Virus record (IMG/VR): IMGVR_UViG_3300045988_090683
Length of the DNA: 40,045 nucleotides
Reading direction: 5' to 3' (one strand)
Source: a virus
Position numbers and translations under genes: made by a program. Positions 1 through 40,045 of the stretch are shown here, one piece after another. Numbering within the stretch: the first letter of the stretch is position 1; each line of letters opens with the position of its first letter. The notes beneath the pieces were generated by a model. It saw nothing but the letters and a program-made list of their open reading frames with translations, was not told the origin of the DNA and did no database searches.

Positions 1-46
1 TGGAGGGACTTGAACCCTCACGAGCGTACGCTCACCACCCCCTCAA
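1..46. repeat. attL core (left copy of the 46-bp direct repeat; displaced 3' part of tRNA-Leu)
   Basis: 1-46 is identical to 40000-40045. The reverse complement reads anticodon loop TTGAGGG, stem GGTGG, a long variable arm and T-arm GAGGG-TTCAAGT-CCCTC. Bases 47-51 (gatgg) would complete the anticodon stem, so the true core may be longer than the window can show. Confidence 0.85.
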
Positions 47-164
47 GATGGCGTGGCAAGGAGCACCATTTTAAACAATTTACGAAGTACCTACATATGT
101 TAAAATACATCTATTTTTTAACATATTATATATTACTATATTGCACTATATTTTTGTAACGTAG

Positions 165-184
165 GTTGTCAAAAAGTTGTCAAT
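165..184 (+). repeat. Two tandem GTTGTCAA(A/T) repeats in the attL arm (candidate integrase arm-type sites)
   Basis: GTTGTCAAA at 165-173 and GTTGTCAAT at 176-184. The same 8-mer occurs three times next to attR. Confidence 0.55.
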
Positions 185-243
185 ACTTAAAACGTCTGCA
201 TATCCACCTTTATGCAGTAAGGAGAAATGGGATCACCTCCATG

Positions 244-777
244 TTATCTGCGTAAAGCACTAGCCAAGAAAAGTGCAGCATTGCTAATCGCCCATGTATC
301 ACGTTGGCGACGTAGCCTTTGTTCTGTTCGTTTATTGTTCTTTATTTCCGCTTTCAACTCGTTCAATGATACGGAGGCTTTCTCCAATGAGTTCGCTTGC
401 TCGGTTGTTATTTGCGACGCCTTCGCCAACTCTTCGCCCTGTTTCTTGTTGATAGTTTTGAGCTCGGCCAATTCCTTGCTCCGTTCTTCGTTGATAATCT
501 TCAATTCGTTCAATTCTATCGCTTGCTTGGCGGTTAAGTTCTGAGCCTCGTTCAATGACAAGTTTGAGCTCTTGATTAAGGCGTCTGCTTGTTTCAAGTT
601 CCCTTTGAGTTCGTTCCAACTTGTCAACGGCACGTTGATAGTTGGCTCTTGCGGTGAAGTAGCCGTCAATGAGTTGGCATGCACCAATGAGGAGCAACAT
701 ACAACCACAAACAAGAATAAACCGCTTAATAGTAATTTGAGATTTAACCGCGTTGAGGTATATTTTACATTTCTCAT
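244..777 (-). CDS. Lysis-cassette membrane/coiled-coil protein, spanin candidate (frame A, 177 aa)
   Basis: The ATG at 777 lies 10 nt after a GGGGG SD. The N-terminal hydrophobic segment LLLSGLFLFVVVCCSSLVHA is followed by repeated NELK-type heptad-rich sequence and a hydrophobic C-terminal tail. It lies directly downstream of the endolysin. It overlaps frame B almost completely, so only one of the two may be real. Confidence 0.5.
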   Translation of the reverse strand: MRNVKYTSTRLNLKLLLSGLFLFVVVCCSSLVHANSLTATSPQEPTINVPLTSWNELKGNLKQADALIKSSNLSLNEAQNLTAKQAIELNELKIINEERSKELAELKTINKKQGEELAKASQITTEQANSLEKASVSLNELKAEIKNNKRTEQRLRRQRDTWAISNAALFLASALRR

Positions 778-781
778 ACAT
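332..781 (-). CDS. Lysis-cassette membrane/coiled-coil protein, Rz-like spanin candidate (frame B, 149 aa)
   Basis: The ATG at 781 lies 6 nt after the same GGGGG SD. The N-terminus KRFILVCGCMLLLIGAC is a TM segment or lipobox-like LIGAC, followed by charged helical sequence resembling i-spanins. Third codon positions are AT-rich, as in neighbouring genes. Confidence 0.5.
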   Translation of the reverse strand: MYEKCKIYLNAVKSQITIKRFILVCGCMLLLIGACQLIDGYFTARANYQRAVDKLERTQRELETSRRLNQELKLVIERGSELNRQASDRIERIEDYQRRTEQGIGRAQNYQQETGRRVGEGVANNNRASELIGESLRIIERVESGNKEQ

Positions 782-795
782 ATCTAGCCCCCTAT

Positions 796-1185
796 TTAAT
801 CAAGATCATTCCAACGCGTTGCATAGCCTCGTACATCAACATGAACGAAATCTTGATTATAATATCGCCCAATGCCGTCAGCACCACATTCCTCGGCCAC
901 CTGTGCGAGGTAGTCAACGTCAATGCCGTCATAAGTAATGTCGGCCGCTGTACCCTCAACATGTTGAGAGTTAGGAACGCCACCGACTTCCGCATTATGT
1001 TCTAGGCAACGATAACCGCTTAACACTTCGATTGGCTGCCCAATACGTTCACGAATGGCGTCTAATACATCAACAAGCCTTTTATCGATCACATGGTCGA
1101 GAATAGGGTGTCCGTCGCTATCGTATCCATGACGGCCACATTTACAAGCGAATTCATAATCATCAAAATATGTACCAATTTTCAT
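796..1185 (-). CDS. Endolysin, peptidase M15 family (zinc D-Ala-D-Ala carboxypeptidase-like / L-Ala-D-Glu peptidase type)
   Basis: Motifs SGYRCLEHNAEVGGVPNSQHVEGTAADI and FVHVDVR are present. I place the start at ATG 1185 (SD GAGGTG 7 nt upstream) rather than the track start 1293, which would run across a terminator hairpin. Confidence 0.85.
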   Translation of the reverse strand: MKIGTYFDDYEFACKCGRHGYDSDGHPILDHVIDKRLVDVLDAIRERIGQPIEVLSGYRCLEHNAEVGGVPNSQHVEGTAADITYDGIDVDYLAQVAEECGADGIGRYYNQDFVHVDVRGYATRWNDLD

Positions 1186-1249
1186 TATATGCACCTCTGT
1201 TTTTACTTTTAACGATAATTTCATAGTGTTTTTATCGTTATTTCTAATT

Positions 1250-1289
1250 ATCAAATATAAAAGCCACGCCCATATATCGTGAGCGTGGC
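1250..1289 (-). terminator. Intrinsic terminator-like hairpin downstream of the holin gene
   Basis: GCCACGC (1263-1269) pairs with GCGTGGC (1283-1289). On the minus strand the hairpin is followed by TTTTATATTTGA, and it starts 16 nt after the holin stop. Confidence 0.55.
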
Positions 1290-1304
1290 ACAAACAACAC
1301 TATA

Positions 1305-1835
1305 TTATTTTTTGAGTATCATATCTACTCTTGCATGAACCACGTCAAGCAAGCCAGATATGGTAGTATTTCCGCCGTCTCGCATATTCTCGAGAATGCT
1401 CAATAGTTCTACTGAACCGAGATATAGCCATACGATATTGACGGCGAAAGCGTATTGACCTGCCATGTAGTCAAAGCACCAAGCGGCGCCAGTGGCAAGG
1501 CAATATGTTAAAACTTTTGTTACAAATGGCTTTCTCATATGCTTTGAGGATATAATACCTTTTCCCCATGCAGCTGGAATAGCTATATATTTGTCTAATG
1601 CTGTTAGATTGTCAGCATTTGCCCCCATATCAACAAGCATTTGATATGATATAGCCGCCCATTTTGTGATGAGGTCTAGGAATACCAATAATATGAATAT
1701 ACCTAGCACCTGCACATGTTTTAAGCCAATCATATATATCGCCACATCAGCGATGACGGCAAGCAAGGCTTTTAGTACGAACGAATCCGTCAGTGTCCGC
1801 CAAGCCTCGCATAAAAAATCTGTTATTGCTTGCAT
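1305..1835 (-). CDS. Holin (multi-TM, phage_holin_4 / toxin-secretion holin-like)
   Basis: Four predicted hydrophobic helices and a C-terminal SILENMRDGGN motif typical of that holin family. The SD GGGGGA lies 5 nt upstream. The gene sits between the fibre gene and the endolysin. Confidence 0.7.
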   Translation of the reverse strand: MQAITDFLCEAWRTLTDSFVLKALLAVIADVAIYMIGLKHVQVLGIFILLVFLDLITKWAAISYQMLVDMGANADNLTALDKYIAIPAAWGKGIISSKHMRKPFVTKVLTYCLATGAAWCFDYMAGQYAFAVNIVWLYLGSVELLSILENMRDGGNTTISGLLDVVHARVDMILKK

Positions 1836-1859
1836 TGTTTCCCCCTGTGGTTTGGTTAA

Positions 1860-2903
1860 TTATAGATGGCCCCATTCGCCCTCTGTTGCAACGTACCGAT
1901 GTTCACTGCTTGACCAACTATATTCGGAACTATTAAAGTGCGTCATAGTAGCCCCCTGTTGCAACGTACCGATGTTCACTGCTTGACCAACTAAAGATGT
2001 ATTAGGTTTCAAAAAGATAAGTTCTGGGTTAGTAACATATATAGGTTTGTTGCCTAAATTTAATATGCTGTTATTACCTATAGTGCCGAGATGTAAACTT
2101 TTAGCCTTATTAGTATTGATTGTGATAGTATCCACTTTATCAAATGTCCATTTTCCCATGAACACAAACGGATTATATTCACTTCCATTATAGTTAGATA
2201 CGTTCACGATTAGACGCTTGCCATATAGCGCATATTTAGCACCGTTTTGCTCATAAGTATCGTCCGGCGTACCATCATTATCAGTAACGCCCGATACTAT
2301 TACTGTACTAACTTCCCTATCGATTAAGTCATAATACTTCAATGTAATATCATCTTCGCCGAATGCAGCAATAGGCAACTCTAGGCCTTTTGTTTCAAAT
2401 ACATGCTTATCGCCGCCATTTACGCTGACTTTAAAATGAGGTTGGCCTTGTACAGCTAAAGTAGTTTGTCCTTTTAACGGTTGCAGGTAGGTTAATGGAT
2501 CATAATCGTCCGCTGGAATCAAGCCGTCTAATCGTTCAAGCAGTGTAGATAATATTGTGTCAATATCAGAATTTTCTAAATATATGTTTTTTCGTTTAAA
2601 AAATTCTGCTGCCTTTTCAGCCGTAGCACTTGCACCGTCCTTGCCTTTTAACGATTTTAGCCACTCAACATATGTACCTTGAAATCCGTTTAATTGAGCG
2701 ATATTAAACGCACTTAGTCCGTCCTCACCCTTATCACCTTTAGGGCCTTTCAAAGCCTCTAATTGTTCTGCGGTGAAATCTGCATAGGTGAATGGGTCGC
2801 CTTTATCCCCTTTAAGGCCTTGCGTTCCCGGAACTGTAATATCAATCACTTTCGGAACCCTTGCTTTAACGTTCACATATTCAAAGTTATTTGTATCTTC
2901 CAT
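1860..2903 (-). CDS. Tail fibre protein with short collagen-like Gly-X-Y stretches
   Basis: GTQGLKGDKGDP, GPKGDKGEDG and KGKDGAS triplet repeats occur near the N-terminus. It is the last structural gene before the lysis cassette and has a strong SD, GGGGGTG. Confidence 0.7.
   Translation of the reverse strand: MEDTNNFEYVNVKARVPKVIDITVPGTQGLKGDKGDPFTYADFTAEQLEALKGPKGDKGEDGLSAFNIAQLNGFQGTYVEWLKSLKGKDGASATAEKAAEFFKRKNIYLENSDIDTILSTLLERLDGLIPADDYDPLTYLQPLKGQTTLAVQGQPHFKVSVNGGDKHVFETKGLELPIAAFGEDDITLKYYDLIDREVSTVIVSGVTDNDGTPDDTYEQNGAKYALYGKRLIVNVSNYNGSEYNPFVFMGKWTFDKVDTITINTNKAKSLHLGTIGNNSILNLGNKPIYVTNPELIFLKPNTSLVGQAVNIGTLQQGATMTHFNSSEYSWSSSEHRYVATEGEWGHL
1883..1993. repeat. 38-bp perfect direct repeat (1883-1920 and 1956-1993) at the 3' end of the fibre gene
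   Basis: ctgttgcaacgtaccgatgttcactgcttgaccaacta occurs twice, 73 bp apart. The period is not a multiple of 3, so the two copies are translated in different frames (LVGQAVNIGTLQQ versus SWSSSEHRYVAT). Confidence 0.9.
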
Positions 2904-2917
2904 AATTATTGCACCCC

Positions 2918-3238
2918 CTAATGTGCTGAAATATCATGAATGAATTTCATATCACCCATTACGATTTTAGTAGTATCGTTCCCATGAATAAGGAACACAT
3001 CATATTGACCGCTCCTATAATTACGGCCTATGTTCTTAGTTGCCTCGGCGGTGATTGTGCAGTAAATAATATTCTCATGAACCACACATTCAGCCTCGGC
3101 CAATAGCTTGCCCTGCACGCTCCTCACTTTCATAACCGCCGTGCAGTTGCTTAAATCAAAATCAGCACTGACCTCGTAACCTCTACGATAATCAGCGCCG
3201 ATGTGTAATGTCTCTGGCTCGTTTCTTATAAAGTTCAT
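2918..3238 (-). CDS. Hypothetical small tail/fibre-associated protein (beta-rich, Ig-like by composition)
   Basis: 106-aa ORF with SD GAGGT 5-6 nt upstream, embedded in the tail module. No family recognised with certainty. Confidence 0.6.
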   Translation of the reverse strand: MNFIRNEPETLHIGADYRRGYEVSADFDLSNCTAVMKVRSVQGKLLAEAECVVHENIIYCTITAEATKNIGRNYRSGQYDVFLIHGNDTTKIVMGDMKFIHDISAH

Positions 3239-3251
3239 ATATACCTCGCTA

Positions 3252-4085
3252 TTAGATCATCATTATTTCAATAGCTGGAATATTTTGAGTTCCGTCGAGT
3301 TCGCAAATCAATACTTGCGTTGTTGTGATTGAGTTTTGTCTAATAACTCCGCCAGCATTTCCGCCGTACGTTGTTACAATATCAACGCCGTCGCCGTCCC
3401 AGCTAACTTTATGAGCCATAAAGCCACTATCTGAACCAATAGCTGCTAGCGGATATGTAAAACTCAATCCAGCTTTTTTAATGCCTTGAAATTTGACCTT
3501 GCCGATTTCGTACTCTTCCTTAGATAGGAATGTAGCAGGATAATCCTTATGAATGACTAATGCTAACCGCATTGTTAATAAATTGCTGTTAAATATAACA
3601 TTCCCATTCTTATCGTATATTTCCATGCCGTACTTATCTGTTTTAGGCATTTTGTTAGAGAATACATATATTTCCATGGTGTCAGCAATCTTGCGTACGT
3701 TTTCAAGGCTATCCGTTTTAAAAGCAATTTGTAAGTAATTCGTCCATTTACCAACACGAGTAGGGTGGTTCTTATTTCTCGTTTCTGCAAGTTCGATATT
3801 CTTGATAGGCGAATTTGTGCTCATAGCATATACATATTGCTCGTTAGATTGTCGCTGCAAGATTGGAATGTTTAAATTAGCGTGGTATATATCACCGTTT
3901 TGCGTGTGCTGAACGCCGTATATAATCCCGTCGCCGTTATATCCATAATATTCATTATGTTCCACCTTAACCGATTGTTTAATAGGCATATCCTTGAGGC
4001 TGATTTTATATTTTAAGTACAAGCAACTATCCGTATCGTTAATTGTTACTATGCTGTCATTATTATGACTTTCAAAATGTTTCAT
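3252..4085 (-). CDS. Hypothetical tail/baseplate-associated protein
   Basis: 277-aa ORF with SD GGGGTGA. The internal segment YGMEIYDKNGNVIF resembles the N-terminus of the upstream neighbour (AGLQVFNKNGVQIV). Confidence 0.65.
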   Translation of the reverse strand: MKHFESHNNDSIVTINDTDSCLYLKYKISLKDMPIKQSVKVEHNEYYGYNGDGIIYGVQHTQNGDIYHANLNIPILQRQSNEQYVYAMSTNSPIKNIELAETRNKNHPTRVGKWTNYLQIAFKTDSLENVRKIADTMEIYVFSNKMPKTDKYGMEIYDKNGNVIFNSNLLTMRLALVIHKDYPATFLSKEEYEIGKVKFQGIKKAGLSFTYPLAAIGSDSGFMAHKVSWDGDGVDIVTTYGGNAGGVIRQNSITTTQVLICELDGTQNIPAIEIMMI

Positions 4086-4086
4086 A

Positions 4087-4401
4087 TTACATCACCCCAT
4101 AGATTAATGCTACTTTACAAGGTTTATTGACGTTATTAGGTGCTTTTAAATTCCATGAGATTTTACCACCCTCAACAACAATATTGTAATTAGGCCCGAA
4201 TCCATACAAAAGGTCGTCATTATCGCCTGCATACGAATTTAAGTAATACCATATATGCTGACCTTTACTCAATTCGACTGTAGCGCTACCGCTTTCCTTA
4301 ATCACGTCAAACCGTTTAACGCCAGATACTTTTGTAAGTCTATCCGTTAAGCTAACAATTTGAACGCCGTTCTTATTAAATACCTGTAATCCCGCTGGCA
4401 T
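4087..4401 (-). CDS. Hypothetical tail-associated protein
   Basis: I prefer ATG 4401 (strong SD GGGGGTGA 7-8 nt upstream, product MPAGLQVFNKNG...) over the track start 4467, which overlaps the J-like gene and adds an odd basic leader. Confidence 0.6.
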   Translation of the reverse strand: MPAGLQVFNKNGVQIVSLTDRLTKVSGVKRFDVIKESGSATVELSKGQHIWYYLNSYAGDNDDLLYGFGPNYNIVVEGGKISWNLKAPNNVNKPCKVALIYGVM

Positions 4402-4457
4402 GTTATTTTCACCCCCATGCTTAAATAATCGCTTAAATAACTTCTTGAAAAATGTAA

Positions 4458-7400
4458 TTATTCCCATACACCTAACCTCACTCGCAATTGATTGTCATCG
4501 TCATACACTTCAATAAGATTATCGCTAATTTCAACCCTTGCGCCACTCGTTTTAGTTCGCAATGTGCCGATTGTAGCCGTGATAGATGATAGGCTATCAA
4601 TTTGCATTTTATCAGCAGTAACGGCACCAGCCTGTATCATGCCTTTGGTAATGATGTTCTTATCAAATAATGCGTCGCCAGTAACATGCAATAATTTGCC
4701 GTCTATGCGTGTACCTGCTGGGCTTAGATTGATACGGCTCACCAGTTCAGCGCCGTCAAGGCTGTTCATAGCCTCTGTTACTTTTAACTCAATACCGCTT
4801 GAAATCTGCGTGATTTGTGAGTTTACATTATGCTGATAATCGCTCAAAGTGCGCTGGTAAGCATTGCCAAGGTCGATGATTTTGCTATCCATTCCGTTGA
4901 CGGCGGTCTTGACTGTTCCGACTTCACTCTTTAAGTCATTTACCGCTTTGTCGATACCCTCTAGGCCTAGGCTTTCCATGTCAAGTAGGGACTTATCGAT
5001 TTTAGCTTTGATTGTCGCTAGTTGCTCATCACTTCTAGGGCCTTCACCGAATAGATCAACAAATGCGACCTGTACGGTATGAACACCACTTTCCAAAGGT
5101 ATTGTTGCTACGTTTGTTGTGAAGAAATATCGCGTACCGTCAACGTAAATATTAACCCCTTTACAACCTAACTTGATATTATCAGTAGTAATACCGATAC
5201 CATTAATCAAACTAACTATTTTGATAGTAGATGGTTTAGGTGGAATAGGTACGTTATAGGTTAATTCTGCCGGTGCACTATATCCTTTTGTAGGGTTATG
5301 AGCATATAAATATACTTTTGCACTCCGTTCTGTTAATAGAGTGCTTAAAGTAGTATTATTGCTTTTACCAATTAGCCCATACTCTTGACCTGGGTGCAGA
5401 TCATATCGCAACTCGTAAAAATCAATATCAGCGTTACGCACCTCTAACCAATTAAAGGTGGCAACATCGCCAAACGAAACGCCCAGCCCTTGCGGAGTAT
5501 TAGGCACTTCTGATTTGAGCTCAACTAATACAGATTTGATAATGCCTTGTGAGTAGTTTCCATGACGGTCCTTTACTTTTAATCGCACCTCATATGTATG
5601 GCCTAATTCACAACCACTAATAACGATTTGATTATCACCATTACCGCCATATTTCCATTCGTTTGTACCTTCACGATACCATGCTTCGACAGTATCAAAT
5701 GTATTAATAGTTGGTTGAGTAAATGCAGCCACTACATCAAATGACAATACACCATCGCCAATTTCGTAATATTTAGTGAATAATGCTAAATCACTTACTT
5801 CCGGAATATAGTACGGTGTGATTGTATATGGATATGCTTGCACCTCATCTAACCCTTGTTCGTTAGATCCATACATATTGAATGACGTAAATTTAAAATA
5901 TACCTGCTTTCCGATATCCTCTTTACGATACGGAGCATGATATAACGCCTCATCAACTCTTACGAACCTAGCACCAGCATTATGAGCTGTATCATTAGTT
6001 CCATATTGGCCACGTATAATACCACCCAAAGCATAATCGCCATTAATCTGCAATTGCGCAGTTTCATAAGATAGACACTCACCGTCAACCCAACATAGAG
6101 TGTTCGCTCGTTCAGCGTCAACATGACTGCCACCTTTTAATGCACCTTGATTGATTATCACATTAGCGGAGTTTCTACCTTGTGTTAGGTTAGTTTTAAG
6201 CCTACCCATTCGAGCTTGTTGTGAGATATTGCCAATTCGTTTATAGTTTTCGTTATTGTCTGATAACCATATAGAACAGCCTCCCCAATTAGGCTCTGAA
6301 TTTACACCGATATATAATTCGTTGCCCCCTACATCACCTGGCGTTTGAATAATAGCTACATCGTTAACACTTGGAGCAGGCACATTATAATCAATAAAAG
6401 GCCGTTCATTTTCATGAACGTTATACTTTGCTGGAGCATATGTTCCTGGCGGCTTACCTTCTGCTGTAATTTCAAGTTGTCCATCTGCAGCTTCTGATAC
6501 TGATGTTATAACTACGATTTGCTCACGCAATCCGCATAACTCATCTGTGATTGTTACTAGGTCGCCTGGTTCCAATCTACAAAAAGCCCAGTCGAGATGG
6601 AATGTATATTGATTCTTTGCATATAGCCGTTTCATAGCAAGCTGTTCAGCGTAGTATTGAGCCCTTGCCTTAGTATAGAGATAATGAGCGGACTTCTTAG
6701 GCGCTGGTTTTAGGCCGTTCTTTTGAACATCTGCTACTACCTCGAATGATACTGTTTCTTTCTCATAGCTATTGGCTCGATTAATGAACTCAACTGTTGC
6801 CTGATTATATGTTTCCGAGCTATCTTTTCGCTTATACACAATAAGTTGTCCATCACTGGCCGGAATAAGATCATCTGCTGTTAAGTTATATTGAATTTGA
6901 TTAGCTGGCGACCAATCGCCAATAGGCTTATCGGCTAATGGTACAATTTTCAAACGGTCTGTGCTCCAAAATACAAGACTATTTGTAATTTCAGCTATAT
7001 CATTAATAACATTTTGAGCCTTTGAGCTTTTACTGTCCGGAGGGGTACTAATTAGAATATCTGCTGCTTTGCAGTAGGCACGATAATTTTCTAATCCGTC
7101 TATACTTACATCGTCAATGCCGATTGATTTTAACACATGCACAATATAATCGGCTGGGTTTACATCGATACCGTCGCCAGTATCTAATAGCTTCCCTCTA
7201 ATTTCAAAATTAAATTGAGGTAGGCTACCTCGTTCCCCTAAATCAACAACACCGGCCATATATGCCAAGCCACTATAAGGCAATGCCTTTTCAGGGTGCT
7301 TGGATAAAACATAAGGCCACGGAGTTTGTCCATAATCACCGTTATATGCCGTCAGTTCGATTTTTTCGCTCGGATAGGTATATATCTCCTTGTCTCGCCA

Positions 7401-7688
7401 AACCTTCCCTATGCCAGCGATAGGGCCTTCGCATAAGCCAATAGCGCATGCAACAGTATAGGTGTAGGTTATTTCTGTATGCTTTGAACCGCCACCTTTA
7501 CCAGTTCTTGTCGTACTGCGATGTTCATGAGGTGTGAAATCGTCGTAGTAAATAATATTGCCACTCAATCGTGTAGTGCCTAACACTTCCGGCACTACCT
7601 CACCATACGAAGCACTATTGATTTGAAAATCAGCAATCATATCGGCTCGATTAGTGGTATTTTTACCGCGATTAAATAAAAAGCCCAT
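4458..7688 (-). CDS. Central tail fibre / host-specificity protein (lambda gpJ-like, GTA g15-like)
   Basis: 1076 aa. The N-terminus GEVVPEVLGTTRLSGNIIYYDDF is typical of the J-type tail-tip family, with FN3-like segments and a C-terminal coiled/fibre region. It follows the NlpC/P60 gene as in lambda and GTA tail-tip modules. Confidence 0.8.
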   Translation of the reverse strand: MGFLFNRGKNTTNRADMIADFQINSASYGEVVPEVLGTTRLSGNIIYYDDFTPHEHRSTTRTGKGGGSKHTEITYTYTVACAIGLCEGPIAGIGKVWRDKEIYTYPSEKIELTAYNGDYGQTPWPYVLSKHPEKALPYSGLAYMAGVVDLGERGSLPQFNFEIRGKLLDTGDGIDVNPADYIVHVLKSIGIDDVSIDGLENYRAYCKAADILISTPPDSKSSKAQNVINDIAEITNSLVFWSTDRLKIVPLADKPIGDWSPANQIQYNLTADDLIPASDGQLIVYKRKDSSETYNQATVEFINRANSYEKETVSFEVVADVQKNGLKPAPKKSAHYLYTKARAQYYAEQLAMKRLYAKNQYTFHLDWAFCRLEPGDLVTITDELCGLREQIVVITSVSEAADGQLEITAEGKPPGTYAPAKYNVHENERPFIDYNVPAPSVNDVAIIQTPGDVGGNELYIGVNSEPNWGGCSIWLSDNNENYKRIGNISQQARMGRLKTNLTQGRNSANVIINQGALKGGSHVDAERANTLCWVDGECLSYETAQLQINGDYALGGIIRGQYGTNDTAHNAGARFVRVDEALYHAPYRKEDIGKQVYFKFTSFNMYGSNEQGLDEVQAYPYTITPYYIPEVSDLALFTKYYEIGDGVLSFDVVAAFTQPTINTFDTVEAWYREGTNEWKYGGNGDNQIVISGCELGHTYEVRLKVKDRHGNYSQGIIKSVLVELKSEVPNTPQGLGVSFGDVATFNWLEVRNADIDFYELRYDLHPGQEYGLIGKSNNTTLSTLLTERSAKVYLYAHNPTKGYSAPAELTYNVPIPPKPSTIKIVSLINGIGITTDNIKLGCKGVNIYVDGTRYFFTTNVATIPLESGVHTVQVAFVDLFGEGPRSDEQLATIKAKIDKSLLDMESLGLEGIDKAVNDLKSEVGTVKTAVNGMDSKIIDLGNAYQRTLSDYQHNVNSQITQISSGIELKVTEAMNSLDGAELVSRINLSPAGTRIDGKLLHVTGDALFDKNIITKGMIQAGAVTADKMQIDSLSSITATIGTLRTKTSGARVEISDNLIEVYDDDNQLRVRLGVWE

Positions 7689-8146
7689 TATTTGCCACCT
7701 TTCCTAAAACGATACACAGCACGTAAGCGACTTTTCCCTTTGGCGTCATAAAATAATACATCGTCAATCGATGAAAGAATAACGCCCAAGTCAACAAACG
7801 CATGAATTACTAAATTGTTACCAATATAAATGGCACCATGAGAAATGCATCGGCCATATTGGTATAGTAAGAAATCACCGATACGAAGATCATCAAAAGG
7901 CACCTCGTCCGCTACTTGTTTAACATATTTCAGGTACTTTTCTTCTGAACGATGTAAATGCCATTCATTGGAATAGTTTTCGATATTGAAATCTGCAATA
8001 TTCATTAGGCCACTATCAACCACTGCAGCCACCAATAAATATGAGCAGTCTACCCCTTTGCCTTTCACCATAGCGTTATTTTGATACGGAGTGCCTAGCC
8101 ATTCACATGCAGCATTTGCTATACGTTCACCTGTTGTTAATTTCAT
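7688..8146 (-). CDS. Tail-tip NlpC/P60-family peptidase (lambda gpK / GTA g14-like)
   Basis: Catalytic-type motifs GVDCSYLL, SHGAIYIG and LVIHA are present. There is an ATGA overlap with the upstream gene and a TAATG overlap with the J-like gene. Confidence 0.8.
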   Translation of the reverse strand: MKLTTGERIANAACEWLGTPYQNNAMVKGKGVDCSYLLVAAVVDSGLMNIADFNIENYSNEWHLHRSEEKYLKYVKQVADEVPFDDLRIGDFLLYQYGRCISHGAIYIGNNLVIHAFVDLGVILSSIDDVLFYDAKGKSRLRAVYRFRKGGK

Positions 8147-8994
8147 CGTATCGTCTCCTTTAAAGGAACATAAGGTGTCGCCCTATTCCGACTAAAATTA
8201 TTGAATTTATTCTTACAAGTAGTCGGTGTTTTGTCGCACCCTGGATAGATATAGGCTACATCACCAATACGAGGTGATGTGTTCGTAGCACTCATATAAA
8301 TAATGGTGCCATTTTTACTATCCATAATCTGCGTTGCTTGCCCTGCTAATGGTCCGCTTATCCATTCCATACCACCGGCCGTATAATAGCCGTCCTCAAA
8401 TGGTATATCGATTTGTACGGTATTCGTACCAGTAACAGCTGTTACTTTTGCTTTCTTGCGATAAGACTTAATATCGACACCGCACTCTTTCGAGTAAATA
8501 CTATAAGGGCATTGAGGGTAATATCTTCGGTTTGGATATTCGATATTGAGCTTTTGTACAACTGACTTTGCACTAATCTTTAATAAAAATCCGCCGCCCT
8601 GCGTTACTTCGCAAATTCCATGGAATAGGTCTATGCACTCAATCACCTTGCCGGCATCGTCAAAAAAGGCACGGCGTAGATCAAGCGTTGCACCGTCTAA
8701 ACCACCATTATGAGCGACTTCCAATACAGGCACACCGCCGATTTGGTCGCTTTGGCTAGCAGTAATAGTTACGCTTAATTTATCAACACTAACAGTACTG
8801 TTCGTAGCTATTTTTTCACGCGTAATAATAGGGCCATCACCTTTATAAGTGTGGCCCCCATAATTTACATCTACATCGGTATCGGCCCAGTAATAGCTGA
8901 TACCGCTTTTTAGTTTTAGCTCGTATAAATCACACGACAAGAATGACTGAGATGTGCTTAAATGATTGCTTAAAATCTGTCCGACTTCCTTCAT
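8143..8994 (-). CDS. Tail-tip protein (DUF2163 / BR0599-like, lambda gpL position)
   Basis: The C-terminal YPGCDKTPTTCKNKFNNFSRNRATPYVP matches my recollection of the BR0599-type Cys motif. It lies between the distal tail protein and the NlpC/P60 gene. Confidence 0.65.
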   Translation of the reverse strand: MKEVGQILSNHLSTSQSFLSCDLYELKLKSGISYYWADTDVDVNYGGHTYKGDGPIITREKIATNSTVSVDKLSVTITASQSDQIGGVPVLEVAHNGGLDGATLDLRRAFFDDAGKVIECIDLFHGICEVTQGGGFLLKISAKSVVQKLNIEYPNRRYYPQCPYSIYSKECGVDIKSYRKKAKVTAVTGTNTVQIDIPFEDGYYTAGGMEWISGPLAGQATQIMDSKNGTIIYMSATNTSPRIGDVAYIYPGCDKTPTTCKNKFNNFSRNRATPYVPLKETIR

Positions 8995-8998
8995 TTAC

Positions 8999-9565
8999 TC
9001 ACCTCACTGTTACCAATTTAAAAGATTTAGACTTGAATATGTCTTTATAAATGATTTCGTCCGTATAATCACCGCTGAACATGACCTTCCAATAATATGT
9101 ATAGTCAGCAGTAATAATCGCAGTCGGCGCTACTGTTACCCCTTGTGCTAACCTAATTACGCCCTTATCAGATACAGCATTTATCGGTGTCCCATTAGCA
9201 TATAATCTTAGGTTTTCAATATGTGCTACCGGTTCCCTAAAATCACCATACAAACGAACTGCTTGCCATTCAGATTGAGCTCCAGTTCCTAAACGAATGC
9301 CCTTTTCCTCAAAATCTTCTGGATCTAACCAAAGAAAAGGAACTGTACCGCCTTTTACTTTTGCATAGAACCCCATAATTTGCTTATGCTCCTCTGGAGT
9401 TAATATTGCAAATTCAGTAGTAATTGTATATTGCGGATACTGCCACGTTGTCATGGTACGCACCCGACCACTCCCAGTACGCTTTATTTTAGTATCCCAT
9501 TTTTGAGATTTTGTAGACTTCCACGCAAGGGATTTGATATCCGGAAATTTAATTAAATCTGCCAT
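8999..9565 (-). CDS. Distal tail protein (lambda gpM / GTA g12-like)
   Basis: 188 aa, immediately after the tape measure. The pattern FPDI...W.T.I.RTGSGRVRT...YP.Y resembles the conserved phage tail-region family found in this position. Confidence 0.6.
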   Translation of the reverse strand: MADLIKFPDIKSLAWKSTKSQKWDTKIKRTGSGRVRTMTTWQYPQYTITTEFAILTPEEHKQIMGFYAKVKGGTVPFLWLDPEDFEEKGIRLGTGAQSEWQAVRLYGDFREPVAHIENLRLYANGTPINAVSDKGVIRLAQGVTVAPTAIITADYTYYWKVMFSGDYTDEIIYKDIFKSKSFKLVTVR

Positions 9566-9566
9566 G

Positions 9567-12500
9567 CTACCACGTCCCCTCCGTTGCTATAAATTCCCTA
9601 TCTTGGTTAACTAAAAACTGTCTTAGCGAACGTCCTGCGGAGTTTTCGAGCCATGTTCCAAACGATTGGGCGTCCATAGCAGATACGTTGAACGTAATGC
9701 TACCAGCACCGCCACCATTAGCACGAGCTATACCGCCACCAATTTCATCGTATGTACTTTCACTCAAAGGCAATACAGCTTCTTTGTACTTACCTTCGCC
9801 AATCTCAGCATAAGTGGAGCCATATGCCACACCACCGCTTGCCAGTTTTGGTAGTGATAGATTGCTACTAAATCCACTTGAGCCTGAGTTAAACATACCG
9901 GAGAACGCACTTTGTGTAGCTGTTTGAGCTGCACCAGCTGCCGTGTTAGCGCTCCATGCAGCATTGCCAGCGATAGCACTGGCACCAAACGTTGCCATAC
10001 TAACTTGTTGTGCCAATGCACTCCAAGCCGGTAATTGAGCATTTGCCGCAGCAATACCAGTGGCAGATTGTTGAGCTGCCAACATTTTGCCGAATACGGC
10101 TTGTTTAATTTGTCCGGCTATCCATTGTGCTACGCTATCCGCAATAGTTTTAAGAATGGCTTTGCCGAGATTTTGGAACGTTTGCATAAGCGTTGTTGTA
10201 CCTTGAATAAGCCCTGAAATAGATCCTTGTAAGCTATCCATGCCAGCGTTTATAGCGTCAAACAATACTTGTTGGCCGTTCATATGAGCATCAAATGCAG
10301 CTTGTTTATATTCTTCAAGTAATGACTTGCGCAAGTCATAGTTTTGTTGCATAGCGATATATTCATCATTCAATGCAGTTTGCAATGCCTCGAAGTTTTG
10401 AGTACGCATGGCGTCTTCGATTTTATATTTTTCATCTTGCAACTCGGTTTGAAGTTGTAATGCCTTTTTTTGATACTCTTCTTGTTTAGCCAACAATTCT
10501 GCATTTTTCATGGCCTCAAATGAGATTTGTCCATCACCGGTAAGTTGAAATGCAATGCCTCGTTCTTTCAACTTATCAATATAATGTTGCTGTTCCATGG
10601 CGTCCATTTTAATGAACTTATCGACCATTTCTGCATACTTATCTTCGATTGTATCGATAGCGTCGATATAATCCTTAGACAATTGAACGGACGGAGATAC
10701 GCTACCAGTACTGTCTTTATCAGCAGTATTGATAGCGAATTCTTTTTGCATATCTCGAATACTTGTTTCAATAGCACGAAGTTTTGTAAATTCCTCTTGC
10801 TTAGCCTTGATACGCTTATCAGCATAAACATCGTTGAGGTTCTTTAAATCTTCTTGATAATTAACGTTAGCACTCTTTGATTTATTGAGCTCATCGAGTT
10901 CCTTTTTGTATTGCAATTCGATTAGTTCGACTTGATTGCCTTGCATTTCCAAGAACGATTGCAAGATTTTTTCGTGGACCTCTTTGGCCTCTTTTGCAAG
11001 ATCCTTCCCGGAGTGGCCTTTACCACCTCCGCCACCTTTTCCACCTTTACCGGTGCCAGCAGAACCGCCATCATCTCCACCACCACCGCCAACATCTAGG
11101 CCTGTATCACCGCCACCGGATAACCCTTGTGTTATTTGTGAAGCCATATTAACGCCAGTATTTACAATGTCTTGTGCCGTTTCAGCACTGATTGTATCAA
11201 CTTGTTGAATAGCAGTAAAAGATGTACCAAAGAATTTTGCTACTTTATCGCCTACGCTGTTTAGTTTAGCGATTAGCCAGTTAAGTCCCTCGATAATCTT
11301 ATTCACACCCCAAACCGCGGTGTGCACAATAGTTGAAAATACAGAGCTTAACGTATTACCGAACCCATTAGACGCAGCAGATGCAGTCGCAAACACACCG
11401 ACCAATGTCATTATGACGGATATTAATATTCCGACTGGGTTTGCCTTCATTACAACATTTAATACACGCTGAGCAGTAGCTGCAGCTAATGTACTACTTC
11501 TTAATGCTAGAAATAACGATTTGAGGACAGTTGTCCCCAAAGTCAATGCGCCTATTGACAAGATAGTTCCTTGAACGGCTACTTTAACAACAGTCATTGC
11601 TACCGCATAAGCCCTAGTTGCAATTGCAGAGGCGACTTGTGCCGTTTTTAACGCTACAGTTTTTACAGTCAATGCAGCAGTTTGAGCGCTACATAATGCG
11701 ACTGTCGCTTTATAAGTAATAAATGCAGTGGTAACACCTACAATGGCAGTGGCAACCCCTGGCATGGCGGTTCTAAACAGGTTCGCAAAGCTCGTAACAA
11801 TATTCTTAGCTGTACCAATTACAACTGATAACGCACTAAATGCACCCCTTACAGTAATAATGGCTGCTTGTGCAGCAGTGCCAACCAAACGAAAGGCAAT
11901 AGACAACCCAGCAAGTGCATCGTTTAATACACCTGAACTTGTCATGTTGCTTATTTCTTCCATAGCTGGCTGAAATGCAGCTATTAATTCGTTCTGAACT
12001 TGCGTTCCTATATCTTGGAACGTCATAGGAATTTCTGCAAACTTAGCGTTTGTTTCTTCTGCACTATTGAATAGGGCTTCCTTGATAATGTCAGCAGTAA
12101 TGAGCCCTTGCGAACTCATTTCCTTCAATTGACCTACAGTCAAGCCCATTTCACTGGCAATAGATTGTGCCAACATCGGAGCGTTTTCCATAATTGAGTG
12201 GAATTCGTCCCCTTGTAGCTTACCAGCTGCCATTGCTTGCGTTAACTGGTACATAGCTGATGTTGTTTCTTCAACGCTAGCACCTGAGATTTTGAATTGC
12301 TTATTTAACTGTTCAACAAAATAGATTGCTTCGTCGTTAGATGAAAAAGCGTCTTTTGCAAGCATATTCAACTTAGCAACACTATCGGCCATATCTAAAT
12401 AGCTACCGCGAGAACGGTTAGCTGCACTATAAATCTTGTCCATAATTTCAGCAGTAGACTGACTGCCGTCATTAATTAGATTGATACGGGCCCTAATTTG

Positions 12501-12791
12501 TGTAAGTTGGTCGGTGGTTTGAACAGCACTAACTGCCATATCTTTCATGGCTCGCCCTGCAGCTTCAATACCTATTGCTGCAGCACCAAATGCAGCACCA
12601 CTTTTGGCAGCGTTCATGATACTAGGAATTTCTATACCGAAGATCTTCTGCGCTTTGCTTTTAACAGCCTCCATCGAAGCAGTAACGTCTTTTCCTAGTG
12701 CATTTTCCGCTTTCTTAGCCACCCTATCAAGTGCTTGCTCGGCACCACTAGATGAACCGATTATGCGTACATTGATTTGTGAATCTGCCAT
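9567..12791 (-). CDS. Tail tape measure protein
   Basis: About 1074 aa, with helical/hydrophobic repeats and a Gly-rich tract (GGGGDDGGSAGTGKGGKGGGGGKG). It lies after the G/G-T chaperones. I prefer ATG 12791 (4 nt after the G-T stop) over GTG 12806, which abuts its SD. Confidence 0.9.
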   Translation of the reverse strand: MADSQINVRIIGSSSGAEQALDRVAKKAENALGKDVTASMEAVKSKAQKIFGIEIPSIMNAAKSGAAFGAAAIGIEAAGRAMKDMAVSAVQTTDQLTQIRARINLINDGSQSTAEIMDKIYSAANRSRGSYLDMADSVAKLNMLAKDAFSSNDEAIYFVEQLNKQFKISGASVEETTSAMYQLTQAMAAGKLQGDEFHSIMENAPMLAQSIASEMGLTVGQLKEMSSQGLITADIIKEALFNSAEETNAKFAEIPMTFQDIGTQVQNELIAAFQPAMEEISNMTSSGVLNDALAGLSIAFRLVGTAAQAAIITVRGAFSALSVVIGTAKNIVTSFANLFRTAMPGVATAIVGVTTAFITYKATVALCSAQTAALTVKTVALKTAQVASAIATRAYAVAMTVVKVAVQGTILSIGALTLGTTVLKSLFLALRSSTLAAATAQRVLNVVMKANPVGILISVIMTLVGVFATASAASNGFGNTLSSVFSTIVHTAVWGVNKIIEGLNWLIAKLNSVGDKVAKFFGTSFTAIQQVDTISAETAQDIVNTGVNMASQITQGLSGGGDTGLDVGGGGGDDGGSAGTGKGGKGGGGGKGHSGKDLAKEAKEVHEKILQSFLEMQGNQVELIELQYKKELDELNKSKSANVNYQEDLKNLNDVYADKRIKAKQEEFTKLRAIETSIRDMQKEFAINTADKDSTGSVSPSVQLSKDYIDAIDTIEDKYAEMVDKFIKMDAMEQQHYIDKLKERGIAFQLTGDGQISFEAMKNAELLAKQEEYQKKALQLQTELQDEKYKIEDAMRTQNFEALQTALNDEYIAMQQNYDLRKSLLEEYKQAAFDAHMNGQQVLFDAINAGMDSLQGSISGLIQGTTTLMQTFQNLGKAILKTIADSVAQWIAGQIKQAVFGKMLAAQQSATGIAAANAQLPAWSALAQQVSMATFGASAIAGNAAWSANTAAGAAQTATQSAFSGMFNSGSSGFSSNLSLPKLASGGVAYGSTYAEIGEGKYKEAVLPLSESTYDEIGGGIARANGGGAGSITFNVSAMDAQSFGTWLENSAGRSLRQFLVNQDREFIATEGTW

Positions 12792-12795
12792 TTTC

Positions 12796-13517
12796 TTATA
12801 TCTCACCTCCCGCCTGTCTAAATTCTTCCATGAATAACTTTTCTTCCGTTTTGCGTTGTGCCAACGTAATAGGGTGTAATTGCTTCATGATGTCCTCGAC
12901 TTTTAACCGCTTATTGCCAGCAATATGAACGTTTGTCATTATGCATGTAAAATAAGCCTGTCTACGGTCCTCAATCTCCATTCGCAATTCGTACCCTTCC
13001 ACCAGTTTGTAATATTCCATAGGGCTTAATTTCATAAACTCCCAAGGTTTTAAATTGAGTGGACCATAAGCCGTACGCTCGGCCTTAGTTATCCATAAAT
13101 TAAAAGAGGGGGCTGTATAGCCCCCTTCTAGTTTTTTGCTTCTGCTTCCTCTGCTTCTACCTCAGATTGTGCTTTTTCGTCAGCTTCTTCAGGAAATAAT
13201 GCATAGTACGCAGCCTTACCAAAGACACCGCTACCAATTAACGCTTGAACGATTAATTCTACTAGGTCGCTATATTGAACCGTGCCTTCATCAAACAATT
13301 CTTGTAATTTGTCTTGGTAATAGATATAATCACGTTTTTTGCCGTGTTGTTTCATACCAACAACGAATGCAGTAATAAGCTGATTAAATGTCATTGTGCC
13401 ACTTTGTACAGCTTTAAAAATAGGTTCACCCCATAGCTGTTCAAGTTCAGCAATTCGACCAATTGTAAAGTAAATTGTTTCGCCAGCATTAAATACATCA
13501 CATGTGATTTTTTTCAT
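12796..13517 (-). CDS. Tail assembly chaperone G-T fusion produced by -1 programmed ribosomal frameshift (shift at 13131-13137)
   Basis: The -1 frame is open with no stop from the slippery site through the annotated 79-aa ORF: ...EAKN-LEGGYTAPSFNLWITKAERTAYGPLNLKPWEF-MKLSPMEYY... The predicted fusion is about 240 aa. Confidence 0.7.
13106..13137 (-). promoter_or_regulatory. -1 frameshift signal: slippery heptamer A_AAA_AAC plus downstream GC-rich hairpin
   Basis: The heptamer at 13137-13131 is in exact X_XXY_YYZ phase with the G frame. An 8-bp stem pairs 13107-13114 with 13119-13126 (five consecutive G-C pairs, 4-nt loop) and starts 3-4 nt downstream. Confidence 0.7.
13128..13517 (-). CDS. 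Tail assembly chaperone (gpG-like)
   Basis: 129 aa with an acidic C-terminus, located between the major tail protein and the tape measure. It ends ...GCA AAA AAC TAG. Confidence 0.8.
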   Translation of the reverse strand: MKKITCDVFNAGETIYFTIGRIAELEQLWGEPIFKAVQSGTMTFNQLITAFVVGMKQHGKKRDYIYYQDKLQELFDEGTVQYSDLVELIVQALIGSGVFGKAAYYALFPEEADEKAQSEVEAEEAEAKN

Positions 13518-13546
13518 GAGTACGCACTCCTTAAATTAACTATAAA

Positions 13547-14020
13547 TTATGGTTGTTTCAATTCAGACAATGCACCTACGCCATTTAAACTGCCTTTATA
13601 CGTTGCCACATCGTCATGTGGTGTGTTCATAGACAATTCTGTAATGGAGCAAATACCTGTCATGTAGGCTTTATTAGGATATTCAATCTTGATGTTGATA
13701 AGATCATCATTCAAGAACGCTTTTTCTAACAATTGCAATGACTCTTCGTTAGGCATAAGCAATGTTTCAAGGTCAATGGACCACTCTTTAAGCCCTGGAA
13801 TAGTAGACTTCCAACCGTTAGTGCCTTTGTGAGATGCATCGATGCTATCAGCCTTACGAGATACATCACCTGTACGCTGTCCGCCTAATAAAAGCCATTC
13901 AGCACCTGTTGTTTCGTCGGTGCCAGTATTAACATAAATCAAATAATTTTTACCGGCAGTAGGCATTGCCCCCTGTTGCGGTTTATAAAGTTTTTTTGCT
14001 GTAGCTGGTTGAGCTGGCAT
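13547..14020 (-). CDS. Major tail protein (TP901-1/phi13-type tube protein)
   Basis: 157 aa. The sequence pattern (LIYVNTG...WLLLGGQRTGDVSRKADSIDASHKG...W...PGLKEWSI) and the position before the chaperones fit the Phage_tail_2-like family. Confidence 0.8.
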   Translation of the reverse strand: MPAQPATAKKLYKPQQGAMPTAGKNYLIYVNTGTDETTGAEWLLLGGQRTGDVSRKADSIDASHKGTNGWKSTIPGLKEWSIDLETLLMPNEESLQLLEKAFLNDDLINIKIEYPNKAYMTGICSITELSMNTPHDDVATYKGSLNGVGALSELKQP

Positions 14021-14496
14021 TAGTAGATACCTCCGTTTGTTTCTTCATTCAAATTAATAAGGCGAGCCACAAACCTGTACTGTGTGCCAATCAATGGCCG
14101 TACTGAATCATGGTCGCCTACTTTACTTGTACATTTAATATCGATGATTTGATAGCCACTATCTTGCAAGATACATGCTTCCGGAACTAATCTGCCACAT
14201 GAATTACGAAGATTATTCATAATCGCCTCGAAAGTATCCTCGAACTTAGCGATAACTTCATAACCTACGTTCATATCAGGGTCGTCATTACGGCCCCACA
14301 CTTCAATGTATAACTCTTGTTGCAATTCCGATTGAATGGCATTATCTCCCGGCGTTGTTTCTCCCCTAATTACCATAATTACACCATTCGCATCGATATT
14401 TGCAGCTTGTGGCCTCATAGCCCCAAGAATAACATTGAAGCCTGTTCCGTGGCTATCAATTACACGTTTGATATGTTGCATGAGTTCGAGCCACAT
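14020..14496 (-). CDS. Neck / tail-terminator-like protein (hypothetical)
   Basis: 158-aa ORF with SD GGGGGT and a TAATG overlap with the major tail gene. Assigned by position only. Confidence 0.6.
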   Translation of the reverse strand: MWLELMQHIKRVIDSHGTGFNVILGAMRPQAANIDANGVIMVIRGETTPGDNAIQSELQQELYIEVWGRNDDPDMNVGYEVIAKFEDTFEAIMNNLRNSCGRLVPEACILQDSGYQIIDIKCTSKVGDHDSVRPLIGTQYRFVARLINLNEETNGGIY

Positions 14497-14497
14497 A

Positions 14498-14878
14498 TTA
14501 CCCCCTGAAAATTTCTACAGTTCGATACCTAGCATATTTAGTAGGGTCGCCTGTCAACTCTTCCGGTGTAATTTGCTTCTCGCACATCGTGATACGTTCA
14601 TCGATATATTGCAGTTTTTTGCTATAAAAATCATCTGTTGAGCCGTCGCGAGTATATGCACCTGGTAACGCATAAGCCTTGTCAACGCACACAAAACGAT
14701 ATATATAGAGTTGCACTAATTCATCGACTAGATAACTTCTTACAATATCGCCCTCTAATACGCCAAGACGTTTTGCAAAGGCATATAATGCTTTTTCTGC
14801 ACGTTCTACATGTTGAGGTAGAACCTCTTTGCCTAACAGCTCATCGGTGAACTGCATTTCTTCGTATTCATATAGCAT
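14498..14878 (-). CDS. Head-tail connector/adaptor protein (hypothetical)
   Basis: 126-aa ORF with SD GAGGTG 6 nt upstream. Assigned by position in the neck module. Confidence 0.6.
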   Translation of the reverse strand: MLYEYEEMQFTDELLGKEVLPQHVERAEKALYAFAKRLGVLEGDIVRSYLVDELVQLYIYRFVCVDKAYALPGAYTRDGSTDDFYSKKLQYIDERITMCEKQITPEELTGDPTKYARYRTVEIFRG

Positions 14879-14888
14879 TGTTACACCT

Positions 14889-15365
14889 CTAAATATCTAT
14901 TCGAATTTCTTTTTCCTTAGCCCCAAGCCAATCGCTATTCGATAGATCATTAATAGCAAGCCCAGTGGCTTTTGAAAATGTATCAAATACATCATTACGT
15001 TTTCTTTCCAACGCCTCATATAAGAATGGGTCGGATTTAGTTCCTGGGTGGTGAACTTCCTTAGCGAAGAAAAAGCTATTACCAGCCATTGGAACCCAAC
15101 GCAATGCACGTTTAGTTTTAGGCTTAATAGTATGGGGTCTTGTACCTTGATGGACGAATATTCCATAAGGTGCTACCTGATTGTCAATGTACACTACCCC
15201 AATATTATTGCCATTGTCAAAACTAAATTTTGTATCGACAGCCCGTTCCAATTGAGCGGTACGAGTTATAAAATCATGCTTTTGTTGTGCTTCATTTTGC
15301 ACCATAAAGGTGCTCGACTTAACAGCTTGTCTGAGCCGTCGTTCGAACACCTCTTTAGGTAACAT
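14889..15365 (-). CDS. HK97 gp10-family head-tail joining protein
   Basis: APYGIFVHQGTRPH ... HPGTKSDPFLYEAL resembles the Y..VE.GT ... PF..A pattern of the gp10 family. SD is GAGGAG. Confidence 0.7.
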   Translation of the reverse strand: MLPKEVFERRLRQAVKSSTFMVQNEAQQKHDFITRTAQLERAVDTKFSFDNGNNIGVVYIDNQVAPYGIFVHQGTRPHTIKPKTKRALRWVPMAGNSFFFAKEVHHPGTKSDPFLYEALERKRNDVFDTFSKATGLAINDLSNSDWLGAKEKEIRIDI

Positions 15366-15367
15366 GA

Positions 15368-15550
15368 TTACTCCTCTTTATCTGGCTTTTTACCGGGCTC
15401 TTTATCTGGCTTTTTACCGCTACGTTTTGACTTATCTTCATCTTTGACAGGCTCCAATTCTTCAATCGTAAAGCCTTCATCTTGTAAGCGTTTAATATCA
15501 TATTCCTCGCTTACATATTGCACTTCGTTTAATCGTACAAGACGTGCCAT
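15368..15550 (-). CDS. Small hypothetical head-associated protein with a tandem GKKPDKE repeat
   Basis: I prefer ATG 15550 (SD AAGGTAGGTGGA upstream) over GTG 15559. A 22-nt unit is repeated with a 24-nt period at 15374-15419. Confidence 0.55.
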   Translation of the reverse strand: MARLVRLNEVQYVSEEYDIKRLQDEGFTIEELEPVKDEDKSKRSGKKPDKEPGKKPDKEE

Positions 15551-15564
15551 ATTATCCACCTACC

Positions 15565-16485
15565 TTACGCACCAACGTTAACATGAATTGCAGCCAATCG
15601 ATTTTTAGGAATCCATAAATCATGGTATTTACGGTAGTCGATTTTCCAAGCGTCTGCTTTTTGGTTAATGTCCGGAGTAAATACACGAACTTTATCTGTT
15701 TTAGATACAGCAATAGGTGCACGTTGAGGCATGATAATCCAGTTAATTCCTTTGGCTGCTGTATCAGCTTTAAAACCGCCAGCCTCTTGACCGGAAGTTT
15801 TACCGTCGTTAAACACGTATTGTGTTTTCAAACGAGAGGACGGCACACCAAGGATAGGAATGTCATTAAAAGAACGAACTTTAGTGTTAATTGCACCAGC
15901 TTTAAATTGAGCTACGTCCAAATATTTATGGAATTTATCTGCATTATTCAAGATAGAACGTAACTTAGTAGACATACAGATGATAAGTGCTTCATCTTCA
16001 CCGATTACGTCTTGAATATCTGTAATTTCTGCGTCCAATTTATCAAGAATATCATTTACAGATGGAGCATAGCCAGTCGTTACTTTATTTTCTGCAGTTG
16101 CCAACGCAGCAATTTTAGAATAACGATAGCTATCAATTTCAGGAATAACTTGTGTACGTTGGAATTCACCCATTACAGTGCCAGCAGTTGCAACGAAGTT
16201 TGTTTCGTTTACGTCCATGGAGTCGAGAGAGAATGTACGACCACGGTCTTGTGTCATTTTGTAAGGGTTAAATTTTAAAGTAACGGAACCACGATTAAAG
16301 CCTTCATCGCGATCATATTTTGCCATACCTTGCATGCTAATTTCAGGAATATATGCAGTATCACCACCATCGTATTTGACTTGGCCTGCATTTACTTCCA
16401 TAAATCCAGTAGTAGCACCAACTAACATTTGTTGGTCGAGTACAGTTTGAAACTGTTGAGAGTATTGTAATGTATTAACTGCCAT
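15565..16485 (-). CDS. Major capsid protein
   Basis: 306 aa, directly after the scaffold gene. ATG 16485 has SD GGAGG 7 nt upstream; the track start 16500 is a TTG inside that SD. The sequence resembles Firmicute siphovirus capsid proteins. Confidence 0.85.
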   Translation of the reverse strand: MAVNTLQYSQQFQTVLDQQMLVGATTGFMEVNAGQVKYDGGDTAYIPEISMQGMAKYDRDEGFNRGSVTLKFNPYKMTQDRGRTFSLDSMDVNETNFVATAGTVMGEFQRTQVIPEIDSYRYSKIAALATAENKVTTGYAPSVNDILDKLDAEITDIQDVIGEDEALIICMSTKLRSILNNADKFHKYLDVAQFKAGAINTKVRSFNDIPILGVPSSRLKTQYVFNDGKTSGQEAGGFKADTAAKGINWIIMPQRAPIAVSKTDKVRVFTPDINQKADAWKIDYRKYHDLWIPKNRLAAIHVNVGA

Positions 16486-16511
16486 GTAATTGACCTCCAA
16501 TAATTAAATAA

Positions 16512-17123
16512 TTACATTTCAATGCCTACAGCCTTAGCGAATTCAGCCTTAATTGCATCAGGACCATTGCCACCTGTACCGCCTTGTCCGCTACCTGGAT
16601 TGCCAGTCGCTTTAACGGCCCAAGATTTACCTTGCAACCATTCTGCGGTGCGGTCTTGAATAGTACCGATAGTGCCATCTTCTTTTTGATAGCCATAAGT
16701 GCCATCGTCCTGAACTTTAATGTCATTGGCAACTAATCGTGCAAACTCCTGCGGATCAACCGCATTAGCCTTTGTGAAAGCGTCCAATGTTTGTGCCATA
16801 ATTTCAGATTGAATTCGTTTAGCTTCTGCTTCTTTTGCCTTAGTTTCAGCTTGCTCGAACTTGTCGCTCATAGCCTTTAATTGCTTTTCGAGCTGTTTGT
16901 ACTCTGGCGAGTTAGAACCAGCCCCTGCTTGTTCTTCTAATTCACTAACACGAGTTGAAAGCGTATCACGTTCACCGGTTAACGTATTAATTTGACCTTG
17001 TAGCTTTTCTCGTGTTGTCTTAGCTTCGTTATTAAGGCGAGATGTTTCACCTTTAATAGCGTCGATAAGATCCTTGCCATTTTCCAATTGTTCGAGTGCT
17101 TGATAAACTTCTGCAATGTTCAT
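16512..17123 (-). CDS. Scaffolding protein (phage GP20-like)
   Basis: Coiled-coil, E/K/Q-rich sequence with a Gly-rich C-terminal part. ATG 17123 has SD GGAGG 7 nt upstream. The gene lies immediately upstream of the capsid gene. Confidence 0.8.
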   Translation of the reverse strand: MNIAEVYQALEQLENGKDLIDAIKGETSRLNNEAKTTREKLQGQINTLTGERDTLSTRVSELEEQAGAGSNSPEYKQLEKQLKAMSDKFEQAETKAKEAEAKRIQSEIMAQTLDAFTKANAVDPQEFARLVANDIKVQDDGTYGYQKEDGTIGTIQDRTAEWLQGKSWAVKATGNPGSGQGGTGGNGPDAIKAEFAKAVGIEM

Positions 17124-17226
17124 GTGTAAACCTCCGTAAAACATGAAAATAAAAAAGGCGCAACAGGCCTCCGCCTAATTGCACCAATAAAAATACGCCC
17201 AATCATCACACATGAAAGGGCGTAAA

Positions 17227-17254
17227 CAAAAAGCACATGCAACTATGCATGTGC
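17227..17254 (-). terminator. Intrinsic terminator (perfect 9-bp stem plus T tract)
   Basis: GCACATGCA (17233-17241) pairs with TGCATGTGC (17246-17254) around a 4-nt loop. The hairpin is followed on the minus strand by TTTTTG. Confidence 0.65.
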
Positions 17255-17380
17255 TTAAAAATTAAATTGTTTTCTAATTTCGTCTAACTCAGCTTGTAAT
17301 TCTTCGCTTATCTCCATTGAAGTATCTGGATCTCTATTAATCGGTTCATCTTTATATTGACTATCATCAATAATCATCAT
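17255..17380 (-). CDS. Possible 41-aa acidic micro-ORF (MMIIDDSQYKDEPINRDPDTSMEISEELQAELDEIRKQFNF)
   Basis: Hand-translated. It starts 8 nt after the MuF-like stop, and its stop codon abuts the terminator stem. No convincing SD is present, and it is below the ORF-track size cutoff. Confidence 0.3.
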   Translation of the reverse strand: MMIIDDSQYKDEPINRDPDTSMEISEELQAELDEIRKQFNF

Positions 17381-17387
17381 CGGAACT

Positions 17388-19085
17388 TTATTTTTCTTCA
17401 TATTCAAACACCCCCTCTTCAACTAAAAATTTAATAACCTCAGACATTGCTTTTGATGTAGTGTTATATTTCTTGAGTTTATTATACATAGTATCTGCAT
17501 ACTTTACAACCTCTTGAACGTTAACATTTCTGTTAATATTTTTGATTTGATATACATTCCCTAAACTGTCCACCAATACGGCACTATGTACACATTTATT
17601 TGTTAAATAGTTTTTTATGTCAGTAACAGAAAAAGTGATATTTTTAGGGTGATTATGTATTACTATATATCGATTTGTAGGTGTTTTATCGTTGTTAGGA
17701 TAATAAATCCCTACATTATTAGAGCCTATTTTACCGATATTTTCTTTACCAACTTTTTTAGTCGCTATATCAATCATTATGCCACGTTCTCGATTATAAC
17801 CATTTGCAGCATTTAAGCATGCTATGCATTCTGAAAATACTAGTCTAGTTATATCTTTTGAATAGCCTAGTTCGTTATATTTATCACGATACGCTTTGTT
17901 GTTTATAACTTTAGTATCAATAATATAATCTGAGTTTATATGACTACCCTTCGGTGGGTGTAGTTTTAAAGTATGTTTAGGCATTTCCTGTAACATAGCA
18001 GGAACCCTTGCATTGAATATATCAGACGTCCAACCTCTTGCAAAGTCTTGCCAAGATCCTTTGCCACTCAACACAGTATTTCGACCATTTACACCGAGTA
18101 ACACTTCCTGATTTGGTTTAGTTAGTGTTTGAATATAATCCAAGCCAGCTTGATTTATTCCCTTGTGCTGCTTATTCTCTTGAATATCTAACTCTGTTAA
18201 TGGTTGAATATGGCACATACAATGAGGGTGAGCAGGCAATGTTGGTAATTTATCTTTAGGATATACACCTTTGCCAAGTCCGTATAAATCAGCATTAGCA
18301 TAAAAGTCGCAAATATCAAAGCGAGGGTGCCTTGCAGATAACCGCCATTTATAGGCTACGATATCATCATCGTTCATGTACCTATTTACTTGACCGTCAA
18401 CATAAGCCCTCGCATTTTCTGTACGTGCTATACGTTCAGCATTATAACGTGTCTTTTCCTGAACAGCAGTTTCCAGTGCTTTATTGATACGTTCATCGTT
18501 TCCTTTATCAATAGCATGGGTTAATTCAGTATATGCAGCCCTAACGCCTGGAGTTGTAAGCCTTGATACTTTATCACGAACACTACGTAGCACCTTGCGT
18601 TGTAGTTGCTTAGCTTCCGGAGTACTACTACCCGTTATATTGAGCTTCGTAAGATCATTAATAAATTTAGGTAGTGAGGCTTCTGGAATAATACCACCAT
18701 TGCCATACCCATCGAAGATTGATTTTGCAGTATCTCGTACAGCTTTATTGGTTTTAAACGCTTGCGTCAAAGTATCAGCAACGCTTTGTTTAATAGCATT
18801 AGAACGTCCATAAAGGCGACTAGATAATGTTAAGTTATCAGCCGCCCAGCTTTCAGCCATTGCCATTGAAATGCTTTTAGTACTATACGGAACATCATCG
18901 CCATACCCAGTTATGAATGAGTTCGTTAAATCAGCCTGTAACGTAGGCTTCATCAGTTGCATAACAGGATATGCCTCATAAGCCTTTTTAACAGCTTGCT
19001 TAGGACTATAACCTAATTCAAGGAGTTTCTTTATCTCTGCCTCGAAGTTGGTTATCGCCTTGTCTATCTCCTTCTGCGTCCTCAT
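17388..19085 (-). CDS. Minor head protein, SPP1 gp7 / Mu gpF family, with a C-terminal extension of about 220 aa carrying a JAB/RadC-like motif
   Basis: The MuF core is AERIARTENARAY ... AHPHCMCH. The C-terminal part contains RERGIMIDI ... RYIVIHNHPKNITFSVTDI ... SAVLVDSLGNVY, which resembles the E...HxH...SxxD pattern of JAB/MPN domains. Confidence 0.8.
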   Translation of the reverse strand: MRTQKEIDKAITNFEAEIKKLLELGYSPKQAVKKAYEAYPVMQLMKPTLQADLTNSFITGYGDDVPYSTKSISMAMAESWAADNLTLSSRLYGRSNAIKQSVADTLTQAFKTNKAVRDTAKSIFDGYGNGGIIPEASLPKFINDLTKLNITGSSTPEAKQLQRKVLRSVRDKVSRLTTPGVRAAYTELTHAIDKGNDERINKALETAVQEKTRYNAERIARTENARAYVDGQVNRYMNDDDIVAYKWRLSARHPRFDICDFYANADLYGLGKGVYPKDKLPTLPAHPHCMCHIQPLTELDIQENKQHKGINQAGLDYIQTLTKPNQEVLLGVNGRNTVLSGKGSWQDFARGWTSDIFNARVPAMLQEMPKHTLKLHPPKGSHINSDYIIDTKVINNKAYRDKYNELGYSKDITRLVFSECIACLNAANGYNRERGIMIDIATKKVGKENIGKIGSNNVGIYYPNNDKTPTNRYIVIHNHPKNITFSVTDIKNYLTNKCVHSAVLVDSLGNVYQIKNINRNVNVQEVVKYADTMYNKLKKYNTTSKAMSEVIKFLVEEGVFEYEEK

Positions 19086-20439
19086 CTACTTCGTTCCCTT
19101 CATCATCATGATATGCAAGATCCTGTTCTTGTCGTTGAACAGCTTCTTCAATTTCATCAATAATTTTGTCGTACTCTTTAGGCTCAAGATTAGGTACATA
19201 ACTGTCCAATACTTTTTTACCTGTTTCGACTTTCAAAGTGTTACTGCCAAGGTCTAAATCAAGTACAGATTGAGATTGAGCGATAACATCGGCTACGTCA
19301 TTAATTTTAAAGTTGCGAGGATAATCGCATTTATAGCCGATATTTTCGCCTGTCCACAATTCATATAAATCAATGATGTCATATTCTGCGTTTTCACACT
19401 GCACAGAGAAATCAGCCAACCGTTGATTGGTTCGTTCAAAATCCCATTGCTTAGCTACACCGCTTTTTGACTCCTGTACGCCTATTACTGAGTTAATTCC
19501 TGACAGTCGGTACATATCATCTGTAAGCGTTTTAATTGTTTGTATCAGAATTTGTGCCGGTCCAATATCCGGTGCGATAAACGCAGGAGCATGCCCTGAT
19601 TCGGCCGGATACATTAGCACGTTATTTGTACCAAGTGTAATATCACCAATATTTTGACCGTTATCAGGCAAGGTCAAAATACTAAACGTTTGCATGCTTA
19701 GTATTTGAGATAGTAACGAGCATTGATGATATATTTGGTGGTTAGTTCTTGCAATAGATAGAAATTCAGGAGGTGGCAATATATCTGTTTTCTTTGAGCT
19801 ACGCCCAAACCACTGAACGACAGGTATTCTACCGATATTATGCTCACCTTGTGCAATTACTTTGCCATTTTCGTCTTTTGTTACCCATGATGTTTTTGTC
19901 CATTCATGGAACTGCGTTTTTGCATTACCTTCCTCATCGAACACTTGAGATGTGTACGCAAAAAATTCCAGCTCGCCTGCTTCACTAATTCGCCAGTTAT
20001 ATACGCACTTAGGCTCAACTGCATATAGGTAAGGGAATTGGCGTTTAGAGATCATATCGGCCATCGTTTCACCAAGCTCTGTTACGTTATCGACAATGAT
20101 ATACATAACGCCATACAATTTTGCTTGCGTTGCGTTAAAACGCATAAATTCTTGTAGCGATGTCCCTAATCGGTCTACGTTTTCCAAAAATGAAGCAAAA
20201 ACTTCGCTTTTATTATAGTCGCGTGATATTTCATCTTTAAAAATAGGGTCGACACTCGCATTGAGTATCGGCCCTGTATGGTTTAAATAATATGAAAGTT
20301 TTTTGCGGTACTCATAATTCTGTGCGCTTTCACGAGAATATTTAGGTAACGCACCACCATTAGCGAACATGCCTGTTCCATAATAAGCGTCATGCAGTAA
20401 TTCGTATTCGCTATCTCTTGGATTTGCCATAATAGCCAT
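19018..20439 (-). CDS. Portal protein
   Basis: 473 aa, located between the large terminase and the MuF-like gene, with an acidic C-terminus. SD AGGAGG lies 9 nt upstream. Confidence 0.75.
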   Translation of the reverse strand: MAIMANPRDSEYELLHDAYYGTGMFANGGALPKYSRESAQNYEYRKKLSYYLNHTGPILNASVDPIFKDEISRDYNKSEVFASFLENVDRLGTSLQEFMRFNATQAKLYGVMYIIVDNVTELGETMADMISKRQFPYLYAVEPKCVYNWRISEAGELEFFAYTSQVFDEEGNAKTQFHEWTKTSWVTKDENGKVIAQGEHNIGRIPVVQWFGRSSKKTDILPPPEFLSIARTNHQIYHQCSLLSQILSMQTFSILTLPDNGQNIGDITLGTNNVLMYPAESGHAPAFIAPDIGPAQILIQTIKTLTDDMYRLSGINSVIGVQESKSGVAKQWDFERTNQRLADFSVQCENAEYDIIDLYELWTGENIGYKCDYPRNFKINDVADVIAQSQSVLDLDLGSNTLKVETGKKVLDSYVPNLEPKEYDKIIDEIEEAVQRQEQDLAYHDDEGNEVDEDAEGDRQGDNQLRGRDKETP

Positions 20440-20452
20440 ATAAATAAGCCTC

Positions 20453-21865
20453 CTAATAAATATTGGTACGTGTTGACTTGTAGTCCGGTGCAGTCAGCTT
20501 TTCTGCAATACCTGTTAATGCGTCCGGAGCATCGTCATGTTCATTTTTGCCTTCACGTTGATAACGTGTGATAGCTTTATAAAAATCAGGCCATTTGTCA
20601 GCCCAGTTTATAGGAAAATAAATATGCTCCATAACCCAAGTTGCATTGGATAATATGCGAGCCTCTTTATTTTTAGATTGGTGGAACGCTACAACCTTTG
20701 TATAATTGCTTTTATACTCATCACGTAACAGCCGTGTAACCTGTCTTGCAAACCCTCTACCACCATTATTGCTTTCAAAATCTGCTACATTAACACGATT
20801 ACGATATAGCATTTCAGCAACAGCAGGTTCTGTTTGTTCCATTGCTGCTTTCGTAAATACAACGTCTAATATATAAGCCTCTTTGTTATAAATGCCATAC
20901 GTGATACTTGCTAACCAGTCCTCGCCAGTATCAGCCGTATCAGTGTAGTTTTTAATTTGAGTAAATAAAGGTTCGCCAGCTTCATTGCAAGGAATATGCT
21001 CATAGGTTTTCAATTCAGAATACAAGCACCCTTTTAAATCGATTGGTATTTGTTGATAGTTCGCACTGGCTATGTCCTCACCCATCGCCCTGCACTTTTC
21101 TTGGTAACTTTCATAAGACAATACATCGTCGCATAACATCGTTCCATCGTCTTGTAAGGCCTTCATAGTAATAACCTTTGCTTTATCCCCAAAGTGTTCG
21201 ATGGCCCTACCTGCTAGATCATCACTAGCCCAACGTGTCATGATGATTATAATCTTGCCACCTTCCTCGAGCCGTGAAAGCATAGTATTAGTGAACCAAT
21301 CCCAGTGCTTTGCCTTAGTGTTTTCGTTATAAGCCTCCTCGGCGTTCTTGATAATATCATCGATAATCAGAATAGAGGCACCAAAGCCTGTAGCGGTACC
21401 ACTAGGGGAAGTCGCGAGGTAACTATTATAACCACCTTCAAGCGACCACATATCCATGCTAGCATCGCCACGCTTGATACGTACGTTAGGGAATATGTCG
21501 GTATACACCACTCTGTTTTTATCAGCTTTAACTTCTTGAATGTCATTTCTAACATTCTTTGCGAATGTAGTTGATAGAGTTGTGTTATATGAACCTGTCA
21601 TGACTTTTTCAACAGGGTTCTTGCCAAGTATCCACTTGACGGCCATTTGAGCTGTACGACTTTTACCATGACGAGGTGGCATGTTCATTATAAGGACCTT
21701 TTGTTTAGGGTCCTCGTAAAAGTTCTGTATCTCATCACATAAATGAACTAGGTATTCACGTTCCTTTTTGTAAAAGTCAGGCGCCTGCAAGTGGCAATAA
21801 TAAAAAAACTCACGCCGAGCCAGCTCATATTTGAACTGTAGCATGAGTTCCGGGGTGAGTTTCAT
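20453..21865 (-). CDS. terL: Terminase large subunit
   Basis: Walker A-like MPPRHGKSRT, Walker B ILIIDDIIK and C-terminal nuclease-type acidic motifs (ADTGEDW, HDDAPDAL). The gene follows the small subunit. Confidence 0.9.
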   Translation of the reverse strand: MKLTPELMLQFKYELARREFFYYCHLQAPDFYKKEREYLVHLCDEIQNFYEDPKQKVLIMNMPPRHGKSRTAQMAVKWILGKNPVEKVMTGSYNTTLSTTFAKNVRNDIQEVKADKNRVVYTDIFPNVRIKRGDASMDMWSLEGGYNSYLATSPSGTATGFGASILIIDDIIKNAEEAYNENTKAKHWDWFTNTMLSRLEEGGKIIIIMTRWASDDLAGRAIEHFGDKAKVITMKALQDDGTMLCDDVLSYESYQEKCRAMGEDIASANYQQIPIDLKGCLYSELKTYEHIPCNEAGEPLFTQIKNYTDTADTGEDWLASITYGIYNKEAYILDVVFTKAAMEQTEPAVAEMLYRNRVNVADFESNNGGRGFARQVTRLLRDEYKSNYTKVVAFHQSKNKEARILSNATWVMEHIYFPINWADKWPDFYKAITRYQREGKNEHDDAPDALTGIAEKLTAPDYKSTRTNIY

Positions 21866-21869
21866 ATCC

Positions 21870-22247
21870 TCACCCCTCTTTATCGATTAGCTTTTTAAGT
21901 TCCTCTGTTGTTACCCCTTCAAGTGGGTTGCTTTGAACAGTAGTATTGACTTCCATTTCTGTTTTATCAGTCTGTCCAAGAAATTGCTTGCCAAGAAATA
22001 TTGCCATAGTTGCAGATCTATCGGCCAGCTTCCACTGTTTTCGTCGTAAGCTAATCTTGCCTGCACTTCTCTTTTCACGAAAAACATCGGAAAATGTCTT
22101 GCCATACGTTCGCTTGCACCACGCATTAAGTGTCTTATCGCTAACCCCTAGAACGAGGGTAATTTCTTCCTGCGTAGCTTGAATTTGGCACATCGCTTCG
22201 AACTGTTCTTGTTTGATATTCTTTTTTGGTCGCCCCATTTTAGCCAT
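21870..22247 (-). CDS. terS: Terminase small subunit (HTH type)
   Basis: 125 aa with N-terminal GRPKK and an HTH (EEITLVLGVSDKTLNAWCKR). It lies immediately upstream of terL. Confidence 0.7.
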   Translation of the reverse strand: MAKMGRPKKNIKQEQFEAMCQIQATQEEITLVLGVSDKTLNAWCKRTYGKTFSDVFREKRSAGKISLRRKQWKLADRSATMAIFLGKQFLGQTDKTEMEVNTTVQSNPLEGVTTEELKKLIDKEG

Positions 22248-22250
22248 ACG

Positions 22251-23105
22251 CTAACCCCCTTTCTTATATTTCTGAGATAATATCTTTGGTGTACAGCACT
22301 CCCATTTGACTTGATGATGCATACGCATATGCTTATCGCCCATCGCAGCTACTTTTACACATGAAGGCGAGTACATAACAGAATAAAAGGACTTAACGAA
22401 CGTACCACTATCTAGGTACATTTCGGTTAAGCCCCCTTTATTTTTCTGAGTCTGCCCTTGATTGAGCATAAATAACATAGTTGTAAATATCAAATGTCCA
22501 GTTTCGCCATATCTTACATACATGGTTGTATCTTCATTGATACGACCAAAGAATTTATAAGGCTTATCTGTTCTACAGAAAAAACTGTTCATCGCTTTGC
22601 GCAGTAACTTCCTTTTGAAGTTCCCATTATCTACGCCACCAATAAAGTCGCCACCTTGCGCAAGTGCAACAGTTAGTGCGCCTGTATCATCTAGGAATTT
22701 AAGCATACATCGAAATACATCATCTAACCGCTTTGTCTTACACGACAATAATTTATCGCCAACTTGGTAACGATGCGCAAATAAGTTGTAATCATCGTCC
22801 AATACAAGGAAGTGTGTTAAGCCTAACTCCGCAGCTATGGTATGACAATAATTACGAGCATATATAACGCCCTTTAACTTAGGTTCTAAATCGGCAGGGT
22901 CCACTAAAACAGATGCAGCTTGTTTACTAAATATCCTAACAATATCTGTACCATATCTATCGACATAAGATTGTCGCATATCGTCCTCATCATCAACAAT
23001 GATATAAATCTTACCGGTATAACCTTGGTCGATTAATGTTTGATACGTTTTAACATTGCCAGCCCTGCCATGACTTAAAATGAATACAGCAAATTTTTCG
23101 TTCAT
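22251..23105 (-). CDS. GT-A-like (DxD) putative glycosyltransferase, paralogue 2
   Basis: Aligns end to end with the upstream neighbour (FILSHGR, IYIIVDDED, YGTDIVRIFSK, IYARN, FLVLDDDYN, RYQVGDKL). ATG 23105 has SD AGGTGGA and an ATGA overlap. No TM segment or signal peptide is present. Confidence 0.6.
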   Translation of the reverse strand: MNEKFAVFILSHGRAGNVKTYQTLIDQGYTGKIYIIVDDEDDMRQSYVDRYGTDIVRIFSKQAASVLVDPADLEPKLKGVIYARNYCHTIAAELGLTHFLVLDDDYNLFAHRYQVGDKLLSCKTKRLDDVFRCMLKFLDDTGALTVALAQGGDFIGGVDNGNFKRKLLRKAMNSFFCRTDKPYKFFGRINEDTTMYVRYGETGHLIFTTMLFMLNQGQTQKNKGGLTEMYLDSGTFVKSFYSVMYSPSCVKVAAMGDKHMRMHHQVKWECCTPKILSQKYKKGG

Positions 23106-23959
23106 TTCTTCCACCTGTCTGACAAGATCATTGGATAATAGTTGCTCATATATTTTTTAGTGAACGTATTACTATCTAATCGCATTGCAATCGTAGCAGG
23201 TACATAAATAAGTGTTCCGAAGTGTCGATAATAGTCATTGCTTTTATCGTAATGTCCTTCAATACCGCCACCCTCTTTGTTTCTACCTTCAACAATTGCG
23301 CTTTGTTGTAATAAGCCACATGAAAACATCATTTTTCCTTGTTGATTGTATAAAATGCTTGCTGCCAAATCCTCCTGGCACTCACTTGCATAACGTATTC
23401 GCTTTCCAGCTCGGTATAATCCGATATTAAATACAACACGTTTCATGCCTTCTGCTACGATAGGTGCTTTCACGCCACCCATGAAAGCAATGTGCGGTGC
23501 AATTCCTATACAATATATTTTATCAGACGTTTTCATATATTCAGATAACGCAATAAAGCAATTACCGACATCATGTACGTTCTTACTTCTTAACTTATCA
23601 CCATCTGGATATCGATAAGTAATGCTATCGATATCATCATCAGCAATAACGAAAAAGTCGTACCCTTTTTCTAAAGCCAAATCATATGCAGCATTTCTTG
23701 CATATACGGCATGTAATCCAGTAGGAGATTGAACACCACTATCGCAACTATCCATGTATCTTTGCTTATCAAATACAACTATTCTGTCGCCATAGTTTTG
23801 AATATATTCAGTTAGCGTTGTATCAAGATCATCACAAACAATAAATATATCGTCAGTTTCTACACCACCTGAACGCAGTAATTTATATGTTAGCTGTTCA
23901 TTAGGTCTGCCATGAGAAATAATGAAATAACCGATTTTAGTCTTGTTCGTTTTCTTCAC
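23102..23959 (-). CDS. GT-A-like (DxD) putative glycosyltransferase, paralogue 1
   Basis: Motifs FIISHGR, IFIVCDDLD, YGDRIVVFDK, VYARN, FVIADDDID and RYPDGDKL. The GTG start at 23959 has SD GGAGG 9 nt upstream. The fold assignment is inference from motif layout only. Confidence 0.6.
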   Translation of the reverse strand: MKKTNKTKIGYFIISHGRPNEQLTYKLLRSGGVETDDIFIVCDDLDTTLTEYIQNYGDRIVVFDKQRYMDSCDSGVQSPTGLHAVYARNAAYDLALEKGYDFFVIADDDIDSITYRYPDGDKLRSKNVHDVGNCFIALSEYMKTSDKIYCIGIAPHIAFMGGVKAPIVAEGMKRVVFNIGLYRAGKRIRYASECQEDLAASILYNQQGKMMFSCGLLQQSAIVEGRNKEGGGIEGHYDKSNDYYRHFGTLIYVPATIAMRLDSNTFTKKYMSNYYPMILSDRWKK

Positions 23960-24674
23960 CTAAAATCGCCTCCAAGCTACTCGATAATTGTACATATCCA
24001 TTTTTGATAGCATCGTCATAATCTATAATAACTAATGCAGACCGTTCCATAAGGTCTTGCATTTCTTCGCTAGCATTAGCATAATATTCGGCAATGCGTT
24101 TGTAATTAAATTGGTTATGACGTTGTGCAGCCTTGCGAAGAAATTCTTTTTCCTTTTCACTTACATTGCTATCGTCAATTTCGATAAGCAAAGCGATTGT
24201 TTTATCATCATCTAGGCAACTTTCGAGCGGTACCACTTCTCCGGTAGGTTCATATTGTGGAATGTTAATATCAGCAGTGTACGTGTCGTCAGGTTCTTCG
24301 AGCTCATCTTCTTCATTCACAAACCCAAAGTCTGACATATCTACTTCGAGAATGCCTTGTAATTCTTCAAGTAATGCGTCCTGGTCCCATTCAGCGAACT
24401 CGCTCACCTTATTATCGGCAAGTCTAAAAGCCTTTACCTGTTGCTCTGTAAGATCATCTGCCACAATACAAGGTACTGTTTTTAGTTTCAACTCCTTAGC
24501 GGCCCTATATCGTGTATGACCGGCAATAATAATGCCGTCCTTATCAATTACGATAGGTACTTTGAAACCGAATTCACGAATAGAATTAGCAACAGGTGCA
24601 ACGGCACTATCATTTTTTCGTGGATTATTTCCATACGGTTTAATGTCCGCTATATTCTTTTCAACGATATTCAT
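23937..24674 (-). CDS. ParB/Srx N-terminal-domain protein with an acidic C-terminal half
   Basis: IKPYGNNPRKN ... IIIAGHTRYRAAKELKLKTVPCIV is a ParB-like nuclease/CTP-binding-type motif. The C-terminal half is very acidic and contains no recognisable methylase motifs. Confidence 0.75.
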   Translation of the reverse strand: MNIVEKNIADIKPYGNNPRKNDSAVAPVANSIREFGFKVPIVIDKDGIIIAGHTRYRAAKELKLKTVPCIVADDLTEQQVKAFRLADNKVSEFAEWDQDALLEELQGILEVDMSDFGFVNEEDELEEPDDTYTADINIPQYEPTGEVVPLESCLDDDKTIALLIEIDDSNVSEKEKEFLRKAAQRHNQFNYKRIAEYYANASEEMQDLMERSALVIIDYDDAIKNGYVQLSSSLEAILGEENEQD

Positions 24675-24862
24675 TTTAGTACGCTCCTTTTACTAGATTT
24701 ATAACGATTGTGTTCCTTCTTCATTGTGCAGCCACTATATCGACAAGCAGCTTCAGAAGTAAGAAAAGCCTGGCAACGTCTATCAAATACGATAAAGTTT
24801 GCTATACATTTGCCACGCTTATTGTTAAGGCAATTCGTAGCCTTGCATTTGATTGTAGTCAT
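24671..24862 (-). CDS. Small Cys-rich protein (DUF1540-like)
   Basis: 63 aa; IKCKATNCLNNKRGKCIANFIVF resembles the C..C...C.A..I.V pattern. It is the first ORF after the late promoter/terminator and has an ATGA overlap with the ParB-like gene. Confidence 0.55.
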   Translation of the reverse strand: MTTIKCKATNCLNNKRGKCIANFIVFDRRCQAFLTSEAACRYSGCTMKKEHNRYKSSKRSVLK

Positions 24863-24880
24863 TGTTTCAGCCTTTTTTTA

Positions 24881-24930
24881 TAAACGAAAAAGCCCAAATA
24901 CATATTCGAGAGAACGACATGTATTTGAGC
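24881..24930 (-). terminator. Intrinsic terminator between the ArpU-type regulator and the late operon (T tracts on both strands)
   Basis: The stem pairs 24892-24903 with 24919-24930 (12 positions, one mismatch, plus 3 inner pairs). It is followed on the minus strand by TTTTTCGTTTA and on the plus strand by TTTTTCG. Confidence 0.7.
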
Positions 24931-25011
24931 TTTTTCGCTGATAGTTTTTGAAGGATAGGTATAGTGTTCTATGTAGAATGCCAAGGGTATTGAACAGTAT
25001 TCAACGCTAAC

Positions 25012-25040
25012 ATTATAATATGGCCGTTTTGCAAAGTAAA
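25012..25040 (-). promoter_or_regulatory. Sigma70-like promoter upstream of the late-operon terminator
   Basis: On the minus strand: -35 TTTACT (25040-25035), a 17-nt spacer, and -10 TATAAT (25017-25012). It lies just downstream of the ArpU-like stop codon. Confidence 0.5.
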
Positions 25041-25063
25041 TGAAATGTTTTTGCAAGCATTTG

Positions 25064-25582
25064 TCAAGCTGCTTGAACCCCCCAAAGTAAGATGCTTACG
25101 TCCTTTTCAGCCCTTTCGAGGTAATTATATACAGTTCGTGTTGATACATGTTTTGCATCGGCTATTTCTTCAACTGACATTTTTTCGATATAAAAATCAA
25201 TCAAAATGTCAAAAAAGGGTTCGCATCGATGTTCACATTGTGTACGATACACGGCCAGCATGCTATCGATATGTTCAATAATCAATTCGGTACGCCTCTT
25301 ACTAGAGGCAATCGCCTCGACACGAAGTAAACCCCTACGATTAAATACTTCGTTAAGCACAATTTGAAGATCACTAGGAACGCTATTTTCTACACTTGCT
25401 ATCGCATGTTCGCAGTGTTCCTTCAATTCATTATAGCCATTCAACAGCCTTTTTGTATTTTCCCTTGCCTTTTTACAGTTCTGTTCGTGCCTGTGTTCTT
25501 CCAACTTTTTATACTTATCAATAGCACTTTCACTGGCGATTTTTATTATTTCTTCGATTGTCCATTCCCTGACTGTTTCCAT
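25064..25582 (-). CDS. ArpU-family / sigma-70 region-4-like late transcriptional regulator
   Basis: 172 aa. The C-terminal MSVEEIADAKHVSTRTVYNYLERAEKDV is a sigma r4-type HTH. This is the typical position upstream of the packaging genes in Firmicute phages. Confidence 0.75.
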   Translation of the reverse strand: METVREWTIEEIIKIASESAIDKYKKLEEHRHEQNCKKARENTKRLLNGYNELKEHCEHAIASVENSVPSDLQIVLNEVFNRRGLLRVEAIASSKRRTELIIEHIDSMLAVYRTQCEHRCEPFFDILIDFYIEKMSVEEIADAKHVSTRTVYNYLERAEKDVSILLWGVQAA

Positions 25583-25752
25583 TCATTTTTTCCCCTTACA
25601 TATAACGTGATAACATGCTTCTCCTTAATTTCATCAAAAGAACTTGTAAACTGTTCGATAAAATATTCTTTGTTATCTTCAATATTTTTTATTTTGAACT
25701 CGTCATTTTTTCCCATAAGAGTTGCTATTTTTAATATTTCTTGAATATTCAT
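25546..25752 (-). CDS. Hypothetical protein
   Basis: 68-aa ORF with SD AAGGGG 6-7 nt upstream. It overlaps the ArpU-like start by 37 nt. Confidence 0.5.
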   Translation of the reverse strand: MNIQEILKIATLMGKNDEFKIKNIEDNKEYFIEQFTSSFDEIKEKHVITLYVRGKNEWKQSGNGQSKK

Positions 25753-25763
25753 ATTAAGCCCCT

Positions 25764-26204
25764 TTATTTATCAGTACTACCGAACCCACCTGTTCGCTTT
25801 CTAGTGGCTGTATCATAGCTTGCAATTCTATAAGGCATAAATACTAATTGTGCTAGACGATCACCAGCTTTATAGTGAAACACTTTATCGCCAATATTAC
25901 GTAACGGTATCATGATATGCCCTTCGTTAGTTTCATTGTTGTAATAGTCAGCGTCAATAATACCTGTGCCGTTAGCCAACATCACTGCATTGTTAATACC
26001 TACACTTGAGCGTAAATGCAATTGTAAATACTCGTCCGGATTAATTTTGCACTTAACACCAGTTTCGATAAGTACTATCTCGCCCGGATTAACATACCCA
26101 GTATGATAAGCGCACAAATCATAACCAGCTGCAAATTCTGTCTTCCGTTCAGGCATAATTGCATCGTGATAGCCTGTTACTTGCTCAAATAAATTTTCGT
26201 TCAT
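25764..26204 (-). CDS. dut: dUTP diphosphatase (trimeric dUTPase)
   Basis: Motifs AAGYDL, LRSSVG, GIIDADY and the C-terminal RTGGFGSTD (motif V). Confidence 0.9.
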   Translation of the reverse strand: MNENLFEQVTGYHDAIMPERKTEFAAGYDLCAYHTGYVNPGEIVLIETGVKCKINPDEYLQLHLRSSVGINNAVMLANGTGIIDADYYNNETNEGHIMIPLRNIGDKVFHYKAGDRLAQLVFMPYRIASYDTATRKRTGGFGSTDK

Positions 26205-26205
26205 G

Positions 26206-26589
26206 TTAATATCCCCTTCGTTTTAAATACGTCCATACAGTACTTGTTGCCCTGTTAACACGTAACGCAATATCACTTAATTTAAGGCCTTCTTGTCTTA
26301 ACTTAATAGCCTCATCGACCCATTTTTCAGGCTCCATTCTTGATAATCGCAATTTCTGACCGCATGAACCGCCACATGTTTTACTTACATTTCTTAATCG
26401 ATATGGAACTGTATAAGTTTTACCACATACAGGACATACCTTTTCTACAACGTTACCGGTTGTTTTATCTACGGTATCAAATTTATGTTCTCGTACCCTT
26501 ACAGGTTTACGCTTTGCAGTTTTTACCTTTTCCAATGGATTGGCCTTCCATATCGGCAAGTGCGATAAAAATTGTGGAATATTGTCCAT
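26206..26589 (-). CDS. Zinc-ribbon plus C-terminal HTH DNA-binding protein (hypothetical)
   Basis: CPVCG...CGGSCG Cys pairs, followed by LKLSDIALRVNRATSTVWTYLKRRG, a resolvase/Hin-like HTH. Confidence 0.6.
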   Translation of the reverse strand: MDNIPQFLSHLPIWKANPLEKVKTAKRKPVRVREHKFDTVDKTTGNVVEKVCPVCGKTYTVPYRLRNVSKTCGGSCGQKLRLSRMEPEKWVDEAIKLRQEGLKLSDIALRVNRATSTVWTYLKRRGY

Positions 26590-26591
26590 TG

Positions 26592-27005
26592 CTATTTATC
26601 CTTTCGCTTTAACTCATGCAACGGAGTACCAGCTTCGATTGGTATAATTTCAATTTCAGCCCTAGGCTCCGTTTTATCAACACCAACAATGCGAGAGCCG
26701 TCATAATGCACTATCCATTTATCATCGTCAATTATTTTGGCTTTCGTTAGAATGTCTGATGTAGCTTGTAATAGGCCGACCAAGTCAGGCCAAGATCTTT
26801 TGTCCGGCATGTAATAGCGGCACCGGACATGAACTGGACCACCTACATAAAAACGCTTGCGGTAGAATTGCAACTGTTGTAACGCTAAATTTTCATAATC
26901 GGAATATGCTTTTGATGGTAAGACTTTTGGATATTTCCCAGCATAGACTACTCGCGAACTGTTCTTTTTGGTCGTTGGCCGGCCATATATTACAAGACTA
27001 TTCAT
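26592..27005 (-). CDS. rusA: RusA-family Holliday junction resolvase
   Basis: LVIYGRPTTKKNS ... PDLVGLLQATSDILTKAKIIDDDKWI resembles RusA. ATG 27005 overlaps the upstream stop (ATGAATAG). The track's longer form adds an unlikely leader. Confidence 0.65.
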   Translation of the reverse strand: MNSLVIYGRPTTKKNSSRVVYAGKYPKVLPSKAYSDYENLALQQLQFYRKRFYVGGPVHVRCRYYMPDKRSWPDLVGLLQATSDILTKAKIIDDDKWIVHYDGSRIVGVDKTEPRAEIEIIPIEAGTPLHELKRKDK

Positions 27006-27225
27006 CGCAACATTCGCACCCTCTTTCCTCACCAATATCTGTTGCTTCGGCAATAAGCAAACACATTGCCAAGCCAGCACCCCTGCGTTCTTCTTTGTCT
27101 AATTTTTTTAACATAAGGCACAATGCAGCACCTACATTTGTAATAACATCATCAAGACTATACTTTTCGTTAAAATTAACTTTCGTAATTTTGTTTTTAT
27201 TATCGACTTTAATTTTAATTTTCAT
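26998..27225 (-). CDS. Hypothetical protein (C-terminal CECC motif)
   Basis: 75-aa ORF with a strong SD GGAGGTG 5-6 nt upstream. It is the first gene after the structured intergenic region. Confidence 0.55.
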   Translation of the reverse strand: MKIKIKVDNKNKITKVNFNEKYSLDDVITNVGAALCLMLKKLDKEERRGAGLAMCLLIAEATDIGEERGCECCDE

Positions 27226-27355
27226 GTTTACACCTCCATGTGTATAACTTTTATTTTTTAATTTGAGCTACGTAGCATGCTCGCTATGATGTCTGTAATT
27301 ATTCGTCTAGGTATTTTATCACTAGCGATATAAAATCACTTTGTAGCTCAAATAA

Positions 27356-28090
27356 TTAAATTTCACTATTATTTAAAGGCTTGCGATTTGACTCGCCTTT
27401 AAATCGTAATAAGAATGACGTTTCTTTTAGTCTGTCATATACTCGACCGTCATAACTTGATTTGATTTGAGCTACCGTTAAATTGGTAGTAATAATGGTT
27501 GATTTTCTATCTCCCACCCTGTCCGATATGATGGATTCAACCTTATTTGCTACCCAAGCATTACTATATTCGGCCCCAAAATCATCTAATACTAATAACG
27601 GTATATTGCGAATACGATTTTCAAATTTTATATAGTGTTCCGTTGGCCCTTTACTTAATGTTAGTAAGGTGTCGAGCAAACTAATCATTGAAATAATGTA
27701 GCCATTGTAACCTTGTTCAATCGCCCTTCGTAATATGCTGACAGCTATCGAAGTCTTTCCAGTTCCTACAGGGCCTAATAAGATCAACCCTCGACCATTA
27801 GTGATATGGTCTCGTATATGAGCCCCATATTTGTAAGCCTGGTTATATACTTCCCTATCTTCAACTGGAGCGCCTAAGGCCTTTAACCTATCAAATGTCA
27901 TGTCATTATATCGACCTTTAATGCCGTATTGTTCTAAATTTGATGATGTGCTTTTAATGACTACCGGTTCAGAATAAACAGGGTAATACACTTCAAATCC
28001 ATTCGCCTGTCTCTTTGGACCAGTCAACTTCCGTTCCGTCAGTTTTTGTTTGAGTTTTTCTAGTTCCGCCCCCACGTTTATTGGTTCCAT
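27356..28090 (-). CDS. DnaC/IstB-like AAA+ helicase loader
   Basis: Walker A GPVGTGKTS and Walker B LLVLDDFGAEY. It follows the replisome organiser gene. Confidence 0.85.
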   Translation of the reverse strand: MEPINVGAELEKLKQKLTERKLTGPKRQANGFEVYYPVYSEPVVIKSTSSNLEQYGIKGRYNDMTFDRLKALGAPVEDREVYNQAYKYGAHIRDHITNGRGLILLGPVGTGKTSIAVSILRRAIEQGYNGYIISMISLLDTLLTLSKGPTEHYIKFENRIRNIPLLVLDDFGAEYSNAWVANKVESIISDRVGDRKSTIITTNLTVAQIKSSYDGRVYDRLKETSFLLRFKGESNRKPLNNSEI

Positions 28091-28910
28091 TCGCTTGGTT
28101 CACCTCCTTTTTTAAATTACCAGCCGCTACTGTTTCGACGTACTTAATACTGTTACCGCCATTTTCTGCAGTTGTATTAACAGCCACAATGACACGTTCA
28201 CTGCCATACGTTTCGACCAGATCATCAAGTCGTTCTTTTATAACAGGGGATATATCGCCAATCGACTTCATGTATAATTCGTAAACAGCCTTATTATTTT
28301 GTTTTTCATTTTCAAACATAGATAGAGGATTTTCGATATTTGTTTCGCGCGTTCCTTCTCTCTCTCTAATATCTTTTATATTATTTTCTTTTATATTATT
28401 AGCTAGACTTGCTAGGTTTTGCTTAGCACCTGCTAGCAAGTGCTTAGCACTTGCTACATTTTGCTTAGCATTTTTTGATTTCGCTAGACCTCCTAAACGC
28501 CCAGCCTGTCTACGTTTTTCGCGCAACTCGCAATTTTTTGCTTCCCTTAAATTTACGCGTTTTAGCATGCCTGGCGACCAAAAATACTCGCCATCTGTTT
28601 CTAGCAAATTGCAATCTTCGACAAGCGATTTTATGAAAATTTCTAGCAACTTAGCATTGCTAGCACTTGCTACATTTGCTAAGCAAGTGCTAAATTTTGC
28701 TGTTTCTGGATTAATCTCCATGACGATTGAAAGCCCCAAGAATGTAACTTTGTTACACGGCAATTTATTGTCGTTAGCCTCTGCTAATTTCTCCAGCAAG
28801 ATCCACCACCATGCATATGAAATTATTCCATGAATATTTATCATGATTGCAATCTTAGGGTCTGCTAAAGTATTAATATCATGGCTAAAATACGTTTTAA
28901 CAAATGCCAT
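27993..28910 (-). CDS. Replisome organiser / DnaD-domain replication initiation protein
   Basis: The N-terminal FSHDINTLADPKIAIMI...YAWWWILLEKL matches the phage replisome-organiser N-domain. The C-terminal part is DnaD/DnaB_2-like (YELYMKSIGDISPVIKERL). An iteron cluster lies inside the gene. Confidence 0.8.
   Translation of the reverse strand: MAFVKTYFSHDINTLADPKIAIMINIHGIISYAWWWILLEKLAEANDNKLPCNKVTFLGLSIVMEINPETAKFSTCLANVASASNAKLLEIFIKSLVEDCNLLETDGEYFWSPGMLKRVNLREAKNCELREKRRQAGRLGGLAKSKNAKQNVASAKHLLAGAKQNLASLANNIKENNIKDIREREGTRETNIENPLSMFENEKQNNKAVYELYMKSIGDISPVIKERLDDLVETYGSERVIVAVNTTAENGGNSIKYVETVAAGNLKKEVNQANGTNKRGGGTRKTQTKTDGTEVDWSKETGEWI
28402..28490. repeat. Iteron-like repeat cluster (probable phage origin) inside the replisome organiser gene
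   Basis: TGCTTAGCA occurs at 28420, 28441 and 28462 (exact 21-bp phasing). Related TGCTAGCA/GCTAGAC units are also present, and an AT-rich stretch lies at about 28371-28400. A second cluster at 28658-28700 includes the inverted copy TGCTAAGCA and a 17-nt repeat of 28445-28461. Confidence 0.6.
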
Positions 28911-28920
28911 TCTTTACCCC

Positions 28921-29115
28921 CTAATAAAATAATTCGTCATGTTCTAGGCCTAGCACCTTACACCACATAAAACGCTTTTTATCAAATGCTATTGGCTTTC
29001 CACTTAGATATAAGACAAGTGATTTTGGAATCGTTTGAGACTTGTTAGAAAATTGCATAAGTGTTAAATGTTTGTCCTCCAAGGCCTTAATGAATACATC
29101 GAATTTAACTCGCAC
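28921..29115 (-). CDS. Hypothetical small protein
   Basis: 64-aa ORF starting at GTG, with SD GGGGTGA 4 nt upstream. Confidence 0.5.
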   Translation of the reverse strand: MRVKFDVFIKALEDKHLTLMQFSNKSQTIPKSLVLYLSGKPIAFDKKRFMWCKVLGLEHDELFY

Positions 29116-29119
29116 AATA

Positions 29120-29836
29120 TCACCCCTTTTCTTGATGTACGATTACCAACTTGCCAGTTGCAGCTTGTACAGTTTTTTTGAAGCACTCTTCATTCGAATT
29201 CTCATTAGACAGGTGGATAAGGTGAATGGCCTTACATTGCGAAAGATCCATTGACCGTAAAAACTTTATGACGTTTTCAAGTGCAAAGTGGGACTGAATA
29301 AGCCGTTCCATTCGTTGCTTACTTAACTCATCTTGTTCAACTCTTTGTTTAAGTAGCTCATACGAATGATTGCACTCAACAACTATGTGATGAACACCTT
29401 TAAACGTATATTTGCAATAGTACGTATCGGTGATATACAGTATTTTTTCTTCGCCATCTGTTATCAAATACCCAACGTTAGGTACATCATGTTGAAGCTC
29501 AAATGGTAATACTGTAAACACCCCCAGTTTGAATGATTTTTTAGGGCTTATCTCAACCCATGAATGCTCGTCTATCACATGCAAGGCATCGGCCGTTTCT
29601 CGTAGCATATATATTTTGTGTCCAAGTTTTAACATATCAGCAACAGCCCTTGAATGGTCGCCATGTTGGTGAGTAACTAAAGCACCTAACAAATGTATGA
29701 AGTTGTACTTGCAAGCCCTTTGGATTGCTTTAAATGGCAACCCTACATCGAGAAGTAATTCATCGCCGTTTACACTGCTTTTTATGCGGTAGCAGTTGCC
29801 AGCCGAACTGCTACCATAACATTCGATACTAATCAT
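29120..29836 (-). CDS. Metallo-beta-lactamase-fold hydrolase (YycJ/PhnP-like)
   Basis: THQHGDHS (HxHxDH), ELQHD, ITDTYY, ECNH and HLSNENS motifs in MBL order. There is an ATGA overlap with the RecT-like gene. Confidence 0.8.
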   Translation of the reverse strand: MISIECYGSSSAGNCYRIKSSVNGDELLLDVGLPFKAIQRACKYNFIHLLGALVTHQHGDHSRAVADMLKLGHKIYMLRETADALHVIDEHSWVEISPKKSFKLGVFTVLPFELQHDVPNVGYLITDGEEKILYITDTYYCKYTFKGVHHIVVECNHSYELLKQRVEQDELSKQRMERLIQSHFALENVIKFLRSMDLSQCKAIHLIHLSNENSNEECFKKTVQAATGKLVIVHQEKG

Positions 29837-30543
29837 GACTTGAACATTTCATCAGCATTAATGACTTCGCCGGTTTCAGCGTCTACGAATGTAGGTGTGC
29901 TGGGTTCTACATCAATCACTTCGCTATTTGCATTGTGTTCGATAGTAGTTGTTACATCGTCCATAACATCACTGACGTTACCTTCTACGTCTATAATTTC
30001 ATCAGTAGTTTGTAGTCCCATACTAATTTCCGGGGCTGTTGTGCGGATCAACCAAGCTGCAGCCCTATAACGTAACATTTGGTCTGGCATTGTTTTCCAT
30101 TTACTCCCCTTTTTGTCGTACCAGCCTTCTTGCTTAGCAATTAAGATAGTAACTTCTGGACCTTGTATAATTTCATCGCTACCCTTTTCTCGAGTGTAGG
30201 CGATAATACCTTGGCTATCGGTTCCCTTCTTCCCAGTTTCCTTGTACTTGATAGCCTCAAAACGTCCGCATTGATTAAATGTAGCTATCAAAAATTTACT
30301 AGACCAGCCTGGATTGCCATAAACGATATATAAGTTTTGCATAACCATTAAAGGTGATGCATTCATACGTTGAGCCATTTCCAATGCAATAATAGCGTTC
30401 CCAAAGTTTTGTTCGCCTTGGAATTGTTGCGGTACTAAAGATGAACCGCAAAACATTTTTGCCTGACGTTGTAAAAGCTCAAATCCTTCCGCAGATTGAA
30501 AACCTGGTAATGATGGTTTGTTGATAGCAACTTCTTTTGACAT
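29833..30543 (-). CDS. Single-strand annealing recombinase (RecT/Bet-like)
   Basis: AIIALEMAQRMNASPLMVMQNLYIV.G.PGWS ... W.TMPDQMLRYRAAAWLIRT parallels the lambda Bet/RecT pattern (..MLRHKA..). SD is AGGAGG. Confidence 0.65.
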   Translation of the reverse strand: MSKEVAINKPSLPGFQSAEGFELLQRQAKMFCGSSLVPQQFQGEQNFGNAIIALEMAQRMNASPLMVMQNLYIVYGNPGWSSKFLIATFNQCGRFEAIKYKETGKKGTDSQGIIAYTREKGSDEIIQGPEVTILIAKQEGWYDKKGSKWKTMPDQMLRYRAAAWLIRTTAPEISMGLQTTDEIIDVEGNVSDVMDDVTTTIEHNANSEVIDVEPSTPTFVDAETGEVINADEMFKS

Positions 30544-30553
30544 GGTTTACCTC

Positions 30554-32458
30554 CTAGATCTTTGTTAGTGTTTTGAAATCAGCGTCTACAACCAGTTTGA
30601 TTGTCTGACTATTACACTTGATAAAATCTGTTACAGCCTCAGCATTATCAATAAATACTGGCGCAGTAACGTTATAAAACTTGGTTAATGCATTAATAAT
30701 GTCAAGCCCTACATTCATACGAGCCGCATTATTCATGCTATGGTATGGAACACCTTTATAAGTGGTCTCGCAGCACTCTTCGATATTTCCATTGACTAGC
30801 ACGTTAAACATTTTGAAGCGAGCGTATTCAAAATGACTGTTAATGGATTGTTCCAATAAATCGACTTTTGTTTTTACAAACTCGTCAATCAAGAATGATG
30901 TTTCATCTAGTAAATTCTTTTCCTCAGCCAGCTTTTGTCGCTGTGCTTCCAACTCTGCTATACGTATATCAATATCGCCTGCCATTTTAAATTTATTGAG
31001 CTCTGTTTCTAGTGCCAACTTTTTCGACTTTAATTCCTTCAAATCTGTATCAATTTTTAAAAGTTTATTGTCGTCAGCTTCATTGCCGTCGTCTAGCTCG
31101 AGAATAAATAGTTCCGCTTTTAAATCTTTATATACTGAATCATCTTCAATGTTAGGTTCTTGCAGTTCCTCATAATTCTTGAATTGACTGTCATATTCTT
31201 TTTGCTTATCAGCAATTTGATTCGTTAATCCGTCAACCTTTACAGCCATAATGTCTTGCTGTTCCATGTATGATTGCTTCATAGCTTTTGCACTATCAAT
31301 CAATTTTTGCCATTCTTCAAGATTTGTAGATTTTTGAGTGTTAAATATAGTCTCGAGCTCTGCACGCTTTTCATCTGGATACGGTTGCCCACAAGTAGGG
31401 CAATTTACAGTGTCAAATTTCTGATTATTAAACGAATTAAACTCATCTTGCAACTTTTCAATTCGTTTGTTTTCTAGGTCTATATCTCTGTTTAAATCAT
31501 TGTGTCTGTCGTAGTATCTATCACGTTCAGCCTCTAATGATTTTAATTGCATTAGCGATAACTCATAGTTAGACCGTAACGCCTGTTTATCTTTTTTATA
31601 GTCAGATAATACTTCTGACCGTCTTGCCTCTAATTGACGATTAATTTCACGCATTTTAGATTGCTTTTCTGTAGCTTCAAAACCATTATTGATAATAGCT
31701 TTTTCTTTTTCTAACTCATCAATACCATTCAATATGACTTGAATGTCTTGAGTTAGTTTTGTTTTATCTGATACAATTTCAGGTTTATTTCTTACAGCCT
31801 CATCAATACGAATAGGTATCATATCCAACTCTTTATTGATAGCTGTCTTTTTAGCTACTACAATTTTCTTTTGTTCTTCGACAGTATGTCCGTTTAACAA
31901 TTGCGCTAATCGTTTAAGATCATCACGACTATTGATTACGCTTTCATCATCAATATCGCCACACATTTCGAGCAGTAATTTGCGTCTGTTTTGCCAGCTG
32001 TACTGCTCATTGAAATATAGTGGGTTGGTAATTAACTTAAATACGTCCTCATTAATCATGTTATTGATAAATGCTTTATATTCTTTTTCTTTGACCGGTA
32101 CTTCATTAATGAAGTAATCAGTCGTATGTCCAGTTAGTTTTGTTTCGCCACCGCGAGGATTGCTATATTTCTCGCGATATACTCGTTTTAATACAAAGCT
32201 GGTGCCATCATCATTACTGAACGTTGCTTCCACTTCATGATTGACATTATGAAGTGGTTCACCATTTACAAGCGTTTTTATTTCAAAATCCGCTCTATCT
32301 AGGCTATCCTTGCCAAACAATAACCAACATAAACTATCAAATATAGTTGTTTTACCGGTGGCATTATCACCATATATGGAAGCGTCATTGCCATCGAATT
32401 CAAAATTTATAAATTTAATTCCTTTGAAGTTATTTAACATTATTTCACTTAATTTCAT
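30554..32458 (-). CDS. Rad50/SbcC-like SMC-family ATPase with a CxxC zinc hook
   Basis: The N-terminal Walker A is GDNATGKTTIFDSL. A long central coiled coil is interrupted by NCPTCGQP (31391-31402). The C-terminal Walker B-like motif is PVFIDNAEA. Confidence 0.75.
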   Translation of the reverse strand: MKLSEIMLNNFKGIKFINFEFDGNDASIYGDNATGKTTIFDSLCWLLFGKDSLDRADFEIKTLVNGEPLHNVNHEVEATFSNDDGTSFVLKRVYREKYSNPRGGETKLTGHTTDYFINEVPVKEKEYKAFINNMINEDVFKLITNPLYFNEQYSWQNRRKLLLEMCGDIDDESVINSRDDLKRLAQLLNGHTVEEQKKIVVAKKTAINKELDMIPIRIDEAVRNKPEIVSDKTKLTQDIQVILNGIDELEKEKAIINNGFEATEKQSKMREINRQLEARRSEVLSDYKKDKQALRSNYELSLMQLKSLEAERDRYYDRHNDLNRDIDLENKRIEKLQDEFNSFNNQKFDTVNCPTCGQPYPDEKRAELETIFNTQKSTNLEEWQKLIDSAKAMKQSYMEQQDIMAVKVDGLTNQIADKQKEYDSQFKNYEELQEPNIEDDSVYKDLKAELFILELDDGNEADDNKLLKIDTDLKELKSKKLALETELNKFKMAGDIDIRIAELEAQRQKLAEEKNLLDETSFLIDEFVKTKVDLLEQSINSHFEYARFKMFNVLVNGNIEECCETTYKGVPYHSMNNAARMNVGLDIINALTKFYNVTAPVFIDNAEAVTDFIKCNSQTIKLVVDADFKTLTKI

Positions 32459-32467
32459 TGCGTCCCC

Positions 32468-34120
32468 CTAGCTTACTTGTGCTTGAATATCTACTGTTAC
32501 CGGTTCAATCTTTAACTGATTAGCCCATGTTAAAACAGTGTTATTGACGTCTTTATTTTTAGAAACACATTGATTGCCAAACAATTTTGCCTGTACCAAC
32601 TTTGTGAATTTTTCTTTACTGTCGATATCTTTTGTTAATTCAAGACACGCTACAGGTTTCATGTTATCGTCTGTTACAACCACAATTGCTGTGTTCCCTT
32701 TCATTACTCTATCTTTATAAGATCCCACGCAGTTTTTAAGCTGCTTACCGATTATCATTAAATCTGCCGCAGTCTTCGGAACTACAAAATGCATTCCGTT
32801 TACGTCAGCATTTAGTGCTGGTATAGCTGGCAAATTAACATCGCCATACTCTTGCTTGTTATATACATTGATAAGCTCGGCATGTAATGCTTTTAGTTTG
32901 AACTTTTTGCCCCAAAACTTATCTCGATATTTGAGTATTAACTCGGAATACATTCTTACGCAGTCCTCAATGTCTCGGAAGTCCTCGGACAATATCCAAC
33001 GCAATGCAGCAGGCTCGCCATATCTAGCAATCATTATTTGCCAAAACTCTTTTGAACCATAGATATGTAATTTCATCGATTTTCTAATATCCTTAGCGCA
33101 ATGGACTTTGCCAGTGTATTTATACTTTTCATCATCAGGAAGGTTATGACGATTTAAATCAACAATCGTACGCCTGCAATTTTCATCTTTAAATAGACTT
33201 AATACGTTGGATAGTACTACCGACATAGGATTTTTTGCCATAGCCCTACGTAATGCCTTGCTGTTAGGTGATTTATAAACAGTCCGCAAAGCCTCTTGAA
33301 AGTTCATTCCTTTTTTTGTTAAATCCAATACATCACTATCAAATGGAATAGATGTAATTAATCTTGAATAGTAATCGTTCCAGTAGTCAGCCCCTCGTTG
33401 AATACTTATAACGTTTGGCATATCTGGTGCTGATAGTTTCAAGATCATGTTTAACAGCATAGAAAAGTGGTAGCCGTTATCTTCATTAAAAGATGGTGCT
33501 ATATATACATCACTAGTGGAATACCCATAAGCCTTTTTAATCCTACGTTCAAATGCTAATCGCAAAGACCTGAACACATTATTTAGTGGTTTCCTATTAA
33601 TGTCATGCATGGCATAAGATTTACCTAGATAAGTTAGTACTTCCATGACTCTTTTATGGTGTATATATTCGGGCGTAAGTTCATGCTTATCGCGATTATA
33701 GTCAGTATAGGCGGCTTTTTTTCTTTTAAAATCAAATCGTAACGTTTCTTTGCGAATGCCTTCATCAATAAAGGTGCCATCATATCGCATGGTAATAGCC
33801 CTATACGTAAATCGTAAGTCGAGATAATTTTTAAACTCTACAACATCGGCCCAAACTTCTAACGGTATAAGGCTTTCATCATCACGCACGAATAAGATTT
33901 TGTTTCTAAATGGTTCACTATGTACGCCACAATTAGGACATGTGAAGTACTTTGCAGCAGTTGTATAACCATAACTGTAACTATATTTACGTTTCCATTT
34001 ACCACCGAAAGCAAAGTTGCAATCGGTATGGTAAATAGTAGTGAATAGTGCATCGTAGCCATTTTCTAAAATCACACTGTCAAACATTCTAGGGATATAT
34101 ACCCTTGCTAATATGTCCAT
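32468..34120 (-). CDS. Large hypothetical early protein (N-terminal CPNCG Zn-ribbon-like motif; C-terminal PcfJ-like region)
   Basis: 550 aa. The C-terminal LMIIGKQLKNCVGSYKDRVMKGNTAIVVV resembles my recollection of the PcfJ-like family signature. No catalytic motif was recognised. Confidence 0.6.
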   Translation of the reverse strand: MDILARVYIPRMFDSVILENGYDALFTTIYHTDCNFAFGGKWKRKYSYSYGYTTAAKYFTCPNCGVHSEPFRNKILFVRDDESLIPLEVWADVVEFKNYLDLRFTYRAITMRYDGTFIDEGIRKETLRFDFKRKKAAYTDYNRDKHELTPEYIHHKRVMEVLTYLGKSYAMHDINRKPLNNVFRSLRLAFERRIKKAYGYSTSDVYIAPSFNEDNGYHFSMLLNMILKLSAPDMPNVISIQRGADYWNDYYSRLITSIPFDSDVLDLTKKGMNFQEALRTVYKSPNSKALRRAMAKNPMSVVLSNVLSLFKDENCRRTIVDLNRHNLPDDEKYKYTGKVHCAKDIRKSMKLHIYGSKEFWQIMIARYGEPAALRWILSEDFRDIEDCVRMYSELILKYRDKFWGKKFKLKALHAELINVYNKQEYGDVNLPAIPALNADVNGMHFVVPKTAADLMIIGKQLKNCVGSYKDRVMKGNTAIVVVTDDNMKPVACLELTKDIDSKEKFTKLVQAKLFGNQCVSKNKDVNNTVLTWANQLKIEPVTVDIQAQVS

Positions 34121-34132
34121 AGTGCACCGCCT

Positions 34133-34459
34133 TTAATCGAACATATCAAAAATGTCTGTTTCTTCTTCCACTTTTTCAGCCTCAACAACTGGAACTGGTT
34201 TAGGTTCTTTTTTCTTTGTGGAAGTCTTTGGTTTTTCTTCTGTCTTTTTACTATCTTCAGCTGTCTTTTTACTGTCCTTTTCGACAAGTTTTATAGCTTT
34301 TATGATAGTTTCTGAAACACTGATATTCGTTTCGCAAAAATCTATAGCACGTTGATACAAGATAACGTTTGCTGGATCTAATTCTATTGCCTTTTGTAGT
34401 ACCTCGATTTGAGGTACTACATTGTCGATTACTACTTTATAACTATTAACATTAGCCAT
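34133..34459 (-). CDS. Hypothetical early protein with a K/E-rich linker and acidic C-terminal tip DIFDMFD
   Basis: 108-aa ORF with SD AAGGAG 9 nt upstream. It contains a tandem DSKKT(A/E)E repeat. Confidence 0.6.
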   Translation of the reverse strand: MANVNSYKVVIDNVVPQIEVLQKAIELDPANVILYQRAIDFCETNISVSETIIKAIKLVEKDSKKTAEDSKKTEEKPKTSTKKKEPKPVPVVEAEKVEEETDIFDMFD

Positions 34460-34488
34460 GTTCCTATTCTCCTTCGCTTACCTATCAA

Positions 34489-35013
34489 TTATTTATTGAT
34501 TAATGTATCAAGTTCTTCGATAATTTCTTGCGATAAATCTTCTGCAGATGGTTTTCCGGAAACGCCGTGTTTACGAAAAATATCAAGTGCAGCCTTGGCA
34601 CCTTCTTGACCGCTGTCCTTCAACCAGTTTTTGAAGTTTGTCCAATATACATGAGGATCAATTTCCGCCGTTTCAACGTCTAACTCATTTTCGGTTGATT
34701 CCTCAACTTCTTCTGCTTTAACCTCTATAGGTTCGCCATCAAAGTTCGTAACAGGAACTTCTGCAACCTCTTCGGCTGGTTTCTCTTTTACCTCAACAGG
34801 TTCTGTTTGAGGTTCTTCAACTTTGTTTACGACCTCAACTACTTTTTTTGCTACCTCTTCGATGTGTTCAGGCTTTACTTCTTGTTTAGGAGCCTCTACC
34901 ACTTTGACTGTTTGTGGTTCATCAACGGTTTTAGGGTTTAGCATTTCATTATATTCATTAATTTTCTTTGCCAAGTCTTTTGCATTTTTGAATTCGATTG
35001 TAATTTGGTTCAT
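34489..35013 (-). CDS. Hypothetical highly acidic early protein (E/V/P-rich central region)
   Basis: 174-aa ORF with an ATGA overlap with the methyltransferase gene. Confidence 0.6.
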   Translation of the reverse strand: MNQITIEFKNAKDLAKKINEYNEMLNPKTVDEPQTVKVVEAPKQEVKPEHIEEVAKKVVEVVNKVEEPQTEPVEVKEKPAEEVAEVPVTNFDGEPIEVKAEEVEESTENELDVETAEIDPHVYWTNFKNWLKDSGQEGAKAALDIFRKHGVSGKPSAEDLSQEIIEELDTLINK

Positions 35014-35531
35014 TGTTCTGTCTCCTTATATTCATATTCAAAATGAATGCTATTTTGTTTTGAATTAATCAGCATAACTATATTGTGATAAGCTGGTGTT
35101 TTAGAATTGTCGCCATTTTCATTAATAAACTTAATACGCTTAGTTGGTATATATACCCCTATCCGCGTACGGTGGAATAATTTATGTCTTTGTACCCCCC
35201 CCAGTGTATCTATAGGCAATAGCAGTACACTGGGCTTGCCAAGATCAATGCAACGTTCTATGATTTTATCCTTTATGCTATACGGTGGGTTAGATATTAG
35301 ATAATCGAACTCATAATCACGAGTTAAAAAATCTTGTATGCCCCATATAGCTTGTTTGTCATATTCTGCTGTAATAATCTTTGTGAAATTACTTTCAGCA
35401 GTATCGAATGGCAATAAAATCCTATCACCAGCATTTGGTGGGAATACCTTTAACATTGTTCTGACTACATAAGCTGGTGTATACCATTCGTCAGAATAGC
35501 TGTTATTTATAAGGGCATGTTTAGTTGCCAT
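35010..35531 (-). CDS. Orphan DNA N6-adenine methyltransferase (phage Dam-like small family)
   Basis: SDEWYTP near the N-terminus and the catalytic ISNPPYS motif. No restriction partner is present in the window. Confidence 0.8.
   Translation of the reverse strand: MATKHALINNSYSDEWYTPAYVVRTMLKVFPPNAGDRILLPFDTAESNFTKIITAEYDKQAIWGIQDFLTRDYEFDYLISNPPYSIKDKIIERCIDLGKPSVLLLPIDTLGGVQRHKLFHRTRIGVYIPTKRIKFINENGDNSKTPAYHNIVMLINSKQNSIHFEYEYKETEQ
35195..35202 (-). repeat. G8 homopolymer (C8 on the plus strand) inside the methyltransferase ORF
   Basis: It reads CTG GGG GGG GTA (LGGV) in frame. It is the longest G/C run I found in this AT-rich window. Confidence 0.9.
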
Positions 35532-36750
35532 TTTTCAATGTAGCCACTTCTTCCGTTAAAGATTGAACTAATTTTTCAAGTTGACTAATACGACTATTGT
35601 CTGTTTTAGCCTCTGGCACATAGTCAGAACTTTTGCCAACTCTAAATGCAGCATTAATAGTAATTTGAGTTTCACTGCCAAGACTAACACCAGCACCAAA
35701 CATTGTTTTTTCGTTAGGTCTATAAAAAGCACCTAGTGCGACTGCATTTTGACTTTTATATCGACCATAAGATAAGGCAAATGACATTTTATCGTTTTTA
35801 TTAAAATCGAGTGGGTGCAGACCAGCCAATGCAGCGGAGCTTGCTCCCAACTTATTAATACGACGTTCTGTTGTATTGATTTTGTTATTCAATTCATTTC
35901 TAATAACAGTTGTATTTGTATCGATTTTTTTCTTTAAATCTGTAATATCTTTAGTATTAGTGCTAACACCGATATCAATCCTATTAATGCTGCTATTAAT
36001 AGTTCCAATGCTATTAGTATTTCGATTAATTTGTCGAGCATGTTCGCTTGTTGTCCCCCCTAACGAATTAATTTCATCAATAGCTGCATACAGCTGGGAG
36101 CCATTAACAGCATCGAGGCTGTCAGCTTCAATACGTCCTGCTGAGACGTTTTGTAACTGACGGTTATAATTATGAATATTGCTATATGTATCACTTTGTT
36201 TAGATCCAAATGACACGCTAGAATTTGGCTGTTCTCCTGCAAATACATGGGTAACGCCGTTAATTTGCATTTGCCCGAAGCCAACAGGTGCATAAGTTTG
36301 ACTATTAGTGCCAATCGCTACGCTGTTTTGCACAGGTGCACTGGCGTTATTGCCAATAGTAACAGCGTCAATGCCTCTTGTTACGGAGTGTGTACCAATA
36401 ACAATTGAGCCCTGGTTATCTACAACAGAATTTGCGCCAATTACTGTTTGCTCTTGATGGGCTCCAATATAGTTGTTATATCCAATAGCAGTTGATTGTC
36501 CGCCTGCAACAGTGCCATTGCCACCACCAATAACGATGGTATCGTTTCCAGTAATTTTGTTATCACGGCCAAGTGCAACAGAATTCGTAGCATTAACCAC
36601 TGTATTTGCACCACTTGCAATAGAGTTGTAGCCAGTAGCGACAGGTGCATTGGTATTAGGTTCTACTGGTCCTGTAACTACACCGTTAGCCATAACATTT
36701 ACTGCTAGTGCAGCAATAGTGGAAGTTGTTACGATAATTTTTTTATTCAT
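35521..36750 (-). CDS. Trimeric autotransporter adhesin (YadA-like) with a post-anchor coiled-coil extension
   Basis: Signal peptide MNKKIIVTTSTIAALAVNVMA; head repeats NSIASGANT / NSVALGRDN / SVAIGTNS; neck LQNVSAGRIEADSLDAVNGSQLYA; beta-barrel anchor GASSAALAGLHPLDF...AAFRVGKS; then 35 extra residues (35524-35628) with heptads. Confidence 0.85.
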   Translation of the reverse strand: MNKKIIVTTSTIAALAVNVMANGVVTGPVEPNTNAPVATGYNSIASGANTVVNATNSVALGRDNKITGNDTIVIGGGNGTVAGGQSTAIGYNNYIGAHQEQTVIGANSVVDNQGSIVIGTHSVTRGIDAVTIGNNASAPVQNSVAIGTNSQTYAPVGFGQMQINGVTHVFAGEQPNSSVSFGSKQSDTYSNIHNYNRQLQNVSAGRIEADSLDAVNGSQLYAAIDEINSLGGTTSEHARQINRNTNSIGTINSSINRIDIGVSTNTKDITDLKKKIDTNTTVIRNELNNKINTTERRINKLGASSAALAGLHPLDFNKNDKMSFALSYGRYKSQNAVALGAFYRPNEKTMFGAGVSLGSETQITINAAFRVGKSSDYVPEAKTDNSRISQLEKLVQSLTEEVATLKNGN

Positions 36751-36808
36751 TGTGTTAAATCTCCGTTTCTTGCTATAATTGAGTTGGTTAATTTTGACTA
36801 GGGCATCA

Positions 36809-36985
36809 CTAATTGCAGTTAGTGGTGTCCTCTTTTTTTATTTCGTAAAACATGATGCCTATTGCAGCAATCATGCATGTAATTAACAATGCCCATGTTG
36901 CAGAGGTTAATTCATATCCCTGCACATCGGAGCCTTCAATAATTCCATACGATGTTATGCATAACATCGCTGCTATCCACTTCAT
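36809..36985 (-). CDS. Small two-TM membrane protein (hypothetical)
   Basis: I prefer ATG 36985 (SD GGGGGA 6 nt upstream, ATGA overlap with the xis stop). The product MKWIAAMLCITSYGII...WALLITCMIAAIGIMFY has two hydrophobic helices. Confidence 0.55.
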   Translation of the reverse strand: MKWIAAMLCITSYGIIEGSDVQGYELTSATWALLITCMIAAIGIMFYEIKKEDTTNCN

Positions 36986-37182
36986 TGTCGTTCCCCCATT
37001 CTTAATTGGCATTTTTGTCTTAGCCAATTATTCAATGCCTCTAAATGTATTAATCTTTTACCGCCAGCCTTTCCAATCCTCATGGAAGGGAAGTCGTAAT
37101 CTTTGGCCCATTTTCTGATTTGCTCATCACTTACGGAGCATAATTTGGCGGCCTCCTCAACAGTAACGCAGATCTTATTCAT
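36982..37182 (-). CDS. xis: Excisionase-family DNA-binding protein (MerR-like HTH_17)
   Basis: VTVEEAAKLCSVSDEQIRKWAKDYDFPSMRIGK.....I resembles Xis/AlpA-type winged helix proteins. Strong SD AGGAGGTG. Confidence 0.7.
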   Translation of the reverse strand: MNKICVTVEEAAKLCSVSDEQIRKWAKDYDFPSMRIGKAGGKRLIHLEALNNWLRQKCQLRMGERQ

Positions 37183-37194
37183 GGTTTCACCTCC

Positions 37195-37458
37195 TTATAG
37201 GCCAAGTTCGATTTGTATAGTTAGCAACCAATGTAGGTACTCTTGATTACGTCTTAATATGATTTTTCGCTCATCACATGTAACCATTCTTTTGAAGTGC
37301 TCACTAGCTTGACGATTTACTACGCTTTGAAAACGAGCTATTTCAATTTCAAAATCATGTTTTGTTAACGCCCAGTAAGTAGGAACTATAAGCCCTGTTC
37401 GCTCGTAGTATTCTTTAACTTCTTCAATAGGTTTAAATGTCCAGTGTTTATAATTCAT
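37195..37458 (-). CDS. Hypothetical early protein
   Basis: 87-aa ORF with SD GAGGA about 10 nt upstream. Confidence 0.55.
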   Translation of the reverse strand: MNYKHWTFKPIEEVKEYYERTGLIVPTYWALTKHDFEIEIARFQSVVNRQASEHFKRMVTCDERKIILRRNQEYLHWLLTIQIELGL

Positions 37459-37499
37459 TTTTGTTTATCCTCATAATCCTTCAAAATCAGTACCAAAGC

Positions 37500-37676
37500 T
37501 CACAATGGCGCGTCAATAAGTTGGTCGATTGTTTCATTCGCATGTACCTTAGCCACGCGCATTGCAAACTCTCGTTCTTGCTCTGCAAAATGAAGATATG
37601 TTTTTCTTTGAGCTTCATAATTGATATTGAATTCGTGTTCCCATATTTCATTGAGTACTGTTTCTTTGTTTAACAT
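37500..37676 (-). CDS. Hypothetical early protein (58 aa, below the track cutoff)
   Basis: Hand-translated as MLNKETVLNEIWEHEFNINYEAQRKTYLHFAEQEREFAMRVAKVHANETIDQLIDAPL. SD GAGGTG lies 5-6 nt upstream of ATG 37676. It fills the gap after the cro-like gene. Confidence 0.6.
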   Translation of the reverse strand: MLNKETVLNEIWEHEFNINYEAQRKTYLHFAEQEREFAMRVAKVHANETIDQLIDAPL

Positions 37677-37706
37677 TTCTACACCTCATTGTTTACGTTT
37701 AGTAAA

Positions 37707-37916
37707 CTATTTGATTAAAAAAATATCCTGCATGTTCAAGCTATCATCTAGTCGGTGAAAAAATTCATAGATTTGAACCATTTCCACCGGTTTAAAAGAC
37801 CGTTTGCCATTCTCTTTTTGATTATATGTAGATTTAGGTAAACCCAGCATGTTTGCTATATCTAACTGTGTATATCCAAATCGTTGTCGGAGTTTAATTA
37901 ATTCGTTTGTTTCCAT
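37707..37916 (-). CDS. Cro-like XRE-family HTH regulator
   Basis: LRQRFGYTQLDIANMLGLPKSTYNQKENGKRSF is an HTH_3 motif. The gene is divergent from the repressor gene. Confidence 0.8.
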   Translation of the reverse strand: METNELIKLRQRFGYTQLDIANMLGLPKSTYNQKENGKRSFKPVEMVQIYEFFHRLDDSLNMQDIFLIK

Positions 37917-37962
37917 GCTTTCACCTCCTTATGTTTTCATATTGCAAACTCCTTATGAGCTT

Positions 37963-37991
37963 ATTATAGTTTACATAGTGCATACCGTCAA
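37963..37991 (-). promoter_or_regulatory. Early lytic promoter (P-cro)
   Basis: On the minus strand: -35 TTGACG (37991-37986), a 17-nt spacer, and -10 TATAAT (37968-37963). The cro SD AGGAGG lies downstream. Confidence 0.7.
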
Positions 37992-38024
37992 ATAAACTTT
38001 TTATAAAAGTTTGCATATTGCAAG

Positions 38025-38053
38025 TTTACATTTTGTTTACAATTTAATATGAT
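38025..38053 (+). promoter_or_regulatory. Repressor promoter (P-cI)
   Basis: -35 TTTACA (38025-38030), a 17-nt spacer, and -10 TATGAT (38048-38053), followed by SD GGAGG 8 nt before ATG 38074. Confidence 0.65.
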
Positions 38054-38073
38054 AACTATAGGAGGTATGCAAT

Positions 38074-38442
38074 ATGAAAACTATGGGACAACGCATACAA
38101 GAATTGCGAAAATACAACAAAATGACCGGCGAAGAGTTAGGGAAAAAATTAAACGTCGCTAAATCGACTGTATCATTATGGGAAGGTGGTTCTCGCACAC
38201 CTAACACTGAAATGTTGCAAAGTATCGCAAAGGTATTTGATGTTTCCACTGATTATTTGCTAACAGGCAACGAGCCTACTCCAAAAGGATATTACCAAGA
38301 TCCAGAAACAGCTGAGTACGCAGAATATTTACGTACACGGCCAGAAGCTAAAATGCTGTTTTCAGCTTCCAAAGATATAAGCAAGGAAGAAATGGAAGAG
38401 GTTGTAAATTATATCGAGTACCTTAAAACAAAACATAAATAA
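38074..38442 (+). CDS. cI-type XRE-family repressor (ImmR-like)
   Basis: IQELRKYNKMTGEELGKKLNVAKSTVSLWEGGSRTP is an HTH_3 motif. The gene is divergent from cro and followed by an ImmA-like gene. Confidence 0.85.
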   Translation: MKTMGQRIQELRKYNKMTGEELGKKLNVAKSTVSLWEGGSRTPNTEMLQSIAKVFDVSTDYLLTGNEPTPKGYYQDPETAEYAEYLRTRPEAKMLFSASKDISKEEMEEVVNYIEYLKTKHK

Positions 38443-38462
38443 ATACATAGGGAGTTGGTATT

Positions 38463-38747
38463 GTGATTGTTAATGTTATTCATTGTGGCCTGCCTAAAGG
38501 TAAGGCCACTACTACAACAACAGACGAACACGGAGTATACGTTATCGCAGTTAATAAAGATTTAACAGGGGACGAGCTGCGAAGGGAATTAGCCCACGAG
38601 CTCCGCCATATTATTAATGATGATTTTCACATCGACCAGCACGTAAACCTGGTTGAAAAGATGATAAGGCAATCAGCCTCAAATAATGAATTTGAGCATA
38701 TAGATTTTTATCATCATTTTTTGGATAGTAACAATAATGTTATATAG
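38463..38747 (+). CDS. ImmA/IrrE-like zinc metalloprotease (short form)
   Basis: HEXXH motif in YVIAVNKDLTGDELRRELAHELRHI. The GTG start has SD GGAG 9 nt upstream. The gene lies immediately downstream of the XRE repressor. Confidence 0.65.
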   Translation: MIVNVIHCGLPKGKATTTTTDEHGVYVIAVNKDLTGDELRRELAHELRHIINDDFHIDQHVNLVEKMIRQSASNNEFEHIDFYHHFLDSNNNVI

Positions 38748-38770
38748 CGTAAAAACGCTATTTATTTTTT
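38744..38770 (+). terminator. Intrinsic terminator after the repressor-ImmA operon
   Basis: Stem ATAGCGT/ACGCTAT (38744-38750 pairs with 38755-38761) around a 4-A loop (38751-38754), with the T tract running on as TTATTTTTT to 38770. Confidence 0.65.
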
Positions 38771-38819
38771 ATCTATATTATCGAACATATATTTGAATTT
38801 TAAGGAGATATATAACATT

Positions 38820-39893
38820 ATGGCAACAAAACGCACTGACGGAAGGTATACCATTAAGAAAACGTTTAATGGCAAGCCTAAATACTTTTACGGTAAAACA
38901 AAAAAAGAGGCACGAGAAAAGCTCCAACAATATGAAAAGGAGTTTTCTTCGTGCCTCAACTTCAACGGCGCTATTACATTGTATGAATGGATTAATACTT
39001 GGCTAACAATTAAAGAAAAAACAATTACGATAGCCACGTTAAACAGTTATAAGGGAATAATTAGCAGATATATATTACCTACAATAGGTGGTATCAAGTT
39101 AGCTGATATACGACCAGCTCAACTACGTAAAGTATTCGACAATATGCAGCACCTATCAACGCGAACTATCACATATACTATGACTATACTTAACTCTGTA
39201 CTGGAATTGGCTGTACGTGATGAGATAATACCTAAAAATTATATGAAAAATATAGATAGACCAAAGCATGTTAAAACAAAAGAAATGATAACATTAAACG
39301 CTAATGAGATAAAACAATTTTTGAATGTCATAACTAACAGCGAACATTATGCGTTATTCAAATTAGCATTTGCCAGCGGTATGCGTAGATCAGAATTATT
39401 AGGCTTAACATGGTCGAATGTTCATTTTAATAAATCAACTATATCAATTGAACAAACTGCCCTACGAATTAATGGAGGTGGCGTCCTTTCCCCTACAACT
39501 AAAACGGATAGCTCACGACGTACAATTTCAATAGATGCCGATACTATGGCAATATTACGAAAACATAAAACCACCATTGATAAACGCATGTTAGCCACTC
39601 CAAATTGGACTAACCATAATTTGGTATTTCCTGGTATACATGGAGGGCCTAGAAATCCTGACGAAGTAAGTAGATTGTGCAAGCATTATGCAAAACTCAT
39701 AGGCAAGCCAGCTTTTAGCATGCATGGTACTCGGCACACACACGCCACACTACTTATTGAAAGTGGCGCCAATATAAAAGCAGTACAAACTAGATTAGGT
39801 CATGCCTCTTTTGAAGAAACGATGAACACGTATTCGCATGTTACACCTACTATGGAAGATGATTTGCTCGAGAAAATAGAAAAGATATTTTAA
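38820..39893 (+). CDS. int: Tyrosine site-specific integrase
   Basis: C-terminal catalytic region HGTRHTHATLLIESGANIKAVQTRLGHASFEETMNTYSHV (R..H..R..H..Y pattern). I prefer ATG 38820 over the track's TTG 38793. Confidence 0.9.
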   Translation: MATKRTDGRYTIKKTFNGKPKYFYGKTKKEAREKLQQYEKEFSSCLNFNGAITLYEWINTWLTIKEKTITIATLNSYKGIISRYILPTIGGIKLADIRPAQLRKVFDNMQHLSTRTITYTMTILNSVLELAVRDEIIPKNYMKNIDRPKHVKTKEMITLNANEIKQFLNVITNSEHYALFKLAFASGMRRSELLGLTWSNVHFNKSTISIEQTALRINGGGVLSPTTKTDSSRRTISIDADTMAILRKHKTTIDKRMLATPNWTNHNLVFPGIHGGPRNPDEVSRLCKHYAKLIGKPAFSMHGTRHTHATLLIESGANIKAVQTRLGHASFEETMNTYSHVTPTMEDDLLEKIEKIF

Positions 39894-39895
39894 AA

Positions 39896-39940
39896 GTTGT
39901 CAAAATGTTGTCAAACCACGTAAGACAAAAAGTTGTCAAA
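39896..39940 (+). repeat. Three GTTGTCAAA repeats between int and attR (candidate integrase arm-type sites)
   Basis: GTTGTCAAA at 39896-39904, 39907-39915 and 39932-39940, all in the same orientation as the two copies at 165-184. Confidence 0.55.
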
Positions 39941-39982
39941 ACAAAAATAAGGGCTTACAGAATTACCTGTAAGCCCTTATTT
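39937..39982. terminator. Bidirectional hairpin: terminator for tRNA-Leu (minus strand), also positioned to stop int transcription (plus strand)
   Basis: A 14-16 bp perfect stem, ATAAGGGCTTACAG (39947-39960) pairing with CTGTAAGCCCTTAT (39967-39980). On the minus strand it is followed by TTTTGTTTTG, 10 nt after the tRNA 3' end. Confidence 0.65.
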
Positions 39983-39990
39983 AATCAGCT

Positions 39991-40045
39991 TGGTGCGGTT
40001 GGAGGGACTTGAACCCTCACGAGCGTACGCTCACCACCCCCTCAA
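39991..40045 (-). tRNA. tRNA-Leu(GAG), 3' portion only (the 5' half lies beyond the window edge)
   Basis: The reverse complement gives anticodon loop TTGAGGG (anticodon GAG), 3' anticodon stem GGTGG, long variable arm GAGCGTACGCTC (class II), T-arm GAGGG/TTCAAGT/CCCTC, then acceptor CAACCGC, discriminator A and encoded CCA ending at 39991. The last 9 nt (39991-39999) are supplied by phage DNA. Confidence 0.8.
40000..40045. repeat. attR core (right copy of the 46-bp direct repeat)
   Basis: Identical to 1-46 and lies inside the tRNA-Leu 3' portion. The window ends here, so the full extent of identity is unknown. Confidence 0.85.

Follow-up and report, generated by a model that had tools for sequence, protein, structure and literature searches.

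The stretch of viral DNA analysed here (IMG/VR record IMGVR_UViG_3300045988_090683; 40,045 nucleotides, hereafter the window) is a near-complete Veillonella prophage spanning the integrase to the lysis genes. At 22251-24862 it carries a cassette of four translationally coupled minus-strand genes, directly upstream of the terminase genes as described in a first-pass annotation made from the sequence alone. Successive genes overlap by 4, 23 and 4 nt, and a 3-nt gap separates the stop codon of the last one from the start of terS (21870-22247, minus strand; phrog_309 E 1.5e-13, phrog_606 E 1.4e-10). The large terminase gene terL (20453-21865, minus strand) encodes Terminase_6N, Terminase_6C and T7 RNaseH-like domains. 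The cassette heads the packaging operon, with its genes for terminase, portal and capsid proteins, at a position remote from the integrase end that suits late lytic rather than lysogenic expression. Upstream lies a gene for a sigma-70 region-4/HTH regulator (25064-25582, minus strand; Sigma70_r4_2 25.8 bits for a cutoff of 25.7, phrog_1558 E 9e-40), which, judged by its position, is probably the late activator; it had been called ArpU-type, but ArpU models gave no match to it. A terminator had also been placed in this region, but none was found on the coding strand of the 200-nt gap upstream of the cassette. This gap holds a promoter-like site, TTTACT-17-TATAAT (25012-25040, minus strand), a consensus match of a kind that is not enriched compared with shuffled sequence. 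The transcription unit begins with a gene for a 63-aa basic Cys-rich protein (24671-24862, minus strand; pI 10, six cysteines), already described as Cys-rich before, which matches phrog_33034 and, weakly, DUF1540 (18 bits, below cutoff). No transmembrane segment was found in the four cassette proteins (maximum 19-residue hydropathy below 1.5), in agreement with the cytoplasmic location predicted earlier for the third and fourth. Elsewhere in the window, some ORFs are still without annotation, for instance 34489-35013 and 32468-34120.

The third and fourth genes encode TAGT_A (285 aa; 23102-23959, minus strand; PF20691 E 4.5e-21, phrog_842 E 4e-20) and TAGT_B (22251-23114, minus strand; PF20691 E 2.1e-42, phrog_842 E 4.5e-76). 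TAGT_A starts with GTG and has a GGAGG ribosome-binding site; for TAGT_B, the ATG at 23105 (284 aa, ATGA overlap with the upstream stop) is a more likely start than the GTG that gives 287 aa. The two proteins are 27% identical over their full length (E 3e-29), so that the paralogy proposed earlier is real, and both contain all the motifs quoted for them: SHGR, IxIVxDD, YARN, DDD and RYxxGDKL. The first-pass annotation had suggested GT-A nucleotide-sugar transferases and a check against TET-associated glycosyltransferase (TAGT) profiles; PF20691, the profile of that family, scores one paralogue at 145.8 and the other at 76.2 bits (cutoff 27.5). The R...DDD...ED signature is kept in both (R17, DDD106-108 and E194-D195 in TAGT_B; SHGR from residue 15 and ED at 196-197 in TAGT_A). 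The DDD (DxD) motif of TAGT_A (aa 107-109; 23633-23641, minus strand) occupies a column that is invariant in alignments A1 and A2, while in that of TAGT_B (aa 106-108; 22791-22799, minus strand) none of 57 sequences deviates at D106 or D108, and conservation of D107 is at least 90%; throughout the TAGT family the catalytic DDD and ED residues do not vary. The structure check proposed for the paralogues was made on the downstream copy: the AF2 model of TAGT_B (pLDDT 88.7, pTM 0.88) has a predicted GT-A fold, and its top Foldseek matches in the PDB are all GT-A enzymes. Both paralogues belong to the TAGT family of GT-A nucleotide-sugar transferases. TAGT_B has a pI of 8.8, and the family is basic as a whole (median pI 8.4).

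The two paralogues are not equivalents, and their distribution separates them. TAGT_B has more than 7,000 homologues, every one a PF20691 protein, and is the orthologue of the sole glycosyltransferase in single-enzyme cassettes, with 90% and 88% identity to those of loci L044 and L038. TAGT_A orthologues are confined to Veillonella-phage loci, where they are 55-67% identical to one another; phages with a core enzyme 88-90% identical to TAGT_B lack them, and compared with L038 and L044, TAGT_A is a clean presence/absence difference of ~860 bp. TAGT_B is the universal core enzyme, and TAGT_A an accessory found only in some Veillonella phages, a second, divergent TAGT gained by this phage lineage.

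The second gene encodes a 245-aa protein (23937-24674, minus strand), here the partner, with a ParB CTPase-fold N-domain, an acidic disordered linker and a conserved C-terminal domain. It matches phrog_620 over its full length (E 9e-67), and thousands of homologues are at least 59% identical to it over the full length. The ParB N-domain recognised in the first-pass annotation is well founded, since PF02195 scores 40.6 bits (E 2.7e-10; cutoff 26.3), the domain aligns with Spo0J 6sdk, and Foldseek places it on M. xanthus ParB-CTPgammaS 7bnr with an rmsd of 1.8 A over 93 residues at 33% identity; Foldseek matches also include a serine kinase and Srx. In this ParB/Srx nucleotide-binding domain (aa 1-100; 24375-24674, minus strand), boxes I, II and III read NPRK, GHTR (canonical GERR) and ADNK, with G52, H53 and T54 invariant and R55 at least 90% conserved among 51 homologues. 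Residues 1-128 match phrog_498 (E 1.3e-43), of the ParB-DNA methyltransferase fusion type; Pfam finds no methylase domain in the partner, as already noted. Neither the Pfam scan nor the AF2 model reveals a recognisable DNA-binding domain, and the parS-binding HTH is absent. The acidic tail pointed out earlier is reflected in a net charge of -29, with -16 in the linker and -13 in the C-terminal domain.

The linker is poorly ordered in the AF2 model (pLDDT below 50 for residues 123-139) and contains a linear motif, YTADINIPQYE (24249-24281, minus strand), in which alignment A3 shows no variation at Y132, P139, Q140 and Y141; both tyrosines are also invariant in alignment A4, which includes proteins made of the C-terminal domain only. 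The C-terminal domain itself (aa 151-245; 23940-24224, minus strand), with the pattern RH..FNY..IAEYYA..MQ.LME.SALVIID..AI.NGY, always adjoins a glycosyltransferase, and neither sequence profile nor fold gave a credible PDB match for it. Among 1.84 billion representatives it accounts for 1,166 clusters at 50% identity; in nearly all of the best 150 matches it sits C-terminally. The ParB CTPase fold is carried by ~80% of partners, and about a fifth have no ParB fold at all; 27 partner ORFs, mostly internal to contigs and with a few cut by contig ends or frameshifts, match the C-terminal part of the profile alone, and Vibrio phage pv27 has one too. The constant element of the partner is its C-terminal domain and not the ParB fold.

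The partner and TAGT genes occur together in 113 of 115 related loci, a set picked for its resemblance to TAGT_B, near-duplicates included. The partner gene almost always immediately precedes the TAGT gene and usually overlaps it, and in one of the 115 loci the two are fused as a single ORF. Phage records with the partner C-terminal domain have a TAGT directly downstream in 28 cases out of 28. At its core the cassette consists of two genes, for an acidic partner and a basic GT-A enzyme, TAGT_B, and it is one instance of a very widespread module. The cassette of a ParB-like gene with duplicated genes, suggested earlier as something to survey, is recurrent as far as the pair is concerned, whereas the upstream paralogue occurs only in some Veillonella phages. 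Nor does the four-gene unit hold: the Cys-rich gene has homologues in 14 of the 115 loci (window included), all Veillonella-phage relatives, and falls outside the conserved module.

Module hosts include Lactobacillus, Nocardia, Vibrio and haloarchaeal viruses, and range over diderm, monoderm and archaeal hosts with unrelated envelopes; strict anaerobes are common among them (Veillonella, Clostridia, Bacteroidales). The module accompanies terminases of at least three distinct families and capsids of unrelated types, in bacteria and archaea alike. A site directly upstream of terS/terL is a conserved feature of the pair, which in phage c5 adjoins cos; in large Vibrio phages it lies between primase and helicase genes. 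A DnaN-like clamp gene is found in the neighbourhood of 11 loci, directly downstream in L084, and a ParB-DNA methylase fusion stands immediately upstream of the ParB-TAGT pair in L055. Related loci additionally carry NDP-sugar epimerase/dehydratase, NTP_transferase and radical SAM enzymes, a kinase-like fusion or up to five TAGTs in a row, and L115 has a ThyX gene upstream of the module. An intact pair (ynaK and a 'GREB1-related protein') is present in 889 of 5,426 complete E. coli genomes, and K-12-type strains keep a remnant. Phages Ld17 and Ld25A, of the same genus as c5, have a deleted or decayed module. Together with the presence/absence of TAGT_A among close relatives, these losses show that the module is accessory and non-essential.

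When every window ORF of about 90 aa or more was compared with Pfam or PHROGs, no match was obtained to a TET/JBP, thymidylate-synthase-like, 2OG oxygenase, radical SAM or sugar-nucleotide enzyme. The first-pass annotation had likewise seen neither a thymidylate-synthase-like hydroxymethylase nor a TET/JBP gene, and its conclusion that any DNA route would then differ from the known hmC/hmU routes stands. The annotation of the complete 31.8-kb c5 genome contains no precursor-making enzyme, none recurs among the neighbours in the 115 loci, and an oxygenase is never among the genes added by relatives.

Several known systems resemble the cassette in part. The beta-glucosyl-HMC-alpha-glucosyltransferase of T2/T6 has PF20691, phrog_842, the GT-A fold and the DxD motif in common with the cassette TAGTs; it is one of two glycosyltransferases building a disaccharide on phage DNA, and its substrate is glucosyl-hmC in DNA (PMC13216743). 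It needs pre-replicative hmC from a dCMP hydroxymethylase and a first glucose from a GT-B alpha-transferase, whereas the cassette prophage has neither gene. A tblastn search with TAGT_B returned no T2/T6 record; the TAGTs of T4-like and other large phages that it returned are about 26% identical to TAGT_B, and those of them that were examined have a different N-terminal extension in place of the partner domain. The C5-methyltransferase/5mYOX (TET)/glycosyltransferase clusters (Burke 2021; Pyle 2023/2024) contain post-replicative GT-A enzymes with the R...DDD...ED signature, and ParB-like and terminase genes are often close by; many have several glycosyltransferases making mono- to trisaccharides, and some have epimerase or kinase genes. 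These clusters always include a hydroxyl-making dioxygenase, but the cassette and roughly 110 relatives have none. In ParB-dependent thymine dioxygenases (O'Toole et al. 2026, PMC13229309), a ParB-like activator is encoded beside the DNA-modifying enzyme, a layout like that seen here; the client is a 5mYOX instead of a glycosyltransferase, and ParB176 required both domains, whereas the C-terminal domain alone suffices in many cassette lineages. ParB-DNA methyltransferase fusions of prophages (PF02195 and PF01555) have the same ParB N-domain as the partner, but their enzyme is a fused methylase, while that of the cassette is separate and specifically linked via the C-terminal domain. Animal GREB1, after which the NCBI pipeline names the E. 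coli prophage orthologue, has a homologous glycosyltransferase domain; it is a large cytoplasmic eukaryotic protein without a ParB-like partner and O-GlcNAcylates ERalpha. The kinetoplastid base J glucosyltransferase (JGT), also a GT-A enzyme that glycosylates DNA, shares the active-site signature, but it is eukaryotic, acts on 5hmU made by JBP1/2 and has very low sequence similarity to the phage enzymes. ParB-glycosyltransferase co-occurrence was noted previously (PMC8256090; bioRxiv 10.1101/2023.12.21.572611), and 'solitary' TAGTs were reported in 288 of 753 phage genomes (PMC13216743). The observation made in the first-pass annotation is confirmed and its interpretation partly supported; 'undescribed' is too strong a word for a named family and would apply to the function of the oxygenase-less form.

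We propose, with about even credence, that the cassette is a partner-assisted DNA glycosyltransferase without need of a hydroxymethyl precursor. During lytic growth, the partner C-terminal domain and the Tyr-containing linker motif would dock on the transferase, and the ParB nucleotide-binding domain, where present, would dimerise in response to nucleotide; the dimer would hold or activate the enzyme on double-stranded phage DNA, as the ParB-like activator of the thymine dioxygenases does. With a host NDP-sugar as donor, TAGT_B would add a sugar to phage DNA after its replication and ahead of or in the course of packaging, TAGT_A may extend or diversify the glycan made by TAGT_B, and the glycan could protect phage DNA from host nucleases. 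Since no 5-hydroxymethyl-pyrimidine enzyme was found, the acceptor would have to be something that ordinary DNA already offers, such as an exocyclic amine or another site. The target may therefore be new, as these are sugar transferases of a DNA-glycosylating family without an enzyme making the hydroxymethyl attachment point.

The DNA reading is favoured by the family, the GT-A fold and the near-obligate pairing with the partner, and by the catalytic signature, reported for phage GT-A enzymes acting on 5hmC DNA and for the base-J transferase (bioRxiv 10.1101/2023.12.21.572611). A link to DNA is suggested by the ParB CTPase fold of most partners, fused elsewhere to DNA methylases (L055, phrog_498), and by a ParB-like protein built in the same way, from a nucleotide-binding domain, a disordered linker and a C-terminal domain without an HTH, that was experimentally shown to activate a DNA dioxygenase on dsDNA (PMC13229309). 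The replication-gene setting in Vibrio phages, the DnaN-like clamp neighbours and the basic TAGTs point in the same direction. The precursor-making enzyme not found in the window, the c5 annotation or the recurrent neighbours argues for self-sufficiency, and the added sugar-nucleotide genes, the kinase-like fusion and the multiple TAGTs of relatives argue for real sugar chemistry and its diversification. The accessory status of the module also counts in favour of this reading. Against the DNA reading counts that, to our knowledge, no glycosyltransferase acts on unmodified DNA, the characterised DNA ones all needing a pre-installed hydroxyl. The partner is a strongly acidic protein in which no DNA-binding domain can be recognised, and the ParB argument is not family-wide as about a fifth of partners have no such fold. 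The authors of a large glycosyltransferase survey considered contigs without 5mYOX or ThyS less obviously tied to DNA modification.

That a TAGT-domain protein, GREB1, glycosylates a protein (PMC7968844) also speaks for another acceptor, namely the linker tyrosines of the partner, in the manner of glycogenin, or a protein of packaging or of the virion made from the same operon. We regard protein glycosylation as unlikely, though less so than the other rivals: the two invariant tyrosines accompany the enzyme even without the ParB fold, the genes share an operon with terminase, portal and capsid proteins, and Foldseek matches of TAGT_B include the protein-directed GalNAc-transferases, COLGALT1, glycogenin and SunS. 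However, a role as docking peptide is no less likely for the linker motif than one as acceptor, large Vibrio phages place the module among replication and not structural genes, the diversity of terminases and capsids leaves no structural protein as a common partner, and the ParB fold and the methylase analogy indicate DNA. Less probable still is an acceptor that is neither DNA nor protein, such as a small molecule (a nucleotide or a signalling molecule of defence) or an envelope precursor (an intermediate of teichoic acid or LPS), modified to counter host defence or exclude other phages. The top structural neighbours of TAGT_B do include TarS, SpsA, WrtF and the nucleoside glycosyltransferase AvpGT, prophage TarP was reported to match phage GT-A enzymes best among PDB entries (bioRxiv 10.1101/2023.12.21.572611), and the ParB/Srx fold binds various NTPs, also in small-molecule kinases (PMC12704722), in line with the serine kinase and Srx matches; but membrane anchor and signal peptide are absent, the position of the genes, remote from the integrase end, suits late lytic and not lysogenic expression, and the same module occurs in hosts with unrelated envelopes.

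It is improbable that the enzymes follow the conventional pathway, glycosylating 5hmC or 5hmU whose hydroxymethyl base comes from an unrecognised phage enzyme or from the host. Characterised phage DNA glycosyltransferases all use hydroxymethyl- or hydroxy-pyrimidines, thousands of 5mYOX-like sequences are missed by the Pfam TET/JBP model (PMC13229309), ThyX lies upstream in one relative (L115), and several window ORFs, 34489-35013 and 32468-34120 among them, are without annotation. Yet the integrase-to-lysis window gave no match with every sizeable ORF scanned, c5 has no annotated candidate, no extra family is common to the 115 loci, and O2-dependent dioxygenases could not work in the strictly anaerobic hosts. 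Finally, we consider it highly unlikely that the pair performs no glycosyl transfer and serves packaging or partition in a structural role, for example by tagging or arranging concatemeric DNA for the terminase; the site upstream of terS/terL, the proximity to cos in c5 and the ParB fold are compatible with such a role, but the parS-binding HTH is absent, the family keeps the catalytic DDD and ED without exception, NDP-sugar enzymes have been acquired by relatives, and viable phages of the same genus as c5 have lost the module.

The four genes of the cassette lie on the minus strand, where our ORF coordinates reproduce the positions given in the first-pass annotation: a Cys-rich protein (24671-24862; 63 aa, 6 Cys, pI 10), the ParB-like partner protein (23937-24674; 245 aa), the accessory glycosyltransferase TAGT_A (23102-23959; 285 aa) and the core glycosyltransferase TAGT_B (22251-23114; 287 aa when read from a GTG). 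For TAGT_B, an ATG at 23105, leading to the 284 aa originally proposed, is the likelier start judged from the sequence, because it is served by an AGGTGG ribosome-binding site and overlaps the preceding stop codon as ATGA. Successive genes overlap by 4, 23 and 4 nt, and terS begins 3 nt past the TAGT_B stop. The same annotation had placed an ArpU-type regulator and a terminator upstream of the cassette, and neither is supported: the regulator has no ArpU match, and a site search of the gap between regulator and cassette lent no support to a terminator. No NCBIfam model was found for TAGT_A, TAGT_B or the Cys-rich protein. In the survey of 115 loci described below, the Cys-rich protein is restricted to the Veillonella-phage clade, and since it is confined to a single clade it was ruled out as a member of the module, which consists of the partner gene and a TAGT gene.

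Both glycosyltransferases belong to PF20691, the 'TET-associated glycosyltransferase' (TAGT) family, with scores of 145.8 bits for TAGT_B and 76.2 bits for TAGT_A (cutoff 27.5). They also match phrog_842, labelled 'beta-glucosyl-HMC-alpha-glucosyltransferase' (E 4.5e-76 for TAGT_B and 4e-20 for TAGT_A), and share 27% identity with each other over their full length (E 3e-29). A phmmer search with TAGT_B against PDB sequences returned nothing. The AlphaFold2 model of TAGT_B (pLDDT 88.7, pTM 0.88) was compared to the PDB using Foldseek, and all of the 48 hits at E 1e-3 or better were GT-A-type nucleotide-sugar enzymes; its structural neighbours are TarS, COLGALT1, LH3, WrtF, SpsA, GalNAc-transferases, GnT-I, SunS and AvpGT. 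The TM-scores reach just 0.4-0.5, indicating that no close relative of TAGT_B has a solved structure. TAGT_A would adopt the same GT-A fold, given its homology to TAGT_B. The GT-A fold and the TAGT family predicted at first reading were therefore correct, as judged by PF20691, the AlphaFold2 model and Foldseek. Residues R17, D106-D108 and E194-D195 are invariant or nearly so across the family and are present in both proteins. This R...DDD...ED signature is that of phage GT-A enzymes glycosylating 5hmC in DNA and of the base-J transferase (bioRxiv 10.1101/2023.12.21.572611). Neither TAGT_A nor TAGT_B contains a hydrophobic or transmembrane segment.

Comparison with their relatives sets the two enzymes apart as non-equivalent. 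The sole glycosyltransferase found in single-enzyme cassettes is orthologous to TAGT_B, and TAGT_B is 88-90% identical to the enzymes of two related loci, L038 and L044, whose partner genes are likewise near-identical to that of the window. Orthologues of TAGT_A occur only in a subset of Veillonella phages, are 55-67% identical mutually, and do not exceed ~37% identity to anything else. When the loci are aligned as DNA, TAGT_A is either cleanly present or cleanly absent, a difference of ~860 bp that falls between the partner gene and TAGT_B. The extra TAGTs of other lineages are not monophyletic, and some loci contain two complete partner-TAGT pairs. At locus L082 (7794-13218), a protein reduced to the C-terminal domain of the partner is followed by five TAGT genes, four of which are 48-57% identical mutually and one of which is divergent.

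The link to an acceptor-making TET/JBP dioxygenase or hydroxymethylase that would be expected of a TET-associated glycosyltransferase was looked for and is absent from the window. The absence of a hydroxymethylase or TET/JBP gene, already noted in the first-pass annotation, holds because the scan of every window ORF of ~90 residues or more against Pfam or PHROGs found no precursor enzyme: no TET/JBP dioxygenase (PF12851-like), thymidylate-synthase-like hydroxymethylase, other 2OG oxygenase, radical SAM protein or sugar-nucleotide enzyme was detected. In the complete genome of the Lactobacillus delbrueckii phage c5, no gene is annotated as oxygenase or hydroxymethylase, and neither kind of enzyme appears among the recurrent neighbours in the 115 loci.

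The first-pass annotation had also proposed to survey how often the ParB-like gene and the duplicated genes co-occur across prophages; the pairing of a partner gene with a TAGT gene proved very widespread. The 115 loci (27 from reference genomes, 80 from IMG/VR, four from cultured phages, three from metagenome contigs, and the window) were picked by similarity to TAGT_B at 40% identity or more, are not all independent, and were mapped with profiles of both families built from the window proteins. Both genes were present in 113 of them, the two exceptions being cut by contig ends. The partner gene lies directly upstream of TAGT in almost all loci and mostly overlaps it; in a single instance (L058, 9284-10852), one 522-aa ORF joins a complete partner to TAGT, either as a natural fusion or through an error of assembly. 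In the protein collection, TAGT_B has >7,000 homologues, all of them PF20691, and the full-length homologues of the partner that reach at least 59% identity number in the thousands.

The pair is carried by cultured viruses, namely L. gasseri phage phi jlb1, L. delbrueckii phage c5, E. coli and Salmonella lambdoid phages, Nocardia phage NTR1, 191-kb Vibrio phages, Porphyromonas phages and the haloarchaeal virus HHTV-2. c5 is a cos phage with a complete genome of 31.8 kb, and the genes of the pair are the first two to follow its cos site. In Ld17 (L124, 75-833) and Ld25A (L125, 90-515), two virulent L. delbrueckii phages that share the genus of c5, natural internal deletions have fused the two genes or removed them, which indicates that the module is dispensable and makes these phages ready-made isogenic-like controls. 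Of the complete E. coli genomes, about one in six (889/5,426) contains an intact pair, annotated as ynaK ('ParB/Srx family N-terminal domain-containing protein') plus a 'GREB1-related protein', a name that NCBI gives the transferase in some cases, or 'hypothetical protein'. The pair has trkG and the lysis genes to one side of it and terS to the other (genome hits H41-H51; locus L006, 8223-9939). The ynaK-ydaY region in the Rac prophages of K-12-type strains is only a remnant of the module.

The N-terminal domain of the partner protein has a genuine ParB CTPase fold, judged by sequence and by model. It matches PF02195 with 40.6 bits (cutoff 26.3), aligns with Spo0J (E 7e-8), and its model superimposes in Foldseek on the M. 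xanthus ParB-CTPgammaS structure (7bnr) with an rmsd of 1.8 Å over 93 residues. The equivalents of phosphate-binding residues (R19, R55) and the box III N88 are conserved, and box II reads as an invariant GHTR versus the canonical GERR, a His taking the place of the catalytic Glu. Judged by these residues, nucleotide binding by the partner is plausible and hydrolysis uncertain. The TIGR00180 score of the partner (44.8 bits) falls below the cutoff of 58.45. Neither Pfam nor the structure model revealed an HTH domain of the parS-binding kind, and no ParA-type ATPase is encoded among the scanned window ORFs, two features that mark a ParB of chromosome or plasmid partition. Beyond the ParB fold, the protein consists of a disordered, very acidic linker with an invariant motif (YT....IPQYE) and a helical C-terminal domain of ~95 residues with many invariant positions (RH..FNY..IAEYYA..MQ.LME.SALVIID..AI.NGY), and its overall net charge is -29.

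The ParB nucleotide-binding domain is found in ~80% of the partners and is missing from the rest. Twenty-seven partner ORFs match just the linker motif and the C-terminal domain; most of them are contig-internal with a short N-terminus of their own, and a few owe their shortness to a contig end or a frameshift. Vibrio phage pv27 is such a case, with a 139-aa C-terminal-type partner preceding TAGT. When the C-terminal domain of the window protein was used in tblastn, it identified 28 phage records, with a TAGT gene directly downstream in all 28. The domain occurs in 1,166 clusters among 1.84 billion representative proteins, and in the best 150 of these clusters it is C-terminal in nearly all, in proteins of 117-342 aa, with no other enzyme family fused. 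To judge from these distributions, it is the C-terminal domain, and not the ParB fold, that is the constant companion of TAGT, which provides a concrete handle for biochemistry. Searching the PDB with a profile of this domain gave only spurious coiled-coil-like matches (adhesin A, E 0.005), and the Foldseek matches of the partner were confined to its N-terminal domain, with no credible PDB relative for the C-terminal one.

The genes added next to the pair in related loci are donor-sugar tailoring and DNA-replication functions. Directly downstream of TAGT, we found an NAD-dependent epimerase/dehydratase in five loci and radical SAM proteins in 18 loci, plus a second type; these radical SAM proteins matched no specific NCBIfam family. 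At locus L117 (6001-9433), the radical SAM gene is followed by a sugar-phosphate nucleotidyltransferase (NTP_transferase, PF00483), and at L081 (10881-11843), L060 (3012-4034) and L069 (3287-4129) a radical SAM, NTP_transferase or NAD epimerase/dehydratase gene likewise comes directly after the pair. Such neighbours suggest custom donor sugars. A DnaN-like clamp gene is present in the neighbourhood of 11 loci, directly downstream in the example locus L084. Locus L055 (7924-12361) encodes, in order, a ParB-N6/N4 methylase fusion, a ParB-TAGT pair and an actin-like ParM/ALP protein.

Some TAGTs are extended at their N-terminus, and we asked whether these extensions are fused partner domains. The ~187-aa extension in L096 (9446-10867), L023 (6498-7901) and L066 (9449-10840) is not; it carries instead a Walker-A motif (GASCSGKST), has no Pfam match and looks like a P-loop kinase. 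The T4-like, distant TAGTs of Aeromonas phage 65 (L121, 3686-4882) and Vibrio phage 1.124.O (L123, 4692-5855), at ~26% identity, have no adjoining partner-domain gene and share an extension of ~105 aa (W..MP.F.QEKQ ... TDKTKSIWFP), for which comparison likewise ruled out a fused partner domain.

Phage DNA glycosylation is a classic means of evading restriction and, to our knowledge, always proceeds from a hydroxyl that has first been installed by a hydroxymethylase, a hydroxylase or a TET-like dioxygenase. In strict anaerobes, O2-dependent dioxygenases cannot operate. Phage GT-A enzymes adjoining a C5-methylase and a 5-methylpyrimidine dioxygenase (5mYOX) glycosylate 5hmC; ~65% of glycosyltransferase contigs are without 5mYOX or a thymidylate-synthase-like enzyme (ThyS), and the survey that counted them set these aside as less obviously DNA-related. 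The TAGT-family enzyme of T2/T6 adds a second glucose onto glucosyl-hmC, and among 753 phages that encode a TAGT, 288 are without alpha- and beta-glucosyltransferases, the function of their enzymes being called yet to be defined (PMC13216743). Unlike T-even phages, the window encodes no dCMP hydroxymethylase or GT-B alpha-/beta-glucosyltransferase detectable by Pfam or PHROG. The cassette also differs from lysogenic conversion of the Gtr/TarP type, which is membrane-associated or envelope-directed, expressed from the prophage and usually encoded close to the attachment site, as it is devoid of transmembrane segments and sits inside the packaging operon, ~14 kb from the integrase.

A phage ParB-like protein of like overall architecture is needed by a subclass of thymine dioxygenases to act on dsDNA, and the C-termini of the two proteins are predicted to be near each other (PMC13229309). 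As in those 5mYOX-ParB pairs, the partner studied here combines a nucleotide-binding domain, a linker and a C-terminal domain, has no DNA-binding domain and is encoded beside the enzyme; the client, however, is a TAGT rather than a 5-methylpyrimidine dioxygenase. In prophages, fusions of the ParB CTPase fold with DNA methylases are frequent (PMC12704722). GREB1, an animal TAGT-domain protein, glycosylates a protein (PMC7968844). Within the literature searched, we found no paper testing a ParB-TAGT pair without an oxygenase.

The cassette is a TAGT module that lost or never had an acceptor-making enzyme and is tied instead to a dedicated partner domain. As to its function, the reading with the best support, to which we give about even chances, is a partner-assisted glycosyltransferase that would act on phage DNA late in infection, with host NDP-sugars and no hydroxymethyl precursor, TAGT_A possibly extending or diversifying the glycan. 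A DNA target is favoured because the characterized viral members of the family act on DNA with the same active-site signature, because of the ParB fold and the parallels with methylases and the dioxygenase, because the module sits within blocks of packaging or replication genes, because the transferases are basic, and because the pattern of gain, loss and diversification fits an arms race. It is disfavoured because glycosylation of unmodified DNA is without precedent, because the partner is acidic and devoid of a DNA-binding domain, because some partners are without the ParB fold, and because GREB1 sets a precedent for a protein target. Protein glycosylation, including self-glycosylation of the invariant tyrosines of the partner, is a rival reading that we hold to be unlikely. 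Another acceptor, such as a small molecule or an envelope precursor, seems quite improbable to us, a conventional hydroxymethyl-base route that has stayed hidden is very improbable, and a non-catalytic role in packaging is scarcely to be expected.

A bolder form of the DNA reading, which we put forward tentatively as a possible but doubtful one, is that the pair would by itself glycosylate an atom of ordinary DNA (e.g. an exocyclic amine), the C-terminal domain being a new activator or DNA-targeting subunit and the extra TAGTs and tailoring genes diversifying the glycan in an arms race. If true, such a self-sufficient pair would represent a new DNA-modification chemistry, present in temperate phages whose hosts are gut, oral, dairy, marine or haloarchaeal, as well as in the E. 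coli prophages counted here. The first-pass annotation called the system undescribed, which is fair for the function and too strong for the family, as TAGT is already named. The module is conserved from E. coli prophages to haloarchaeal viruses without a precursor enzyme, with many strict anaerobes among its hosts. Should DNA prove to be the target, the base or backbone modification would be a new one, with consequences for restriction, CRISPR, sequencing and phage therapy in common bacteria of the gut and mouth. Should it not, the automatic 'beta-glucosyl-HMC-alpha-glucosyltransferase' label of cultured-phage records and phrog_842 would be wrong, and phage glycosyltransferases would gain a new target class. 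Culturable carriers (E. coli prophages, phi jlb1, and c5 with its deletion relatives Ld17 and Ld25A) open the question to direct testing; the module is common and cheap to test.

The window itself is a nearly complete temperate siphovirus genome, since a lysogeny module with the integrase lies at its right end and holin and endolysin genes at its left. All its genes are on the minus strand except this lysogeny module, which comprises a CI-like repressor (38074-38442), an ImmA-like peptidase (38463-38747) and a tyrosine integrase (38793-39893). Veillonella parvula genomes contain relatives of the glycosyltransferase at 83-84% identity and other Veillonella assemblies contain them at 60%, which identifies Veillonella as the host. 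By megablast, a 20-kb part of the window matched none of 50,697 phage records, and thus revealed no close annotated phage relative. The genome also encodes a DnaD/DnaC-type replication module, RecT, an SbcC-like ATPase, an MBL hydrolase, RusA, a dUTPase, a small Dam-like methylase, a PcfJ-like protein, a YadA-like adhesin and the usual structural genes. The Dam-like protein (35010-35531, minus strand; 173 aa) is an N6-adenine methyltransferase below the Pfam threshold that matches phrog_799 (E 3e-26); various DNA methylases are also found near the module in the related loci L001, L002, L051 and L055. The PcfJ-like protein (32468-34120, minus strand; 550 aa; phrog_16315, E 6e-181) belongs to the replication/recombination block. 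The YadA-like trimeric autotransporter adhesin (35521-36750, minus strand; 409 aa) has head, stalk and anchor domains; its gene lies in the prophage's early region and may serve the lysogenic conversion of a diderm Firmicute host. Finally, the gene for a glycoside-hydrolase-like protein (8999-9565, minus strand; phrog_2913, E 8e-54) lies between those for the tape measure and the distal tail, and its product is probably a lysin associated with the tail.
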